Origin: Dehalococcoidia bacterium
GTDB taxonomy: Bacteria; Chloroflexota; Dehalococcoidia; UBA2979
Direction of reading: 5' to 3'
NCBI GenBank assembly: GCA_963667465.2
Contig: CAXXDN010000002.1
Coordinates: forward strand, 1,248,001 to 1,312,000
DNA length: 64,000 bases
The position numbers and the translations under genes are program-made. This document shows positions 1 to 64,000 of the stretch, piece by piece; positions within the stretch are counted from its first letter, which is position 1; each line of letters starts with the position of its first letter. The notes under the pieces were generated by a model. The model saw only the letters and a program-made list of their open reading frames with translations, did not search any database and was not told the origin of the DNA.

Positions 1-2
1 GC

Positions 3-1058
3 GGCGGCGAGCTGGCGCTACGTCCCGAGGGCACCGCGTCCGTCTGCCGCGCCTACCTCGAGCACGGCATGGCGAGCCGCCCGCAACCGGTGCGCCTCTA
101 CTACTTCGGCCCGATGTTCCGCTACGACCGCCCGCAGGCGGGCCGCTACCGCCAGCTCTGGCAGCTCGGCGCGGAGTGCATCGGCGACTCCTCGCCCGCC
201 GCCGACGCCGAGGTGATCGAGCTGCAACACGCGATCTTTCGCGAACTCGGGCTCGACAACCTCGTGCTGCGCATCAACTCGATCGGCACGGCGGAGACGC
301 GGCGCGGCTACACCGCGCACCTGCGCGAGCACCTCCGCCCGCACCTCGAGACGCTCTCGCACGACTCGCAGCGGCGCTTCGAGACGAACCCGCTGCGCAT
401 CCTCGACTCGAAGGAGGACGCCTCCCACGCGGCGCTGCGCGAGGCGCCGAGTATCCTCGACCACCTCTCCGCCGAGGACGCCGAGCACTTCGCCAGCGTG
501 CGCTCCCTGCTGGACGCCGCGGGCGTCGCCTACGAGGTCGCCCCGCGCATCGTGCGCGGGCTGGACTACTACGCGCGCACCGTCTGGGAGTTCGAGCCGC
601 CCTCGGAGGACGGCGAGGCCGGCGGGCAGTCGACCGTCGGCGCGGGTGGCCGCTACGACGGCCTGATTGAGCTGCTCGGCGGCCCGCCGACGCCCGGCAC
701 CGGCTTCGCGACGGGCATCGAGCGCACGCTGCTCAACATGCGAGAGCGCGGCGTCGAGGCGCCGCCTGTCGCCGCGCTTGATGTCGCGACGATCCCACTC
801 GGCGCGCACGGCCCGGCGGCGGCGCTGCGCCTCGCGCAGGTGCTGCGCGCGGCGGGCCTCGCCGTGCGCGCCGGCGTCCCCGGCCGCTCCCTCCGCGCGC
901 AGCTGCGAGGCGCAAACGCCTCGGGCGCGCGCTACGCCGCCATCGTCGGCGACGACGAAGCCGCCCGCGGCGTCGTCCAGCTCAAGCCGCTCGCGACGGA
1001 CGGCGACCAGTTCGAGGTGGCGATGGGGGACGCGGCGGCGGCGGTACGGGGGGAGTAG
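3..1058 (+). CDS. hisS: Histidyl-tRNA synthetase (5'-truncated by window edge)
   Basis: LRPEGTA, FRYDRPQAGRYRQ (class II motif 2), VRGLDYY, GGRYDGL, C-terminal anticodon-binding domain. Confidence 0.97.
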   Translation, partial: GGELALRPEGTASVCRAYLEHGMASRPQPVRLYYFGPMFRYDRPQAGRYRQLWQLGAECIGDSSPAADAEVIELQHAIFRELGLDNLVLRINSIGTAETRRGYTAHLREHLRPHLETLSHDSQRRFETNPLRILDSKEDASHAALREAPSILDHLSAEDAEHFASVRSLLDAAGVAYEVAPRIVRGLDYYARTVWEFEPPSEDGEAGGQSTVGAGGRYDGLIELLGGPPTPGTGFATGIERTLLNMRERGVEAPPVAALDVATIPLGAHGPAAALRLAQVLRAAGLAVRAGVPGRSLRAQLRGANASGARYAAIVGDDEAARGVVQLKPLATDGDQFEVAMGDAAAAVRGE

Positions 1059-1062
1059 CAGG

Positions 1063-3915
1063 GTGGCGCGACGATCCCGGCAGAGCGATCCCGAGACCAC
1101 CCGCGAGGAAGTTGTCAACGTCCTGCTGGCCGAGCTGCTCAAGGATCACGGCATCAAGGCGCGAGCGGAGCGCCGAAGCCGCTCTGGCGTCCCCGACGTG
1201 CGGGTCGCGCTGTACGGTAAGGACTCCGTGATCATGGACTGCAAGTGGGACGGCTCCGCGACCGCGCTCCACGCCCAACTCGACGCGCGCCTGTCGAGGT
1301 TCCCCGACGCGCTCGGCGCCATCGGCCTGCTCTATCCCGATCGCCTACGGCGCGCGGAGGACACCGCCGCCGTGCTCCGGGGAGCTCAGGACCTTCAATG
1401 GTGGATCCACGGCTCGCGTAGCCTGCGCCACCCCGACTCCAGAGTCCGGACGGGCTCTGTAGCCGCCTTGGCTGACCAGTTGCGCAACTTGCCGCTGGAA
1501 CTTGAGGGCTTCGACAGCGTAGAGGCAGCCGCGAAGAGAATCGGATGGGCCGTTGAGGACGCCGTCGGCGCGCTCACCGGCCATGCCCGCATCGCCCGGC
1601 GCATCGCCGACCTTATCGCCGAGACGGATCAGGAGAAGGATCGCGCCGCCGCCCTGCGCATCGGCTGCCTTGTACTCTTCAACGCCCTCGCATTCCAGGA
1701 TCGCCTCGCCGCCGTCAACGGCGATGTGCGGACAGTGGACGAAGCGATGCGCAACGGCCTCGCTGGGCTGCACGCGGCGTGGCGGTCGATCTGCGACGAC
1801 ATCGACTACGTGCCCGTCTTTGAGCTCGCGGGCGAGATTCTCGGCGTGGTCGCCGACGCGCCGGAGGACACCGCCAACGCGGTCCTCGCGCCGCTCGTCA
1901 AGGCGATGGAGGACACGCGCCGCGTCGAAGGGCACGACCTGTCCGGGCGACTGTTCCATACGTTGCTGAGCGACGCAAAGTTCACCGGCGCCTACTACAC
2001 GTCCGTGCCCGCGGCCACGCTGCTCTCCCGACTGGTGTTCCAAGACTGGCCGCCGCGCGTCGACTGGAGTGATCACGAGTTCCCGGCCTCGCTCAACATC
2101 GCCGACCTCGCGTGCGGCACGGGCACACTGCTGATGGCCGCCGCCAGCGAGGTCGAACGCCGCCACCGCGACGCCGGTGGGCAACGCGCCGCCGAGTTGC
2201 ACAAGGCGATGGTCGAGCAGGCCCTGCACGGTTACGACGTGCAGCTTTCGGCTGTGCACTTCGCGGCCACGAGCCTTGCGATGCTGAACCCGGAGATCCA
2301 GTTCGACCGCATGAACCTCTACGTCATGCCGCTCGGCGTCGAGGGCGAGACCACCTCGCTCGGCTCGCTCGACTTCCTCGGCGAGAACGAAGCGCCGGTC
2401 CAGTACACGCTCTCGATGGACGCGGCGGGCATCTCCACGCGGGGCGGCGAGCGGGTATCCGGCGAGGGGGCGCGCGGCGCGGCCGAGGGCGTCACCGCGA
2501 CGCTGCCGGAGCTCGACCTCGCAATCATGAACCCGCCATTCACCCGCTCAGTGGGTGGAAACCTGCTATTCGGCAGCCTGCCCGCGGCGGAGCGGCGTCA
2601 ACTGCAAACCGAGCTGTCCCGCCGCCTGCGTCAGCGGCGCGGCGAGTTTGAGCAACGACAAGGGTCGTCCACACCCGGCCTGGCCGCCGCGTTCGTAGCG
2701 ACGGCGGCACCCAAACTGCGGCGCGGCGAGGGACGCCTCGCGCTCGTGCTCCCCTCCACCGTGTGCACTGGCCCGTCGTGGGAACGCACGCGAGCCCTCA
2801 TCGAGCTCGATTTCATGCTCGACATGGTGATCGCATCCCACGACCCGCAACGATGGAATTTCTCGGACAGCACGTCCCTCTCGGAGGTGCTGCTCATCGC
2901 CACGCGCCGTCCTGTCGAACGTGTCGAAGAAGAGCACCGGACGGTGTTCATCAACCTCTGGCGGAACCCGGACGGCGTGCTGGACGCGCACCGAGCCGCG
3001 CAGGCGATCACCGCAACCACGCCCGCGCTGCTCGAGGATTCAGGCACGGCGCTGCTCGAAGCGGACGGCCTGCACATCGGCGAGGCGTTCTCGATGCCCG
3101 CGTCGCGGCTCGCCGGTAAGCAGTGGTCCGGCATGCAGTTCGCCCGCGCCGACCTGGTTCGCGGCGCACTCGGGCTGCTCGACGACGGCGAGGTCTGGAT
3201 CCCGGGCGAGGGCGATCCCGTCGACATCCCGCTCTGCGCCCTAGGCGAACTCGGCCAAGTCGGCCCCGACCGCCGCGATGTGTGGGACGGCTTCGAGCGT
3301 ACAGCTGCAGTGACCGCCTATCCAATGGTGGAGAACCACGACACCGAGCAGAGGAAGCGTCTCGTGACGGAGCCGGACTGCTATCTGGCCCCGCTCGTCA
3401 AAGCCCGACCGGGACGCCACTTGAAGGCGGCGGCCCAGTTGTGGCCGAAGGCAGGGCAGCTCCTTGTTGCCGAACGACTGCGACTCGACACGGCCAGAAT
3501 TGCTGCCATGCGGTGCACGACGCGCGTGCTGTCCAACGTCTGGTGGCCCGTTCGCATTGGAGATGCGGTGAGCGAGCGGGCGCTGGCCGCCTGGCTCAAT
3601 TCGAGCCTCGGCCTGCTAACGCTGCTCGCACAGCGGACCAGCACGGAGGGGAGCTGGGTCGGGCTGAAGAAGGCCGATCTCGAACGGCTCCCGGTGCTCG
3701 ACATGGGAGCACTCTCGGCGCGGCAGCGCGGGAACCTCGCGGCCCTGTTCGACAAGATGGCGGATGAGGAGTTCGAGCGGCTGCCGGCAATGGCGCACTG
3801 CCCGGCGCGCAAGGCCCTGGACGACGGCGTCTCGCGAATCCTCAGGCTGCCGGACCTCGCCACCTTGCGCGAGTTGCTGGCGTCGGAGCCCGTGGTCGCG
3901 AACCGGCCGCTGTAG
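1063..3915 (+). CDS. Type IIG-like fused restriction endonuclease / N6-adenine methyltransferase / specificity protein (950 aa)
   Basis: GTG at 1063, 4 nt after the hisS stop; N-terminal PD...DCK nuclease-like motif; GAYYT; motif I DLACGTG; motif IV IMNPPF; C-terminal TRD-like AWLNSSLGLL. Confidence 0.85.
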   Translation: MARRSRQSDPETTREEVVNVLLAELLKDHGIKARAERRSRSGVPDVRVALYGKDSVIMDCKWDGSATALHAQLDARLSRFPDALGAIGLLYPDRLRRAEDTAAVLRGAQDLQWWIHGSRSLRHPDSRVRTGSVAALADQLRNLPLELEGFDSVEAAAKRIGWAVEDAVGALTGHARIARRIADLIAETDQEKDRAAALRIGCLVLFNALAFQDRLAAVNGDVRTVDEAMRNGLAGLHAAWRSICDDIDYVPVFELAGEILGVVADAPEDTANAVLAPLVKAMEDTRRVEGHDLSGRLFHTLLSDAKFTGAYYTSVPAATLLSRLVFQDWPPRVDWSDHEFPASLNIADLACGTGTLLMAAASEVERRHRDAGGQRAAELHKAMVEQALHGYDVQLSAVHFAATSLAMLNPEIQFDRMNLYVMPLGVEGETTSLGSLDFLGENEAPVQYTLSMDAAGISTRGGERVSGEGARGAAEGVTATLPELDLAIMNPPFTRSVGGNLLFGSLPAAERRQLQTELSRRLRQRRGEFEQRQGSSTPGLAAAFVATAAPKLRRGEGRLALVLPSTVCTGPSWERTRALIELDFMLDMVIASHDPQRWNFSDSTSLSEVLLIATRRPVERVEEEHRTVFINLWRNPDGVLDAHRAAQAITATTPALLEDSGTALLEADGLHIGEAFSMPASRLAGKQWSGMQFARADLVRGALGLLDDGEVWIPGEGDPVDIPLCALGELGQVGPDRRDVWDGFERTAAVTAYPMVENHDTEQRKRLVTEPDCYLAPLVKARPGRHLKAAAQLWPKAGQLLVAERLRLDTARIAAMRCTTRVLSNVWWPVRIGDAVSERALAAWLNSSLGLLTLLAQRTSTEGSWVGLKKADLERLPVLDMGALSARQRGNLAALFDKMADEEFERLPAMAHCPARKALDDGVSRILRLPDLATLRELLASEPVVANRPL

Positions 3916-3933
3916 CGCCGCTACGCGACGAAC

Positions 3934-3966
3934 TCAGACCAACATCTCATCGAGCAGCAGCTTCAA
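3934..3966 (-). pseudogene. 10-codon remnant of a DUF5615/PIN-like toxin (MKLLLDEMLV*)
   Basis: TTG start overlaps the antitoxin TGA (TTGA); MKLLLDE is the typical N-terminus of DUF5615 PIN toxins; stop after 10 codons. Confidence 0.7.
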
Positions 3967-4400
3967 GCGCGGAGCAGTTCCCGCTTACGGAGCCACTCAG
4001 TCTCGGCCTGCTCGGCTTCCTCGGCGTTGCGGTTGATCCAGTCCTCAATCTCGTCCGGGTAGTCGAGGTAGTAGAGCAGAGCCGCTCGCATGAGGTGGCG
4101 CGGCTGACCCATGAGATCAACCGTCCGGTCCACGGTGCGTTCGATAGCCTCTTCGCTGCCCATCGGTTGTCCGAGGAACACGTCGGCTACCTGCCACACG
4201 TCGGGTCCGCCCATGAGCACGGCCCTGCGCCCGGCTGGCCCGTCGCGGAAGAACACCCAGGGATGCCGCGCCATGCGCAGCCCCTCCTCGACCAGCCGTG
4301 CGGCCGCCGCCGAGCGGGACTCGCCCGACTCGCGGCCGAGCGCATCCAGCCGGCCGAGCGTCTCGTCGCCGAGGCCAATCGAGACCTTGCGCCTCGCCAT
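3963..4400 (-). CDS. Ribbon-helix-helix / DUF433-like antitoxin
   Basis: N-terminal RHH pattern (KVSIGLGDETLGRLDALGRESGESRS) followed by HPWVFFRDGPAGRRA...GPDVW...YYLDYPDEIE; GGGAGG SD upstream of the ATG. Confidence 0.75.
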   Translation of the reverse strand: MARRKVSIGLGDETLGRLDALGRESGESRSAAAARLVEEGLRMARHPWVFFRDGPAGRRAVLMGGPDVWQVADVFLGQPMGSEEAIERTVDRTVDLMGQPRHLMRAALLYYLDYPDEIEDWINRNAEEAEQAETEWLRKRELLRA

Positions 4401-4413
4401 CGTGCCCTCCCGC

Positions 4414-4443
4414 GCGACACACGTCGCCGCACACATCGTAGCA
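4414..4443 (-). promoter_or_regulatory. Extended -10 promoter (TGcTACGAT) and inverted repeat GCGAC-N4-GTCGC, candidate antitoxin operator
   Basis: -10 at 4435-4440 on the minus strand; inverted repeat at 4414-4427 in the leader. Confidence 0.45.
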
Positions 4444-4476
4444 CCGGGCCCCGCGCGGGCTCCCGGACCCGCCCCC

Positions 4477-4485
4477 TGCTACCCT
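4477..4485 (+). promoter_or_regulatory. Extended -10 (TGcTACCCT) for leaderless prfA
   Basis: -10 hexamer 6 nt upstream of ATG 4492, no SD. Confidence 0.55.
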
Positions 4486-4491
4486 AGTCCC

Positions 4492-5562
4492 ATGCACGAA
4501 CGCATCGCGGAGATCGAGGCGCGCTTCGAGGAGTTGACGCAGCTCCTCAGCGATCCGGAGGTGGCCTCCGACCACCGCCGCATGGCCGAACTCGCCCGCG
4601 AACGCTCGCGCCTCGAGCCAATCGTCGATCTCGGACGGCGCTTCCGCGAGACAGAGGAAGCCCTCGCCGACGCGCGCGACCTGCTGCGCTCCGGCGACGA
4701 CGACGAGCGCGAACTGGCCCGCGAGGAGGAGGAGCGGCTGACGCCGCTGTTCGCCGACCTCGAGGAGGAGCTGAAGCTCGCGCTGCTGCCTCGCGATCCC
4801 GCCGACGAGAAGGACGCGATCATCGAGATCCGCGCCGGCGCGGGCGGCGAAGAGGCCGCGCTCTTCGCCGCCGACCTGTTCCGCATGTACCAGCGCTACG
4901 CCGAGCGCCAGGGCTGGCGGCTGGAGGTGCTCAACACCTCCGAGGCCGGACCCGGCGGCTACCGCGAGATGACCTTCGAGCTGTCCGGCGAGGACGCCTA
5001 CCGCCGTATGAAGCACGAGTCCGGCGTGCACCGCGTGCAGCGCGTCCCGGAAACCGAGTCGCAGGGTCGCATCCACACCTCGACGGCCACGGTCGCCGTG
5101 CTGCCCGAGGTCGACGAGGTGGAGGTGGACATCGACTGGGGCGAGGTGCGGACGGACATCTTCCACGCCTCCAGCGCGGGCGGGCAGAACGTCAACAAGG
5201 TCGCCACCGCCGTGCGCTTCACGCACGAGCCGACCGGCATCGTCGTCGTCTGCCAGGACGAGCGCTCGCAGGCCAAGAACCGCGCGAAGGCGGAGAGCGT
5301 GCTGCGCGCCCGCCTCTACGACCTCGAGCGCGCGAAGGCCGCCGCCGAGGTCGCCGACGTACGCCGCTCGCAGGTGGGGAGCGGCGACCGCTCGGAGAAG
5401 ATCCGCACCTACAACTTCCCCGACGACCGCGTGACCGACCACCGCGTGCGGCTCACGAAGCACGGCCTCCCGCGCATCCTCGACGGCGAGATCGACGCGC
5501 TGATCGACGCCGTCGCGATGGAGGAGCAGTCGCGCCTCCTGCAGCAGGCCGCGACGACCTGA
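4492..5562 (+). CDS. prfA: Peptide chain release factor 1
   Basis: EIRAGAGGEEAALFA, HRVQRVPETE (PxT), GGQ, RSEKIRTYNF; followed by prmC. Confidence 0.97.
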   Translation: MHERIAEIEARFEELTQLLSDPEVASDHRRMAELARERSRLEPIVDLGRRFRETEEALADARDLLRSGDDDERELAREEEERLTPLFADLEEELKLALLPRDPADEKDAIIEIRAGAGGEEAALFAADLFRMYQRYAERQGWRLEVLNTSEAGPGGYREMTFELSGEDAYRRMKHESGVHRVQRVPETESQGRIHTSTATVAVLPEVDEVEVDIDWGEVRTDIFHASSAGGQNVNKVATAVRFTHEPTGIVVVCQDERSQAKNRAKAESVLRARLYDLERAKAAAEVADVRRSQVGSGDRSEKIRTYNFPDDRVTDHRVRLTKHGLPRILDGEIDALIDAVAMEEQSRLLQQAATT

Positions 5563-5572
5563 CCGCCGCCCG

Positions 5573-6487
5573 ATGGCGCTCGATCCACACGGCCCCGCGG
5601 ACACCGTCGGCTCGTTGCTGCTGGAGGCGGCGCAAGGGCTGGTCGCCGCCTGGGCCGCGGAGAGCCTCGACGAGGCGCGGCTGGAGGTCGACCTGCTCTA
5701 CGGCGAGGCGGCGAGGCTGAGCCGCGCGCAGGTGATCGCGGCCGGCCGCGACACGCCGCCGCCCGAGGCGCGCGAGGGCTTCGAGGCGCTGCTGTTGCGG
5801 CGCATGGCGCGCGAACCACTCGCCTACATCCTCGGACGCCGCGAGTTCCACGGCCTGACCTTCGAGGTCGGCCCCGGCGCGCTGATCCCGCGCCCGGAGA
5901 CCGAGACCCTGGTCGAGGCGGCGCTGGCGGCGATCCGCGAGCACCCGAACGCCCGGCGAATCGTGCGCGTGGCCGACGCGGGCACGGGCAGCGGCGCGGT
6001 CGCGATCGCGATCGCGCGGCATGCGCCCTCGGCGAAGGTCTTCGCGACGGACGCCTCGACAGAGGCGCTGGCCTGGGCGGGCCGCAACCGCGCGCGGCTG
6101 GGGCCGCTGGAGCGCGTGGTGCTGCTCGCCGGCGACCTGCTGGAGCCGATCGGCGAGCCGCTCGACGTGGTCGCCGCGAACCTGCCCTACATCCCGACCG
6201 ACGAGTACGAGCGCCTGCCCGAGGAGATCCGCGCCGGCGAGCCGCGCCTCGCAGTCGACGGCGGCGACGACGGCCTCGCGCTGGTCCGCCGCCTCGTCGA
6301 CCAGCTCCCGGAGCACCTCGCGGACGGCCCCGCCGCCGTCCTGCTCGAGCTCGGCGGCGGCCAATCCCCCTTCGTCGCCGACTGGCTCACATCCGCCCTC
6401 GGCGGCGGCGATGCTGACGTGACTGTCGAGGTGCACCGCGATCTGGCTGGCAACCGGCGGGTGTTGGAGGCGCGGCGGGGGTATTGA
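5573..6487 (+). CDS. prmC: Release factor glutamine methyltransferase
   Basis: EPLAYILG, LIPRPETE, DAGTGSG, ANLPY. Confidence 0.95.
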   Translation: MALDPHGPADTVGSLLLEAAQGLVAAWAAESLDEARLEVDLLYGEAARLSRAQVIAAGRDTPPPEAREGFEALLLRRMAREPLAYILGRREFHGLTFEVGPGALIPRPETETLVEAALAAIREHPNARRIVRVADAGTGSGAVAIAIARHAPSAKVFATDASTEALAWAGRNRARLGPLERVVLLAGDLLEPIGEPLDVVAANLPYIPTDEYERLPEEIRAGEPRLAVDGGDDGLALVRRLVDQLPEHLADGPAAVLLELGGGQSPFVADWLTSALGGGDADVTVEVHRDLAGNRRVLEARRGY

Positions 6488-6503
6488 GAGTTCCTGAAGA
6501 TGC

Positions 6504-6537
6504 GGAAAGCCCCCGGCCGTCTCTGCCGAGGGCTTCA
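6504..6537. terminator. Hairpin between convergent prmC and small minus-strand ORFs
   Basis: AAGCCC-CCGGC...GCCG-AGGGCTT stem; short U tail on the minus strand. Confidence 0.5.
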
Positions 6538-6600
6538 CATGTGCGGATTCGCACAACGCGCCTGTCCAGCGCACTGGCGTCGTGGAGTGGCTCACCGCCG

Positions 6601-6777
6601 TCAAGGCGGCAACAGCCGCTTCGCCTCGACCTCGCCGGACGCCGGCTCGCCCCTCGGGGGGAGGCCGGAGCGGATCGACTCCCACGTACGCTCTGCGAGG
6701 TCCACTACCTCGTCGAAGGGCCGCTCACCCTGGAGGTACTCGCGGTAGGCGTCGCGAACCTTGTCCGTCGGCTTCAT
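6601..6777 (-). CDS. Hypothetical small protein (58 aa, MKPTDKVRDAYREY...)
   Basis: ATGA overlap with the upstream ORF; GGAG upstream. Confidence 0.5.
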   Translation of the reverse strand: MKPTDKVRDAYREYLQGERPFDEVVDLAERTWESIRSGLPPRGEPASGEVEAKRLLPP

Positions 6778-7103
6778 CGTCTCCAACCCTCCCTCAGGGA
6801 CAGCAGGACATCGCGTTCGTGCCAGATCGCCCAGTACCAGTGCCGCGGCTCCATCTGGTGAACGGGCCCCGGCTCGGCGCCAGCCGTGTTCAGGGCGAGC
6901 GACCGGAGCGGCAGCGGCCCACCGCCTGCAAGCGCGAGGTCCGACATGAGGAGGTAGCTCGCGAGGTTCACGAGTCCGTGCTCGTACCGCAAGTCGGCGC
7001 CGGGACTCTCGACGACATACGCGCAGACATCGCACGCATCCGGCGTGAGGTCGGCATGGTTCTCAACCGGGACGCGGCACCTCCGCCCTGGCCAATACTG
7101 CAC
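6774..7103 (-). CDS. Hypothetical protein (~109 aa, start uncertain)
   Basis: GTG 7103 just after a TATACT box; stop overlaps the next ATG; composition unlike shadow ORFs (CDVC, HWYWAIWH). Confidence 0.4.
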   Translation of the reverse strand: MQYWPGRRCRVPVENHADLTPDACDVCAYVVESPGADLRYEHGLVNLASYLLMSDLALAGGGPLPLRSLALNTAGAEPGPVHQMEPRHWYWAIWHERDVLLSLREGWRR

Positions 7104-7161
7104 AGGGAGTATAGCGGATGATTCATGTGTGCCACAATGCGAACCGATAGCGCCGCCGCCC

Positions 7162-8313
7162 CTACCCCGGCATCTGCTGCGCGATCTGGTAGATCTTTCC
7201 CTCCGTCTTGATCGAGGGGGCGATGACCATCCTCGCGGCGTGGAAGTCGGCGATGGACTGGGCGCCACACGTGGCCATCGAGGTGCGCAGGGCGCCGACG
7301 AGGTTCTCGGTGCCGTCCGTGCGCGAGGTCGGGCCGAAGAGCAGCGTGTCCAGCGTCCGCGGCTGGCCGACGTGCACGCGCACGCCTCGAGGCAGCTCCG
7401 CGTGCGGAGTCGCCATGCCCCAGTGGTAGCCGCGGCCCGGCGCCTCCTTCGTCGCGGCGAAGGGGGAGCCGATCATGACCGCGTCGGCCCCGGCGCAGAT
7501 CGACTTCGAGAGGTCGCCGCCGGTGCGGATGCCGCCGTCCGTAATGATCGGCACGTAGCGGCCCGTCTGCTCGTGGTAGAGGTCGCGCGCGTAGGCCGTG
7601 TCGAGCGTCGCGCTGACCTGCGGGATGCCGATGCCCAGCACCTCGCGCGAGGTGCACGCCGCCCCCGGCCCCACGCCGACGAGGATCGCGTGGATGCCCG
7701 TCTCCATCAGCTCCAGCGCCGCACCCGTGTCGACCGTGTTGCCGACGAGTACGGGGAGAGGGTCGATCTGCTCGACGAGCTCGTCGAGGCGCAGGCCGCG
7801 CAGGGAGCGCGAGACGTGGCGGGCGGTGGTGACGGTGGACTGCACGGCGAAGAAGCTGGCCCCCGCGTCCCTGGCGACGGGGGCAAGGCGCTTCGTGTTC
7901 TGCGGCGTGGCGCTCACGGCGGCGACGCCGCCGAGCTCGATAATCTCCTCGATACGCCGCCCGACGAGGTCGTCGCGAATCGGCTGCGAGTAGACGTGCT
8001 GGATGATCTCGGTCGAGTGATCGAGGTTGGCGGCGGCGATCTCCTCGTAAATGCCCGCGGTGTCCTCGTAGCGCGTTTGCACGCCCTCGAGGTTGAGGAC
8101 GGCGAGGCCGCCCGCCTTCGTGAGGGCGCCGGCGAAGGAGGGGTCGACGACGGCGTCCATCGCCGAGGCGAGGATCGGGACGGGGAAGGAGTGCGCGCCG
8201 AGGGTGAAGGCCGGCTCGACGAGATCGGGGTTGGTGGTGACGGCGCCGGGGACGATCGCGACATCGTCGAATCCCCAGGCGCGCTCAAGGCTCTTGCGCT
8301 CTGCTGCCGTCAT
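7162..8313 (-). CDS. guaB3: GuaB3-family IMP dehydrogenase-related protein (no CBS domains)
   Basis: WGFDDVAIVP, SAMDAV, GVGPGAACTSREVLGIG, DGGIRTGGD, HWGMATPH. Confidence 0.9.
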   Translation of the reverse strand: MTAAERKSLERAWGFDDVAIVPGAVTTNPDLVEPAFTLGAHSFPVPILASAMDAVVDPSFAGALTKAGGLAVLNLEGVQTRYEDTAGIYEEIAAANLDHSTEIIQHVYSQPIRDDLVGRRIEEIIELGGVAAVSATPQNTKRLAPVARDAGASFFAVQSTVTTARHVSRSLRGLRLDELVEQIDPLPVLVGNTVDTGAALELMETGIHAILVGVGPGAACTSREVLGIGIPQVSATLDTAYARDLYHEQTGRYVPIITDGGIRTGGDLSKSICAGADAVMIGSPFAATKEAPGRGYHWGMATPHAELPRGVRVHVGQPRTLDTLLFGPTSRTDGTENLVGALRTSMATCGAQSIADFHAARMVIAPSIKTEGKIYQIAQQMPG

Positions 8314-8393
8314 CGTCGTGGCCCCTCCCCCGTCACGCTCAGGTGACTCTGAGCGGCGGGCACTGCGATCGGGGAGAGTGCCTGGAGGCGCAG

Positions 8394-8428
8394 ATACACA
8401 AAGACCCCGCCGCGGGGGAGGGGTCTTG
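8394..8428 (-). terminator. Intrinsic terminator-like hairpin within the guaB3 leader
   Basis: AAGACCCC/GGGGUCUU stem followed by UGUGUAU on the minus strand. Confidence 0.6.
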
Positions 8429-8501
8429 CCCGGGATGCGCCCGAGGACTTCGATAGCCAGGTTGTCGCATGGGTCCCGCCACGGTCACCCTGCTTTTGAG
8501 G

Positions 8502-8530
8502 ATGGTAGGGCCACCCCGATCGGGGGTCAA
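8502..8530 (-). promoter_or_regulatory. Sigma70-type promoter for guaB3
   Basis: TTGACC (8525-8530), 17 nt, TACCAT (8502-8507). Confidence 0.7.
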
Positions 8531-8590
8531 TGTCGGGGCCCCCGAAACGCGCGAACCGGGCCTCGGCGGGCCGCGAGCATCGCGCGAGGG

Positions 8591-9316
8591 CTACCGCACC
8601 GGGCGCGCGTACCAGCCCCGCCAGACCGCCTTGCGGCGGCGCAGCAACGCGATGAACAGCGGGTTCGTCCAGATCAGAATCCGCCACAGCGGCCACTTGT
8701 CGAACCGCCGCGTCGAGGGCTGGACGCGCGGCTGCCGGATGAGCGCGACCTTGCGCCCCGTGTCGCGCGCGAGCCGCTTGAGGCTCCGGTAGAAGTCGGA
8801 GTCCTCGCCGATCCACGCCGTCTCGTCGTAGCCGCCGGCCTCCTCGAAGGCGGACGCGCGGCAGAACTGCGCGGCGCCCTGCGCCATGCGCGTGAGCCGC
8901 GCGAGCAGCCGCGAGGCGCGCAGGTAGAGCCTCGCGAGGCGGCGCTGCGGCCGGTAGTCGACGGCGACGGCGCCGCCGAGGCAGGTCGGGTCGTCCAGCA
9001 CCGCATGGATCGCCTGGAGGAACGTGGGCGGCACGATCACGTCGGCGTCGACGAAGACGAGCACGTCGCCCTCGGCGTGGCGGGCGCCCGCGTTACGTGC
9101 GCGCGCGATGCCCTGCCCGGGCTCGTGGATCACCCTCGCGCCCCCCACGAGGGCGACGGCGGCGGTCCGGTCGGTGCTGTTGTTGTCGACGACGATCGTC
9201 TCGACCGTCCCATCGATGCGGTCGAGCAGGCGGGTTGCGGCGACCTCGATCGAGTCGAGCGTGGCGGCCACGTAGTCCGCTTCGTTGAAGGCCGGGACGA
9301 TGATCGAGAGCCTCAC
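8591..9316 (-). CDS. Glycosyltransferase family 2
   Basis: MRLSIIVPAFNE, IVVDNNSTD, ARARNAGA, FVDAD, GGYDE...ED. Confidence 0.9.
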   Translation of the reverse strand: MRLSIIVPAFNEADYVAATLDSIEVAATRLLDRIDGTVETIVVDNNSTDRTAAVALVGGARVIHEPGQGIARARNAGARHAEGDVLVFVDADVIVPPTFLQAIHAVLDDPTCLGGAVAVDYRPQRRLARLYLRASRLLARLTRMAQGAAQFCRASAFEEAGGYDETAWIGEDSDFYRSLKRLARDTGRKVALIRQPRVQPSTRRFDKWPLWRILIWTNPLFIALLRRRKAVWRGWYARPVR

Positions 9317-9400
9317 GGGAACGCAGCGTACCGCGACGCCCCGCTGTGCGGCAGTGTGCGGCAGGTGGCCCTGCGGGGTGCAGGTGCTACGATTCGAGCG

Positions 9401-11068
9401 ATGGCTGAGACGGTCCTCGCCGCGGTCGCGTGGCCCTATGCAAACAGCGCGCTGCACGCGGGCCAGATCGCCGGCGCATACCTGCCTGCCGACATCTTCT
9501 CCCGCTACCACCGCATGCGCGGCGACCGCACGCTGATGGTCTCGGGCTCCGACGTGCACGGCACCCCCGTGACGATCCGCGCCGAGGAGGAGGGCTCTAC
9601 CCCCGAGGCCGTGATCGAGCGCGCCCACGCCTCCTTCCTCGACACCTTTGAGCGCTTCGGCATCTCGTTCGACCTGTTCACCTCGACCGGCACGGCGAAC
9701 CACGCCGCGGTGACGCAGGACCTCTTCCTGCGCCTCCACGAGCAGGGCCACATCTACGAGGCCGAGATGACGATGCTGTTCGACCCCGAGGCCGAACGCT
9801 TCCTGCCCGATCGTTATGTCGAAGGTGAGTGCCCCTACTGTGGCTACGACGGCGCGCGCGGCGACCAGTGCGACGAGTGCGGACGCACGATGGACGCCCT
9901 CGAGTTGATCGCGCCGCGCTCCCGGCTCTCCGAGGCGACCCCGGAGCCGCGCCGGACCAACCACTGCTTCCTCAAACTCAGCGAGTTCAACGACCAGTTG
10001 CTCGAGTGGGTCGATCCGCAGACACACTGGCGGCCGGCCGTGCGCAACTTCACGCTCGGCCTGTTGCGCGAGGGACTGCACGACCGCGCGATCACGCGCG
10101 ACATCGAGTGGGGCGTGCCCGTACCCCTCGAGGGCTGGGACGAGAAGCGCATCTACGTCTGGTTCGAGGCGGTGATCGGCTACCTCTCCGCGACGAAGGA
10201 GTGGGCGCAGAACTCGGGGCAGCCGGACGCCTGGGAGGCGTGGTGGAAGGATCCGGCGGCGCGGACCGTCTACTTCCAGGGCAAGGACAACGTCCCCTTC
10301 CACACCACCATCTGGCCGGCCATGCTGCTCGGCTACGGCGGCCTCAACCTGCCCTACGACGTCCCCGCGAACCAGTACGTCACGATCTCCGGCTCGAAAG
10401 CCTCGTCCTCGCGCAACTGGGCGATCTGGATGCCGGACTACCTCGACCGCCACGACCCGGACCCGCTGCGCTACGGGCTGACCGCGATGATGCCCGAGAC
10501 CTCCGACACGGACTTCACGTGGGCCGAATACGTGCGCCGCAACAACGACGAACTGGTCGCGCGCTGGGGCAACCTCGTGCACCGCGTGCTCACCCTGACG
10601 CGACGTCACTTCGACGCGCGCGTACCGGGCGCCGAGGCAGCGCCCTCGGCGGGGTCGGCGGCGCTGCTCGCGCGCGTCGACGCGGCCTTCGAGGAGGTCG
10701 GCGCGCACATCGACGGGCTGCGCCTGCGCGCAGCCCTGCAGACCGCGATGGGCGTCGCGCAGGAGGCGAACCGCTACCTCGATGAGCGCGCACCGTGGGC
10801 GGCCGTGCGCGAGGACCGCGAGTCGGCGGCGGAGACGCTCTCGACGGCGATCCAGGCGATCGCCGGGCTGGCCACGCTGCTGCAGCCGTTCCTGCCCTTC
10901 ACCTCGCCGCGCGCGTGGGCCCTCGCCGGCTGCGAGGGCGACATCGAGGCGGCGGGCTGGACTCGCACGCCCGTCGCGCCGGGCACGCCCCTGCCCGAGC
11001 CGGCGCCGCTGTTCCGCAAGCTCGACGAGTCGCTGGTCGACGAAGAAGAGGCGCGGCTCGGCCAGTAG
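9401..11068 (+). CDS. metG: Methionyl-tRNA synthetase
   Basis: AWPYAN..LHAGQ (HIGH), two CxxC zinc knuckles, YVWFEA, GKDNVPFH, KASSS (KMSKS); TGcTACGAT 7 nt upstream. Confidence 0.96.
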   Translation: MAETVLAAVAWPYANSALHAGQIAGAYLPADIFSRYHRMRGDRTLMVSGSDVHGTPVTIRAEEEGSTPEAVIERAHASFLDTFERFGISFDLFTSTGTANHAAVTQDLFLRLHEQGHIYEAEMTMLFDPEAERFLPDRYVEGECPYCGYDGARGDQCDECGRTMDALELIAPRSRLSEATPEPRRTNHCFLKLSEFNDQLLEWVDPQTHWRPAVRNFTLGLLREGLHDRAITRDIEWGVPVPLEGWDEKRIYVWFEAVIGYLSATKEWAQNSGQPDAWEAWWKDPAARTVYFQGKDNVPFHTTIWPAMLLGYGGLNLPYDVPANQYVTISGSKASSSRNWAIWMPDYLDRHDPDPLRYGLTAMMPETSDTDFTWAEYVRRNNDELVARWGNLVHRVLTLTRRHFDARVPGAEAAPSAGSAALLARVDAAFEEVGAHIDGLRLRAALQTAMGVAQEANRYLDERAPWAAVREDRESAAETLSTAIQAIAGLATLLQPFLPFTSPRAWALAGCEGDIEAAGWTRTPVAPGTPLPEPAPLFRKLDESLVDEEEARLGQ

Positions 11069-11094
11069 GCCGGGCAACGGAGGACGAGCACACG

Positions 11095-11910
11095 ATGAGC
11101 CCCCTCGACGCCCCGATCGTCGACGCACACGCACACACCTGGTCCGGCGCGTTCTCCGAGGACCACGCCGAGGTGATGGAGCGCGCCTGGGGCTCCGGCC
11201 TCACCGCCGTCGTCGAGGTCGGCGGCAGCGCGCCGAGCAGCGAGGAGGCGTACGCCCTCGCCGCGGCCGACGAGCGGGTCCACGCCGTCGCCGGGCTGCA
11301 CCCGCACCGTGCGAAGGACCTGCCGGAGCAGCGCGAGCAGCTGCACGAGCAGGCGCACAGCGGGCGCTTCGTCGGCCTCGGCGAGATGGGGCTGGACTTC
11401 TACCGCAATCTCTCGCCGCACGACATCCAGTACGAGGCCTTCCGTTACCAGTTGGACCTGGCGCGCGAGGCCTCGCTGCCCGTCGTGATCCACAGCCGCG
11501 ACTCCGACGAGGAGTCGTACGCGGTGATCGAGGAATGGGCGCGCCACTCGGGGCGCTACCTGGGGCCGGACCGCGAGATCGGGATGATGCACTGCTACGC
11601 GGGCGACGCGGAGCTGGGTGAGCGCTACCGCGCGCTCGGCTTCCTGCTCTCGATTCCCGGCCCCGTCACCTACCCGGGCGGCACGCAGCGCCAGAACGTC
11701 GCGAGGACGGCGCCGCTCGAGCAGCTGCTGGTCGAGACCGATGCACCGGCACTGACGCCGCAGTCGCATCGCGGGCGGCGCAACGAGCCGGCCTACCTCC
11801 TCGAGACGATCGCCTTCGTCGCGCAGCTGCGCGGCGACACGCCGGAGCACGTGGCGCGCGTCACGGCCGGGAACGCCGCGCGGCTCTTTGGCTTCGAGCT
11901 GCCTCGATGA
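11095..11910 (+). CDS. tatD: TatD-family deoxyribonuclease
   Basis: DAHAH, GLHP, GEMGLDF, IHSR, HCY, ETDAP, RNEPA. Confidence 0.92.
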   Translation: MSPLDAPIVDAHAHTWSGAFSEDHAEVMERAWGSGLTAVVEVGGSAPSSEEAYALAAADERVHAVAGLHPHRAKDLPEQREQLHEQAHSGRFVGLGEMGLDFYRNLSPHDIQYEAFRYQLDLAREASLPVVIHSRDSDEESYAVIEEWARHSGRYLGPDREIGMMHCYAGDAELGERYRALGFLLSIPGPVTYPGGTQRQNVARTAPLEQLLVETDAPALTPQSHRGRRNEPAYLLETIAFVAQLRGDTPEHVARVTAGNAARLFGFELPR

Positions 11911-12884
11911 CCGCGCCGGCCAGCCAGTTCGAGGTCTACGGCCCCGTCGCGGACGACCTGCCGCGCGTCGACGAGCTGCTCGACTCGCTGCGCGATGTCG
12001 AGTTTCCGTGGCTGCGCGAGATGCTGGGCGCGGTGCTCGGCGGCGGCGGCAAGCGGTTGCGGCCGGCGCTGACGCTGCTCGCGGGGCGCCTCGGGCGCTA
12101 CGACCTCGACCTGCTCGTGCCGATGGCCGCGAGCGTCGAGCTGCTGCACACGGCGACGCTCGTCCACGACGACGTGATCGACCAGGCGGAGGAGCGGCGA
12201 GGGCGGCCGACGGTGGCCGCGCAGTTCAACAACGGGCCGAGCGTGATGCTCGGCGACTACATGTTCGCTCACGCCGCCCACTTCGTGGCGCTGACCGGCA
12301 ACCTGCGCGTGGTCCGCAACTTCGCCGAGACGCTGCGCGTCATGGCGCGCGGCGAGCTGAGCCAGGACCTCGCGGCCTACGAGTATTCGCCGGACGTGCG
12401 GCGCTACCTCGATCGCATCCATGGCAAGACCGCCTCGCTCTTTGCCACCGCCGCCGAGGGCGGGGCGATCGTGTGCGACGCGCCCGAGCCGCTCATCGAG
12501 CCGGTCCGCCGGTTCGGCGAGCAGCTCGGCATGGCCTTCCAGGTGGTCGACGACGTGCTCGACTTCAGCGCTACGGCCGAGGAGCTCGGCAAGCCGGTCG
12601 GGTCCGACTTGCTGGCCGGAACGCTGACGCTGCCCGCGCTGCTCTACCTGGACCGCTACCCTGAGGACAACCCGATCCGGCGCGCCTTCGCGGGCGTCCG
12701 CAGACGGGCGAACCTGCAACGCGCGATCAGCGAGATCCGCGAGTCCGGGCTCCTCGAGGAGTCGATGGAGACGGCGCAGCGCTTCGCCGAGCAGGCTGCG
12801 GCGTCGCTTGAGCCGCTCCCCGGCGGCCAGCCGCGCGAAACCTTCGAGTCTCTGACGGAGTACGTGCTCGCGCGTCGCAGCTGA
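11907..12884 (+). CDS. Polyprenyl diphosphate synthase (HepT/IspB-like)
   Basis: GGKRLRP, HDDVID...RRG (FARM), KTASL, FQVVDDVLD (SARM). Confidence 0.92.
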   Translation: MTAPASQFEVYGPVADDLPRVDELLDSLRDVEFPWLREMLGAVLGGGGKRLRPALTLLAGRLGRYDLDLLVPMAASVELLHTATLVHDDVIDQAEERRGRPTVAAQFNNGPSVMLGDYMFAHAAHFVALTGNLRVVRNFAETLRVMARGELSQDLAAYEYSPDVRRYLDRIHGKTASLFATAAEGGAIVCDAPEPLIEPVRRFGEQLGMAFQVVDDVLDFSATAEELGKPVGSDLLAGTLTLPALLYLDRYPEDNPIRRAFAGVRRRANLQRAISEIRESGLLEESMETAQRFAEQAAASLEPLPGGQPRETFESLTEYVLARRS

Positions 12885-12923
12885 GGCGCTGCGCGGGGCA
12901 ACTCAGACCTCGGGAGTCAGAGG

Positions 12924-13337
12924 CTACGAGGCGCCCTTGCCCTCACCGCGCGCGCGGCGGCGGCCACGCGAGCCGCTGCCCTTGACGCGCTCGCGGACCT
13001 GCACCGCGGCCTTCCTCGCGGCGACTTCCTCGGCCGTAACCTTCGTGGCGGCGGGCACGACGCGCGGATCCTTCACGAGGAAGGGCTCCATCTTCGTCAT
13101 GTCGTTCGTCTGCATCGGCTTCGTGGACTGCCCCTTGGGCGTCCAGTAGAGGTTCTGGTCCGGGATGCGGCGCGGCATCCCGCCGCGCATGGTGAAGGCG
13201 TGCACCTCGGTCGGCATGAGGCGCCGGCCGTCGCCGTCGCAGACGACGCACGGCTGCGGGTCCGAAGACTCGCGCACAGGGCGAATCAGCTCGAAGATGC
13301 CGTCGCAACCTTCGCAGTAGTACTCGTAGAGCGGCAT
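12924..13337 (-). CDS. FmdB-family zinc-ribbon protein
   Basis: MPLYEYYCEGC...F...CVVC; GGAG SD. Confidence 0.85.
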   Translation of the reverse strand: MPLYEYYCEGCDGIFELIRPVRESSDPQPCVVCDGDGRRLMPTEVHAFTMRGGMPRRIPDQNLYWTPKGQSTKPMQTNDMTKMEPFLVKDPRVVPAATKVTAEEVAARKAAVQVRERVKGSGSRGRRRARGEGKGAS

Positions 13338-13360
13338 GCCGCGTCTCCTCGATCCGTCAG

Positions 13361-14227
13361 TCAGGCGTTCAGGTTGTCCCGCTCAGTATACGCGGGCAAC
13401 GGCTCAGCCGATGCACTCCCCGCAGGCGCCACCGCAGACGACTCGTCGCCGTCCGCCGCCCGAGGCGTCTGGCGCACCTCGGAGAGGAAGCGCGCGCTGC
13501 CCAGATCGCGCTCGGCCATCGCGCGCATCAGCTCGTGCATCACCCGCTCCAGGCCGGAGGCGAGCTCAGGCGTAAGGCGCACGCGCGCGGCCTCCTCGTA
13601 CGGCTCCTGCTGGATGTAGCGCAGCACCTTCAGCACGGAGGCGTCGATCGGCCCCGCCTCCGGGTGCGAGCCCCGGCAGGCCGTGCAGATCACGCCTCCG
13701 GCGAGCGGCGACCAGGCCAGGGTTTCGAGCGAGACCGGCTCCCCGCAGGCGGCGCAGTTGCGCCACTCCGGCCGAAAGCCCGTCGCATCGAGCAGCCCCA
13801 GCTCGAACGACCTCGCGACGAGCTGCTCGCCGTCACCCCGCGCGAGGCGCAGCAGCGCGACCAACAGCAGGCGGTAGACGGCGTCCGCCTCGGCATGCTC
13901 GACGGTGAAGCGGTCGGCGAGCTCGAGCAGGTAGAACGCGAGGCTGAGCCTGTCGAGGTCGTCGCGAATCGTGGCGAAGCCCTCGATCGTCTGGGCCTGG
14001 GTGATGATGTCGAGGTTGCGGCCGTGGGCGAGCAGCACCTCGGCGTGGGTCACCGGCTCCAGGTGACCCGCGAGCCTGCTCCGCGGGCGCAGCGCGCCCT
14101 TGGCGATCGCGTCGATCTTCCCGCGCGCGGGGGTGAGCAGCGTGACGATGCGATCGCTGTCGCCGAAGCGCCGGTGGCGGATCACCACCGCCTCGCTGCG
14201 GGTAACGCGGGGGGCGCGCGCGGGCAT
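13361..14227 (-). CDS. recO: DNA repair protein RecO
   Basis: GDSDRIVTLLT..GKIDAIAKG N-terminal OB fold; CAAC...CTAC zinc finger. Confidence 0.93.
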   Translation of the reverse strand: MPARAPRVTRSEAVVIRHRRFGDSDRIVTLLTPARGKIDAIAKGALRPRSRLAGHLEPVTHAEVLLAHGRNLDIITQAQTIEGFATIRDDLDRLSLAFYLLELADRFTVEHAEADAVYRLLLVALLRLARGDGEQLVARSFELGLLDATGFRPEWRNCAACGEPVSLETLAWSPLAGGVICTACRGSHPEAGPIDASVLKVLRYIQQEPYEEAARVRLTPELASGLERVMHELMRAMAERDLGSARFLSEVRQTPRAADGDESSAVAPAGSASAEPLPAYTERDNLNA

Positions 14228-14244
14228 GGTTACAGGTTAAACGA

Positions 14245-14272
14245 CGGGAGCCGGCCCGCGGGCCGGCTCCCG
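14245..14272 (-). terminator. Perfect 28-bp palindrome, likely terminator of binding protein copy 1
   Basis: CGGGAGCCGGCCCG/CGGGCCGGCTCCCG followed by UCGUUU on the minus strand. Confidence 0.7.
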
Positions 14273-14293
14273 GTTCTCTCGCCTCGTGCGGGT

Positions 14294-16294
14294 CTAGCCG
14301 CGGAGGTCCACCGTGAGAGTCTGATCCACGTTCTCGTTGTCGAGCCACGTCTTGTGGAAGGCGTAGCCCCAGTCCCAGAAGCTGTGGAGGCCGATGTACG
14401 GACCGTGGAAGCGCACAAAGCGCACTTCCGGCCGCACGATGAAGATGCCTGCCGAGGCCGGCACCTTGTCCATCCAGTACGCCTCCTCGTTCATCTGGTC
14501 GATGATCTGCGTGAACATCTCGCGCCGCGCGTCCGTGTCGAACTCACCGAACTGCTTGTCGGCAAGCTCGTCGATGACCGGGTCCACGATGTTGAAGTGC
14601 TGCGTCGTCGACTGGGAGTGGATGTTCTCCCAGAAGTACCCGTTCGCGGTCGGAGCCGCGGTCGACCAGCCCTGGATCATCTCCGACTCCCGCGCCTCAG
14701 GGTCGGAGAAGCCCTGGCTGTAGTAGTGCTTCGAGAAGGCGGCGCCGTCGGCCGGCAGCAACTCCGGCGCGAAGCCGAGCGCCCGCATGTCCTCGAAGAT
14801 CAGCTCCGTGTCCGGGCCCAACCCTGCGAATCCGAGCGGAGAGCGGTGGCGAACCGTGAGTCCCGGCTCGACGCCGGCCGCCGCGAGCAGCTGTGCCGCC
14901 TGCTCCGGGTCGTACGCGCCGGTGCTGCCGAAGGCGTCGCGGCCCGGGTACGAGTCGGAGTAGAACGGCCAGCCGAAGGCGGGCAGCGCGTCCGGCCACT
15001 TCTGACCCGGGTAGCGGATCGCCAGGTAGCGGTCCACGTCCATGCCGAGCTTGAGGGCGCGGCGCACGCGCGTGTCGTTGAAGGGCGCGACGTTGGAGTT
15101 CACCGCGTAGATCGAGATGCCCATCAGCGACGGGTTGTTCATCACGTTCATGCCCGGGACGCTGCCCCACAGCGCGTCCAGTTCCTCTGTCCGCAGGGTG
15201 GGCAGACCGTGGTGCGTCTGCCCGGTGCGGAACGCGGCCTTGCGTGTCTCGGGGTCCTGGATCGTGTCGAAGTGGAACGCGTCCAGCAGCGGCGCGCCGC
15301 CCCAGTAGTCGGGGTTGCCCACGAACACCATCCGCTGGTCCTGGACCGTGTTCTCCTTGTCGAGGATGCCGGGGCCGGTGCCGATCGGCGTCGTGTCCGC
15401 GATCCCGGCGTCGTAGACCTCCGGCGGGTAGATCGGCGTCTCGCGGTTGCCCGCCACGACGAGGATGTCCGCGTTTGCCTTCGACATGTTGAAGCGCACC
15501 GTGCGGTCGTCCACCGCCTCGGCAGACTCGAGGCCGAGCAGCAGGCCGGCCTGGCGGCCGCTCTGCATGCGCGTGTAGGCCTGCGCCACGTCGTTGGCGA
15601 CCATCGCCCGGCCGTTCACGGGCGCCACGTTGTGGTAGTTCGCCTCACGCAGCGCGAAGGTCAGCGTCAGACCGTCCGGCGCAACTTCCCACCCGGTGGC
15701 GAGGCCGAAGTCCGGGTTGAGCTCCATCTGGTAGACGTTGAAGTCCGGGCCCTGGTGGTACCCGACGAGCATGTCGCCAACCATCGTGTTGGTCGACTGC
15801 GTCAGACCGCCACCCGAGGTGATGTTGTCGAAGCTCGAGTGGATCAGCGATGTGCCGTACGTGAGGATGCCGCCGGCGACCGGCTTCTTGTCCGGCTCCG
15901 CCCAACCGTAGGCGAAGGGCGCGCCGTCAGTGCGGGCATTGCCGATGTAGTCGTAGGACGGCTCGGTCGGATACCCGGCGCCCTCCGGCGTGGGGGCCGG
16001 AGTGGCCGTCGCCGTGGCGCCCGCCGCCGCTGTCGGCGTCGGCGTCGGCTCGGGCGTCGCGGTCCGCACGATGGCAGCGGTCGGGACGGGAGTCGCCGAG
16101 GCGGTCGGCGCCGCCGCCTGCGTCGGCGCCGGAGTTGCCGCCGGAGCGTCGTCGTCGTCGTCGCCGCAGCCGATCAAGGCTGCTGCCGTCAGGCCGACCG
16201 CGCCGATGACGCCGCCGCGGATGACGCTGCGGCGGCTGACGCGAGACCCGATCAGCCTGGACAGCCCCTGCCCGTTGCTTGCTTGTTCTGTCAT
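14294..16294 (-). CDS. ABC transporter family-5 substrate-binding Tat lipoprotein, copy 1 (666 aa)
   Basis: SRRSVIRGG twin-arginine motif, LIGC lipobox, PT-rich linker, PIGTGP, PFNDTRVRRAL, YDPEQAAQLL. Confidence 0.9.
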   Translation of the reverse strand: MTEQASNGQGLSRLIGSRVSRRSVIRGGVIGAVGLTAAALIGCGDDDDDAPAATPAPTQAAAPTASATPVPTAAIVRTATPEPTPTPTAAAGATATATPAPTPEGAGYPTEPSYDYIGNARTDGAPFAYGWAEPDKKPVAGGILTYGTSLIHSSFDNITSGGGLTQSTNTMVGDMLVGYHQGPDFNVYQMELNPDFGLATGWEVAPDGLTLTFALREANYHNVAPVNGRAMVANDVAQAYTRMQSGRQAGLLLGLESAEAVDDRTVRFNMSKANADILVVAGNRETPIYPPEVYDAGIADTTPIGTGPGILDKENTVQDQRMVFVGNPDYWGGAPLLDAFHFDTIQDPETRKAAFRTGQTHHGLPTLRTEELDALWGSVPGMNVMNNPSLMGISIYAVNSNVAPFNDTRVRRALKLGMDVDRYLAIRYPGQKWPDALPAFGWPFYSDSYPGRDAFGSTGAYDPEQAAQLLAAAGVEPGLTVRHRSPLGFAGLGPDTELIFEDMRALGFAPELLPADGAAFSKHYYSQGFSDPEARESEMIQGWSTAAPTANGYFWENIHSQSTTQHFNIVDPVIDELADKQFGEFDTDARREMFTQIIDQMNEEAYWMDKVPASAGIFIVRPEVRFVRFHGPYIGLHSFWDWGYAFHKTWLDNENVDQTLTVDLRG

Positions 16295-16360
16295 GGGTCC
16301 TCCTCGATCACGAACCGAAACCTGCTTCGCAGGCCTTCTGATCGCTGCACGCTCCGCGCT

Positions 16361-16417
16361 ACGGTACGGTTCTGTGCAACCCCGCGCAAGTGCGGACAAC
16401 ATCGCCGGACTACGATT
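16361..16417 (-). promoter_or_regulatory. Promoter of copy 1 (TTGCGC-17-TACCGT) plus conserved upstream box
   Basis: Conserved with copy 2 at identical spacing while the flanking intergenic DNA has diverged. Confidence 0.6.
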
Positions 16418-16480
16418 ATCCGGCGCCCTGTTCCGGTGTAACGCGGGGGGCGCGCGCGGGCATGGTTACAGGTTAAACGA

Positions 16481-16508
16481 CGGGAGCCGGCCCGCGGGCC
16501 GGCTCCCG
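16481..16508 (-). terminator. Second copy of the 28-bp palindrome, terminator of binding protein copy 2
   Basis: Identical to 14245-14272. Confidence 0.7.
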
Positions 16509-16529
16509 GTTCTCTCGCCTCGTGCGGGT

Positions 16530-18530
16530 CTAGCCGCGGAGGTCCACCGTGAGAGTCTGATCCAGGTTCTCGTTGTCGAGCCACGTCTTGTGGAAGGCGT
16601 AGCCCCAGTCCCAGAAGCTGTGGAGGCCGATGTACGGACCGTGGAAGCGCACGAAGCGCACTTCCGGCCGCACGATGAAGATGCCTGCCGAGGCCGGCAC
16701 CTTGTCCAGCCAGTAGGCCTCTTCGTTCATCTGATCGATGATCTGCGTGAACATCTCGCGCCGCGCGTCCGTGTCGAACTCACCGAACTGCTTGTCGGCA
16801 AGGTCGTCGATGACCGCGTCCTCGATGTTGAAGTGCTGCGTCGTCGACTGGGAGTGGATGTTCTCCCAGAAGTACCCGTTCGCGGTCGGAGCCGCGGTCG
16901 ACCAGCCCTGGATCATGTCCGCGTCCCGCGCCTCGGGGTCCGAGAAGCCCTGGCTGTAGTACTGCTTCGAGAAGGCCGCGCCGTCGGCCGGCAGCATCTC
17001 CGGCGCGAAGCCGAGCGCCCGCATGTCCTCGAACAGCAGCTCCGTCTCCACGGCCGGGTTCGTGAACCCGGCTGGCGAGCGGTGGCGGATCTGGTGACCC
17101 TCCTCGACGCCGGCCGCCGCGAGCAGCTGTGCCGCCTGCTCCGGGTCGTACGGGCCGGTGCTGCCGAAGGCGTCGCGACCCGGGTACGAGTCGGAGTAGA
17201 ACGGCCAGCCGAAGGCGGGGATCGAGTCGGGGAAGCGCTGGCCCGGGTAGCGGATCGCGAGGTAGCGGTCCACATCCATGCCGAGCTTGAGGGCGCGGCG
17301 CACGCGGGTGTCGTTGAACGGCGCGACGTTGGAGTTGACCGCGAAGATGAGGATACCCATCAGCGACGGGTTGCTCATCACGTTCATGCCCGGGACGCTG
17401 CCCCACAGCGCGTCCAGTTCCTCTGTCCGCACGGAGGGCAGGCCGTGGTGCGTCTGCCCGGTGCGGAACGCGGCCTTGCGCGTCTCCGAGTCCTGGATCG
17501 TGTCGAAGTGGAACGCGTCGAGCAGCGGCGCGCCGCCCCAGTAGTCGGGGTTGGCCGCGAACACCATCCGCTGGTCCTGGACCGTGTTCTCCTTGTCGAG
17601 GATGCCGGGGCCGGTACCGATCGGCGTCGTGTCCGCGATCCCCGCGTCGTAGACCTCCGGCGGGTAGATCGGCGTCTCGCGGTTGCCCGCCACGACGAGG
17701 ATGTCCGCGTTCGGGCGCGACATGTTGAAGCGCACCGTGCGGTCGTCCACCGCCTCGGCAGACTCGAGGCCCAGCAGCAGGCCGGCCTGGCGGCCGCTCC
17801 GCATGCGCGTGTAGGCCTGCGCCACGTCGTTGGCGACCAGCGCCCGGCCGTTGACCGGCGCCACGTTGTGGTAGTTCGCCTCGCGCAGCGCGAAGGTCAG
17901 CGAGAGCCCGTCCGGGGCAACCTCCCAGCCCGTCGCCAGGCCGAAGTCCGGGTTGAGCTCCATCTGGTAGACGTTGAAGTCCGGGCCCTGGTGGTACCCG
18001 ACGAGCATGTCGCCAACCATCGTGTTGGCCGACTGTGTCAGACCGCCACCCGAGGTGATGTTGTCGAAGCTCGAGTGGATCAGCGATGTGCCGTAGGTGA
18101 GGATGCCGCCGGCGACCGGCTTCTTGTCCGGCTCCGCCCAACCGTAGGCGAAGGGCGCGCCGTCAGTGCGGGCATTGCCGATGTAGTCGTAGGACGGCTC
18201 GGTCGGATACCCGGCGCCTTCCGGCGTGGGGGCCGGGGTGGCCGTCGCCGTGGCGCCCGCCGCCGCTGTCGGCGTCGGCGTCGGCTCGGGCGTCGCGGTC
18301 CGCACGATGGCAGCGGTCGGGACGGGAGTCGCCGAGGCGGTCGGAGCCGCCGCCTGCGTCGGCGCCGGAGTTGCCGCGGGAGCGTCGTCGTCGTCGTCGC
18401 CGCAGCCGATCAAGGCTGCTGCCGTCAGGCCGGCCGCGCCGATCACGCCGCCGCGGATGACGCTGCGGCGGCTGACGCGAGACCCGATCAGCCTGGACAG
18501 CCCCTGTCCGTTGCTTGCTTGTTCTGTCAT
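16530..18530 (-). CDS. ABC transporter family-5 substrate-binding Tat lipoprotein, copy 2 (666 aa)
   Basis: Same length and motifs as copy 1. Confidence 0.9.
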   Translation of the reverse strand: MTEQASNGQGLSRLIGSRVSRRSVIRGGVIGAAGLTAAALIGCGDDDDDAPAATPAPTQAAAPTASATPVPTAAIVRTATPEPTPTPTAAAGATATATPAPTPEGAGYPTEPSYDYIGNARTDGAPFAYGWAEPDKKPVAGGILTYGTSLIHSSFDNITSGGGLTQSANTMVGDMLVGYHQGPDFNVYQMELNPDFGLATGWEVAPDGLSLTFALREANYHNVAPVNGRALVANDVAQAYTRMRSGRQAGLLLGLESAEAVDDRTVRFNMSRPNADILVVAGNRETPIYPPEVYDAGIADTTPIGTGPGILDKENTVQDQRMVFAANPDYWGGAPLLDAFHFDTIQDSETRKAAFRTGQTHHGLPSVRTEELDALWGSVPGMNVMSNPSLMGILIFAVNSNVAPFNDTRVRRALKLGMDVDRYLAIRYPGQRFPDSIPAFGWPFYSDSYPGRDAFGSTGPYDPEQAAQLLAAAGVEEGHQIRHRSPAGFTNPAVETELLFEDMRALGFAPEMLPADGAAFSKQYYSQGFSDPEARDADMIQGWSTAAPTANGYFWENIHSQSTTQHFNIEDAVIDDLADKQFGEFDTDARREMFTQIIDQMNEEAYWLDKVPASAGIFIVRPEVRFVRFHGPYIGLHSFWDWGYAFHKTWLDNENLDQTLTVDLRG

Positions 18531-18595
18531 GGGTCCTCCTCGATCACGAGCTCGCCCACACGCACGCAGGCACTGATGGCTATACGCCGAGTACC

Positions 18596-18652
18596 ACCGT
18601 ACGGTTCTGTGCGTTCGCGCACAAGTACCGGCGGCGGCGGCGGATTACGATT
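18596..18652 (-). promoter_or_regulatory. Promoter of copy 2 (TTGTGC-17-TACGGT) plus conserved upstream box
   Basis: Conserved with copy 1 at identical spacing. Confidence 0.6.
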
Positions 18653-18707
18653 GCCGATGCTGGATTCCGGAACTGTTCCCGAACGTCAAGCGAAGTCGTT
18701 CGTGCGG

Positions 18708-19601
18708 CTAGCGCGACCCACGCAGCCGCGGGTCCAGCACATCGCGCACGACGTCGCCGAGCAGGTTGAACGCAAGGACCGTGACCATGATCGCGATGGC
18801 CGGGAAGATCGCGAGCCAGGGCGCCAGTTCCATGAACTGGCGGCCCTTATCGCTCAGCATCAGGCCCCAGGACGGCGTCGGCGGCTGGGCGCCCATGCCG
18901 AGGAAGGCGAGCCCGGCCTCGATCAGGATCGCCGCCCCCAGGACGGTGGACATCATGATCAGGATCGGGGCCACTACGTTCGGGAGGATGTGGCGCAGCA
19001 TGATCCGGCCCGGACCGGCCCCGATCACTCTGGCCGCCTCGACGTAGACGTTCTCCTTGACGGCGAGCACGGCACTGCGGATCACGCGTGCGTTGAAGGG
19101 GATGATGATCAGGATGATCGCGATGATCCCCGTCGTCACTCCCGGAGTGAAGACCGCGGCGAAGATTAGCGCCAACACGAGCCCGGGGATCGCCAGCATC
19201 GCGTCGACAAGGCGCTGCGAGAGGAGATCCAGCCAACTACCGGCGAACCCCGACAGCAGGCCCCAGGCCGCACCCACAAGGCAGCCGCCTGCTGTGGCGA
19301 GGAACCCCACCCAGAGCGAGATCCGCGCACCATGCATCAGACGCGACAACTGGTCCCGTCCGAGGTCGTCCGTACCGAACGGATGCGACGCGCTCGGCCC
19401 CACGAGGACGTCCCGCGAGGATTGGTACGGGTCGGGGCCCACGTCGGCAAAGATCGCGCCGAGGACCAACACCGCGAGCACCGCCGTCGAGATTCCACCG
19501 ACCGGCGACTTGAAGATACGGATCGTCGCGTCCAGCGCGGGATGGCGCCCATCGGTCGCGAAATCGCGGATTGCCGGCGCCGGGGTGGTCTGCTCAGCCA
19601 C
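18708..19601 (-). CDS. Peptide/nickel ABC transporter permease (DppC/OppC-like)
   Basis: HPFGTDDLGRD, YVEAARVIGA (EAA loop), HILPN, SWGLML, NLLGD. Confidence 0.93.
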   Translation of the reverse strand: MAEQTTPAPAIRDFATDGRHPALDATIRIFKSPVGGISTAVLAVLVLGAIFADVGPDPYQSSRDVLVGPSASHPFGTDDLGRDQLSRLMHGARISLWVGFLATAGGCLVGAAWGLLSGFAGSWLDLLSQRLVDAMLAIPGLVLALIFAAVFTPGVTTGIIAIILIIIPFNARVIRSAVLAVKENVYVEAARVIGAGPGRIMLRHILPNVVAPILIMMSTVLGAAILIEAGLAFLGMGAQPPTPSWGLMLSDKGRQFMELAPWLAIFPAIAIMVTVLAFNLLGDVVRDVLDPRLRGSR

Positions 19602-19614
19602 GCGCTGCTCCCTG

Positions 19615-20643
19615 CTATGAGTACCTGATGCGCGGGTCGATCAGCCCGTAGGCAAGATCAACCGCGAGGTTCACCAGGATGAACACGATCGACATCAGCA
19701 GCACGGTAGCCTGCACGACCGGATAGTCGCCGATCCTCACCGATTCCAGGGTGAGGCGGCCCAGGCCGGGCAGGCGGAACATCTGCTCCACGATCACGGT
19801 GCCGCCGAAGAGGAAGGTGATCTGCCCCGCCATGATGGTCAGCACGGGGATAACGGCGTTCCGCAGCGCGTGCTTCAGGATGACCGGGCGCTCCGCGAGC
19901 CCCTTGGCGCGGGCCGTTCGCACGTAGTCCTCGCGCAGCACTTCAAGCATCGTCGACCGCATCATGCGGGCGCTGATCGCGGACAACCGGTAGCCGATGA
20001 TCAGGGCCGCGAGGATCAGCGCCTGGAAGTTCGCCCACGGGTTATCGAGGATTGGTTCGTAGAGCGGCGGCAGCCACGACTGGAACAACCCGAACGTCAC
20101 ATCGTCGAGGTATACCGTCAGGAACAGGATCAGCAGGGTCCCCCACACGAAGTCAGGACCGGAAAGCCCGAGGACGGTAAAGAGCCGCGCCCCATAGTCG
20201 AGCGGGCTGTCCTGTTTCACCGCGGAGATGATGCCCAGCGGTACCGCCAGCGCAGGGGCCAGCAGCACCGCCATCAGCACAAGCTCGATGCTCAGCGGCA
20301 GGCGCGACTTGATCAGGTCGTTGATCGAGTTCCTCGTGCGCAGCGAATCCCCGAGGTCGCCGCGCAGCAGGCCACCGCCCTCGCAGCCGCCGATCGCGCT
20401 GATGTTGTTCAGGGCATCACCGAGCGCCCAGCACTTGTACTGGTGCGGCCACGAGCGATCGAGGCCCAACTCCGCACGGCGCTGGTTGAGGAACTCCTCG
20501 CTCGGGGCGCTACCGCCGTCGGAAATGGCCAGCTTCTCCACCACGTCGCCCGGGATCAGGCGCATCAGGCAGAAGATGATGACGGAGACCAGGAAGATCG
20601 TCGGAATCGCCGCAAGCAGGCGCTTGATGATGTATTGCGTCAT
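19615..20643 (-). CDS. Peptide/nickel ABC transporter permease (DppB/OppB-like)
   Basis: YIIKRLL, GDLGDS, YVRTARAKGL, KHALRNA, DPRIRY. Confidence 0.93.
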   Translation of the reverse strand: MTQYIIKRLLAAIPTIFLVSVIIFCLMRLIPGDVVEKLAISDGGSAPSEEFLNQRRAELGLDRSWPHQYKCWALGDALNNISAIGGCEGGGLLRGDLGDSLRTRNSINDLIKSRLPLSIELVLMAVLLAPALAVPLGIISAVKQDSPLDYGARLFTVLGLSGPDFVWGTLLILFLTVYLDDVTFGLFQSWLPPLYEPILDNPWANFQALILAALIIGYRLSAISARMMRSTMLEVLREDYVRTARAKGLAERPVILKHALRNAVIPVLTIMAGQITFLFGGTVIVEQMFRLPGLGRLTLESVRIGDYPVVQATVLLMSIVFILVNLAVDLAYGLIDPRIRYS

Positions 20644-20768
20644 GCGGCCCTGCGCCCCGCTCCCGGCTGCGCCCTTCGTCGGGCGCGAGAGTTCTGCAGC
20701 GTCGGGGAGTCTCGCAATGGGCGGGGCCGATGTCAATCGGCGCGCCACCAACGAGCGTCTGGAAGCGG

Positions 20769-21434
20769 CTATTCGACGCGCTGACGATGCTCGAGGGCGC
20801 GCTCGAGCGTGACGTTGTCTGCGTACTCCAGGTCCGCGCCGGCGGGCAGACCGCGCGCGAGCCGCGTGACGCGCACGCCCAGCGGCTCGATCAGCCGCGC
20901 GAGGTACATCGCCGTCGCTTCGCCCTCGAGGTTCGGGTTCGTGGCGACGATCACCTCGGCGACAGGGACGGCCGACGCCGCTGCCGGCTCCTCCCCGTCC
21001 GCGTGCGCCGGCCGTTCGGCGCCGTCGAGCCGGCGCAGCAGCTCGCGGATTCGCAGGTCCTCGGGCCCGACGCCGTCGGCCGGCGAGATCACGCCGTGCA
21101 GCACGTGGTAGAGCCCGTGGTAGCCCTGCGTACGCTCGATCGCCACGAGGTCCAGCGGCTCCTCGACGACGCAGATGACGCTGCGGTCGCGCTGCCCGTC
21201 GAGGCAGATCGGGCAGGGGTCGCCGTCGCTGATCTGCTGGCAGCGCGAGCAGAAGACGGTGCGCTCCTTGACCTCGATCAGCGCCTCGGCGAGGTCGCGC
21301 GCCTCGCCCGCCGGCGAGCGCAGCACATGGTAGGCAAGGCGCTGCGCGGACTTCGGCCCGACGCCCGGCAGCCGCCGGAAGGCCTCGACGAGACGTGAGA
21401 TCGAGGAGCCGGTGCCGCCCTCGCGCAGCGTCAC
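20769..21434 (-). CDS. recR: Recombination mediator RecR
   Basis: LPGVGPKSAQR HhH, CSRC...CPIC, YHVLHG, ATNPNLEGEATA Toprim. Confidence 0.96.
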   Translation of the reverse strand: MTLREGGTGSSISRLVEAFRRLPGVGPKSAQRLAYHVLRSPAGEARDLAEALIEVKERTVFCSRCQQISDGDPCPICLDGQRDRSVICVVEEPLDLVAIERTQGYHGLYHVLHGVISPADGVGPEDLRIRELLRRLDGAERPAHADGEEPAAASAVPVAEVIVATNPNLEGEATAMYLARLIEPLGVRVTRLARGLPAGADLEYADNVTLERALEHRQRVE

Positions 21435-21504
21435 GACCGCCGCTCCGGGAGGGAGTGCGCCGTCGCGCGCGCTGCGTGTCTACGGGTGGATCGCACGCCG
21501 GCCG

Positions 21505-23286
<1,782 letters not shown>

Positions 23287-23415
23287 CCCATGCTCCGGCC
23301 GGGGGATTCGGCCGTCGCCGCGCGGCCAGTGTAGCAGCGCGGCGCGCCGGAGGCCGTCCGGCCGCCGTCAATCGCGCTCGCGGCGCGCAACCGTGGCCGC
23401 CTGTACCCTCGATCC

Positions 23416-23913
23416 ATGGCCTACCAGATCTCGATCGAGGTGGATGGCGCGGCGCGCGACCTCGACGTGCGCCCCGTACGCGCGATGATCCGCCGTGCGC
23501 TCGTGAGCGAGGGCCTCGACGCCGCCGCTGTCGCGCTGCTCTTCGCCGGCGACGAGTTGCTGCTGCGGCTCAACCGCGAGCACCGCGGCATCGAGGACTT
23601 CACGGACGTGCTCGCCTTCCCCGCCGAGGAAGGGGAGACGGCGCCGAACGACGATCCCCGCAGCGACGACGAACCCCCGCCGTTCCTCGGCGATATCGCC
23701 GTCTCCACGCCCGCGGTGAGCCGCCAGGCGGAGGACGCGGATCTCGCCTTCGAGACGGAGCTCCACCACGTCGTGCTGCACGGCCTGCTGCACCTGCTCG
23801 GCTACGACCACGACGCCGCGGAGGACGCGGTGGCGATGCGCGAGCGCGAGGAGGCCGTGCTCGGCGGCGAGATCCACGCCGCCGGCGGCGGTCACGGCCA
23901 GCACGGGGACTGA
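23416..23913 (+). CDS. ybeY: rRNA maturation endoribonuclease YbeY
   Basis: LNREHRG, TDVLAF, LGDI, HGLLHLLGYDH. Confidence 0.93.
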   Translation: MAYQISIEVDGAARDLDVRPVRAMIRRALVSEGLDAAAVALLFAGDELLLRLNREHRGIEDFTDVLAFPAEEGETAPNDDPRSDDEPPPFLGDIAVSTPAVSRQAEDADLAFETELHHVVLHGLLHLLGYDHDAAEDAVAMREREEAVLGGEIHAAGGGHGQHGD

Positions 23914-23971
23914 CGGGCAGACCCCTCGAGGGCTCCGAGGCGCCTCGAAGCCTGTTGCGCACGAGGGACTC

Positions 23972-24056
23972 GGACGAGCCTGCGCTGCGCGCGGCTCGCA
24001 CCCACCCACCCGCCCCGGATTGTGTTCTCTGTGGGGGCTGCGCCCCCACACCCCCC
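23972..24056 (+). repeat. REP-like modular repeat (modules A and B), left copy
   Basis: Imperfect inverted match to 25758-25850 (GGACGAGC..GCGCTGCGCGCGGCTC..CCCACCCACC and GTGGGGGCTGCGCCCCC). Confidence 0.75.
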
Positions 24057-24129
24057 GCTCCGGCATCGCCTCACAGTTCCACCTCCGGCCCCCTCTCCTG
24101 GGGGAGAGACACCCCAGGGTGCTAAGGCG

Positions 24130-25353
24130 TCAAGCGGCGAGCTGTTCGCGGTCGTGGCGGTGCGCCCAGGCGGTGGCCTCGTCGTAGGGGCGACGTGCCT
24201 TCAGGCAGCCGTGGAGGTAGCCGACGAGGCGGTTGCCGAGAGCGCGCAGCGCCTGGTGGTGGAGGTCGCCCGCGGCGCGGCGGCGGTGGTAGAAGTCATG
24301 GCAGCCGGGGCTCGCCTGCAGCGAGCAGAGCGCCCAGCGGTCCACGGCGTCGGCGAGCCGGCGGTTGCGCACGAAGCGGGCGCGCACGCTGCGCTTGCGG
24401 CCCGATGCTACGGTGAGCGGCGAGGTGCCGGCGTAGTTCCTGCGGGACTTCGCCGACTCGTAGCGTTCGGGGTCGTCCCCGAACTCGCCGAGCACCCGGG
24501 CGCCGAGCACGACACCGAGACCGGGCAGGGAACGGTAGATTGCGGCGTCCGGGTGCTGCTCAAAATGGCTCGTGAGCGCGGCCTCGAGCTCCGTAAGCTG
24601 ACGGTTGATCTCGCTGATCTGCGCGACCGCCGCGCGGGTGCTCGCGGCGAACGCCCGGCTCACGGCAGGCGGCGCCTCGAGTTGCGGGGAGCGCAGCGCG
24701 TCGCGCACCGCGGCGGCGCGCCGCTCGAGGTTGCGCTGACGTCCGCCGCGGCGCAGCGCCGAGCGGATCTTCGACGTGCTCAGGCGCGCCGCCTCGCGCG
24801 GCTCGCTCGCCCGCGCCAGCACGCCCAGGGCGTCGCCGTGCGCGAGGCTGGGGAAGGCCTGCAGGGCAGCCGGGAAATACTCCCTGAGGGCGTTGCGCAG
24901 CCGGTTGGTCTGGCGCACGCGGTCCCAGATCAGCTGCTGGTGGGCGCGGGCGAGGATGCGCACCGCGGCAGCCTCGTCGCTGTCGCCGGCCAGCGGACGG
25001 TGGTTGTGGCGGTCGGTGCGCACGAGGTCGGCGAGCAGCTTCGCGTCGGCGGCGTCGGACTTGGCGCCGCCCAGGTGGTGACGCTCACGGTAGCGCGCCG
25101 CCGAGCGGGGGTTGATCGCGTAGACGCGGTAGCCGGCCGCGAGCAGGGCCGTGACCCAGGGTCCGCGGTCGGTCTCGATGCCGACCACGACCGCGCCCGG
25201 GTCTGAGGCGTGCTCGGCAACCAGTTCGTGCAGCACGGCGACGCCCGCGACGCCCTCGGGCAGCCGCCTGGCGGCGAGCCGTTCGCCGGCCTCGTTCATG
25301 AGCTGGACATCGTGGTGGTCTTCGGACCAGTCGTCACCGACGTAGAGGGTCAT
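24130..25353 (-). CDS. IS110-family (DEDD) transposase / bridge recombinase
   Basis: YVGDDWS, GIE, KSDAADA RuvC-like residues; SLPGLG...GEFGD..RY, AGTSP..ASG C-terminal domain. Confidence 0.95.
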   Translation of the reverse strand: MTLYVGDDWSEDHHDVQLMNEAGERLAARRLPEGVAGVAVLHELVAEHASDPGAVVVGIETDRGPWVTALLAAGYRVYAINPRSAARYRERHHLGGAKSDAADAKLLADLVRTDRHNHRPLAGDSDEAAAVRILARAHQQLIWDRVRQTNRLRNALREYFPAALQAFPSLAHGDALGVLARASEPREAARLSTSKIRSALRRGGRQRNLERRAAAVRDALRSPQLEAPPAVSRAFAASTRAAVAQISEINRQLTELEAALTSHFEQHPDAAIYRSLPGLGVVLGARVLGEFGDDPERYESAKSRRNYAGTSPLTVASGRKRSVRARFVRNRRLADAVDRWALCSLQASPGCHDFYHRRRAAGDLHHQALRALGNRLVGYLHGCLKARRPYDEATAWAHRHDREQLAA

Positions 25354-25389
25354 CGTGCCTCGCTTTCCTGCGCTTCGTGCTGCTGTTTG

Positions 25390-25590
25390 CGACCTGCCGG
25401 GCTGGTCCTGCGACGGCCTAATGGACCAGTGCTCTCGGGCACGACACCCCAGGAGTGCTGTGGACCACCCGGACGCACCAGCCGGGGCACGGTCTCTCCC
25501 TGGAGATCGCAGTGTCTCGGGGAGGGGCAGTGCTCACCGGCCGGCCGGTCCAAGACCAGTCTCCCAGATCGCTCCAGGGTCCGGTCGAAC
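25390..25590 (-). ncRNA. Predicted IS110 bridge RNA (target- and donor-binding loops); ends approximate
   Basis: Guides CCCCUCCC and GGGAGAG match the target; CCUGGGGUGUC and CCAUUAG match the donor junction; each pair flanks an internal hairpin. Confidence 0.85.
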
Positions 25591-25757
25591 CCCATTAGGG
25601 AGGGGGTGAGGGGGCTCGCCGGACCCTCGAGGTTGCGCGGGGGTCACGAACGCACTCGGGCTGCCGCGCCGCCCTTGCGCCATCGAGTTCGAGGGGTTCC
25701 GCAAGAGACGCACATCCGCCTTCCGGACAGCCCGTTGCACTCCCCGTGGGAGCAGGG

Positions 25758-25850
25758 CCCCACAGAAACAACCGAGGGCAGGTGGGTGGGCTGGAGCCGC
25801 GCGCAGCGCGTGCTCGTCCCGGATGGGGGCGTGGGGGGCGCAGCCCCCAC
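25758..25850 (-). repeat. REP-like modular repeat, right inverted copy with modules in swapped order
   Basis: Reverse-complement match to 23972-24056. Confidence 0.75.
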
Positions 25851-25871
25851 AAGACAGTGTGGGCAGCCTCG

Positions 25872-27347
25872 CTACGGAGTGACGATGACCAGCGTCTCGG
25901 CGGCGCGCTGGGCGGCGCCGAGCAGCGGCGCGGGGATCAGGCCGAAGAACAGCACGGCGACGGCGGCGAGGCCGAGCACGGCCTGCACCGGCGTGCTCGC
26001 GTGGAACGGCGCCTCGTCCTCGGGCTCGTCCAGCACCATCGTGCGCACCCAGCGCAGGTAGTAGAACGCCGAGACCGCCGAGTTGAGCACGGCGATGACG
26101 ACGAGCCAGACCAGCCAGTCGTGCCCGGATTGGACCGCGCTGTTGAAGACGTAGAGCTTCGCGAGGAAGCCCGCGGCCGGCGGGATGCCCGTTAGCGAGA
26201 GCAGACAGAGCACCAGCACGCCGGCAACCACCGGCGAGCGCTTCATCAGGCCGGCGTAGCCGCTCACATCCTCGACGCCGATCCGCTCCGAGACGACGAT
26301 GACGCAGAGGAACGCGCCCACGTTCGTCGCCGCGTAGGCGCCGAGGAAGAAGAGCACCGCCGAGGGCCCGGCGACGCTCCCCGCGGCCACCGCCGCGAGC
26401 CCGACTGCGATGTTGCCCGCCTGCGCGATCGAGGAGTACGCGAGCAGCCGCTTCACGTTCGTCTGCAAGATCGCGGCGGCGTTCCCGAAGCACATCGAGG
26501 CCGCCGCGAGCACGGCGATCAGCGCCGCCCAGTGCTCGGCGATGAAGGTGTCGCCGCCTCCGAGGCCGCCGTAGAAGATGCGCAGCGCGACCGCGAAGCC
26601 CGCCGCCTTCGAGGCGACCGAGAGGAAGGTGGTGACGGTCGTCGGGGAGCCCTCGTAGACGTCAGGCACCCAGGCCTGGAACGGCGCGAGCGACATCTTG
26701 AAGCCGAGCCCCGCCACGACCAGCACGAGGCCGAGCACGAGCGCCAGCTGCGTCCCGTCCGACCCCGTCTGCACGAAGGCGGCGATGCCCTCGAGCGAGG
26801 TGGTGCCGGAGAGGCCGAACAGGAAGGCGAAGCCGTAGAGCAGCACGGCGGCGGCGACGGCCCCGCTCAGCAGGTACTTGATGCCTGCCTCGGAGGATCG
26901 GTCGTCGCGAGCGATGCCGGCCAGCACGAACTGTGCAATCGAGGTCGTTTCGAGAGCCACGAAGATCGCGATCAGGTCGTTGGACTGCGCGAGCAGGACC
27001 ATCGCCCCGGTTGCCGTCAGCAGCAGCGCGAAGAACTCGGGGCGGTGCTGGACGCGCGCGAGGCCCTCGGAGGTGGCGATCACGACGGCGAGCGCGACGC
27101 CGATGAGCAGGAAGGCGAAGAACAGCGCGAAGCGGTCGACGACGACGGCGCCCGCCAGTGCGGAGCCTTCGGTGCCGGAGGCGGCCTGCACGATCGCCCA
27201 GACGCCCGCCGCGACCAGCACGAGGATGGTGATCGCGACGACGGGCGCGCGGCGCGGCGCGATCAGGTCGGCGGTCATCACGATGCCCGCGCCGAGCAGC
27301 AGCGCGAAGGCCGGGCCGATGTGGTGGATCTGTTCGTACCAGTTCAT
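25872..27347 (-). CDS. nuoN: NADH-quinone oxidoreductase subunit N
   Basis: SEAGIKY, FKMSLAPFQAWVPDVYEGSP, KRLLAYSSIA, SLTGIPP. Confidence 0.95.
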   Translation of the reverse strand: MNWYEQIHHIGPAFALLLGAGIVMTADLIAPRRAPVVAITILVLVAAGVWAIVQAASGTEGSALAGAVVVDRFALFFAFLLIGVALAVVIATSEGLARVQHRPEFFALLLTATGAMVLLAQSNDLIAIFVALETTSIAQFVLAGIARDDRSSEAGIKYLLSGAVAAAVLLYGFAFLFGLSGTTSLEGIAAFVQTGSDGTQLALVLGLVLVVAGLGFKMSLAPFQAWVPDVYEGSPTTVTTFLSVASKAAGFAVALRIFYGGLGGGDTFIAEHWAALIAVLAAASMCFGNAAAILQTNVKRLLAYSSIAQAGNIAVGLAAVAAGSVAGPSAVLFFLGAYAATNVGAFLCVIVVSERIGVEDVSGYAGLMKRSPVVAGVLVLCLLSLTGIPPAAGFLAKLYVFNSAVQSGHDWLVWLVVIAVLNSAVSAFYYLRWVRTMVLDEPEDEAPFHASTPVQAVLGLAAVAVLFFGLIPAPLLGAAQRAAETLVIVTP

Positions 27348-28816
27348 GCGGCAGCCTGCACGATCTGCGCGATCGGCTCGATGCCGAGCTCAACCACGTC
27401 GGTAAGCAGTCGCGGATAGACGCCGACGCCGATGATGAAGACCAGCATCGCGGCCATCGCGGCGAGCTCGTACCACTCGGTCGCGTCGCCGAGGCCGGAC
27501 CAGCGCTCGTCGGCGGGGCCGGTGAAGACGCGCTGCACGGCCCAGAGGATGTAGCCGGCGGCGAGCACAACCCCGAAGACGGAGATGATCGTCGCCGCCG
27601 GGTGCACCTGCAGCGTTCCGGCGAAGACCGCGAACTCGGCGACGAAGCCGCTCAGCGCGGGCAGGCCGAGCGCGGCGAAGCCCGCGATGATCGCGACGAG
27701 GCCGAGCAGCGGCATCTGGTGCAGCAGCCCGCTCATGTCGGAGATCTGCCGCGTGTGCGTGCGGTCGTACATCACGCCGACGACGATGAAGAGCAGACCC
27801 GTGATGACGCCGTGCGAGAACATCTGCAGCGCCGCGCCGGAGAGGCCGGCCGCCCCCATCGCGGAGACGCCGAGCAGCACGTAGCCCATATGCGAGACCG
27901 AAGAGTAGGCGACGAGCCGTTTGAGATCGCGCTGCTGCAGCGTCAGCACAGCGCCGTAGATCACGGAGAAGGCGGCGATCGCCGCGAGGATTACGCGGAA
28001 GTCCTGCGCCTCGCCGGGCAGGATCGGCAGCACGATGCGCAGGATGCCGTAGCCGCCCATCTTCAGCAGCACGCCGGCCAGCATCACCGAGACCGCCGTC
28101 GGCGCGTCCGTGTGGGCGTCGGGCAGCCAGGTATGCACGGGGAAGACCGGCAGCTTGATGAGGAAGGCGACGATGATCAACCAGAACACGACGCTGAGCG
28201 GCACCAGCGCCTCGGTCGGCGGGTTGGCGGTGAGCACGGCGATGTCGAACGTCCCGGCCTGGAGACCAAGCACGAGGAAGCCGGCGAGCATCAGCGCGGA
28301 GCCGGCCATCGTGAACAGCAGGAACTTCATCGCGCTGTAGCGCGGCCGCCCGCTGCCCCAGATGCTGATCAGCATGTACATCGGGAGCAGCTCCAGCTCC
28401 CAGAAGAAGAAGAACTGGATCAGGTCGAGCGAGGTGAAGACCCCCGCGACGGCGGTCTCCAGCACCAGCAGCCAGGCGAAGTACTCCTTGACCCGCTTGT
28501 CGACGCGCCAGGAGACCAGCACCGAGGCCAGCCCGAGCAGCCCCGTGAGCAGCACCAGCGGCGCCGAGAGGCCGTCCACGCCGAGCACGTATTGCACCGC
28601 GAATCCGGTGTCGCTCCCGCGGATCCACTCGAATTGGTCGACCAGCTGGTAGCCCTCGGCGGCGTGGTCGAGGCGGGCGAAGATCACGATGCCGACGATG
28701 AAGGTGATCGTGCTGAAGAAGAGCGCGATCCAGCGCGCGTCGGCCCGGCGGTGCCGCGGCAGCGTCGCGATCAGCAGGGCCCCGACGGCCGGCAGGAAGA
28801 CGAAGACCGACAGCAT
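27344..28816 (-). CDS. nuoM: NADH-quinone oxidoreductase subunit M
   Basis: FFFWELELLP, IKLPVFPVHTWLPDAHTDAP, LLKMGGYG, AYSSVSHMG. Confidence 0.95.
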   Translation of the reverse strand: MLSVFVFLPAVGALLIATLPRHRRADARWIALFFSTITFIVGIVIFARLDHAAEGYQLVDQFEWIRGSDTGFAVQYVLGVDGLSAPLVLLTGLLGLASVLVSWRVDKRVKEYFAWLLVLETAVAGVFTSLDLIQFFFFWELELLPMYMLISIWGSGRPRYSAMKFLLFTMAGSALMLAGFLVLGLQAGTFDIAVLTANPPTEALVPLSVVFWLIIVAFLIKLPVFPVHTWLPDAHTDAPTAVSVMLAGVLLKMGGYGILRIVLPILPGEAQDFRVILAAIAAFSVIYGAVLTLQQRDLKRLVAYSSVSHMGYVLLGVSAMGAAGLSGAALQMFSHGVITGLLFIVVGVMYDRTHTRQISDMSGLLHQMPLLGLVAIIAGFAALGLPALSGFVAEFAVFAGTLQVHPAATIISVFGVVLAAGYILWAVQRVFTGPADERWSGLGDATEWYELAAMAAMLVFIIGVGVYPRLLTDVVELGIEPIAQIVQAAA

Positions 28817-30771
28817 CAGCGACCCACCACGTCAGTGCCGAACACCGCGACCACGACGACCGCGATCACGATGCCGATGAAGAAGAGCGAGGTGTAGGCC
28901 TGCACGTAGCCGGCCTCGGCGCGGCGCAGCCCGTCGCCGGCGAGCCGCGTCGCCGTGCCGATCCCGTTCACGATCGCGTCCACGACGTAGCGGTCGAAGA
29001 GGTCGGCGCTGCGCTGCAGACCGGCGTTGAGGATCCAGCGCACGACCACCGTCTCCGCGAGGAAGTCGAGGTAGTACTTCCGCTCCACGATGCCCGGCAG
29101 CGGCCCGAGGCGTGCGGCAACAGCCTCCGGGGCCGGATTGCGGTAGAGGTAGACCGCGGCGGCGGCCCCGATCCCGGCGAGCGCAGCAACGAGCGAGGCC
29201 GCGACGACGATACCCTCGATGCTGGGCTTGCCGTGGCGCAGCTCGGCGGGGAGCGAGCCCTCGATCAGGTGCGTGAAGCCGCTGCCGAGGGCGAACAGCC
29301 CGGCGAAGATGGCAGGCACCGCGAGGATGATCAGCGGGAACGCCATCGAGGGCGGCGACTCGTGCGGGACGGACGAGAAGTCCTCGTGGCCGGCCTCGGG
29401 TTCCTCGCCGCCGCGGTACTCGCCCCAGAAGGTCATGAAGATCGCGCGGAACATGTAGAGCGCAGTCATGAAGGCGACGGCGACGCCGATCACGAAGAGC
29501 AGCTTGTCGTACTTCCAGGCGTCGAGCAGGATCTCGTCCTTGCTCCAGAACCCCGCGAGGGGGAAGACACCGGACAGCGAGAGCGCGCCGATCACGAACG
29601 TCGCGTAGGTGACGGGCATGTACGAGCGCAGCCCGCCCATGCGGCGCATGTCGAAGGTGTGCGTCGCGTGGTTGACAGACCCTGACCCGAGGAAGAGCAG
29701 CGCCTTGAAGAACGCGTGCGTGAAGAGGTGGAAGATCGCCGCCACGTAGCCGAGCACGCCCAGCGCCAGCACCATGTAGCCGATCTGCGAGATCGTCGAG
29801 TAGGCAAGCACGCGCTTGATGTCCGTCTGCACCAGCCCGAGCACCGCCGCCAGCAGCGCCGTGAAGCCGCCCACGTAGGCCACGAGGTCCAGCACCTCGG
29901 CGGGTGCGGCCTCGAAGCTCGGGAACATGCGCGCGATCAGGTAGACGCCGGCAACGACCATCGTCGCCGCGTGAATCAGCGCGGAGACGGGCGTCGGGCC
30001 CTCCATCGCGTCCGGCAGCCAGATGTGCAGCGGGAACTGCGCGGACTTGCCGATTGCTCCGGAGAGCAGGCCGATGGTGAAGCCGACCAGCACCGACGAG
30101 GACAGCGCGCCGGCAAGCGCCAGCTCGTTGATCTCGTGGATGTCGAAGGTGCCGGTCTTGCCGAAGATCAGCAGCACCGCCAGCAGGAAGGCGAAGTCGC
30201 CGAAGCGCGTGACGATGAACGCCTTCTTTGCGGCCGCCGCCGCCGCGGGCCGGTGGAACCAGAAGCCAATCAGCAGGTACGAGGCGAGCCCGACCAGCTC
30301 CCAGTGCACGAACAGCTGGAGCAGGCTGGAGGCGAGCACGAGTCCCAGCATCGCCGCCGTGAACAGCGACATGAAGGCGAAGTAGCGCGCGTACCCGCTG
30401 TCGCCGTGCATGTAGCCGACCGAGTAGATCTGGACGAGCAACGAGACGCTGGTGACGACCACGGCCATGATCGCCGAGAGGCCGTCGATCCTCACACCCA
30501 TCTCGATGTGCAGGTCGAACAGGTTCAGCCAGAGGTGTGGCTGGAAGCCGAGCGCCTCGCCGTCCGCGCCGATCGAGCTGTCGAGCGTCCACAGCGCTGC
30601 GAGGAAGGCGATGCCGATCGCGGCGATGGTGAGCCGCCCCGCCCACGCGTCGCGGAACGGGAAGCCGAACAGCCGCCGCGCGATCAGCCCGGCGGTGATC
30701 AGCAGCGTCGAGGCGACCGGGGCGAAGTAGATCGCCCAGACGACGGATTCGGGGACTTGACCGAGCAGCAT
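28816..30771 (-). CDS. nuoL: NADH-quinone oxidoreductase subunit L
   Basis: WELVG, GKSAQFPLHIWLPDAMEGPTPVSALIHAATMV, HAFFKALLF. Confidence 0.95.
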   Translation of the reverse strand: MLLGQVPESVVWAIYFAPVASTLLITAGLIARRLFGFPFRDAWAGRLTIAAIGIAFLAALWTLDSSIGADGEALGFQPHLWLNLFDLHIEMGVRIDGLSAIMAVVVTSVSLLVQIYSVGYMHGDSGYARYFAFMSLFTAAMLGLVLASSLLQLFVHWELVGLASYLLIGFWFHRPAAAAAAKKAFIVTRFGDFAFLLAVLLIFGKTGTFDIHEINELALAGALSSSVLVGFTIGLLSGAIGKSAQFPLHIWLPDAMEGPTPVSALIHAATMVVAGVYLIARMFPSFEAAPAEVLDLVAYVGGFTALLAAVLGLVQTDIKRVLAYSTISQIGYMVLALGVLGYVAAIFHLFTHAFFKALLFLGSGSVNHATHTFDMRRMGGLRSYMPVTYATFVIGALSLSGVFPLAGFWSKDEILLDAWKYDKLLFVIGVAVAFMTALYMFRAIFMTFWGEYRGGEEPEAGHEDFSSVPHESPPSMAFPLIILAVPAIFAGLFALGSGFTHLIEGSLPAELRHGKPSIEGIVVAASLVAALAGIGAAAAVYLYRNPAPEAVAARLGPLPGIVERKYYLDFLAETVVVRWILNAGLQRSADLFDRYVVDAIVNGIGTATRLAGDGLRRAEAGYVQAYTSLFFIGIVIAVVVVAVFGTDVVGR

Positions 30772-30817
30772 CAGGCCTCGCCAGCGTCCCTTCTGGTTCC
30801 GCGTGTACGCATCGCCG

Positions 30818-31006
30818 CTAGATCTTGTTCAGCACTTCGCGGGCGACGTGGGTCTTGCCGTCGGGCGCCCAGATCTCGCGCGGCGCGGACATCGGACCGA
30901 CCTCGAGGGGCGGCACGATGCGTACGGAGACGGCTTCCGTGTTGAACAGCTCCCACCACATCGCGGCGGCGTAGCCGTCGGGCGCGTCCATGAACTTGAC
31001 CCACAT
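30818..31006 (-). CDS. Small DUF2007-like protein inside the nuo operon (62 aa)
   Basis: Fills the nuoK-nuoL gap; W...A.MW.ELF..E...EIW......AREVL pattern. Confidence 0.6.
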   Translation of the reverse strand: MWVKFMDAPDGYAAAMWWELFNTEAVSVRIVPPLEVGPMSAPREIWAPDGKTHVAREVLNKI

Positions 31007-31016
31007 CCGCGCCCCC

Positions 31017-31343
31017 CTACCAGCGCATCAGGTTGATGCGATCGAGGTCGACCGTCTCGCGTCGTCGATAGATCAGCACCGCCATCGCCAGCGCGACGGC
31101 CGCCTCGGCTGCCGCGACGGTGAGTACGAAGACGACGAAGACGTGGCCCGCCAGCGGCGCGTCGGCGGAGTCGAACGCGCCGCCGAAGCGCGAGAAGGCG
31201 AGGAAGGTGAGGTTGACGCCGTTGAGCATCAGCTCGACGCCCATGAGGACCGCGATCGCGTTGCGCTTGGAGAGCGCGATCGCGATGCCCGCGCCGAAGA
31301 TCATCGCGCCGACGGTCAGGTAGTGGGCCAGCTCGACGCTCAT
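31017..31343 (-). CDS. nuoK: NADH-quinone oxidoreductase subunit K
   Basis: RNAIAVLMGVELMLNG, VAAAEAAVAL. Confidence 0.95.
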   Translation of the reverse strand: MSVELAHYLTVGAMIFGAGIAIALSKRNAIAVLMGVELMLNGVNLTFLAFSRFGGAFDSADAPLAGHVFVVFVLTVAAAEAAVALAMAVLIYRRRETVDLDRINLMRW

Positions 31344-31855
31344 GCCGGCTCGTCCTCCCGGACCAGCACGATCGCACCGATCAGCGCGGCGAGCAGCAGC
31401 ACCGAGGCGACCTCGAAGGCGAGCACGTAGCGCCCCAGCAGCGCGTCGCCGATCGCGTCGGCAGTGGTCTCGAACGACTGGCCGGCGAGCGCGGCAGCGC
31501 CGGCTGCGCCCCATTCGGCATCGATCGCGACGATCGCGACGAGCACCGCGAAGGCGCCCCCGAGCAGCACGCCGGGCACGACGTAGAGCGAGTTGCCGTT
31601 GTCGCGCCCCGCGAGCGGGGTGAGCATCACGGCGAAGACCATCAGCACGGGAATCGCGCCCGCGTAGATCAGCACCTGCGCGGCGGCGATGAAGTCCGCG
31701 GAGAGCGTTACGAACAGCCCGGCGGTGGCGACGAAGGAGAGCACGAGGAGCACCACGGCATGGATCAGGTTCCTCGCGAGGAAGACGCCGACGGCGGAGC
31801 CGACCGCGATCGCGGAGAGCAGCCAGAAGGCGACGATGATGCCGGCGGAGTCCAT
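31340..31855 (-). CDS. nuoJ: NADH-quinone oxidoreductase subunit J
   Basis: QVLIYAGAI, FEVASVLLLAALIGAI. Confidence 0.93.
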   Translation of the reverse strand: MDSAGIIVAFWLLSAIAVGSAVGVFLARNLIHAVVLLVLSFVATAGLFVTLSADFIAAAQVLIYAGAIPVLMVFAVMLTPLAGRDNGNSLYVVPGVLLGGAFAVLVAIVAIDAEWGAAGAAALAGQSFETTADAIGDALLGRYVLAFEVASVLLLAALIGAIVLVREDEPA

Positions 31856-33285
31856 CAGGCCTGCGTCCCCAGTTCCGATGCGCCAAGCCGCCGCGCGGCC
31901 TGCAGCCCGCCGACACCCCGGGTGAGGATCGGCTGCCGCACCGCCTCGCGCTCGGGGCGGTAGCCCATGCGGCGCGCCCACTCACGTACGAGGATGATCG
32001 CGACCGCCCAGTTGACGATCGCGAAGAGCCCGAGGCTGACGATGCCCTTGACCTCCCAGCGCGCGAAGAGCGACACCTCGACGGCCACGACGAGCAGGTT
32101 GATCAGCGAGAGCGGGATCAGGAACTGCCAGGCGAACTTCATCAACTGGTCCAGGCGGAAGCGCGGCAGGGTGCCTCGCAGCCAGACGAGCAGGAAGTAC
32201 GCCGCCGAGATCTTCGCGCCGAGGATCAGGTAGCCGGGTATCCACTCCTCGAGGCCGAACAGCGACCAGCCGCCGAGGAACAACGTCGCCGTGAGCGCCG
32301 CGACGAAGAGCGCGTTGCCCAGCTCGACGGCGTAGAACAGCCCGAACTTCATCCCGGAGTACTCGGTGTGGAAGCCCGCGACGATCTCCGACTCAGCCTC
32401 GGCGATGTCGTTGGGCGTGCGGTTCAGCTCGGCCGTCGAGGAGAAGAAGTACGTGAACATCGCCAGCGGGAGCAGGGCGGCGAGCCAGACGTTGTGGGTC
32501 GACTGCCACTCGACGATCGTCGAGAGCTGCATCGAGCCGCTGAGCAGGACGACTGAGAGCAGCGCGATCGAGAGCGGAATCTCGTAGGAGATCATCATCG
32601 CGATGGTGCGCATCGCGCCGAGCAGCGCGTAGTGGTTATTCGACGACCAGCCGGCCATGAAGATCGCCAGCGTGGTGAGCGAGCTGACCGCGATCAGGAA
32701 GAGGATGCCGACGTGCACGTCTAGGTACGACATCTGCGGGCCCCACGGGATCGGACCCCAGGCGACGATCATCGGGATGAAGATCAGCGCGGGCGGGAGG
32801 AAGAACAGCACCTTGTCGGCGCCGCGCGGCATCAGCACTTCCTTCTGGATCAGCTTGACCGCGTCGGCGACGGGCTGGAGCAGGCCGAACGGCCCAACAC
32901 GGTTCGGCCCCCGGCGAATCTGCATGCGCCCGATCAGCCGCCGCTCGACCCAGATCAGAACCAGCAGCGCGCCGCCGACGATGCTGAGGATGCCGGTCGC
33001 GCCGAGCAGCGCTGTGACGGCGTAGGAGATCCAGTGCTGACCGAGGAAGTCGAGGACGCCCGGCTGGTCGGCGTTGCGATCGTCCAGCCACTCGCGCAGC
33101 TCCTGCACGCCGATGCCGAGGTCGCGCACGTCGTACCACTGTCCGTCGAGCCGCCCGTCGATCACGACGTAGCCGATCGCGACGTTGACGGCGACGAACC
33201 CGATCGCGACGAGGGCGCCGAGCGCCACGAGCGCGCGCGGGACCGTGCGCGCCGGCAGCCGTCGGCCCACCCGCAGCGAGCTCAT
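31855..33285 (-). CDS. nuoH: NADH-quinone oxidoreductase subunit H, with N-terminal extension
   Basis: ERRLIGRMQIRRGPNRVGPFGLLQPVAD, AELNRTPNDIAEAESE, PRFRLDQ. Confidence 0.94.
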   Translation of the reverse strand: MSSLRVGRRLPARTVPRALVALGALVAIGFVAVNVAIGYVVIDGRLDGQWYDVRDLGIGVQELREWLDDRNADQPGVLDFLGQHWISYAVTALLGATGILSIVGGALLVLIWVERRLIGRMQIRRGPNRVGPFGLLQPVADAVKLIQKEVLMPRGADKVLFFLPPALIFIPMIVAWGPIPWGPQMSYLDVHVGILFLIAVSSLTTLAIFMAGWSSNNHYALLGAMRTIAMMISYEIPLSIALLSVVLLSGSMQLSTIVEWQSTHNVWLAALLPLAMFTYFFSSTAELNRTPNDIAEAESEIVAGFHTEYSGMKFGLFYAVELGNALFVAALTATLFLGGWSLFGLEEWIPGYLILGAKISAAYFLLVWLRGTLPRFRLDQLMKFAWQFLIPLSLINLLVVAVEVSLFARWEVKGIVSLGLFAIVNWAVAIILVREWARRMGYRPEREAVRQPILTRGVGGLQAARRLGASELGTQA

Positions 33286-34385
33286 CGGTCGATCTCCCCG
33301 ACGACGATGTCGACGGAGCCGAGGGCGACGATCGCGTCCGGCAGCGACGCGCCGATCGCCATCTCGCGCAGCAGCGAGAGGTTGATCAGCGAGGGCGCGC
33401 GGATGTGGAAGCGGAACGGCGCGGACCCGCCGTCCGACACCACGTAGAAGCCAAGCTCGCCGCGAGGGCCCTCGACGCGGGCGTAGGCCTCGCCCGGGTC
33501 GGGGCGCAGCGCGAGCGGGATCTGCGTCTTGTGCGGGCCGGAGGGCAGCGCGTCGAGCGCCTGGCGGATGATCTTCGTTGACTGGCGGACTTCCTCGAGG
33601 CGCACGAGGAAGCGGTCATACGCGTCGCCCTGGCGGCCGACCGGGATCTCGAAGTCGAAGCGGTCGTAGCCACAGTAGGGCTCGGCCTTGCGCAGGTCCC
33701 AGGGCACGCCCGAGCCGCGCAGCATGGGCCCGACGAGCGAGCCGTTGATCGCGTCCTCGGCGGAGATGATGCCGACGCCGCGGCCGCGCGCGAGCAGGAT
33801 CTCGTTGTCGACGAGCAGCTCGGCGTACTCCTCGATGCGCTCCGGCAGCTCGTCAACCAGGGATTCGATCGCCGGGTAGAACTCGGCGGGCGGATCGAAG
33901 GCGACGCCGCCGATGCGCATGTAGTTCGTGGTGAGGCGCGCGCCGCAGGTCATTTCGAACAGGTCGAGGATGCGCTCGCGCTCGCGGAACATGTACATCA
34001 GCGGCGTCTGCCAGGCGCCGGCGTCGTTGACGAACGTGCCGTTGGCCATCGAGTGGCTGGCGATGCGCTGCAGCTCCGCGAAGATCACACGCAGGCAGGA
34101 GGCGCGCTCCGGCACCTCGACGCCCGCGAGGCGCTCGACGGCGAGGCAGTAGCCGAGGTTGCCGCTCATCGCCGCCAGGTAGTCGGCGCGGTCGGTGAAG
34201 GGGATGTTCTGCGTGTAGGTGCGCTCCTCGGCCAGCTTCTCCATCGAGCGGTGGAGGTAGCCGACGACCATCTCGACGTCCTGGATGCGCTCGCCGTCCA
34301 TCACGACGCGCAGCCGGAACACCCCGTGGGTCGAGGGGTGCTGTGGCCCGATGTTCAGGACGTACGGCTCGGTCGCGGCGGTCAT
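33282..34385 (-). CDS. nuoD: NADH-quinone oxidoreductase subunit D
   Basis: NIGPQHPSTHGVFR, GYLHR, DRADY, GEIDR; no NiFe CxxC motifs. Confidence 0.95.
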   Translation of the reverse strand: MTAATEPYVLNIGPQHPSTHGVFRLRVVMDGERIQDVEMVVGYLHRSMEKLAEERTYTQNIPFTDRADYLAAMSGNLGYCLAVERLAGVEVPERASCLRVIFAELQRIASHSMANGTFVNDAGAWQTPLMYMFRERERILDLFEMTCGARLTTNYMRIGGVAFDPPAEFYPAIESLVDELPERIEEYAELLVDNEILLARGRGVGIISAEDAINGSLVGPMLRGSGVPWDLRKAEPYCGYDRFDFEIPVGRQGDAYDRFLVRLEEVRQSTKIIRQALDALPSGPHKTQIPLALRPDPGEAYARVEGPRGELGFYVVSDGGSAPFRFHIRAPSLINLSLLREMAIGASLPDAIVALGSVDIVVGEIDR

Positions 34386-34395
34386 CGCAACACCG

Positions 34396-34911
34396 TCATC
34401 GCGCCTGCACCCCGGATTCCTCGAAGGGGAACTTCGGCAGGCCGGGGTGGTGTTCGGGGATCTGCAGGAAGTCCTTGCGCAGCGGGAAGCCGGGGTAGCC
34501 CTCCCAGAGGAACATGCGGCGCAGGTCCGGGTGGCCCTCGAAGCGGATGCCCATCAGGTCGTAGACCTCACGCTCCTGCAGCAGCGCGCCCCTGTACACG
34601 CCGTAGGCGCTGGGCAGCCCGGGCGCCTCGTGCTCGCCGACGATCGCCTTGACGACGATCTGGTGATTCCGGTCGAGCGATTGCAGGTGGTAGACGACCT
34701 CGAAGCGGTCGTGGCGGTCGACGGCGCAGAGGTTGCTGAGCTGGCGCGCGTCGAGGTCGGCGTCGTCGTGGAGGAAGCGCAGCACGTCCGCGATGCGCTC
34801 GGGGCGCACCTCGACCCACTCCTCGGTGGCGCGCAGGATGGCGTCGGGTACGGCGGCGGCGAGGGGCGCCGCGACGGCCTCGCCGCTCAGCTGCCGGGGG
34901 CCCGCCGGCAT
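34396..34911 (-). CDS. nuoC: NADH-quinone oxidoreductase subunit C
   Basis: RFEVVYHL, EREVYDLMGIRFEGHPDLRR, PLRKDF. Confidence 0.94.
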   Translation of the reverse strand: MPAGPRQLSGEAVAAPLAAAVPDAILRATEEWVEVRPERIADVLRFLHDDADLDARQLSNLCAVDRHDRFEVVYHLQSLDRNHQIVVKAIVGEHEAPGLPSAYGVYRGALLQEREVYDLMGIRFEGHPDLRRMFLWEGYPGFPLRKDFLQIPEHHPGLPKFPFEESGVQAR

Positions 34912-34912
34912 G

Positions 34913-35287
34913 CTAGCGCCACTCCAGCGCGCCGCGCCGCCAGGCGTAGGCGAGGCCGAATGCAAGGACGCCGACGAAGATCGCGGCCTTGAACAGCGCG
35001 TCGGTATCGAGCACCCCGTACTGCAGCGCCCACGGATAGAGGAAGACGACCTCCACGTCGAAGATCACGAAGCCGAGCGCGAACAGGTAGTAGCGGGCGT
35101 TGAACTGGCCCCAGGCGTTGCCCTCGGACTCCACGCCGCACTCGTAGGTGGCGTGCTTGATGGGGTCCGGGTTCTGGGGGCGGCGGCGCAGCAGGTAGAA
35201 GGCGAACGAGGCAACAAGCGGGAGCGCGGGGAAGACCACACCCAGGACGATCAGTACCCCGACGCGTCCGAACAGCTCTGGAATCAC
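34913..35287 (-). CDS. nuoA: NADH-quinone oxidoreductase subunit A
   Basis: KHATYECG, YYLFALGFVIFDVEVVFLYPWA, YAWRRGALEW. Confidence 0.94.
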   Translation of the reverse strand: MIPELFGRVGVLIVLGVVFPALPLVASFAFYLLRRRPQNPDPIKHATYECGVESEGNAWGQFNARYYLFALGFVIFDVEVVFLYPWALQYGVLDTDALFKAAIFVGVLAFGLAYAWRRGALEWR

Positions 35288-35411
35288 CCGGGCGCGCTCC
35301 TCAGCGGTCCCCGTGACGGGGTTGCGCGTCCCCCGAACCGGGACGCCACGACCCACGATCGGGCCCCCGAACCGCTCGGTCCGGCATCGAGCGAGAAGGT
35401 AGCACCGGCCC

Positions 35412-36029
35412 CTACAGCGCGCCAGCGCCGGGCGCGCTCGGTAACCCGCCCTGCTCGCGCTCACACGCCTCCGCAGCCGCGGCGCGCTCCTGCAGCGCGT
35501 ACTCCTCGCGGCTGATCTCCATCCGCTCGAAGTCGTAGCCGTCGCGCCGCACGGAGCGGAGGCGGCGGAAGCCGGCGTGCCGGAAGGCCTGCTGCGCGCG
35601 GGTGTTCGTCGTGAGCGTGTGCAGGTAGACGCGCCGCAGTTCCAGCTCGGTGAAGAGATGCCCGAGCAGGCAGCGCACGGCCTCGCTGCCGTACCCCCTC
35701 GACCAGTACGCCCGCTCCCCGATCGTGATGCCCAACTCGGCCTCTCCGAGGTACGAGTCGTACCCGTAGTACATGACGTTGCCGATGTGCCGGGCGCTCT
35801 CGCGATCCTCGATGGCGAACGTGCGCCGGAACCGGGAGGGGCGCCGCAGATCCTCGGTGATGGTGGCCGTGTAGGCGCGGAAGGTCATGGTGATCGGGCG
35901 CGTCGCGTCGTAGTCGGCGAGTTCGCGGTCCCTGCGCCAGGTGTAGTCGCGCCAGGCGTCCTCGATCTGCTTCTCGCGCAGGCGCACGAGGCGGCCCTCG
36001 GCGATCACTCGCGGCGCGGTGGCGGTCAT
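35412..36029 (-). CDS. GNAT N-acetyltransferase (RimJ/RimL-like)
   Basis: AELGITIG..YWSRGYG, NTRA...F..AGF. Confidence 0.85.
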   Translation of the reverse strand: MTATAPRVIAEGRLVRLREKQIEDAWRDYTWRRDRELADYDATRPITMTFRAYTATITEDLRRPSRFRRTFAIEDRESARHIGNVMYYGYDSYLGEAELGITIGERAYWSRGYGSEAVRCLLGHLFTELELRRVYLHTLTTNTRAQQAFRHAGFRRLRSVRRDGYDFERMEISREEYALQERAAAAEACEREQGGLPSAPGAGAL

Positions 36030-36502
36030 CGCGCCGCCCCCTCGCCGTTCAGTGCCTCGATCGCCCGCTCGACGATCGCGCGTTCGTTGGGATACGTCAT
36101 CCGCTTGCACGCCTCGTGCGCGTCGTACCACTCGACCAGGTCGTACTCGCCGTCGTGGCCGCCGAAGTCGCCGCCGGTCGGCTGCATCAGGTAGTGGTGC
36201 ACCACCTTGTAGACGCGCCCGGGCCTGCCCGGCACCTCGTAGGTGTAGCGGATCGAGCCGACCGGTTCGCTCCCGTCGATGACGACCTGCAGCCCCGTCT
36301 CCTCCGCGACCTCGCGCAGCGCGGTCTGTTCGATGCTCTCGCCGCGCTCGGGTTTGCCCTTGGGCAACGCCCAGAGCCGCTCGCGCGGCCGCGCCACGAG
36401 CACGACCTCGAGGCCGGATTCTCCGCCACGCCGGTAGACGACGCCGCCGGCCGACCAGATCTCGCGCACGCCGTCTTCGGAGCTCACGAGGCGTCGGTCC
36501 AT
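36026..36502 (-). CDS. NUDIX hydrolase
   Basis: SAGGVV, LPKGKPERGESIEQTALREVAEETG Nudix box. Confidence 0.9.
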   Translation of the reverse strand: MDRRLVSSEDGVREIWSAGGVVYRRGGESGLEVVLVARPRERLWALPKGKPERGESIEQTALREVAEETGLQVVIDGSEPVGSIRYTYEVPGRPGRVYKVVHHYLMQPTGGDFGGHDGEYDLVEWYDAHEACKRMTYPNERAIVERAIEALNGEGAAR

Positions 36503-37500
36503 GGCAACGCGTCATCCCCCTCGAAGTCGACGGACATCATGCGCGCCTCCTCGGCGGCGAGCTGGGCCGCCTCGGCGATGTGCGGCTCGGGGCTGCGGAG
36601 CAGGTCCTGCAGGATCTGCTCCGCCCGGTCTCCGGCAATCTCGCCGAGCGCGCGGATCGCGGCGACCTGTACCTCTTCCTCCTCGTCCTCGAGTAGCAGT
36701 GTCAGCGGCTCGACCGCGGCCTCGAGGAGCAGATTCCCGGCGGAGATCGCGGCGGCGGCGCGCACGTCCTCGTCATCGTCCTCGAAGGTCTGGATCAGCA
36801 CGGGCAGCCAGTCGTCGGAGCCGTGGCGGCCCATCGCCTCGACGGCGGCGCGGCGCAGCCGGATGCTGCCCATCTCGTAGTACTCCGCGATCAGCTCGGC
36901 CACCCACTCGTCGGAGGACGCTCCCAGCGCGGCCAGCGCCGTGCCGCTTACCTCGTCCTCCTCCGTCACGTCCTCGATGCGGTCGCGCAGCGTCTCCAGC
37001 AGGCGCTCGCCGAGCTCGACGGGGAGCATCCCGAACTCGTTGCCGATGACGAAGCTCCCGAGGCCCTCGGCGGCGGCGGCGCGCACGCTCGCCTCGGCGT
37101 CGTCACGCACGATGTCAAGCAGGACGGCCGCGTACTCCGGTCGCTCGCTCTCCCAGAGTCCGCGGATCGCGAGGATACGCGTCGCGGTGTCCGGGTCGTA
37201 CAGGGCGGAGAGCTGGATGCGCTCGAACTCCAGCGTCGCGTCATCCTCGGAAAGCTGCTCCAGCGCCGCGAGGAAGTCGCGGCGGCGGTTCGGCGTGAGG
37301 CGGCTCCAGAGGGCCAGGACGCGACCGGCCGTGGCGTCGTCCGGGTTGCTCAGCGCGGGCAGGTCGGCGAACGGAATCGGCGCCGCTTCGTCCGCGATCG
37401 CGGCGAGGACCTCCGCCGGAGGCGGGTACGCGCGCGACAACGCATCGTCGATGGGATCGACGCCGTCACCAGCTCCGTCTGTCGGATCGGGAGGGCTCAT
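36484..37500 (-). CDS. HEAT-repeat protein
   Basis: Repeated D...VRAAAA..LG units. Confidence 0.8.
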   Translation of the reverse strand: MSPPDPTDGAGDGVDPIDDALSRAYPPPAEVLAAIADEAAPIPFADLPALSNPDDATAGRVLALWSRLTPNRRRDFLAALEQLSEDDATLEFERIQLSALYDPDTATRILAIRGLWESERPEYAAVLLDIVRDDAEASVRAAAAEGLGSFVIGNEFGMLPVELGERLLETLRDRIEDVTEEDEVSGTALAALGASSDEWVAELIAEYYEMGSIRLRRAAVEAMGRHGSDDWLPVLIQTFEDDDEDVRAAAAISAGNLLLEAAVEPLTLLLEDEEEEVQVAAIRALGEIAGDRAEQILQDLLRSPEPHIAEAAQLAAEEARMMSVDFEGDDALPWTDAS

Positions 37501-37551
37501 ATTCGACCTCCGAACGGCAGTCTATCAGCGCTCACGGGCAACGGTCCGCCG

Positions 37552-38568
37552 TCAGGCTAGCTCCGCCATCGGGTCGCGCCCCAGCAAGGCGGCCATCGCC
37601 TCCTGCGGAGAGATCTCCCCGTCGAGGATCGCTTGCAATGCCTCGGCGATCGGCAGCTCGACGCCGAGGCGGGCGGCGAGGCGCAACGCGGCGGGGGTCG
37701 TCGTGACGCCCTCGACGGTCTCGCCGATGCTGGCGAGGGCGTCGGTGCGGGTCGCCCCGCCGCCGATCAGTTCGCCGAGGCGGCGGTTACGCGCGAGCGG
37801 GCTGTAGGAGCTGGCCATCAGGTCGCCCACACCGGCGAGGCCCTGGAAGGTCAGCCGCTCGGCGCCGGCGGCCACGCCGAGCCTCGACATCTCGGCCAGG
37901 CCACGCGCGATGAGCGCCCCCTTCGCGTTGTCGCCGAAGCCGAAGGCGTCGACCATCCCGGCCGCGATCGCGATGATGTTCTTGAGTGCCCCGCCGAACT
38001 CGACCCCGACGACGTCGTGGCTGGTGTAGACGCGGAAGGACGCGCTGTGGAATGCGGCGCGAATCGCGTCGAGCGAGCGGTCGGCGGAGGCGATCACGGT
38101 CGCGCCGGGGAGCCCGGCGGCGACCTCCCGCGAGAGATTCGGCCCGGACAGGGCGGCGAGCGGCCGGCCCGGCAGTTGCGCGGCCAGCACCTCTGTCATG
38201 CGGCGTCCGCTCTCGCTCTCGATGCCCTTCGAGCAAGACAGCAACGGCGTGGACGGCGGCACGCACGCCGCAACGGCGGCGGCGTTCTCCGCCATCGTCT
38301 GCGCCGGGACGACGAAGCAGATCAGGTCCGCGGCCTCGAGTGCGGCGTGCCCGGCGGAGATCGCGAGGCCGGCGGGGAACGCCACGCCCGGAAGGCGGTC
38401 GTGCCCGCCGGCGGAGCGCAGGCGCGCGGCTTCCTCGTCGCTGCGGGCGAGCAGGGTGACGGAGACGCCGTTGCGCGCGAGCAGGATCGCGAGCGTTACG
38501 CCCCAGCCGGTGGCGCCGACGACGGCGGCCCGGCGAATCGGCGCCGGGACCGCCTCGCGCTCAGGCAC
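37552..38568 (-). CDS. gpsA: NAD(P)H-dependent glycerol-3-phosphate dehydrogenase
   Basis: VVGATGWG, SKGIE, SGPN, GALKNIIAIAAG, GVGDL, RN, VEG. Confidence 0.93.
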   Translation of the reverse strand: MPEREAVPAPIRRAAVVGATGWGVTLAILLARNGVSVTLLARSDEEAARLRSAGGHDRLPGVAFPAGLAISAGHAALEAADLICFVVPAQTMAENAAAVAACVPPSTPLLSCSKGIESESGRRMTEVLAAQLPGRPLAALSGPNLSREVAAGLPGATVIASADRSLDAIRAAFHSASFRVYTSHDVVGVEFGGALKNIIAIAAGMVDAFGFGDNAKGALIARGLAEMSRLGVAAGAERLTFQGLAGVGDLMASSYSPLARNRRLGELIGGGATRTDALASIGETVEGVTTTPAALRLAARLGVELPIAEALQAILDGEISPQEAMAALLGRDPMAELA

Positions 38569-39184
38569 CGCCCGCGCGCGGCGCGCCACCCTGCCCGAGC
38601 TTGGGCTCCACGCCGGCCAACAGGCGCCGGATGTTGCCGATGTGCCCGAGCTCGATCGAGGCAGTCACCGCGAAGGCGAACAGCAGGTAGTGAACGGGTA
38701 GCCAGCCGGCGACGACAAGGGCGACCACCGAGGCACACCCCGCCGCCGTGGCGGTGATTGTCGTCAGCGAGGCGTAGCGCGTCGCCGCCAGCGCGATCGC
38801 CGCGCAGACGATGAGGACCACGCCGGCGATCGGCGCGATTACGGCGAAGGCGCCGAACGCCGTCGCCGCCCCCCGGCCGCCGCGGAAGCGGGCGAAGATC
38901 GGGAACATGTGACCGGCCACCGCGGCCACGCCGCCGAGCGCGACCGCCCACGGGTCGTCAAAGACGAAACGCCCGATCAGCACGGGTATGGCGCCCTTCG
39001 CGATGTCCGCGGTGATGACGATCAGCGCGGCGCCCCAGCCGAGCGAGCGCAGGGTGTTGGTGAAGCCCGTCTTGCCGGAGCCGTAGTCGCGCACGTCCAC
39101 CCCTCGGTAGATCCGTCCGACGAGCACGCCGAACGGGATCGACCCGATGAGGTAGCCAATCAGGACGAGCAGTGCGGCAATCAC
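38561..39184 (-). CDS. plsY: Glycerol-3-phosphate acyltransferase PlsY
   Basis: GYLIGSIP, GSGKTGFTN, GH.FP...GG.G.AT, H..NI.RL..G.E. Confidence 0.93.
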   Translation of the reverse strand: MIAALLVLIGYLIGSIPFGVLVGRIYRGVDVRDYGSGKTGFTNTLRSLGWGAALIVITADIAKGAIPVLIGRFVFDDPWAVALGGVAAVAGHMFPIFARFRGGRGAATAFGAFAVIAPIAGVVLIVCAAIALAATRYASLTTITATAAGCASVVALVVAGWLPVHYLLFAFAVTASIELGHIGNIRRLLAGVEPKLGQGGAPRAGGA

Positions 39185-40533
39185 GCCAACGCCTCCACCT
39201 GGTCCGGGCTGCGGCTGCGGAAGCGCATCCGGATCGCGGTGCCTTCGAACCCGAAGGCGTCCCGGATGCGATTCTCCAGGAACCGACGATAAGCGAAATG
39301 AAGCAGATCTGGATCATTCACGAAGAAGACGAACGTAGGCGGCTCCACCTCGGCCTGCGTCACGTAGAGCACCTTAAGCCGTCGCTGCCCCTGGTAGCGC
39401 GGCGGCTGCTGCGCCACCGCGCGCAGCAGCACGCGATTCAGCTCCGAGGTCTGCACACGCCGCCGCCGCACCTCCTGCACGTGGATCGCGAGCTGCAACA
39501 GCTCCGCGATGCCGTCGCCGGTCAGCGCCGAGATGAAGTGGACCGGAGCCCACGGCGCGAAGCGGTAGCGGCGATCGATCCGCTTGGCGAACTGGTGGCG
39601 GTCGGTGCCGGGCTCGGCGAGATCCCACTTGTTGACGGCGAGCAGCAGCCCCGTGCCGCGCTCGATCGCACGCCCGGCGATATGCGAATCCTGCGCGGCG
39701 ATCGGCTCTGAGGGATCGATCAGCAACACGACCACGTCGGCGCGCGCGATCGCGCCCTCTGCTTGCTGCACGGAGTGGCGCTCCGCCCCGCGGCCGATCT
39801 TGCCGCGACGGCGGATGCCGGCCGTGTCGATCAGCACCATCGCTCGCCCTTCCCAGCCGAACGGGGAATCGATGGCGTCGCGCGTCGCGCCGGGCACCTC
39901 GGAGACGATCACCCGCTCCTCGCCGAGGATCGCGTTCACGAGCGAGGACTTGCCGACGTTGGGCCGCCCGACGATCGCGATCCGCAGCGGGCGGTCGCCG
40001 TCCTCGGCGGCGGCGGGCTCGTCCGGCGCCTCCGGCAGCGCAGCGAAGACGAGGTCGAGCAGGTCGCCGATGCCCTCGGCGTGGTAGGCGGAGATCAGCA
40101 GCGGATCGCCGAGGCCGAGCGCGTGCGCCTCGTGCACGTTCGCCCGCGCCTCGCGGCGGTCGCTCTTGTTGGCGACGACGATCGTGGGCCGCCCGGCGCG
40201 GCGCAGCTGCTCGGCGATCGCGTGGTCCGCCGCGGTCAGCGCGTTCGCTGCGTCGACCACGAACAGCAGCAGGCCGGCCTCGGAGAGCGCCTGCCCCACC
40301 TGCTCGCGGATCGGCGTGTCGAAGGGGTCGTCCTCGGGGCCTTCGAGGCCGCCGGTATCGACGACGCGGAACTCGCGGCCGCGCCAGTGGCAGACGCCGT
40401 ACTGGCGATCGCGCGTGGTGCCGGGAAGGCGCTCGACGAGCGCGCGGCGTGAGCGCGTCAGCCGGTTGAACAGCGCCGACTTGCCGACGTTGGGGCGGCC
40501 GATGATCGCGACCAGGGGTGCGTCTCGGGTCAT
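39181..40533 (-). CDS. der: Ribosome biogenesis GTPase Der
   Basis: Two GRPNVGKS P-loops, DTGG/DTAG, NKSD/NKWD, KH-like C-terminus. Confidence 0.96.
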   Translation of the reverse strand: MTRDAPLVAIIGRPNVGKSALFNRLTRSRRALVERLPGTTRDRQYGVCHWRGREFRVVDTGGLEGPEDDPFDTPIREQVGQALSEAGLLLFVVDAANALTAADHAIAEQLRRAGRPTIVVANKSDRREARANVHEAHALGLGDPLLISAYHAEGIGDLLDLVFAALPEAPDEPAAAEDGDRPLRIAIVGRPNVGKSSLVNAILGEERVIVSEVPGATRDAIDSPFGWEGRAMVLIDTAGIRRRGKIGRGAERHSVQQAEGAIARADVVVLLIDPSEPIAAQDSHIAGRAIERGTGLLLAVNKWDLAEPGTDRHQFAKRIDRRYRFAPWAPVHFISALTGDGIAELLQLAIHVQEVRRRRVQTSELNRVLLRAVAQQPPRYQGQRRLKVLYVTQAEVEPPTFVFFVNDPDLLHFAYRRFLENRIRDAFGFEGTAIRMRFRSRSPDQVEALA

Positions 40534-41867
40534 TCGGAGCTCTCCGCGGTAGCTTCCGGAGACGCCGTCGGTGTTGGAGTCGGAGTCGGCGTGGCGATCT
40601 CCCGAAGCGTAAGCTCAAGCTGCCGGGGCCGCACCTCGCTCACTCGCACCCCCGGCGGCGCCTCGACGACCACAGTGACCAGCGACACGCCCGGCCTCCG
40701 TCCGCTCGCATCGACCTCGGCGAGGATGTCGCCGGGGTCGAGGGCGTTGAGGACCGGGAGGTCGCCCTCCACCACGACGGTGATCACAAGCTGGCCGAGG
40801 GAGCCCTTCAGTCCGCTGGGAATCCCGACCAGCCTCGGCACGATCGGGACGGCGACCGAGCCCCGGATCGGCGCGATGGAGACGATGATGTCGACTTCCT
40901 CGCCGGACAGGGCGCTCACGCCGGGCGGCAGGCTCGGCGAGCGCGCGACGCTCAGGTTCGCGCGCGCGCCGTCGAGCAGCACCTGACCCAGCGAGAGGCT
41001 GTCGATGGTCTGGAGCACGTCGAAGCTGCCCTCGACATCGAAGACGCCGGGCTGAATCTGGACATCTTCGACGCGGTAACCGGGCGCCGGCTGCCCGAGC
41101 AACTCAACTCCGAGCGGTACGGTGCGGGTGAGCACCGTCTGCTCGATGGCCACGTCGATTTGGACGTTGGGCGGATCGATCGTGACGCCCCGGATCTCCC
41201 CGCCGCCGGCTCCGCGGGAGACGAGCCGGAGGGATTGCGAGATCCCGACGGTCAGCCCCGTGACGTTGATGTCCGCGCCAGCGCTGACCACGAGGTCGAC
41301 AAGCGACTCGGGTCCGGAGACCTCGACGTTGGCGGGCTCGGGCACCGCCTCGCCGGCGGCGAAGCCGCGGGGCAGCGCTCCGACGATGCGCGCGTCGACC
41401 GGCACCCGGCGCGTCACGATCTGCTCGAGGTTCACGAGGATCGCCGGGGGCTCCACGCTGATGACGCGGACGCCGCGCGCGTCGTTCACCTCGACGCGCA
41501 CGGGGACGGTCTGCTCGCGCGCGCTGAGGCCGTTCAGGTCGACGATGGCGCGGAAGTTGGCGCTGGTCAGGCTGTCCCAGCGCTCGTCGGGCGCCGCGAT
41601 GCGGATGCTGGCGGACGGCAACGCGTTGGCCACGGCGACCTCGCGCCCGACGTTGACGGCAACGACCTCGATTGGGGCGGGGAGCAGCCCGCTGCGGGTC
41701 GGGTTCTCCTCCTCGGTGACCAGGATCCAGATCGCAACCCCGAGTACGAAGGAGATCAGCAGCAAGCGCGGCGTTTCGCGCACCGCGCCCAGGCTGCGTC
41801 GCCAGAAGGTCGCGAGCATCTCCCGAAGATCGGTGAGGAGCGACCGCCGAAGGTTCGAGAACGCCAT
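40530..41867 (-). CDS. cdaR: YbbR-repeat CdaA regulator
   Basis: N-terminal transmembrane helix, repeated beta-rich P..V.V.G units, directly downstream of cdaA. Confidence 0.8.
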   Translation of the reverse strand: MAFSNLRRSLLTDLREMLATFWRRSLGAVRETPRLLLISFVLGVAIWILVTEEENPTRSGLLPAPIEVVAVNVGREVAVANALPSASIRIAAPDERWDSLTSANFRAIVDLNGLSAREQTVPVRVEVNDARGVRVISVEPPAILVNLEQIVTRRVPVDARIVGALPRGFAAGEAVPEPANVEVSGPESLVDLVVSAGADINVTGLTVGISQSLRLVSRGAGGGEIRGVTIDPPNVQIDVAIEQTVLTRTVPLGVELLGQPAPGYRVEDVQIQPGVFDVEGSFDVLQTIDSLSLGQVLLDGARANLSVARSPSLPPGVSALSGEEVDIIVSIAPIRGSVAVPIVPRLVGIPSGLKGSLGQLVITVVVEGDLPVLNALDPGDILAEVDASGRRPGVSLVTVVVEAPPGVRVSEVRPRQLELTLREIATPTPTPTPTASPEATAESSE

Positions 41868-41868
41868 C

Positions 41869-42708
41869 TCAGGACGCCTCGCTGCGCGGCGCGGCGCCAC
41901 CCTGCAACGGAAGCTCGCCCGCGGAGCCCTCGCCCGTCAGATCGAACAGCCGGCGCAGCTGCGGGCGCAGGCGCTCCTCGTCCACGTCCGTGAGCATCCG
42001 CCCCTGCGAGGCCAGCGAGATTGAGCCGCTCTCCTCGGAGACGGTGAGCACGACTGCGTCACTGCCCTCGGTGATGCCGAGGGCAGCGCGATGCCGCATA
42101 CCGAGGTCTGCCGGGAGCGGCGCCTCAGAGAGCGGCAGCGTGCAGCCGGCGGCGACGATCCGGTCCGAACGCACGATCACCGCGCCGTCGTGCAACGGCG
42201 TGCCGGGCGCGAAGATGCTGCCGAGGATCTCCGGCGTCAGCTCGGAACCAAGTGGCACGCCGGTGTCGATCACCTCCTGCAGCCCGGTCTCGCGCTCCAT
42301 CACGACGAGGGCGCCGTGGCGCTGCCGCGAGAGTCGCAGCGCCGAGCGCACGACGTGCTCGATGCTCTGCTCCTGCTGCGCGCGGACGAGCGAGGGCCGC
42401 CAGCCGGTGCGCCCCAGCCGCTCGAGGGCGCGGCGGATCTCTGGATGGAAGACGATGATCACGCCGATCACGAGACCGGTGATCGTGCGCTCCAGGATCC
42501 AGTTGACGACGCTCAGGTCGAAGATCCGGGCCAGCAGGAACGCGCCGAAGAGCAGCACGGAGACGCCGCGCAGCACGGTCATCGCCGTGGTGCCGCGCAG
42601 CAACAGCAGCAGCCAGTAGATCGCCGCCGTGATCAACAGGACGTCGAGCACGGCGCCCGCGTCGAGGCGTCCGGCGACATCGCGCACGCCGTCCGGGATT
42701 TCCGGCAC
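41869..42708 (-). CDS. cdaA: Diadenylate cyclase CdaA
   Basis: Three N-terminal transmembrane helices, PEIRRALE, PLHDGA, GMRHRAA, VSEE. Confidence 0.93.
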   Translation of the reverse strand: MPEIPDGVRDVAGRLDAGAVLDVLLITAAIYWLLLLLRGTTAMTVLRGVSVLLFGAFLLARIFDLSVVNWILERTITGLVIGVIIVFHPEIRRALERLGRTGWRPSLVRAQQEQSIEHVVRSALRLSRQRHGALVVMERETGLQEVIDTGVPLGSELTPEILGSIFAPGTPLHDGAVIVRSDRIVAAGCTLPLSEAPLPADLGMRHRAALGITEGSDAVVLTVSEESGSISLASQGRMLTDVDEERLRPQLRRLFDLTGEGSAGELPLQGGAAPRSEAS

Positions 42709-42774
42709 CTGGACGCCTCCTCTTCAGTGGACCGCGCGTGCCGGGGAAGGTGTGGTGCTCCCCGCAGCCCGGGA

Positions 42775-43692
42775 TCAGCCGGCGCTGCCGCCCAAGAGCC
42801 AGGCGAGCACCGCCTGCTGCATGTGCAAACGGTTCTCCGCCTGATCGAAGATCACCGAACGCGGCGACTCCATCACGCCGGCGCTGATTTCCTCGCCGCG
42901 ATGCGCCGGCATGTCGTGCATCACCAGCGCGTCCGGCGGAGCGGACTCGAGCAGCGCCTCGTCGAGGCGGAACGCCGCGAATGCCTCGATCCGGCTCTGC
43001 AGCTTGTCCTCGTCGCCCATCGAGGCCCACACGTCCGTGTAGACGGCGGCGACATCCGCGACCGCCGCCTCGGGATCACTGAAGCGCTCGACGCTGCCGC
43101 CCCCGGCAGCCGCGTGTGCGCGATCGAGGTCGGCGTCGCTCAGCGCGTAGCCCTCGGGCGAGGCGCAGCGCAGCTCGATGCCGGCCAGCACGCTCGCGTA
43201 GGCGAGCGCACGCGCGACGTTGTTGCCCTCCCCGAGGTAGGCGACCTTCAGGCCGCGCAGCGTCGAGAAGCGCTCGCGCAGCGTCAGCAGGTCGGCGAGC
43301 GCCTGGCAGGGATGCTCACGGTCGCTGAGGGCGTTGATCACCGGCACGCCGGCCCACTCCGCGAACTCGACGACCGTCTCATGCGAGTAGGTGCGCGCGG
43401 CGATGCCGTGCGTCATGCGCCCCAGCACCCGAGCGATGTCGCGCACCGGCTCGCGCTCGCCGGGGCCGATCTCCTGCGGGCCAAGGTAGATCGCGCGCCC
43501 GCCGAGGCGCTGCATCGCGACCTCGAAGGAGACACGCGTACGCAGCGAGGGCTTCTCGAAGACCAGCGCCAGCGACTGGCCCGCGAGCACGGGCCCGCAG
43601 CCGTCGCGCTTGATCGCGAGTGCCGCGTCAAGCAGATCGCCGAGTTCCCCCGGCGAGAGATCGAGGATCGAGGAAAGATGGCGGGGAGTCAC
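42775..43692 (-). CDS. argF: Ornithine carbamoyltransferase (family member)
   Basis: FEKPSLRT, HPCQ, DVWASMG, HDMP, QAENR. Confidence 0.85.
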   Translation of the reverse strand: MTPRHLSSILDLSPGELGDLLDAALAIKRDGCGPVLAGQSLALVFEKPSLRTRVSFEVAMQRLGGRAIYLGPQEIGPGEREPVRDIARVLGRMTHGIAARTYSHETVVEFAEWAGVPVINALSDREHPCQALADLLTLRERFSTLRGLKVAYLGEGNNVARALAYASVLAGIELRCASPEGYALSDADLDRAHAAAGGGSVERFSDPEAAVADVAAVYTDVWASMGDEDKLQSRIEAFAAFRLDEALLESAPPDALVMHDMPAHRGEEISAGVMESPRSVIFDQAENRLHMQQAVLAWLLGGSAG

Positions 43693-43735
43693 CGCTAGCT
43701 CCTGCTGTCCGGTGTGATTCGGTGGGTCGGCTGCC

Positions 43736-43757
43736 GTCCAGTATATGTCCAGTATAT
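43736..43757. promoter_or_regulatory. Tandem 11-bp direct repeat GTCCAGTATAT upstream of argF, containing two TATACT boxes on the minus strand
   Basis: Exact duplication 43736-43746 / 43747-43757. Confidence 0.5.
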
Positions 43758-43821
43758 GCCGTCGAGCGGCTCGGACAGTATGCCGCGAAGGGACAAGACG
43801 CGCCGGCAGCGCTCGCGGGGT

Positions 43822-45150
43822 CTAGGCCGGAGCTTCGCCGGGGAACGCGGGTGGCGGGAGCAGATCGGCGACGGCGTTCGCCAGCTCCAGCAGCGACTGG
43901 TCGCCGCCGTGCCGGCCGACGAGCTGGACGCCGACCGGCAGGCCGCCCTCGCCCGCCCCGGCCGGGAGGGCGACGCAGGGCAAACGCAGCAGCGTCCAGA
44001 CGCGGTTGCAGAGCGGGTCGCCCGTCGTCGCGATGCCCGCCGGGGCCTCGCCGGGCGCGCTCGGCGTGAGGAAGGCGTCGAACTGCGCGAAGGTCTCGCT
44101 GACCGCCGCGCGGCAGTGCAGGGCCAGCGACTCGGCCGCGCTACGCTCGGCGGCGCCGAGGGCGTGCCCGCGTTCGATCAGCTCGCGCAGCGCGGAGCTG
44201 AGGCCGTCGCGCCGATCGCGGTACTCGGTTGCGAACGCGCTCGCCGCACCCGCAGCGACGATCACGTCCCAGGCATCGCCCAGCCCGTCGCACTCCGCCG
44301 GAAGATCGAGGTCGGAGACCTGTCCACCTGCGGCGGCGATCGTCGCGGCCGTCTCCTCGATGGCGCGCTGCCCGGTCGGCGAGACGCGCCCCCACTCCGG
44401 CGTGCGCACCACGCCGATGCGCAGCGGCTGCGTGGGCGGCTCCAGCGCCGCGGACTGCGTGGTGCTGAGCACCGCGCCGACGAGCGCGAGGTCCTCGATG
44501 CTGCGCGCGAACCAGCCGACCGTGTCGAGCGCGGTGGCCAGCGGGTGAACGCCGTCGCTGTTGACGAAGCCGTAGGTCGGCTTGAACGCAAAGATGCCGC
44601 AGAAGGCAGCCGGCCGAATCGTCGAACCGCCAGTCTGGGAGCCGAGGGCGATCGGAACCATGCCATCGGCGACGGCCGCCGCGGAACCGCTCGACGATCC
44701 GCCGGGGGTGTGCGCGGGCTGGTGCGGATTGCGCGTTGGGCCGGGCGTGCGGAAGGCGAACTCGGTGGTGACGGTCTTGCCGAGGACCAGCGCACCGGCC
44801 TCGCGCAGCGCTGCGACCGCGCCGCAGTCGCGCGCGGCCTGGTGGTCCTCGTAGAGCGGCGAGCCGTACCGGGTCGGTAGCTCGGCGGTGTCGAAGATGT
44901 CCTTCACGCCGAACGGCACGCCGTGCAGCGGACCGGCCGGCGTGGCTGCGTCGGCCGCCCGCGCGCGCTCGAGGGCGTCGTCCGGATCGATCGCCGCCCA
45001 GGCGCGGATCAGCGGCTCGCGCTCCTCGGTGCGTGCGAGGCAGGCGCGTACAAGCGCCTCGGAGGTCAGCGAGCCCTCCGCGATGCGCCGCGCGGCCTCG
45101 CTCGCGGTGAGGTGGACGGGGTCACTGCTGTGGTCGTTCGGTGTTGTCAC
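43822..45150 (-). CDS. Amidase-signature family amidase
   Basis: GVKD, GKT.TTEF, TPGGSSSGS, SQTGGS.IRPA. Confidence 0.92.
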   Translation of the reverse strand: MTTPNDHSSDPVHLTASEAARRIAEGSLTSEALVRACLARTEEREPLIRAWAAIDPDDALERARAADAATPAGPLHGVPFGVKDIFDTAELPTRYGSPLYEDHQAARDCGAVAALREAGALVLGKTVTTEFAFRTPGPTRNPHQPAHTPGGSSSGSAAAVADGMVPIALGSQTGGSTIRPAAFCGIFAFKPTYGFVNSDGVHPLATALDTVGWFARSIEDLALVGAVLSTTQSAALEPPTQPLRIGVVRTPEWGRVSPTGQRAIEETAATIAAAGGQVSDLDLPAECDGLGDAWDVIVAAGAASAFATEYRDRRDGLSSALRELIERGHALGAAERSAAESLALHCRAAVSETFAQFDAFLTPSAPGEAPAGIATTGDPLCNRVWTLLRLPCVALPAGAGEGGLPVGVQLVGRHGGDQSLLELANAVADLLPPPAFPGEAPA

Positions 45151-45252
45151 GGGTCGGGGCTCCTCCGGCGCGGCGCTCACGTTATGCTACGCGCCGCCGC
45201 GCCCTGCAGGCAGGCGCGCGAGGCATCCCGCACGCAGCGGAGGGGATGAACC

Positions 45253-45549
45253 ATGGCCCAACGGCGGATCCCGCGCCCGTTCAATCTGCTCTGGGGCGGC
45301 GGCAGGATCGTCGAGGAGGCGTCGATCGAGGGCGGCCTCCACGCGCCCTCGCTGCAACTGATGCGCTACGAGACCGGCGAGAAGGCCGGCCAGTTGGCGA
45401 TCCGCTTCGCCGCCTACGACCCCGAGGGGGAACTTGAACGGCGCCCCTTGATCATCAACGAGCGCGAGCTGCGGCCGCTTCGCAAGGAGCTGGATCGCTC
45501 GCCACGGCTCAAGGCGCTGTTGCGCCAGTTGATCGAGGACGACGAGTAG
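45253..45549 (+). CDS. Hypothetical protein (98 aa)
   Basis: GGAGGGG SD, TATGCT box upstream, codon usage like neighbours. Confidence 0.65.
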   Translation: MAQRRIPRPFNLLWGGGRIVEEASIEGGLHAPSLQLMRYETGEKAGQLAIRFAAYDPEGELERRPLIINERELRPLRKELDRSPRLKALLRQLIEDDE

Positions 45550-45566
45550 CCGGCGCACTCGAGCGC

Positions 45567-46115
45567 GTGTTGCACCTCCACCAGCTTCGTGGGCTGCCAG
45601 GCGCCCGCGCCGCCCTCCAGATCGCGCTCGGCCTTGCGATCGTCGCGGCGCTCGCCGTTCTCGCGCTGCGCTCGGGAGACACGCGCGGCATCGAGATCGA
45701 GCGGCGCGATCCGAGCCCCGGCGTCGATGAGATCCGGGTCGACGTCTCGGGCGCGGTGTTGCAGCCGCAGGTGGTCGTCGCCTCGCCCGGTGACCGTGTC
45801 GCCGACGCAATCGCCCTCGCCGGCGGGCTCGTCGCGGACGCCGACACCGCCCCGCTCAACCTCTCGCGCCGCGTCGTCGACGAGGACGCCGTGCGTGTGC
45901 CGAGGATCGGCGAGGCCGTGGCGCTGCTCGACGTGAACAGCGCCACGCGCGTGGACCTCGAGGCGCTCCCCGGCATCGGTGCTGCCTACGCGGCGGCGAT
46001 CGTCGCGGAGCGCGAGCGCGCCGGCCCGTACGAGACGACGGACGACCTCACCGCGCGCGGCGCGATCCCGGAGCACGTCTACGAGGGCATCCGCGACATG
46101 GTCACGGCGCGATGA
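45567..46115 (+). CDS. comEA: Competence DNA receptor ComEA
   Basis: Transmembrane helix, SLBB-like VDVSGAV..P, DVNSAT..L..LPGIG HhH. Confidence 0.88.
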   Translation: MLHLHQLRGLPGARAALQIALGLAIVAALAVLALRSGDTRGIEIERRDPSPGVDEIRVDVSGAVLQPQVVVASPGDRVADAIALAGGLVADADTAPLNLSRRVVDEDAVRVPRIGEAVALLDVNSATRVDLEALPGIGAAYAAAIVAERERAGPYETTDDLTARGAIPEHVYEGIRDMVTAR

Positions 46116-48424
46116 CGGAGCGCGTTCCCGCCCTTCCGCTGGCGGCGGCGGCGTTCATCGTCGGCTCCATCGGCGGAGTGCTGGTCGGCGGGCCATGGCC
46201 GCTGATGCTGCTGGCCGCGCTTGCCATCGCCTCGGCCGCCGTGCTGCTGCACCGCGGGTGGGGCAGCCGCACGCTGCTCGTGCTGCTCGCCGTCGCCGCG
46301 CTCGCCGCGGCCGGCCACGCGCGGGGCAGCGAGGCCGACGCGACGCCGCCGCCGCCCCTCGCCAGCCTCGAGGGCGTGCACGAGATCACGGGCGTGGTGC
46401 GCTCCGACCCGCGGTTGTCGGGCGCGATCACGCGCATCGATCTGCGCGTCGAGTCGATCGGCGGCGCGGCGGCCGAGGGCGGCCTGCGGCTCACCCTGCC
46501 GACGCCGCGACAGCCGCTACGGGCGGGCGACCGCATCGCGGCGAGGGTCGAGGTCGAGCGTCCCGGCGCGTTCGAGGAGTTCGACTACGCAGCGTTCCTG
46601 CGCAGCCGCGGCATCCACGCCATCGCCGCCTACCCGGAGCGCTGGACGCTGCTCGAACGCGACGCCGAGCACGCGCTGGTCGACGCGCTGCGCGGGCTGC
46701 GGCGCTGGGCGCTCGGCAACATCGAGCGCGCCCTGCCGGAGCCGGAGGCGTCGCTGGCGGCGGGCATGCTGCTCGGACGGCAGCGGACGATGCCCGCGGG
46801 CCTCGAGGAGGACCTGCGCCGCACCGGCACGACGCACCTGCTGGTGGTCTCCGGGCAGAACATCGCGCTGCTCCTCGGGACGGCCGTCGGGCTGCTGAGC
46901 GCGGTCGTCGCGAGGCGGCAGGCGGCGCTGATCGCGCTGGCGCTGCTGCCCGGCTACGTGGTGCTCACGGGCGCCGAGCCTCCGGTGGTGCGAGCAGCAA
47001 TCATGGCCGTCGGCATCGCGATCGCCGCGCTCTCGGGGAGGCGCACGCCCGCCTGGATCTACCTGCTCTACGCGCTCGCGCTGATGCTCGCGCTGCGGCC
47101 GCTGCTGATTCGCGACGTCGCCTTCCAACTCAGTGCGACGGCGACCGCCGGCGTGCTGCTGCTCGCACCGCCGCTGCGTGACCGCGCCCTCGCGCGCCTC
47201 GGCGTCGCGCCGTCCGGCCTTGCGACCGGATTCGTCGAGGGCGCCGCGGTCGCCGTCGGCGCCTCGCTCGCGGTACTGCCGGTGCAAGCCGCCGCCTTCG
47301 GGACGCTGCCGCTGCTGCAGGCGCCCGCCAACGTCGTCGTCGCGCCGCTCTACGAGGCGACGGTGCTGGTCGCCGTGATCGCGGCGCTGTTCGGCTGGCT
47401 CGCTCCCGTCGCGCGGTTCGTCGAGGTCGCCGGCGTGTTCGCGCCGGCCGCCTTCGTCGCCGCCGTCGAGGCGCTGGCGGCGTTGCCGCTCTCAATGGTG
47501 GAGCTACGGCCGCCGCCCCTTGCGGCCGCGGGCTGGTTCGCGCTGCTCGGCGGCCTCGTCTGGCTGCTCAATCGCGGGACGACGCAGATCTCGCTGCCGG
47601 GGCAGCGAGCGCGCCTCGCTGCGCCGGTCGCGCTCGCGGCGGCCGCCGTGGGGCTCTGGCTGGCGGTGCTCACGCCCCCGGACGGGCTGGCGAGCGTAAC
47701 CGTGCTCGACGTCGGGCAGGGGTCGGCGATCCTCGTGCGCGACGGCGGGGCGGCCGTGCTGGTGGACACCGGTCCGGGCGACGGCGCGGTGCTGACTGCG
47801 TTGCCGCGCGCCCTCGAGGGCCGCAGTCTCGACGCCATACTGCTTACGCACGGCGACAGCGACCACTCCGGCGGGCTCGCCGAGCTGGAGCGCCGCCTCC
47901 GCGTCGGCGTGTTGCTCGCCAGCGAGGGCACGCTTGCCGTCGTCGCTCCGGAGGGCGCCTCGGCGGGGACACAGGCACTCGACATCGGCGACCGCATCCG
48001 GCTCAGTGAGCGGACCTCGATCGCGGTGCTCTCGCCGCCGGTCGTCACGGGCGGGCGTGAGCACCGCGGCCCCAACAACCGCTCGCTCGTGCTGCTCGTG
48101 ACTATCGGCGAGCGGCGGATCCTGCTGCCCGCGGACATCGAGGCGCCCGCCGAGCAGTGGCTGGCCTCGAGCGGGCAGGATCTGCGAGCAGACGCGCTGG
48201 TGCTCCCGCACCACGGCTCGCGCACCTCGTCGAGCGCGGTCTTCATCGCAGCGGTCGAGCCGCGGGTCGCGATCGCCTCGGTCGGTGCGCGCAACCCGCA
48301 CGGCCATCCGCACGCGGATGTGGTCGCGCGCTACGCGGGGATCGCGCTCTTCCGCACCGACGAACACGGCGACGTGACGTTGCGCTCCGACGGCGAACGG
48401 CTCTGGGTACGGAGCTCGCGCTGA
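46112..48424 (+). CDS. comEC: DNA uptake channel ComEC/Rec2
   Basis: HLLVVSGQN, VVRAAIM, FQLS, LDVGQG, THGDSDH, PHHGS beta-lactamase domain. Confidence 0.93.
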   Translation: MTERVPALPLAAAAFIVGSIGGVLVGGPWPLMLLAALAIASAAVLLHRGWGSRTLLVLLAVAALAAAGHARGSEADATPPPPLASLEGVHEITGVVRSDPRLSGAITRIDLRVESIGGAAAEGGLRLTLPTPRQPLRAGDRIAARVEVERPGAFEEFDYAAFLRSRGIHAIAAYPERWTLLERDAEHALVDALRGLRRWALGNIERALPEPEASLAAGMLLGRQRTMPAGLEEDLRRTGTTHLLVVSGQNIALLLGTAVGLLSAVVARRQAALIALALLPGYVVLTGAEPPVVRAAIMAVGIAIAALSGRRTPAWIYLLYALALMLALRPLLIRDVAFQLSATATAGVLLLAPPLRDRALARLGVAPSGLATGFVEGAAVAVGASLAVLPVQAAAFGTLPLLQAPANVVVAPLYEATVLVAVIAALFGWLAPVARFVEVAGVFAPAAFVAAVEALAALPLSMVELRPPPLAAAGWFALLGGLVWLLNRGTTQISLPGQRARLAAPVALAAAAVGLWLAVLTPPDGLASVTVLDVGQGSAILVRDGGAAVLVDTGPGDGAVLTALPRALEGRSLDAILLTHGDSDHSGGLAELERRLRVGVLLASEGTLAVVAPEGASAGTQALDIGDRIRLSERTSIAVLSPPVVTGGREHRGPNNRSLVLLVTIGERRILLPADIEAPAEQWLASSGQDLRADALVLPHHGSRTSSSAVFIAAVEPRVAIASVGARNPHGHPHADVVARYAGIALFRTDEHGDVTLRSDGERLWVRSSR

Positions 48425-48467
48425 TCGCGTGCTAGGGTGAATCGAAGGCAACGAGCGGGGGCCAGCG

Positions 48468-49208
48468 ATGGTCAGTCGGCGGCACGGGCGCGGCCTCGAG
48501 GAACTGCGGTCGCTCACGATCGAGACCGGCGTGCTGCGGCACGCCGAGGGCTCCGCGCTGATCTCGATGGGCGATACGCGCGTGCTCTGCGCGGCGAGCG
48601 TCGAGCCCGGCGTACCGCGCTGGCTTCGAGGCACCGGCTCCGGTTGGGTGACCGCGGAGTACGGGATGCTGCCGCGCGCGACGCACACGCGCGGCCGCCG
48701 CGAGGCGCGCGAGGGCAGGCAGAGCGGACGCTCGCAGGAGATCCAGCGCCTGATCGGCCGCTCGCTGCGCGCGGCGCTGGACCTCGACCGCCTCGGCGAG
48801 CAGACGATCACCGTCGATTGCGACGTCATCCAGGCCGACGGCGGCACCCGCTGCGCGGCGGTCACCGGCGGCTGGGTCGCGCTGGCGCTGGCGGTCGACT
48901 GGCTCGACCGTGGCGGCGCAATCGCCGCCTCGCCGCTGACGACGCAGGTCGCTGCGATCTCGGTCGGCCTCAGCGGGGGGAGCGCGCTGCTCGACCTCGA
49001 CTACGACGAGGATTCGAGCGCGGAGACGGACTTCAACGTCGTGCAGCTCGGCACCGGCAAGCTCGTCGAGGTGCAGGGCACGGCCGAGCGCGCGCCGTTC
49101 TCCCGCGGCGACCTCGATCGCGTCGTCGCGGTCGCAACGGAGGGCATCGCGGAGCTGTTCGAGGCGCAACGCGAGGCGGTCGCCGCGGAGCGCGCGGCTC
49201 AGCGCTGA
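48468..49208 (+). CDS. rph: Ribonuclease PH
   Basis: [41 protein letters not shown]. Confidence 0.96.
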
Positions 49209-49212
49209 GCCG

Positions 49213-49572
49213 CTACCAGAAGCCGCCGGGGTTCACGTAGTCGCCGAGGAACGTGCCGCCCAGCACGTGGATGTGCGCGTGCTCCTGCGACTGCTTGGCC
49301 TCCCAGCCGGCGTTCGAGACCAGCCGGTAGCCGTTCGGGCAGTGCTCGCGCCCCACTTCCGAGGCGATACGCCCCACCTCGGCGAGCAGGTCGCTCTCCC
49401 AGAGCTGCTCCTGGGTCATGTGCTCCCGGGGTACGGCGAGCAGCATCACCGGCACCCAGCGCAGCTGGTTGCGGAAGACGATCACGCGCTCGGAGTCGTG
49501 GAGCACGTCGGCCGGGGCCTGGCCGGCGATGATCCGGCAGAAGATGCAGTAGCGCTCGAATGTGATCGGCAA
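49213..49572 (-). CDS. HIT-family nucleotide-binding protein
   Basis: CIFCRII, HAHIHVLGG. Confidence 0.88.
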   Translation of the reverse strand: MPITFERYCIFCRIIAGQAPADVLHDSERVIVFRNQLRWVPVMLLAVPREHMTQEQLWESDLLAEVGRIASEVGREHCPNGYRLVSNAGWEAKQSQEHAHIHVLGGTFLGDYVNPGGFW

Positions 49573-49673
49573 TACCTTCCACGCGGGCGCGCTGTGGCCC
49601 GGCGAACGCTCCGCCGCAGCCTAACCGCGGCCCGCCGGGAGCGGCTACCCCGGCGCAATCGAGGAGACCTCCC

Positions 49674-50954
49674 ATCGTCGAGATCGCCCCCTTCCGCGGA
49701 CTCCGCTACGACCCCTCGCGCGTGAACCCGGACGCCGTCATCGCCCCGCCCTACGACGTGGTCGACGAGGACGAGGTGGCCGCCCTGCACGCCAGCTCGC
49801 CCTACAACATCGGTCGCGTCGAGGCGCCTCGCGGCGGCGGCGAGCGCTTCGAGGGCGCGGCGGCTGCGCTGCGCGCATGGGAGGCCGAGGGCGTCCTGCT
49901 GCGCGAGGCCGCACCCGCGCTCTACGCCTACGAGCAGCGCACGCGCATCGAGGGCGACGCTGGCCCGCCCCGCGTCCGGCGGGGCTACTTCGCGCGGCTG
50001 CGCCTGACCCCCTATGAGGCCGGCGAGGTGCTGCCGCACGAGCGCACGATGGCCGCACCGAAAGCGGAGCGGCTGGCGCTCATGGAGGCGACGCAGGCGA
50101 ACGTGAGCCCGATCCTCGTGATCTCCGGTGCGAACACGGACGCGACGACGCTGCTCGCAGAGGTCGCCGCGCGCGAGCCGGCGTTCGCTGCCACGGACGG
50201 CCGGGGCGACGAGCACCGGCTCTGGGTGATCGACGACCCCTCGGAGATCGCGCGGCTCGTCGAGGCGGCCGCAGCCGCGCCGGTCACGATCGCCGATGGC
50301 CACCACCGCTACGAGACGGCGCTCGAACACCTCGCAGGCCGCGACGAGGAGGGGCGCCGCTGGATGCTCGCCTGCCTCGTGCCCGCGAACGCTCCGGGCC
50401 TCGACATCTTCCCCACGCACCGCCTCGTGCCCGGCGCGGATGTGTCCGCGCGTCTTGTCGGAGGCATCGAGGCCCGCTACGACATCGAGCCGCTCGCGCC
50501 GGGCGGCGCGGGCGCCGAGGCCGCCGGGCGGCTCTGGGAGGCCGTGCAGGCGGAGGCGTCGCAACCCGGCACGTTCGGCGTCATCGGGCTCCCGGGCGGC
50601 GGGCTGCACCTGCTGCGCCCTCGTTCGCCCGAGGAGATCGACGCGCTGATGCCCGCCGAGTGGTCCGCGGCGTCACGCGCGCTCGACGCGCAGATCCTCA
50701 ACCAGACGATCCTCGAGCCGCTGCTCGGCATCGACGCCGCGGAGCTGCGCGCGGGACGCGTGCAGTTCAGCGAGGACGCCGCACACGCCGCGGAGTGGGT
50801 ACGGGCCGAGCCGGGCCGCCTCGCCTTCCTCGTCAATCCGCCGAGCGTCGATCGGGTCGTCGCGATGGCGAGCGCCGGCGGCGTGATGCCGCAGAAGGCG
50901 ACCTATTTCTACCCGAAGCTCGCGACGGGGATGGTCCTCAACCGCCTCGACTGA
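49674..50954 (+). CDS. DUF1015-family protein (probable ATC start)
   Basis: IAPFRGLRY, PPYDV, PHERT, IADGHHRYET, MPQKATYFYPK; GAGGAG 7 nt upstream of ATC 49674. Confidence 0.88.
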   Translation: MVEIAPFRGLRYDPSRVNPDAVIAPPYDVVDEDEVAALHASSPYNIGRVEAPRGGGERFEGAAAALRAWEAEGVLLREAAPALYAYEQRTRIEGDAGPPRVRRGYFARLRLTPYEAGEVLPHERTMAAPKAERLALMEATQANVSPILVISGANTDATTLLAEVAAREPAFAATDGRGDEHRLWVIDDPSEIARLVEAAAAAPVTIADGHHRYETALEHLAGRDEEGRRWMLACLVPANAPGLDIFPTHRLVPGADVSARLVGGIEARYDIEPLAPGGAGAEAAGRLWEAVQAEASQPGTFGVIGLPGGGLHLLRPRSPEEIDALMPAEWSAASRALDAQILNQTILEPLLGIDAAELRAGRVQFSEDAAHAAEWVRAEPGRLAFLVNPPSVDRVVAMASAGGVMPQKATYFYPKLATGMVLNRLD

Positions 50955-50980
50955 CCGCGCGGGCCGGCCGCGAACTACAG

Positions 50981-52561
50981 CTAGGTAAGGTTGATCTGCC
51001 GCACGCCGGAGATCGCGTCGAGCGTCTCGAGGGCGGCGCGCTCGGAGGCTGTCAGCGGGCGGTCGATGCCGAGCACCATCAGCGCCCGGCCCTCCTCGCC
51101 GCTGGCCACGGACATGAAGTTGATGTTGATCGACCAGTCGCCGAGCAGGCTGCCGACGCGCCCGACCATGCCGGGCCGGTCGACGTTCTCGACCGCGAGC
51201 ACGTAGGGCGCCGCGCCGGGGGCGAACTCGACCTCGAAGCCGTCGATGCCGACGATGCGCACGCCAGCCTGTGTGTGGGTGGCGGACACGCCGGTGGAGC
51301 CGCCGTCCGAGATGACGCGCACGACCACGAGGTTCGCGTAGGGCTCACGTGCCGCGCCGCGGTCCTCGACGATGCCGATGCCGTGCTGCCGCGCCTCCTG
51401 GTCGGCGTTGACGATCGTCACCTTGCCGTGCGAGACGGGCTCCAGCACGCCAACGATCGCGGCCGCGCGCAGCGGGCCCACCTCGTGGTTCGCGATCTCG
51501 CCGAGGTAGTCGATGCGCAGCTGCGCTAGCTGGCCGCCCTGCAGCTGGGACGCGACGCTCGCGGCGACCTCGGCAGCGTCGAGGTAGGGGCCGATGATCG
51601 CCATCGTCTCCGGGTCCACCAGCGGCGCGTTGACGGCGAAGCGGGCGGGCCGCCCCGCGAGCACCGCCAGCACCTCGTCGACCACCTCGACGGCGGCGCG
51701 GTCCTGCGCCTCGGCCGTGGAGGCGGCGAGGTGCGGCGTGACGACGACGCCGGAGGTGGTCGTGAGCACGTTGCCGATCGCCGGTTCCTCGCTGAAGACG
51801 TCGATCGCGGCCCCGGCGATCACGCCGCCCTCGACGGCTTCGTGCAGGGCCTGCTCGTCGACGAGCGCGCCGCGCGCGGTGTTCACGAGGTAGGCGCCCG
51901 GCTTCATGCGCGCCAGCTGTTCGCTGCCGATCAGGCCGCGCGTGCCCTCGTGCAGCGCGGTGTGCAGCGTCACGAAATCGGACTGCTCCAGCAGCTCGTC
52001 GAGCGAGACCAGCTCGACGCCAAGTGAGGCCGCGCGCTCGCTGGAGACGAACGGGTCGTGCGCGACGACGCGCATCTCGAAGGCGCGCGCGCGCTGGGCC
52101 ACGCCCGAGCCGATGCGCCCGAGGCCAACCACGCCGAGCGTGTGCCCGGCCAGCTCGACGCCCTGCAGCCTGCTGCGCTCCCAGCGCCCCTCGCGCAGCG
52201 AGGCGTGGCCCTGCGGCACGTTGCGCGCGACCGCGAGCAGCATCGCGAAGGCGTGCTCGATGGCGGACAGGGTGTTGGACAGCGGCGCGTTGACGACGAC
52301 GACGCCGCGCGCCGTCGCCGCAGCGAGGTCGATGTTGTCGACGCCGACGCCGGCGCGGCCAATCACCTCGAGCTGAGGGGCGGCCTCGATCACGCGCGCG
52401 GTCACCTGGGTCTGGCTGCGCACGATGATGCCGGTCACCTCGGCGACGGCCTCGACGAGTTCGTCCTCGCTCAGGCCGGTGCGGACGACGGTGTCGTGAC
52501 GTTCCCGCAGGCGCTCGATGCCCTGTTCGGCGATCTGGTCGGCGACGAGGACGGTCGCCAT
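50981..52561 (-). CDS. serA: D-3-phosphoglycerate dehydrogenase with ACT domain
   Basis: RAGVGVDNID, GLGRIG, NTARG, TPHLAAST.EAQ, NVDRPG. Confidence 0.94.
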   Translation of the reverse strand: MATVLVADQIAEQGIERLRERHDTVVRTGLSEDELVEAVAEVTGIIVRSQTQVTARVIEAAPQLEVIGRAGVGVDNIDLAAATARGVVVVNAPLSNTLSAIEHAFAMLLAVARNVPQGHASLREGRWERSRLQGVELAGHTLGVVGLGRIGSGVAQRARAFEMRVVAHDPFVSSERAASLGVELVSLDELLEQSDFVTLHTALHEGTRGLIGSEQLARMKPGAYLVNTARGALVDEQALHEAVEGGVIAGAAIDVFSEEPAIGNVLTTTSGVVVTPHLAASTAEAQDRAAVEVVDEVLAVLAGRPARFAVNAPLVDPETMAIIGPYLDAAEVAASVASQLQGGQLAQLRIDYLGEIANHEVGPLRAAAIVGVLEPVSHGKVTIVNADQEARQHGIGIVEDRGAAREPYANLVVVRVISDGGSTGVSATHTQAGVRIVGIDGFEVEFAPGAAPYVLAVENVDRPGMVGRVGSLLGDWSININFMSVASGEEGRALMVLGIDRPLTASERAALETLDAISGVRQINLT

Positions 52562-52587
52562 CGAGCGGGCCTCCGTCGCTCCGCGCG

Positions 52588-53691
52588 CTACCCGCCGGCC
52601 GCCGCCGGCACGGCGTGGCCGAGCTTCGCGAGGCTGCCGCGCAGCGCCTCGAGGCCTCCTGCGACATCCTTGTCGGTCGTATAGCCGAGGTGGCCGAAGC
52701 GGATGATCTTGCCTCCGAGGCTCGCCTGGCCGCCGGCGAAGACGGTGTCGTAGTCCGTGCGGGCGATCGCCCGGACCTCGTCGGCGGAGATGCCCTCGGG
52801 CGGCAGCATGGCGGTCACGGTGTCGGAGCGGAAGCCCTCGGCGCCGTAGAGCTCGAGGCCCAGTGTCTCGAGGCCGGCGCGGACGCGCGAGGCGGTCGCG
52901 TGGTGGCGCGCCCAGACGGCCTCCATGCCCTCGGCGCGCAGCATGCGCAGCGCCTGCCGCAACTGGAACATGAGCGAGATCGCCGGCGTCCACGGCGTCT
53001 GGCCGGCCTCCTGCGAGCTCTGCGCCCGCCGCAGGTCGAGGTACATGCGGGGCGTGGTGCAGCGCTCCTGCGCCTCCCAGGCGCGATCGCTGACGCTGAC
53101 GAAGGCGAGCCCCGGCGCCGTCATCCAGCCCTTCTGCGAGCCGGACACGACCACGTCCAGGCCCCACGCGTCCGTCTCCAGCGGAATCGAGGAGAGCGAC
53201 GAGATGGCGTCGACGATCAGCAGCCGGTCGTGCTTGCGGACGACCCGCGCGATCTCCTCGAGCGGGTTGGTCACACCCGTCGAGGTCTCGTTGTGCGTCA
53301 CGAGCACGGCGCGGATCGCGGGGTCCGCGGCGAGGGCGTCGTCGATGCGTGCCGGGTCGGCGGCGCTGCCGTACACGAAGCCGAGGTGCACCGGGTCGCC
53401 GCCGTAGATGCGGATCAGCTCCAGGAAGCGCTCGCCGAAGACGCCGATCGTCACCACGAGCACGCGGTCGCCGGGCGAGACGTGGTTAACGACGGCGGCC
53501 TCCATGCCGGAGGTGCCGGAGCCGGACAGGGTGAGCACGTCGTTGGTGGTGCGGCAGGCGTAGCGCAGGCCCTCGTGGATCTCGCCGATCAGCTCGGCGA
53601 ACTCCGGGCCGCGATGGTTGATCATGGGTGCCGAGCCGGCCTCGACGACTTCCGCGGGAACGGGAATCGGGCCCGGCGTACGCAGGTTCAC
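52588..53691 (-). CDS. Class-V PLP aminotransferase (alanine-glyoxylate/serine-pyruvate type; probably serves as SerC)
   Basis: TPGP, HNETSTG, DAISS, SGSQK, RFGHLG; directly upstream of serA. Confidence 0.9.
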   Translation of the reverse strand: MNLRTPGPIPVPAEVVEAGSAPMINHRGPEFAELIGEIHEGLRYACRTTNDVLTLSGSGTSGMEAAVVNHVSPGDRVLVVTIGVFGERFLELIRIYGGDPVHLGFVYGSAADPARIDDALAADPAIRAVLVTHNETSTGVTNPLEEIARVVRKHDRLLIVDAISSLSSIPLETDAWGLDVVVSGSQKGWMTAPGLAFVSVSDRAWEAQERCTTPRMYLDLRRAQSSQEAGQTPWTPAISLMFQLRQALRMLRAEGMEAVWARHHATASRVRAGLETLGLELYGAEGFRSDTVTAMLPPEGISADEVRAIARTDYDTVFAGGQASLGGKIIRFGHLGYTTDKDVAGGLEALRGSLAKLGHAVPAAAGG

Positions 53692-53797
53692 GGTGCCTCC
53701 GGGGACGGGGATTCAGGTCGGCTCAATGGGCGGGATTATCGTCCACCCGCACCCCGATAGCGTCAACGCAAGGGGTGGGCGTGGCGGGCGGCGGGCC

Positions 53798-56700
53798 TCA
53801 GCGGTCCTTGCGGCGTTCGCTGCGTTCGCCGCCGCCGCTGAAGACGACGCGCGTGCGCTTGCCGCCATGGATCTGCGGCTCGGCCGCGAGCTTGCGCCGA
53901 AGCAGCGCCATCGGCCCGTCCGGCTCGCAGAGCGAGTCGGGCAGCCCGAGTACGTCCACCAGTAGCGCACGATCGAGTTCGGCACGCGCCTCGTCCTCGT
54001 CGATCTGGTCGAACGGCAGGAACTGCCGCGTCCGAAGAGCCTCGAAGGCGTCTTGTGCGGCGCGGTGTTGCTCCGCCGACAACTCCCGCACGTCAAGCGC
54101 CGGGATACGCGGGATGCCTGTGACGGTCGTCGTCCCGCGCCCGGATTGCGTCTTGTTCGCCGTCCACCAGTGCAGCAGGAGCCCGAGCGTCGAGTTACAC
54201 CACAGCACGAAGGCGTACTCGTGATCGCGGTTCTCGAAGATCACAGATGGCCAGGCCCGCCCTCCGATGCAACGCCGCTCGGTTATCGCGACGATGAGGG
54301 ACTGCGAGTTGAACTGCACGTCGGTGCTGTAGTGCACGCGCGTGGCGGTCGCCCAAATGCGGGCTGCCTTCTCGTTGATCGCGGGCTGGGCGTCGGGCAC
54401 CCCAGCCTTGATCTGGCCCTCGGCGTCAGCCTCGACTACGAGCCTGCGTTCCCGCTTGTTGTCGTGCGCCCACAGCATCGGGTAGGTAGGGACAGGGTTG
54501 AGCGGAGGTTGGAGGCGCTCGAATGGGCCACGAGCGTACCCGCTGCGGGTCGTTTCCGTAATGTCGCGGTGAACCGGCCCGCGCCCAGCGAAATCGGCGA
54601 TGGGGGCCACGGGGACGCGGACGCCGACGGCGCCCGGGTCGCGGGGCGAGACGAGAAGTCCGCGTGCGAGAGAGTAGGCGGCCTGCGCCAGCGACATGTC
54701 GGCGACGCCGACCAGCGGCCACGGCCCCTCGTCAGGAAGAGGGCAATCGAGCAGGTGGCCGCAGTGGTCGTCGCCGAGGAGGATGGGAGTGCTGCCCACT
54801 GGGCCGTCCTCCAGTCGCCGTATTCGGCCTTGCCCGATCGTGCGCCGGATCGCGTCAGCGATGAGCTGGCTGCGGATGGCGGACGTCGGCTGCTGGCTGA
54901 GTACGGCGAAGACTGATCTCGGTCGGTCGGTCGGTCGGTCGGTCGGTCGGTCGGTCGGTCGGTCGGTCGGTCGGTCGGTCGGTCGGTCGGTCGGTCGGTC
55001 GGTCGGTCGGTCGGTCGGTCGGTCGGTCGGTCGGTCGGTCGGTCGGTCGGTCGGTCGGTCGGTCGGTCGGTCGGTCGGTCGGTCGGTCGGTCGGTCGGTC
55101 GGTCGGTCGGTCGGTCGGTCGGTCGGTCGGTCGGTCGGTCGGTCGGTCGGTCGGTCGGTCGGTCGGTCGTCTCTGACACTACCGTATCACGGGTAGCCAC
55201 CACGAGGCACTCGGCCATGCCCGTGTCCGCAGAGAACGAGCTGGCTTCAGATGCGGCCCCAGCGATCGTCACCACGAGCGCGTCGCGATAATGCTCGCAC
55301 CACTGCGCGCGGATCGCATCCCACGATCCACCGCTTACCGCGCTGAGTGGCAGCACGAGCGCCACCGCTCCTCCCACACTAAACGTGCGGTGCACCTCGC
55401 TTCCGTCGTCGTCCGCGGCAGCGCCGATCCGCACCTTGCGGTGCGCGAGCTCGGCGAAGTGCGACGCCAGCCCGGCGTTGTCGTTCGACGGGGCGTCGTC
55501 CGTCAGGCTTCGCACACGCGCGGACATTCGTGCCTGTTCCCGCGGGGTGGTGTCGAACGCGGCGTAGGCCGGGATGGGTACGTCGGCGTGAGCTGCCTCG
55601 TGGTTCGTGGGACGGGTGAACGGGGGATTCATGATCACAAGGTCGAACTGACCATGGGCCACGCGGGTCACGAGGTCCTGAACGTCCTCTGGTCGGCGAC
55701 CGCCCGCAGTCGTGGCAGCCGCCTGGCCGATGAGGCGCGGCTGCTCGTGCGCCGCGAGCAGGTCGAGCGAGCCAATCCGCACCTGGCGTCCGCGCTGCCG
55801 ACCGTACGGCATCGTCAACAGGCACTCCCCCTCGAACGGCGTGGCGGGCTGGGAGCCGGCGAGCATGGCGGCAGTGAGGTGTACGGCGATGTTGAGCACG
55901 TCGAGGCCGACGAGACCGTTCTTCATCATCGGTCCGTGGAGCTTCGCGGGATCGCCGCCATGCAGTTCGTGCAGTAACGAGAGCCGCGAGTAGGCGGCGG
56001 AGAGCAGCGTGCCCGTCCCACAGGCAAAGTCGCCGATCTGGAGCGAGGCCAGGGTGTCCTCGTCGCCCCACTCGGCCCCGCCCGGCGGCCGGTCGGTCGG
56101 CAGTGCGAGGCCCGCCAGCAGGGCCGCGGCGGCGGGCCGCGTGTAGTACGTGGCGAGGAACTTGCGGTCGGCGATCAACCGCTGGAAGACCACGCCCGTA
56201 AGGTCGTGCGAGCGGGTGATGCCGCCTGCGACCAGCCGCTGCGCCGTCCTCCACAGTGGTGCGAGCACGGCCTGAGCGGTTTCAGCGGGCAGGGAATGGT
56301 CACGGGAGGGATCGAGCAGCGCCTTCGCCGTGCCGAAGATCGGCCAGTAGTTGCGTTCGAGGATCGCGTCCCATTCGGCGAGCAGCGCCTCGCGATCGAA
56401 TATGCCGTCCGTCCGGAACGCCTCGACCGTCCGCACGGGCCGCTCGTCGCCCTCCGGGGCAACCTGGAAGTCGGCCTGGGCGAGCGCTTCGTGGAACACC
56501 ACCGCGTTGACGATCACTGTCATCGCCATGCGCCGCGACTGGCCACCCGGGTCGTCGGTCTGTTCGAGAACTCCGGCCAGCGCACGGCCTCGATCGCCGT
56601 CGTACTCGTGGCGCTCCGCGGACGCCTCCGCAGCCTCCTCGACGCCGTGCTCCAGTTCGTCGGCAAGCGCCTGGACGCGGGGAGCGGGCGTGGCTGCGCG

Positions 56701-57150
56701 CTGCACGAGCATCGCGAGGTCACGTACCGAGCCACGCAGCCACCCCGCTCCGGGCAACCGCTCCGGCTCGTCGTCCGTCGCCGTGTAGAGCGCGTACTCG
56801 AGCGCGTCGGTCCTCCGGATCGCCGCGCGCAGCGGTCCATCCTGCAACTGCTGAAACGCGGGCGGATAGACGAGGGCAATCGCCGTCTCGATCTGGTGCG
56901 CATTGCCGCTGGGCTTCTTCCCCAGCCGCGCGATCGCGTCTGCCTCGGCGCTCGCGTGGTTCGCCAGCTCGGCCTCGATCACCACGGGCCAGCCTGACGC
57001 TTCGAGCACGAGCACGTCAGGGCGGCCGCCGCCCTGGAGCACGCCGCCTGTGGCCTCGGAGTGGACCGTCCAACTGTCCGGGCGTCGCAGCCCGCGCAGC
57101 ACTTCGCCCAGTGCATCGTTCACGGTCTGTTCGTGCGTGCCCGGGCTCAT
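53798..57150 (-). CDS. Type IIG-like restriction-methyltransferase, frameshifted at a tetranucleotide tract (phase-variable, assembled OFF)
   Basis: PD...EAE N-terminus, YYT, DFACGTG, IMNPPF; the frame after the tract (RSVFAVL...LWCNSTLGLL...EPQIHGGK) parallels the C-terminus of 1063-3915. Confidence 0.85.
54921..55168. repeat. Simple sequence repeat (GGTC)62, i.e. (GACC)62 on the coding strand
   Basis: Counted: 248 nt, perfect. Confidence 0.98.
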
Positions 57151-57187
57151 GCGCCAGAGTCTAACGCGCGCCGACCCTGCAAGCCTG

Positions 57188-59593
57188 CTACCGGACGGCG
57201 GCGAGGAGGGCGACGGTGACGCCGTCGCCGCCTTCCTGGCGCGTGGCGGTTTCGTAGGCGGTGACCAGGGGGTGGCCGTCGAGCAGCTCGCGGACGGCGC
57301 GGCGCAGCGCGCCGGTGCCCTTGCCGTGGATGATGCGCACGCGCTCGCGCCCGGCCCTCGCCGCGTCGTCGAGGAAGGCTTCGACCGAGGGCAGCGCCTC
57401 GGCGACGATCTGGCCGCGGATCTCGATCTGCTCGGGGGCGTTCGGCGCGGGCGGCGTGCGCACCGCGACGATCACCTCGCCGCCGGGCTGCTCGATACGC
57501 TCGACCTGGGCGAGGCGCACGCGGGTGCGCAGCGCGCCGAGCTGCACCTGGAACTCGCCCGCCTCGTCCGGCTCGCTCAGCGCCTCGCCCGGCGAACCGA
57601 TGCCGCGCAGCCAGACGTGCGAGCCGACCTCCGGGACAGGCAGCGTGCGCGGCGCCCTCGCCGCGACTCGCTCCCGAGGGGCGGGCGAGTCTTCGCTCGG
57701 CGGCTCCGGCTCCGGTGGCGGCTCGGGCGCGAGCGCCGCAGCAGCCTCGCGGGCGCGTTCGAGGTCGGCCGCCGCCTGCTCGAGGCGCGCCGACTCCACC
57801 TCGCGGCGCGCGCGTTGCAGCATCCGCTCCGCGTCGCGCACCTCCGCGCGGACGCGCTCGCGCGACTCGGCGCGCAGCCGCTCGCCCTCGTCGGCCAGCG
57901 CCGCGAGCTGCTGCTCGAGGTCGGCGCGCAGTTCCTCGGCGGCGGCGCGGGCGGCGGCGGCGCGGTCGGCGCGATCCTCGGCGGCGCTCAGTTGGGCGCG
58001 CAGCTCGCCGAGCACGGCCTCGAGGTCGCGCTGCTCGTGCGACAGGCCTTCGCGCGCGGCCTCGATGATCGCGCCGGGCATGCCGAGCCGCTCGGCGATG
58101 GCGAGCGCGTTGGACTGGCCCGGCACGCCGATGCGCAGCCGGTAGGTCGGCGCGAGCGTCTCGACATCGAACTCCACCGAGGCGTTGCGCACCGCCGGGT
58201 CGCGGTGCGCGAACAGTTTCAGCTCGCTGTGGTGAGTCGTTGCGATCAGCGTGGCGCCCGCCTCGATCAACCGTCCGGCGATCGCGATCGCGAGCGCCGC
58301 GCCCTCGGTCGGGTCGGTGCCCGCGCCAAGCTCGTCGAGGAGCACGAGCGAGCGTTCCCCGGTGCGCTCGAGGATGTCGATGATCGCGGTGACGTGGCCC
58401 GAGAAGGTGGAGAGCGACTGCTCGATCGACTGCTCGTCGCCGATGTCGGCGAAGACGGCGTCGTAGACGGGGATGCGCGTGCCCTTGTCGGCCGGGACGG
58501 GCAAACCGGCGAGGGCCATCAGCGAGAGCAGCCCGGCGGTCTTGAGGGCGACGGTCTTGCCGCCGGTGTTCGGCCCGGTGATCAGCAGCGCCCGCGTCTC
58601 GCCGCCCGCCTCGATGCTGACGGGCACGACCGCGCCCTCGAGCAGCGGGTGCCGCGCCTCCACGAGGTGGAGCGTGGCGGGGGCCTCGACGAGCCACGGG
58701 ACGTCGCTGCCCGCCTCGGTGAGGTCGGCGGCGCCGATCTCCGCGGCGAGACTCGCCTTGGCCAGCGCGAGGTCGATCCTCGCGAGGCGCTCGACGGCGT
58801 CGACCAGCTCGTGCTCGGCCTCGCCGGCGGCCTCGGAGATGGTGCGCATGATGCGCTCGATCTCGTGGCGCTCCTGCGCCTGCAGCTCGCGCCAGCGGTT
58901 GCCGAGGTCGATCACGGCGAGCGGCTCGACGTAGATCGTCGCGCCGGAGGCAGAGGTGTCGTGGACGATGCCGGGCACGGCGCTGCGCGACTCGGCGCGC
59001 ACGGGCAGCACGTAGCGCCCGTCGCGCAGCGTGACGATCGGGTCCTGCAGCGCCGGGCGCAGCGCCGAGGAGCGCAGCAGCGCCTCCATGCGCTGCTGCA
59101 GGCGGCCGTGTACGGCGTCGCGCTCGCGGCGGATTGCCTCGAGCTCGCGGCTCGCCGAGTCCCGCACCTCGCCGCGCCCGTCGACGGCGGCGGCGATCAG
59201 CCCGCGCAGCGCCTCGAGGTCGGCGAGCCCGGCGGCGCGCGTGGAGAGCAACGGGGTCTCCTGGCGCACCCGCGCAAAGGTGCGCCGCAGCCGCGTCGAG
59301 GCCCTCGCGAGGTCGGCGATCTCCAGCAGCTCCGAGGGCGCGAGTACCTGCCCGCGCCCCGCCGCGCGCGCCGGGGGCCGCACGTCGCGCACGCCGCCCA
59401 GCCCGACCTCGACGCGCAGGGTCCGCAGGCGCACCGCCTCGGCGGTCTCGCGCTGGCGGCGGACGGCGCGATCGCGGTCGGCGACGGGGCGCAGCTCCAG
59501 CGCCAGCTCGCGCCCGGCGGAGAACGACGTCGCGCGAGCGAGCCGCTCCCGGATTGCCGGGAACTCGAGGACGGCGAGCGCCTTATCGTCCAG
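57188..59593 (-). CDS. mutS2: MutS2 with C-terminal Smr domain (probable CTG start)
   Basis: DDKALAVLEF N-terminus, ITGPNTGGKT, DIGDEQSIEQSLSTFS, LDELGAGTDP, IIHGKGTG. Confidence 0.93.
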   Translation of the reverse strand: MDDKALAVLEFPAIRERLARATSFSAGRELALELRPVADRDRAVRRQRETAEAVRLRTLRVEVGLGGVRDVRPPARAAGRGQVLAPSELLEIADLARASTRLRRTFARVRQETPLLSTRAAGLADLEALRGLIAAAVDGRGEVRDSASRELEAIRRERDAVHGRLQQRMEALLRSSALRPALQDPIVTLRDGRYVLPVRAESRSAVPGIVHDTSASGATIYVEPLAVIDLGNRWRELQAQERHEIERIMRTISEAAGEAEHELVDAVERLARIDLALAKASLAAEIGAADLTEAGSDVPWLVEAPATLHLVEARHPLLEGAVVPVSIEAGGETRALLITGPNTGGKTVALKTAGLLSLMALAGLPVPADKGTRIPVYDAVFADIGDEQSIEQSLSTFSGHVTAIIDILERTGERSLVLLDELGAGTDPTEGAALAIAIAGRLIEAGATLIATTHHSELKLFAHRDPAVRNASVEFDVETLAPTYRLRIGVPGQSNALAIAERLGMPGAIIEAAREGLSHEQRDLEAVLGELRAQLSAAEDRADRAAAARAAAEELRADLEQQLAALADEGERLRAESRERVRAEVRDAERMLQRARREVESARLEQAAADLERAREAAAALAPEPPPEPEPPSEDSPAPRERVAARAPRTLPVPEVGSHVWLRGIGSPGEALSEPDEAGEFQVQLGALRTRVRLAQVERIEQPGGEVIVAVRTPPAPNAPEQIEIRGQIVAEALPSVEAFLDDAARAGRERVRIIHGKGTGALRRAVRELLDGHPLVTAYETATRQEGGDGVTVALLAAVR

Positions 59594-60983
59594 GGGACTG
59601 CTCCGGGCCGCCCTCGCCCGGGTGGCAGAGTGCGGCCAGTGCACCGGCGACGTAGCGGTCGGCGGCGGGCTCGACCGTACGCGGGTCGAGCAGCACCGCG
59701 CCGCGCTCGATGCGCGCGACGATCGGCGGGTCGGCGGCGCGCAAGGCGGCGGCGAAGGCGGCGGCGCCGCCCGGTGGCGCGGCGACTGCGCAGACCGGCG
59801 ACTCGAGGCCCTCGCCCGGGAGCGAGCCGCCGCCGATCATCGAGCGCGCCGTGTCGAGGGAGGCGTCCGCCTCGTCGCCGCAGACGCGCGCCCAGCGGCG
59901 CGCGCGCCGCCGCAGCCCGACGGGCGAGGCGGCGATCATGCGCCAGATCGGGATCTCCTCGCTGGCCTCGCCGCGCGCGTAGTGGCCGAGGGTGGCGGCC
60001 AGTCCGGCGATCGAGGCCTTGTCCATGCGCACCGCGCGGGCGAGCGGGTGGCGCTGCATCGTGCCGATCGCGCCCTCGCGGCCGACGGCGACGCCCGCCT
60101 GCGGTCCGCCGATCAGCTTGTCGCCGGAGAACAGCGCCACGTCCACCCCGGCCGCGATCGAGTCGCGCACCAGCGGCTCTTCGCCGAGCCCGTACTCGCG
60201 AGGATCGAGCAGCGCTCCGCTGCCGAGGTCGTCGATCAGCAGCAGCCCGCGCTCGCGGGCGAGCGAAGCCAGCCCGGGGAGCGGCGTCTCCTCGGTGAAG
60301 CCTACAACGCGGAAGTTCGAGGCGTGGACGCGCAGCAGCGCGACGGTCCGCTCGCTGATCGCCTCGGCGTAGTCGCGCAGGTAGGTGCGGTTCGTGGTGC
60401 CGACCTCGACGAGGGTGGCGCCGGACTGGCGCATCACGTCGGGAATGCGGAAGCCGCCGCCAATCTCGACGAGTTGGCCGCGCGCGATCACCACCTCGCC
60501 CCCGGCGCAGAGCGCGGAGAGCGCGAGCAGCAGCGCCGAGGCATTGTTGTTGACCGCGATGCCGGCCTCCGCGCCCGTCACGCGCGCGAGCAGCTCGGCG
60601 AGGTGGCTGAAGCGCGAGCCGCGCGCCCCGGCCTCGAGATCGAACTCGAGGTTGGAGTAGCCCTCGGAGGCGGCGGCCATCGCGGCGACCGTCGCGTCCG
60701 AGAGTGGCGCGCGTCCGAGGTTGGTGTGGATGATGACGCCGCTCGCGTTGACGACGCGGCGCAGGCTCGGCTCCAGGCCCGCGGCGCGATCGGCGACCGC
60801 CTCGGCAGCCGGCTGCTCGGGCAGCGCGCCGGAGCGCTCGATCGCGTCGCGGTAGTCGTCGAGGACCTCGCGCGCGACGCGCACGATCGCGTCGTGGCCG
60901 TGGCGCTCGGCGAGCGGGGCGACGCGCGGGTGCGCCAGCAGCCGCTCGATCGCCGGCAACTCGCGGTACGGGTTCGTCGTCAT
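59583..60983 (-). CDS. selA: L-seryl-tRNA(Sec) selenium transferase
   Basis: NASGVIIHTNLGRAPL, VNNNA, EIGGGFRIPD, EVGTTNRT, FSGDKLIGGPQAG. Confidence 0.94.
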   Translation of the reverse strand: MTTNPYRELPAIERLLAHPRVAPLAERHGHDAIVRVAREVLDDYRDAIERSGALPEQPAAEAVADRAAGLEPSLRRVVNASGVIIHTNLGRAPLSDATVAAMAAASEGYSNLEFDLEAGARGSRFSHLAELLARVTGAEAGIAVNNNASALLLALSALCAGGEVVIARGQLVEIGGGFRIPDVMRQSGATLVEVGTTNRTYLRDYAEAISERTVALLRVHASNFRVVGFTEETPLPGLASLARERGLLLIDDLGSGALLDPREYGLGEEPLVRDSIAAGVDVALFSGDKLIGGPQAGVAVGREGAIGTMQRHPLARAVRMDKASIAGLAATLGHYARGEASEEIPIWRMIAASPVGLRRRARRWARVCGDEADASLDTARSMIGGGSLPGEGLESPVCAVAAPPGGAAAFAAALRAADPPIVARIERGAVLLDPRTVEPAADRYVAGALAALCHPGEGGPEQSPGR

Positions 60984-61136
60984 CGTCGCGTCCTCACGCA
61001 ACCACGCGCCCTCGGGGTGCGCCACTGAGCACTCTCGATTGTACGTTCGCGCCGCGGCCCTGCCGAGGGCGGCGCGCCGAGGGCGGACGCGCTGCGCTAT
61101 CTTCGCGGGCGACCCGCGATCGCAAGGAGGCAGGCG

Positions 61137-62333
61137 GTGGACTTCACGCTCGCGCCGGAGGTGGACGAGCTGCGCCGCCGCATCCGGGACTTCACGCAGA
61201 CGCGCATCATCCCCCTCGAAGCCGACCCGGACTCCTGGGACGAGCACGAGAACATCCGCCTCGACCTGCTCGAGGACGTGCGCGCCGAGGTCAAGGCACA
61301 GGGCCTGTGGGCGCCTCAGATGCCGCGCGAGCGCGGCGGGCTCGGCCTCGGCGTGGCGGGCATGGCGGCCTGCTACGAGGAGATGGGCCGCGCGCTGTTC
61401 GGCCCGGCCTGCTTCAACTGCGCCGCGCCCGACGACGGCAACATGATCCTGCTCGAACGCGTCGGCACGGAGGCGCAGAAGGAGCGCTGGCTCGACCCGA
61501 TCATCGAGGGCCGCGTGCGCTCGGCGTTCGCCATGACCGAGCCCGCGCCGGGCTCCGGCTCGGACCCCTCGATGATGCTGACCACTGCCGAGCGCGACGG
61601 CGAACACTGGCGCATCAACGGGCGCAAGTGGTTCATCACTGGCGGGGCGGAGGCGCAGCACTTCATCCTCGTCGCGCGCACCGGCGACGACGAGCGCCGC
61701 GGCCTGACCGCCTTCCTCTTCGACGCCGGCCAGCCCGGCTGGGAGATCGAGCGGCGCATCCCGATCATGGGCCCCGAGGAGCACGGCGGGCACTGCGAGC
61801 TGCGCTTCGACGACCTCGTGATCCCCGACGAGCAGCGACTGATGGAGGTCGGCGAGGGGCTGAAGGCGACACAGATTCGCCTCGGGACGGCTCGCCTGAC
61901 GCACTGCATGCGCTGGCTCGGCATGGCGCAGCGCGCAATGTCGATCGCCGCCGGCTACGTGCGCGAGCGCGAGAGCTTCGGGCAGAAGCTGCACGAGCAC
62001 GAGGGCGTGCAGTGGATGCTCGGCGAGGTCGCGATGGCGATCGAGGTCGGCCGCCTGCTCACGATGCGCGCAGCGTGGCGGCTCGACCAGGGCGACTTCG
62101 CGCGCCAGGACGTCTCGATGGCGAAGATCCACGTCTCCGAGACGCTGCACAAGGCCGTCGACACCGCGATCCAGCTCTGCGGCGCACATGGCTACTCGAA
62201 GGACACGCCGCTGGAGTGGATGTACCGCTACGCCCGCCAGGCGCGGCTCGTCGACGGCGCGTCCGAGGTGCACAAGATGGTGCTGGCCCGGCTCTACATG
62301 CAGGAAGAGCACGACTTCTGGAGCTGGCAGTGA
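61137..62333 (+). CDS. Acyl-CoA dehydrogenase (ACAD10/11, LvaC-like)
   Basis: FNCAAPDDGNM, FAMTEP..GSGSDP, NGRKWFI, RLVDGASEVH. Confidence 0.9.
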   Translation: MDFTLAPEVDELRRRIRDFTQTRIIPLEADPDSWDEHENIRLDLLEDVRAEVKAQGLWAPQMPRERGGLGLGVAGMAACYEEMGRALFGPACFNCAAPDDGNMILLERVGTEAQKERWLDPIIEGRVRSAFAMTEPAPGSGSDPSMMLTTAERDGEHWRINGRKWFITGGAEAQHFILVARTGDDERRGLTAFLFDAGQPGWEIERRIPIMGPEEHGGHCELRFDDLVIPDEQRLMEVGEGLKATQIRLGTARLTHCMRWLGMAQRAMSIAAGYVRERESFGQKLHEHEGVQWMLGEVAMAIEVGRLLTMRAAWRLDQGDFARQDVSMAKIHVSETLHKAVDTAIQLCGAHGYSKDTPLEWMYRYARQARLVDGASEVHKMVLARLYMQEEHDFWSWQ

Positions 62334-63829
62334 GCTCCGCCACGCCGCCGCTCGACCTCGCCGACGAGGGGACACGCGACCCCCTCGCGGCCTGGCTCGC
62401 CGCAGCAGCCGGCGCCGAGCGCGCCCGCATCGAGGACACAACGACGCTCGCGGGCGGCGCGATCCACCAGCACTGGCGCATCGACGTGGCCTTCGAGGGC
62501 GGCCCGCTCGCCGGAGAGCCCGTTGCCCTCGTGCTGCGCGCCGAGGGCGACGCGACGCTGGAGGAGAGCCACAGCGTCAAGCGGGAGTTCGCGATCGCGC
62601 GCGCGGCCTTCGAGGCCGGCGTCGCCGTGCCCGAGCCGCTCTGGCAGGCCGACGACTCCGTCATCGGGCGCGCCTTTTCGATCTGGCGCTTCGTCGAGGG
62701 CGTCGCGGCGGGGCACCTGCTGGTGCGCGACGAGACGCTCGGTGGCCCGCGTCCGGCGCTGCTCGAGCAGATCGGCGAGGAGCTCGCGCGGATCCAGACG
62801 ATCACGCCCGGCCGGGCCGGGCTCGAGTGGCTGCACGTCCCCGATCCGAGCCCGGCGCTGGCCGCCGTCGCCGAGTACCGGTCCGCCCTCGACGCGCATC
62901 CGAAGCCGCGGCCCGCGCTGGAGTGGGGACTGCGCTGGCTGGAGCATGAGGCCCCGCAGACTGAGCACCTGGTGCTGGTGCACAGCGACTATCGGACCGG
63001 CAATTTCATCGTGGGCGAGGACGGGCTGCGCGGCGTGCTCGACTGGGAGTTCGCACGCTGGGGCGACCCGCTCGAGGACCCCGGCTGGTTGAGCGCCCGC
63101 GCCTGGCGCTTCAACCGTTACGACCGCCGCGCCGGCGGCCTCGGCGACCTCGCCGACTTCGCACGCGGCTACGGGCGGGAGCTGCCGCCGGGAGCGCTCC
63201 ACTACTGGGAGGTGATGGCGCACGTCCGCTGGGCCGTGATCGCGATCCACCAGGGCGAGCGCCACAGCAGCGGCCGCCAGCCTTCGCTCGAACTCGCCCT
63301 CACGGGCCGCATCGTCGACGAGGTCGAGCTCGAAGTGCTGACACTGATCGAGGAGGGCGAGCGCGGCGACTATGGCAGCGGCGCGGACACGGCCGGGGCG
63401 CCGTCGCCTGCCTCGGAGGACCCGCCCCCGGCGGCCGACCTGCTCGACGGCGCGGCGCTGCTGGAGGCGGCACGAGGCGCGCTGCTGGACGACCTTGCAC
63501 CGCACGTCCCCGGGGCGCAGCGCTACGCCCTGCTGATGGCCGACAACGCGATGGGCATCGCCGCGCGGGAGCTGGAGGCGGGTGAGGCGCCCGCCCGCCG
63601 CGCCCTCGCCGGCCTCGCCGCCATCGAGGGCGCCCCGGCCGCCGGGCCGGGCGAGGACATGCGCGCCGCGCTGCGTGACGCCGAGTCGCGACTGACGGCC
63701 GAGATCCGCGCGGGCCGCTACGACGCTGGCCCGAAGCGGGACGCCCTCGCCGCCTGGCTGCGCGCGCGCGCGCTCGACGCCACGCGGGTCAGCAACCCGC
63801 GCTTCCTCGCGCGCCGGGGGTTCGCGTAG
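62330..63829 (+). CDS. APH-family phosphotransferase fused to a small C-terminal helical (DUF6285-like) domain
   Basis: GTGA overlap; HSDYRTGN, LDWEF, GDPLED; low-complexity linker then LLEAAR..L...SNPRFL. Confidence 0.85.
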   Translation: MSSATPPLDLADEGTRDPLAAWLAAAAGAERARIEDTTTLAGGAIHQHWRIDVAFEGGPLAGEPVALVLRAEGDATLEESHSVKREFAIARAAFEAGVAVPEPLWQADDSVIGRAFSIWRFVEGVAAGHLLVRDETLGGPRPALLEQIGEELARIQTITPGRAGLEWLHVPDPSPALAAVAEYRSALDAHPKPRPALEWGLRWLEHEAPQTEHLVLVHSDYRTGNFIVGEDGLRGVLDWEFARWGDPLEDPGWLSARAWRFNRYDRRAGGLGDLADFARGYGRELPPGALHYWEVMAHVRWAVIAIHQGERHSSGRQPSLELALTGRIVDEVELEVLTLIEEGERGDYGSGADTAGAPSPASEDPPPAADLLDGAALLEAARGALLDDLAPHVPGAQRYALLMADNAMGIAARELEAGEAPARRALAGLAAIEGAPAAGPGEDMRAALRDAESRLTAEIRAGRYDAGPKRDALAAWLRARALDATRVSNPRFLARRGFA

Positions 63830-64000
63830 GCGCTTGCTCAGGCCTCGCCAGCGCCGTCCGCGCGGATCGCCTCGAGGAAGCGAGGAGACGTGGCTGCCTC
63901 CGCGCGGCACGCCCCGGACGACAGGGTCCTCAGCGAAGCGATCGCCGAGCGCCACGAGCAGGCCCTGCGTCGTCCCAGTCGAGGATTCGCGTGTCCACGT

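Follow-up and report, generated by a model that had tools for sequence, protein, structure and literature searches.

A recently active IS110-group element in a Dehalococcoidia genome very probably encodes a canonical bridge RNA in its left end

At positions 24107..25598 (minus strand) of the window, by which we mean the whole stretch of 64,000 nucleotides that was analysed, lies an IS110-group element of 1492 bp, the CT core being counted at both ends. The same ends delimit 10 full-length copies in the host genome, whose G+C content is 70.7%. Nine of these copies are at 100% and one is at 99.93% (one base different over 1492 bp, falling outside the guides described below), while outside the element ends the flanks of the 10 copies diverge. 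In the orientation of the element, the left flank reads ...CCCCTCC|CT-AATGG... and the right flank ...CCTGGGGTGT-CT|CTCCC.... The core CT lies on the minus strand at 25597..25598 (left junction), where it is the sole sequence common to both junctions and to the empty REP copies, and at 24107..24108 (right junction), where it was read from the sequence and from the comparison of copies. Both ends carry CT in 10/10 copies, and 40 empty sites of the most frequent REP variant have it once; there is no other target duplication. At 243 nt the non-coding left end is much longer than the right end of about 21 nt, which places the element in the IS110 group and not in IS1111; long subterminal inverted repeats are lacking. 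All 10 copies sit at a CT inside a REP-like palindrome and, with 9/10 of them identical, we take the element to be a complete, intact and recently active insertion sequence. The stretch occurs in sponge metagenome runs, and close relatives of the host genome are labelled as Dehalococcoidia metagenome-assembled genomes.

Between the two ends runs an intact gene for a recombinase of 407 aa (24130..25353, minus strand). Pfam, NCBIfam and a profile alignment to IS621 agree on the IS110 identity proposed for it in the preliminary description. Its N-terminal DEDD RuvC-like domain (DEDD_Tnp_IS110, PF01548; 6.9e-38, 130.3 bits, cut-off 29) and its C-terminal Tnp domain (Transposase_20, PF02371; 7.1e-11, 42.8 bits, cut-off 21.3) both score above the curated Pfam cut-offs, and NCBIfam NF033542, "IS110 family RNA-guided transposase", was matched with 185.8 bits (cut-off 140). 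A single-sequence search of solved structures with the recombinase gave no match, and a profile of 5 sequences matched the IS621 chain 8wt6_A at 1.6e-10. In the profile alignment D8, E60, D100, D103 and S317-G318 stand opposite D13, E62, D104, D107 and S243-G244 of 8wt6_A. The catalytic residues of IS621 are given as D11, E60, D102, D105, S241 and G242 in the available portions of Hiraizumi et al. 2024 (PMC11208158), and the chain numbering of 8wt6_A is presumably offset by 2 residues relative to these published numbers. The catalytic D, E, D, D and the Ser-Gly are unchanged in all 5 orthologues. Recombinases of the clade are 79-92% identical, and an exact-sequence cluster look-up returned the present one as a singleton cluster without a name.

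The element splits a REP-like repeat. Its left part lies at 25599..25617 (minus strand), the last 7 nt of which, CCCCTCC (25605-25599), are the left target; the right target CTCCC (24106-24102) and the remaining REP-like hairpin occupy 24082..24106 (minus strand), which gives CTCTCC...GGAGAG once a single CT is restored. The flank consensus gaCCCCCTCACCCCNCC is present at 8/10 insertions and 40 empty sites, and empty REP copies of the form CCCCGCC-CT-CTCCC number 40 in the genome. These flanks, together with the empty REP copies found genome-wide, bear out the suggestion that the target is a REP-like hairpin. The pre-insertion site was deduced from paralogous empty REP copies with a single CT, not from an empty allele of this locus. 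Both flanks are matched without interruption at C1:680933-680989 and C1:772343-772395, and the window itself, searched with the reconstructed empty site and as many as 2 mismatches allowed, gave 0 matches. A joint that skips 1491 bases (24106 to 25598) in the contigs of X1, X2, X3 and X5 was not counted as an excision allele, because its sides of 23-25 letters and its one-letter departure from the expected empty site indicate that it probably comes from a paralogous REP copy.

The left end is predicted to encode a bridge RNA of about 190-200 nt with the canonical order of 5' stem-loop, target loop and donor loop; all its coordinates refer to the minus strand. The 5' stem-loop (25555..25585) would consist of an outer ACCGG/CUGGU and an inner CUGGA-GCGA-UCUGG. 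The target-binding loop with its basal stem (25477..25545), closed by GCAC/GUGC (25533-25530 / 25490-25487), holds the left target guide (LTG) CCCCUCC+C, CCCCUCCC (25527-25520), a hairpin (25518-25503) formed by GAGA (25518-25515), an 8-nt loop and UCUC (25506-25503), the right target guide (RTG) GGGAG+AG (GGGAGAG, 25500-25494) and, after the latter, the candidate handshake bases AC (25493-25492). The donor-binding loop with its basal stem (25397..25472), closed by UGGUCC/GGACCA (25467-25462 / 25408-25403), likewise holds the left donor guide (LDG) CCUGGGGUGU+C = CCUGGGGUGUC (25453-25443), a hairpin of GUGC, a 6-nt loop and GCAC (25442-25429), the right donor guide (RDG) CCAUU+AG (CCAUUAG, 25424-25418) and the candidate handshake bases GC (25417-25416). 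Guides, hairpins and closing stems were read from the sequence, and the handshake bases come from pairing across relatives. In this copy the pairing of both left guides with the core is limited to its C, for where U is needed the next base is C after the LTG and G after the LDG. An Rfam 15 search of the leader, with E up to 10, returned chance-level hits only, none of them named bridge RNA.

Much of this layout had been outlined in the preliminary description, and every motif that it listed is found on the minus strand where it had been placed. Its strand logic, by which a left guide reads as the top strand does and a right guide as the reverse complement of core and right arm, agrees with Durrant et al. 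2024, as far as the available portions of that paper go. The 7-nt right-side matches to which it drew attention are also present; their length, which it had noted as exceeding the roughly 4 nt of IS621, is not unusual, since AG, which pairs with the core, accounts for 2 of the bases and the guide proper for 5, within the 4-7 nt given for right guides in the available portions of the same paper (PMC11208160), and relatives have 4-5 plus 2.

The proposed structure was scored cell by cell over 20 relatives and compared with slid controls and shuffles. We found 90.9% of the cells paired, against 30-49% in the slid controls, and changes on both sides in 46 cells, against 15.2 in the shuffles, 0/500 of which were as high; compensatory changes affect 11 pairs. 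Helices 1 and 2 of the 5' stem-loop are 96% and 81% paired, respectively. The basal stem of the target loop is 97.9% paired and its hairpin 100%, with both-side changes at 3/4 pairs, and the donor loop has a basal helix that is 76.5% paired and an invariant hairpin. The stems of the proposed layout, with the 5' stem-loop followed by target and donor loops, are therefore conserved among relatives, and the left end encodes two stem-closed loops, target then donor. The fold of the leader alone, suggested earlier as a check, fared differently: its minimum-free-energy structure was no better than shuffles (z = -0.51) and did not draw the two loops cleanly, so that it was not taken as evidence, the structure being backed by covariation instead. 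RNAalifold on the 20 leaders joined the left terminus CUAAUGG to the RDG and folded part of the LDG back on itself, as follows from the complementarity of the guides to the element ends; the predicted start site lies 3' of CUAAUGG, and this output was replaced by the structure described above.

Covariation of guides and targets in homologues, on which the earlier reading had been made to depend, was observed over 69 insertions and 12 target classes. Of 80 loci retrieved, 55 showed both end motifs and entered this set (in the other 25 an end motif was not found, and they were left out), together with the 10 copies of the genome itself and 4 insertions from G180; the set contained 29 distinct leaders and 12 distinct right-target 5-mers. 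A target-loop parser mis-registered the hairpin in L051, L079/80, L081-89 and L118 and failed on L093, L095, L100 and L102, which were read by eye; an offset-tolerant scan and a permutation test were then used for the target guides. In the unbiased scan, the best match to the reverse complement of CT plus right target ended exactly at the AG before ACYGNGCC in 43/48 leader/target rows, and the best match to left target plus CT lay at anchor+8 in 36/48. Mean matches to the right target were 4.44/5 for cognate and 1.89 for non-cognate pairs, and those to the left target 5.39/7 and 3.68. When the 12 distinct target classes were permuted, 0/100,000 permutations reached the observed sum for either left or right, values that overstate independence because the relatives are phylogenetically related. 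Several seeming left-guide mismatches in the table, read by eye, are rU-dG or rG-dT wobbles. Among close relatives a constant donor loop is accompanied by target loops rewritten for 12 or more different sites, and this natural retargeting lends indirect support to the idea that the element may be programmable.

The donor guides were compared with the element ends in the 18 parsed distinct classes. In every class the LDG agrees with 9-12 contiguous nt of the right end, and the RDG with 7 nt of the left end, or 6 nt in two classes. Because the donor ends had been recognised through the motifs CTAATGG and GGGTGTCT, part of the constancy that the donor shows among the 55 loci is a selection effect. 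With a donor that hardly varies and ends identified by motif, donor covariation is weak, position -9 matching in some classes only. As to the candidate handshake bases, the AC that follows the RTG pairs with positions 7 and 6 of the donor in 45/48 rows, and the first base after the RDG pairs target position 7 in 46/48, going from G to C where the target goes from C to G.

The LDG thus repeats the right end directly and the RDG repeats the left end in inverted orientation, just as protein-binding subterminal repeats would; no RNA having been observed, the matches could be conceived as repeats at the DNA level, bound by the recombinase with no guide RNA involved. We regard this as very improbable. 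DNA repeats leave unexplained why the target loop tracks the flanking host DNA over 12 target classes, as well as the compensatory changes that keep the stems paired, and the family is experimentally RNA-guided according to the available portions of the two studies of 2024 (Durrant, PMC11208160; Hiraizumi, PMC11208158).

Use of the REP-like sites within the genome was related to pairing with the left target guide, which matches 7/7 by identity only at the copy in this window. Five of the 10 copies sit at CCCCGCC, with an rU-dC mismatch at guide position 5, and one insertion has two mismatches adjoining the core on the right side (AACCC), which indicates that pairing is permissive. Among N7-CT-CTCCC sites, occupancy falls from 2/4 at 7/7 guide pairing to 6/50 at 6/7, 1/95 at 5/7 and 0/354 at 4 or fewer. 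The opposite strand of the same palindrome offers 41 CGGCCCC-CT-CTCCC sites, 0 of which are used in this genome; this site type is used by relatives with the LTG UGGCUCC. Relatives with the same donor also insert at sites other than this REP. It is conceivable, although we would not yet wager on it, that the clade forms a natural retargeting series with a frozen donor loop, in which change has been confined to the target loop and has adapted it to a dozen sites or more, and in which two sister lineages divide between them the strands of one palindromic REP through the left guide only (CCCCUCC versus UGGCUCC). The guide described here might then be adjusted to an uncommon REP variant, its one exact site being occupied and most of the 44 one-mismatch sites empty; this could act as a built-in brake on copy number. 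If true, the series would give in vivo mismatch and wobble rules for a bridge recombinase in very G+C-rich DNA.

A candidate -35 box, TTGACG (24128..24133, minus strand), overlaps the stop codon of the recombinase gene and is conserved in right-end tails. Of 27 distinct tails, 24 have TTGAC and 3 have TTGC, in each case 17-19 nt upstream of the terminal TCT. Only in a circular form would this box pair with the TCT (24109-24107) and the AAT (25596-25594) of the two ends. The -10 candidate so formed, TCTAAT, scores 5/6, is without the usually conserved A at position 2 and would fail the rule of the scan; a scan of the linear copy gave no sigma-70-like site. No circle junction was found in the contigs of X1, X2, X3 and X5, which cannot reveal rare circles, and there is no RNA run among the public runs listed for the stretch. 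The transcript, with its start and 3' end, is a prediction.

The relationships described above would fit a cycle whose individual steps are modelled on work with IS621. The element would excise as a circle, joining ...GGGGTGT-CT-AATGG..., and the circle would bring the TTGAC box to 18 nt before TCT|AAT, creating a promoter for the bridge RNA and the recombinase gene. The donor loop would pair with the circle junction and the target loop with the REP-like palindrome, and the DEDD/Ser recombinase would exchange strands at the CT core, so that insertion would occur without target duplication beyond the shared CT.

It could be argued that a bridge-RNA gene is present in an element that is by now silent or crippled, its copies persisting without moving: neither circle junction nor RNA was seen, the left guide has a mismatch with the most frequent REP variant, and the -10 candidate is weak. 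We give this very little credence, because 9 copies are identical over 1492 bp and the tenth is off by a single base that lies outside the guides, the gene has an unbroken reading frame with its catalytic residues present, occupancy tracks guide pairing, and contigs are not where rare circles would show. Least credible of all is chance arising from the composition of a genome rich in C/G runs: although the target motifs are themselves low-complexity C/G runs, the single-sequence fold is not distinctive, and a conservative first-order Markov model trained on the leader itself expects 0.022 occurrences in 243 nt for the 8-mer and 0.098 for the RTG 7-mer, its expectation drops to 3.5e-4 for the LDG (11-mer) and to 1.0e-3 for CCATTAG, which is AT-rich. 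Four guides in the right order are therefore very unlikely by chance; in relatives, moreover, the guides vary along with the targets and keep their place in the structure. We are therefore highly confident that this is a recently active IS110-group element whose 243-nt left end encodes a canonical bridge RNA.

The element is genuine, yet an unremarkable representative of its class. It brings no new principle, IS110 bridge RNAs having been described since 2024 and the NCBI family being already named "RNA-guided transposase". A search for literature on IS110 or bridge RNA in Chloroflexota, Dehalococcoidia or sponge symbionts found neither term in the papers listed, a faint hint that the clade may be undescribed, and the supplementary lists of Durrant 2024, with thousands of predicted orthologues, could contain the element or its relatives. 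Its value would lie in an orthologue, evidently active as far as its sequence tells, from a 70.7% G+C genome and with fully readable guides, in close relatives that combine one donor specificity with many target specificities, and in an occupancy gradient inside the genome that constitutes a natural specificity measurement. These features could aid the choice or engineering of bridge recombinases for G+C-rich targets and the study of target-loop evolution.

Set beside the available portions of the studies on IS621 of Escherichia coli (PMC11208160, PMC11208158), the element shares with it a DEDD RuvC-like domain and a Tnp domain with a catalytic Ser-Gly, a long left end, a short right end and a CT core. 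The order of 5' stem-loop, target loop and donor loop in the RNA is also the same, as is the pairing of left guides with the bottom strand and of right guides with the top strand, core included. Both elements have a -35 box in the right end (a candidate one here) and go into repetitive palindromes, and what follows each right guide is compatible with the handshake scheme. The recombinase, on the other hand, is very distant from that of IS621, which was reached only by the 5-sequence profile, and has 407 aa against the 328 residues of the solved IS621 chain; the RTG has 5 nt plus core against 4 (PMC11208160), and the host genome has 70.7% G+C. ISPpu10 and ISPpu9 of Pseudomonas putida, in the available portions of their reports (10.64898/2026.03.19.712850, PMC12288879), provide a parallel for IS110-family insertion into repeated intergenic host palindromes. 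ISPpu10 is described there as having no 5' stem-loop and as needing a target DNA hairpin besides pairing (10.64898/2026.03.19.712850), whereas the element described here keeps the 5' stem-loop. With the IS1111 group (seekRNA, or 3'-end bridge RNA) it has in common the recombinase family and the principle of a two-part guide RNA. However, the long non-coding end of IS1111 elements is the right one and they carry subterminal inverted repeats of 7-17 bp, according to the available portions of Durrant 2024 (PMC11208160), while the long end of the present element, with its 243 nt, is the left.

The element, an IS110 insertion of 1492 bp on the minus strand (24107-25598), contains a sole long reading frame (24130-25353, minus) encoding a recombinase of 407 aa. 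This protein matches Pfam DEDD_Tnp_IS110 (6.9e-38) and Transposase_20 (7.1e-11), as well as NCBIfam NF033542, "IS110 family RNA-guided transposase" (185.8 bits, cut-off 140). A single-sequence search of solved structures with the recombinase returned no match; a profile of five orthologues reached the IS621 transposase from Escherichia coli (8wt6_A, 1.6e-10), spanning both domains. In the profile alignment, read with an inferred 2-residue offset in chain numbering, D8, E60, D100, D103 and S317-G318, invariant among the five orthologues, lie opposite the DEDD residues of IS621 and its catalytic residues S241 and G242, as named by Hiraizumi 2024 (PMC11208158). These matches uphold the intact IS110 recombinase claimed in the preliminary description. 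The Rfam family Ms_AS-4 (RF02464, "Actinobacteria sRNA") also matches at 24448-24529 on the plus strand, antisense to the recombinase gene (65.1 bits, gathering score 50, E = 3.4e-09). The match lies opposite the conserved coding stretch PGLGVVLGARVLGEFGDDPERYESAK; its probable source is sequence conserved in the coding regions of mycobacterial IS110 transposases (~68% identical), an antisense RNA being the less likely reading.

The 243-nt non-coding left end (the leader) had been read as a bridge RNA with two loops. We evaluated that structure, consisting of a 5' stem-loop and a stem plus hairpin for each of the target and donor loops, on an alignment of 20 sequences. Its predicted helices are 90.9% paired, versus 30-49% when the partners are slid by 1-3 columns, and 46 cells carry changes on both sides, versus 15.2 in shuffled alignments (none of 500 shuffles reached 46), which supports the two-loop layout at the level of sequence. 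The target-loop stem is 97.9% paired across the 20 sequences and its hairpin 100%, with both-side changes at three of the four pairs (GAGA/UCUC, GCGG/CCGC, GAGG/CCUC and GGAA/UUCC). The donor hairpin is invariant in this alignment, and pairing in the donor basal helix stands at 76.5%, partly owing to alignment register.

Among 401 genomes searched from the same class, seven contain relatives, the element's own genome included, and a scan of genome contigs confirmed 140 relatives, from which 80 loci were kept. They belong to Dehalococcoidia-labelled metagenome-assembled genomes (79-92% protein identity) and to Actinomycetota (~68%). Element ends were recognised from two motifs, CTAATGG and GGGTGTCT, which occurred together in 55 of the 80 loci; the remaining 25 were dropped. 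Together with 10 copies from the element's own genome (G000) and four from G180, this gave a covariation set of 69 insertions, holding 29 distinct leaders, 18 distinct target-loop guide sets and 12 distinct right-target 5-mers. Five loci (L025, L032, L037, L041 from G180, and L101) carry longer elements, of ~1808-1814 bp, in which ~300 bp of additional sequence separates the stop codon from the conserved 30-nt right terminus. At L061-L066 and the G350 loci L030, L035 and L040 several copies have flanks that are identical for tens of bases on each side (GTCTGCCCCGACCC / ... / TCGTGTACAGCCGC), which suggests that there the element lies inside a larger repeated unit and that these are not independent insertions.

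All motifs of the preliminary description were recovered at the same positions; under a Markov model fitted to the leader's own sequence, the four guide strings would be expected 0.022, 0.098, 3.5e-4 and 1.0e-3 times per leader. Across the leaders, the five bases preceding a conserved AG-ACYGNGCC are the right flank read in reverse complement, and guide and flank change together: GGGAG with CTCCC, CACGA with TCGTG, GUUGU with ACAAC, GCGGU with ACCGC, GUGGU with ACCAC, GGGUU with AACCC, AGGA with TCCT and AUGA with TCAT. An unbiased scan placed the end of the best match to the reverse complement of CT plus right target exactly at the AG of this motif in 43 of 48 leader/target rows, and the start of the best match to left target plus CT 8 nt past a GAGCNC anchor in 36 of 48. 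Cognate pairs scored 4.44/5 on the right (non-cognate, 1.89) and 5.39/7 on the left (non-cognate, 3.68), and with one representative per right-target class none of 100,000 permutations reached the observed total on either side, although match and permutation figures overstate independence because the relatives are kin. Guides thus covary with targets in homologues. Several of the apparent mismatches in left guides, read from the table by eye, are U against top-strand C or G against top-strand A, which on the bottom strand amount to rU-dG or rG-dT wobbles (guide/target CUGAUCC/CCGACCC, UUACUUC/TCACTTC, CCUCGCC/CCCCACC). The 7-nt right-side match, previously considered long, keeps its length (5+2 nt) and is not unusual, lying inside the 4-7 nt range given in the text of Durrant 2024 (PMC11208160).

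G000 (2.97 Mb in two contigs, C1 and C2, 70.7% G+C) holds 10 full-length copies, plus one cut by a contig end. Nine are identical across 1492 bp and the tenth differs by a single base, at position 124, which falls in the linker joining the two loops. CT is found at both ends of all 10, with flank divergence starting directly outside; the right flank is CTCCC in nine and AACCC in one, and the left 7-mers are CCCCGCC (five copies), CCCCTCC (the window copy), CCCCACC, CCCCCCC, CCCAACC and CGCCCCC. These flanks belong to a palindromic repeat of consensus ...CCCCCTCACCCCCGCC-CT-CTCCC(loop)GGGAGAGGGGGCCGG..., of which G000 has 40 unoccupied CCCCGCC-CT-CTCCC copies, each with a single CT, in agreement with the REP-like hairpin proposed as target. 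The pre-insertion target CCCCTCC-CT-CTCCC could be reconstructed from these paralogous copies, the exact allele of the window locus not being seen; contigs covering the element from four public runs gave no circle junction and no convincing empty allele. The public runs containing the stretch, sponge metagenomes and coded organisms included, comprise no RNA run. Elsewhere in G000 the palindrome forms tandem arrays spaced ~80-100 bp (e.g. C2:917200-917400, minus, and C1:120721-120801), and its variants differ in the loop and at position 5 of the left target. Either side of the insertion site lies an inverted repeat of ~75-90 nt (23972-24063 and 25748-25851, 80-88% identity), probably another short repeat family of G000, giving rise to similar spurious reading frames to the left and right of the element.

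G000 has 504 N7-CT-CTCCC sites. We scored sites of this form for pairing, wobbles included, to the left target guide CCCCUCC. Occupied sites were 2 of 4 with 7/7 pairs, 6 of 50 with 6/7, 1 of 95 with 5/7 and none of 354 with four or fewer; the only exact CCCCTCC site is the window insertion. Being palindromic, the repeat also offers CGGCCCC-CT-CTCCC on its opposite strand. These 41 sites have 5/7 pairs and are all empty in G000; relatives with left guide UGGCUCC (L042-L048, L090) insert at sites of this type.

A second, different IS110-family element of ~1.5 kb has three copies in G000 (NF033542 matches at C1:459436-460578, C2:26258-27400 and C1:223004-224146, all minus, 215-217 bits). Its leader contains GAUGGGGACA, corresponding to the right end of this second element, and CGUAAGG, corresponding to its left end CCTTAC in reverse complement, so a bridge RNA of its own, using another donor and a C-run target, is probable.

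A candidate -35 box, TTGACG (24133-24128, minus), overlaps the stop codon of the recombinase gene and lies 18 nt ahead of the terminal TCT, which in a circular form would join the left-end AAT and create TCTAAT, a candidate -10 box lacking A at position 2. Among 27 distinct right-end tails (60 elements), 24 have TTGAC and 3 TTGC, all 17-19 nt before TCT, also in two lineages with the 300-bp insertion after the gene; a scan of the linear copy found no sigma-70-like site. By analogy with IS621 as described in Durrant 2024 (PMC11208160), we infer a promoter at the circle junction.

In the donor loop, all 18 distinct classes parsed show a run of 9-12 contiguous nt, just ahead of the GUGC hairpin, that matches the right end plus core C. 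The match between CCAUUAG and CT-AATGG in reverse complement spans 7 nt, shortened to 6 nt in two classes. Where the right end changes from CCT to CAT, the guide mirrors the change in some lineages (G000 versus G362) and not in others (G350). The donor is nearly constant among relatives, partly because ends were located by motif, and this agrees with the second loop being much more conserved than the first in a legend of Durrant 2024 (PMC11208160). In the handshake described by Hiraizumi 2024 (PMC11208158), strand exchange is followed by pairing between the other DNA and the two bases next to each right guide, on its 3' side. Here, AC follows the right target guide; 45 of 48 rows show it complementary to donor positions 7 and 6 (T, G), and the remaining three pair through a wobble. 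With the cognate target it shows no complementarity in most rows. In 46 of 48 rows, target position 7 is paired by the base directly following the right donor guide; this base is C instead of G in L025 and L101, the two lineages with targets ending in G, a switch that may represent a single evolutionary event. The GC after this guide could also pair partially with its own donor, a kind of pairing that was inhibitory in IS621.

Judged from its sequence, the element has every feature of an IS110-group bridge-RNA system. Among the papers listed by one literature search, none connects Chloroflexota with IS110 or bridge RNA. The class is already known, thousands of orthologues having been predicted in 2024 (Durrant 2024, PMC11208160), and what this element mainly adds to it is a natural retargeting series together with an occupancy gradient inside one genome.
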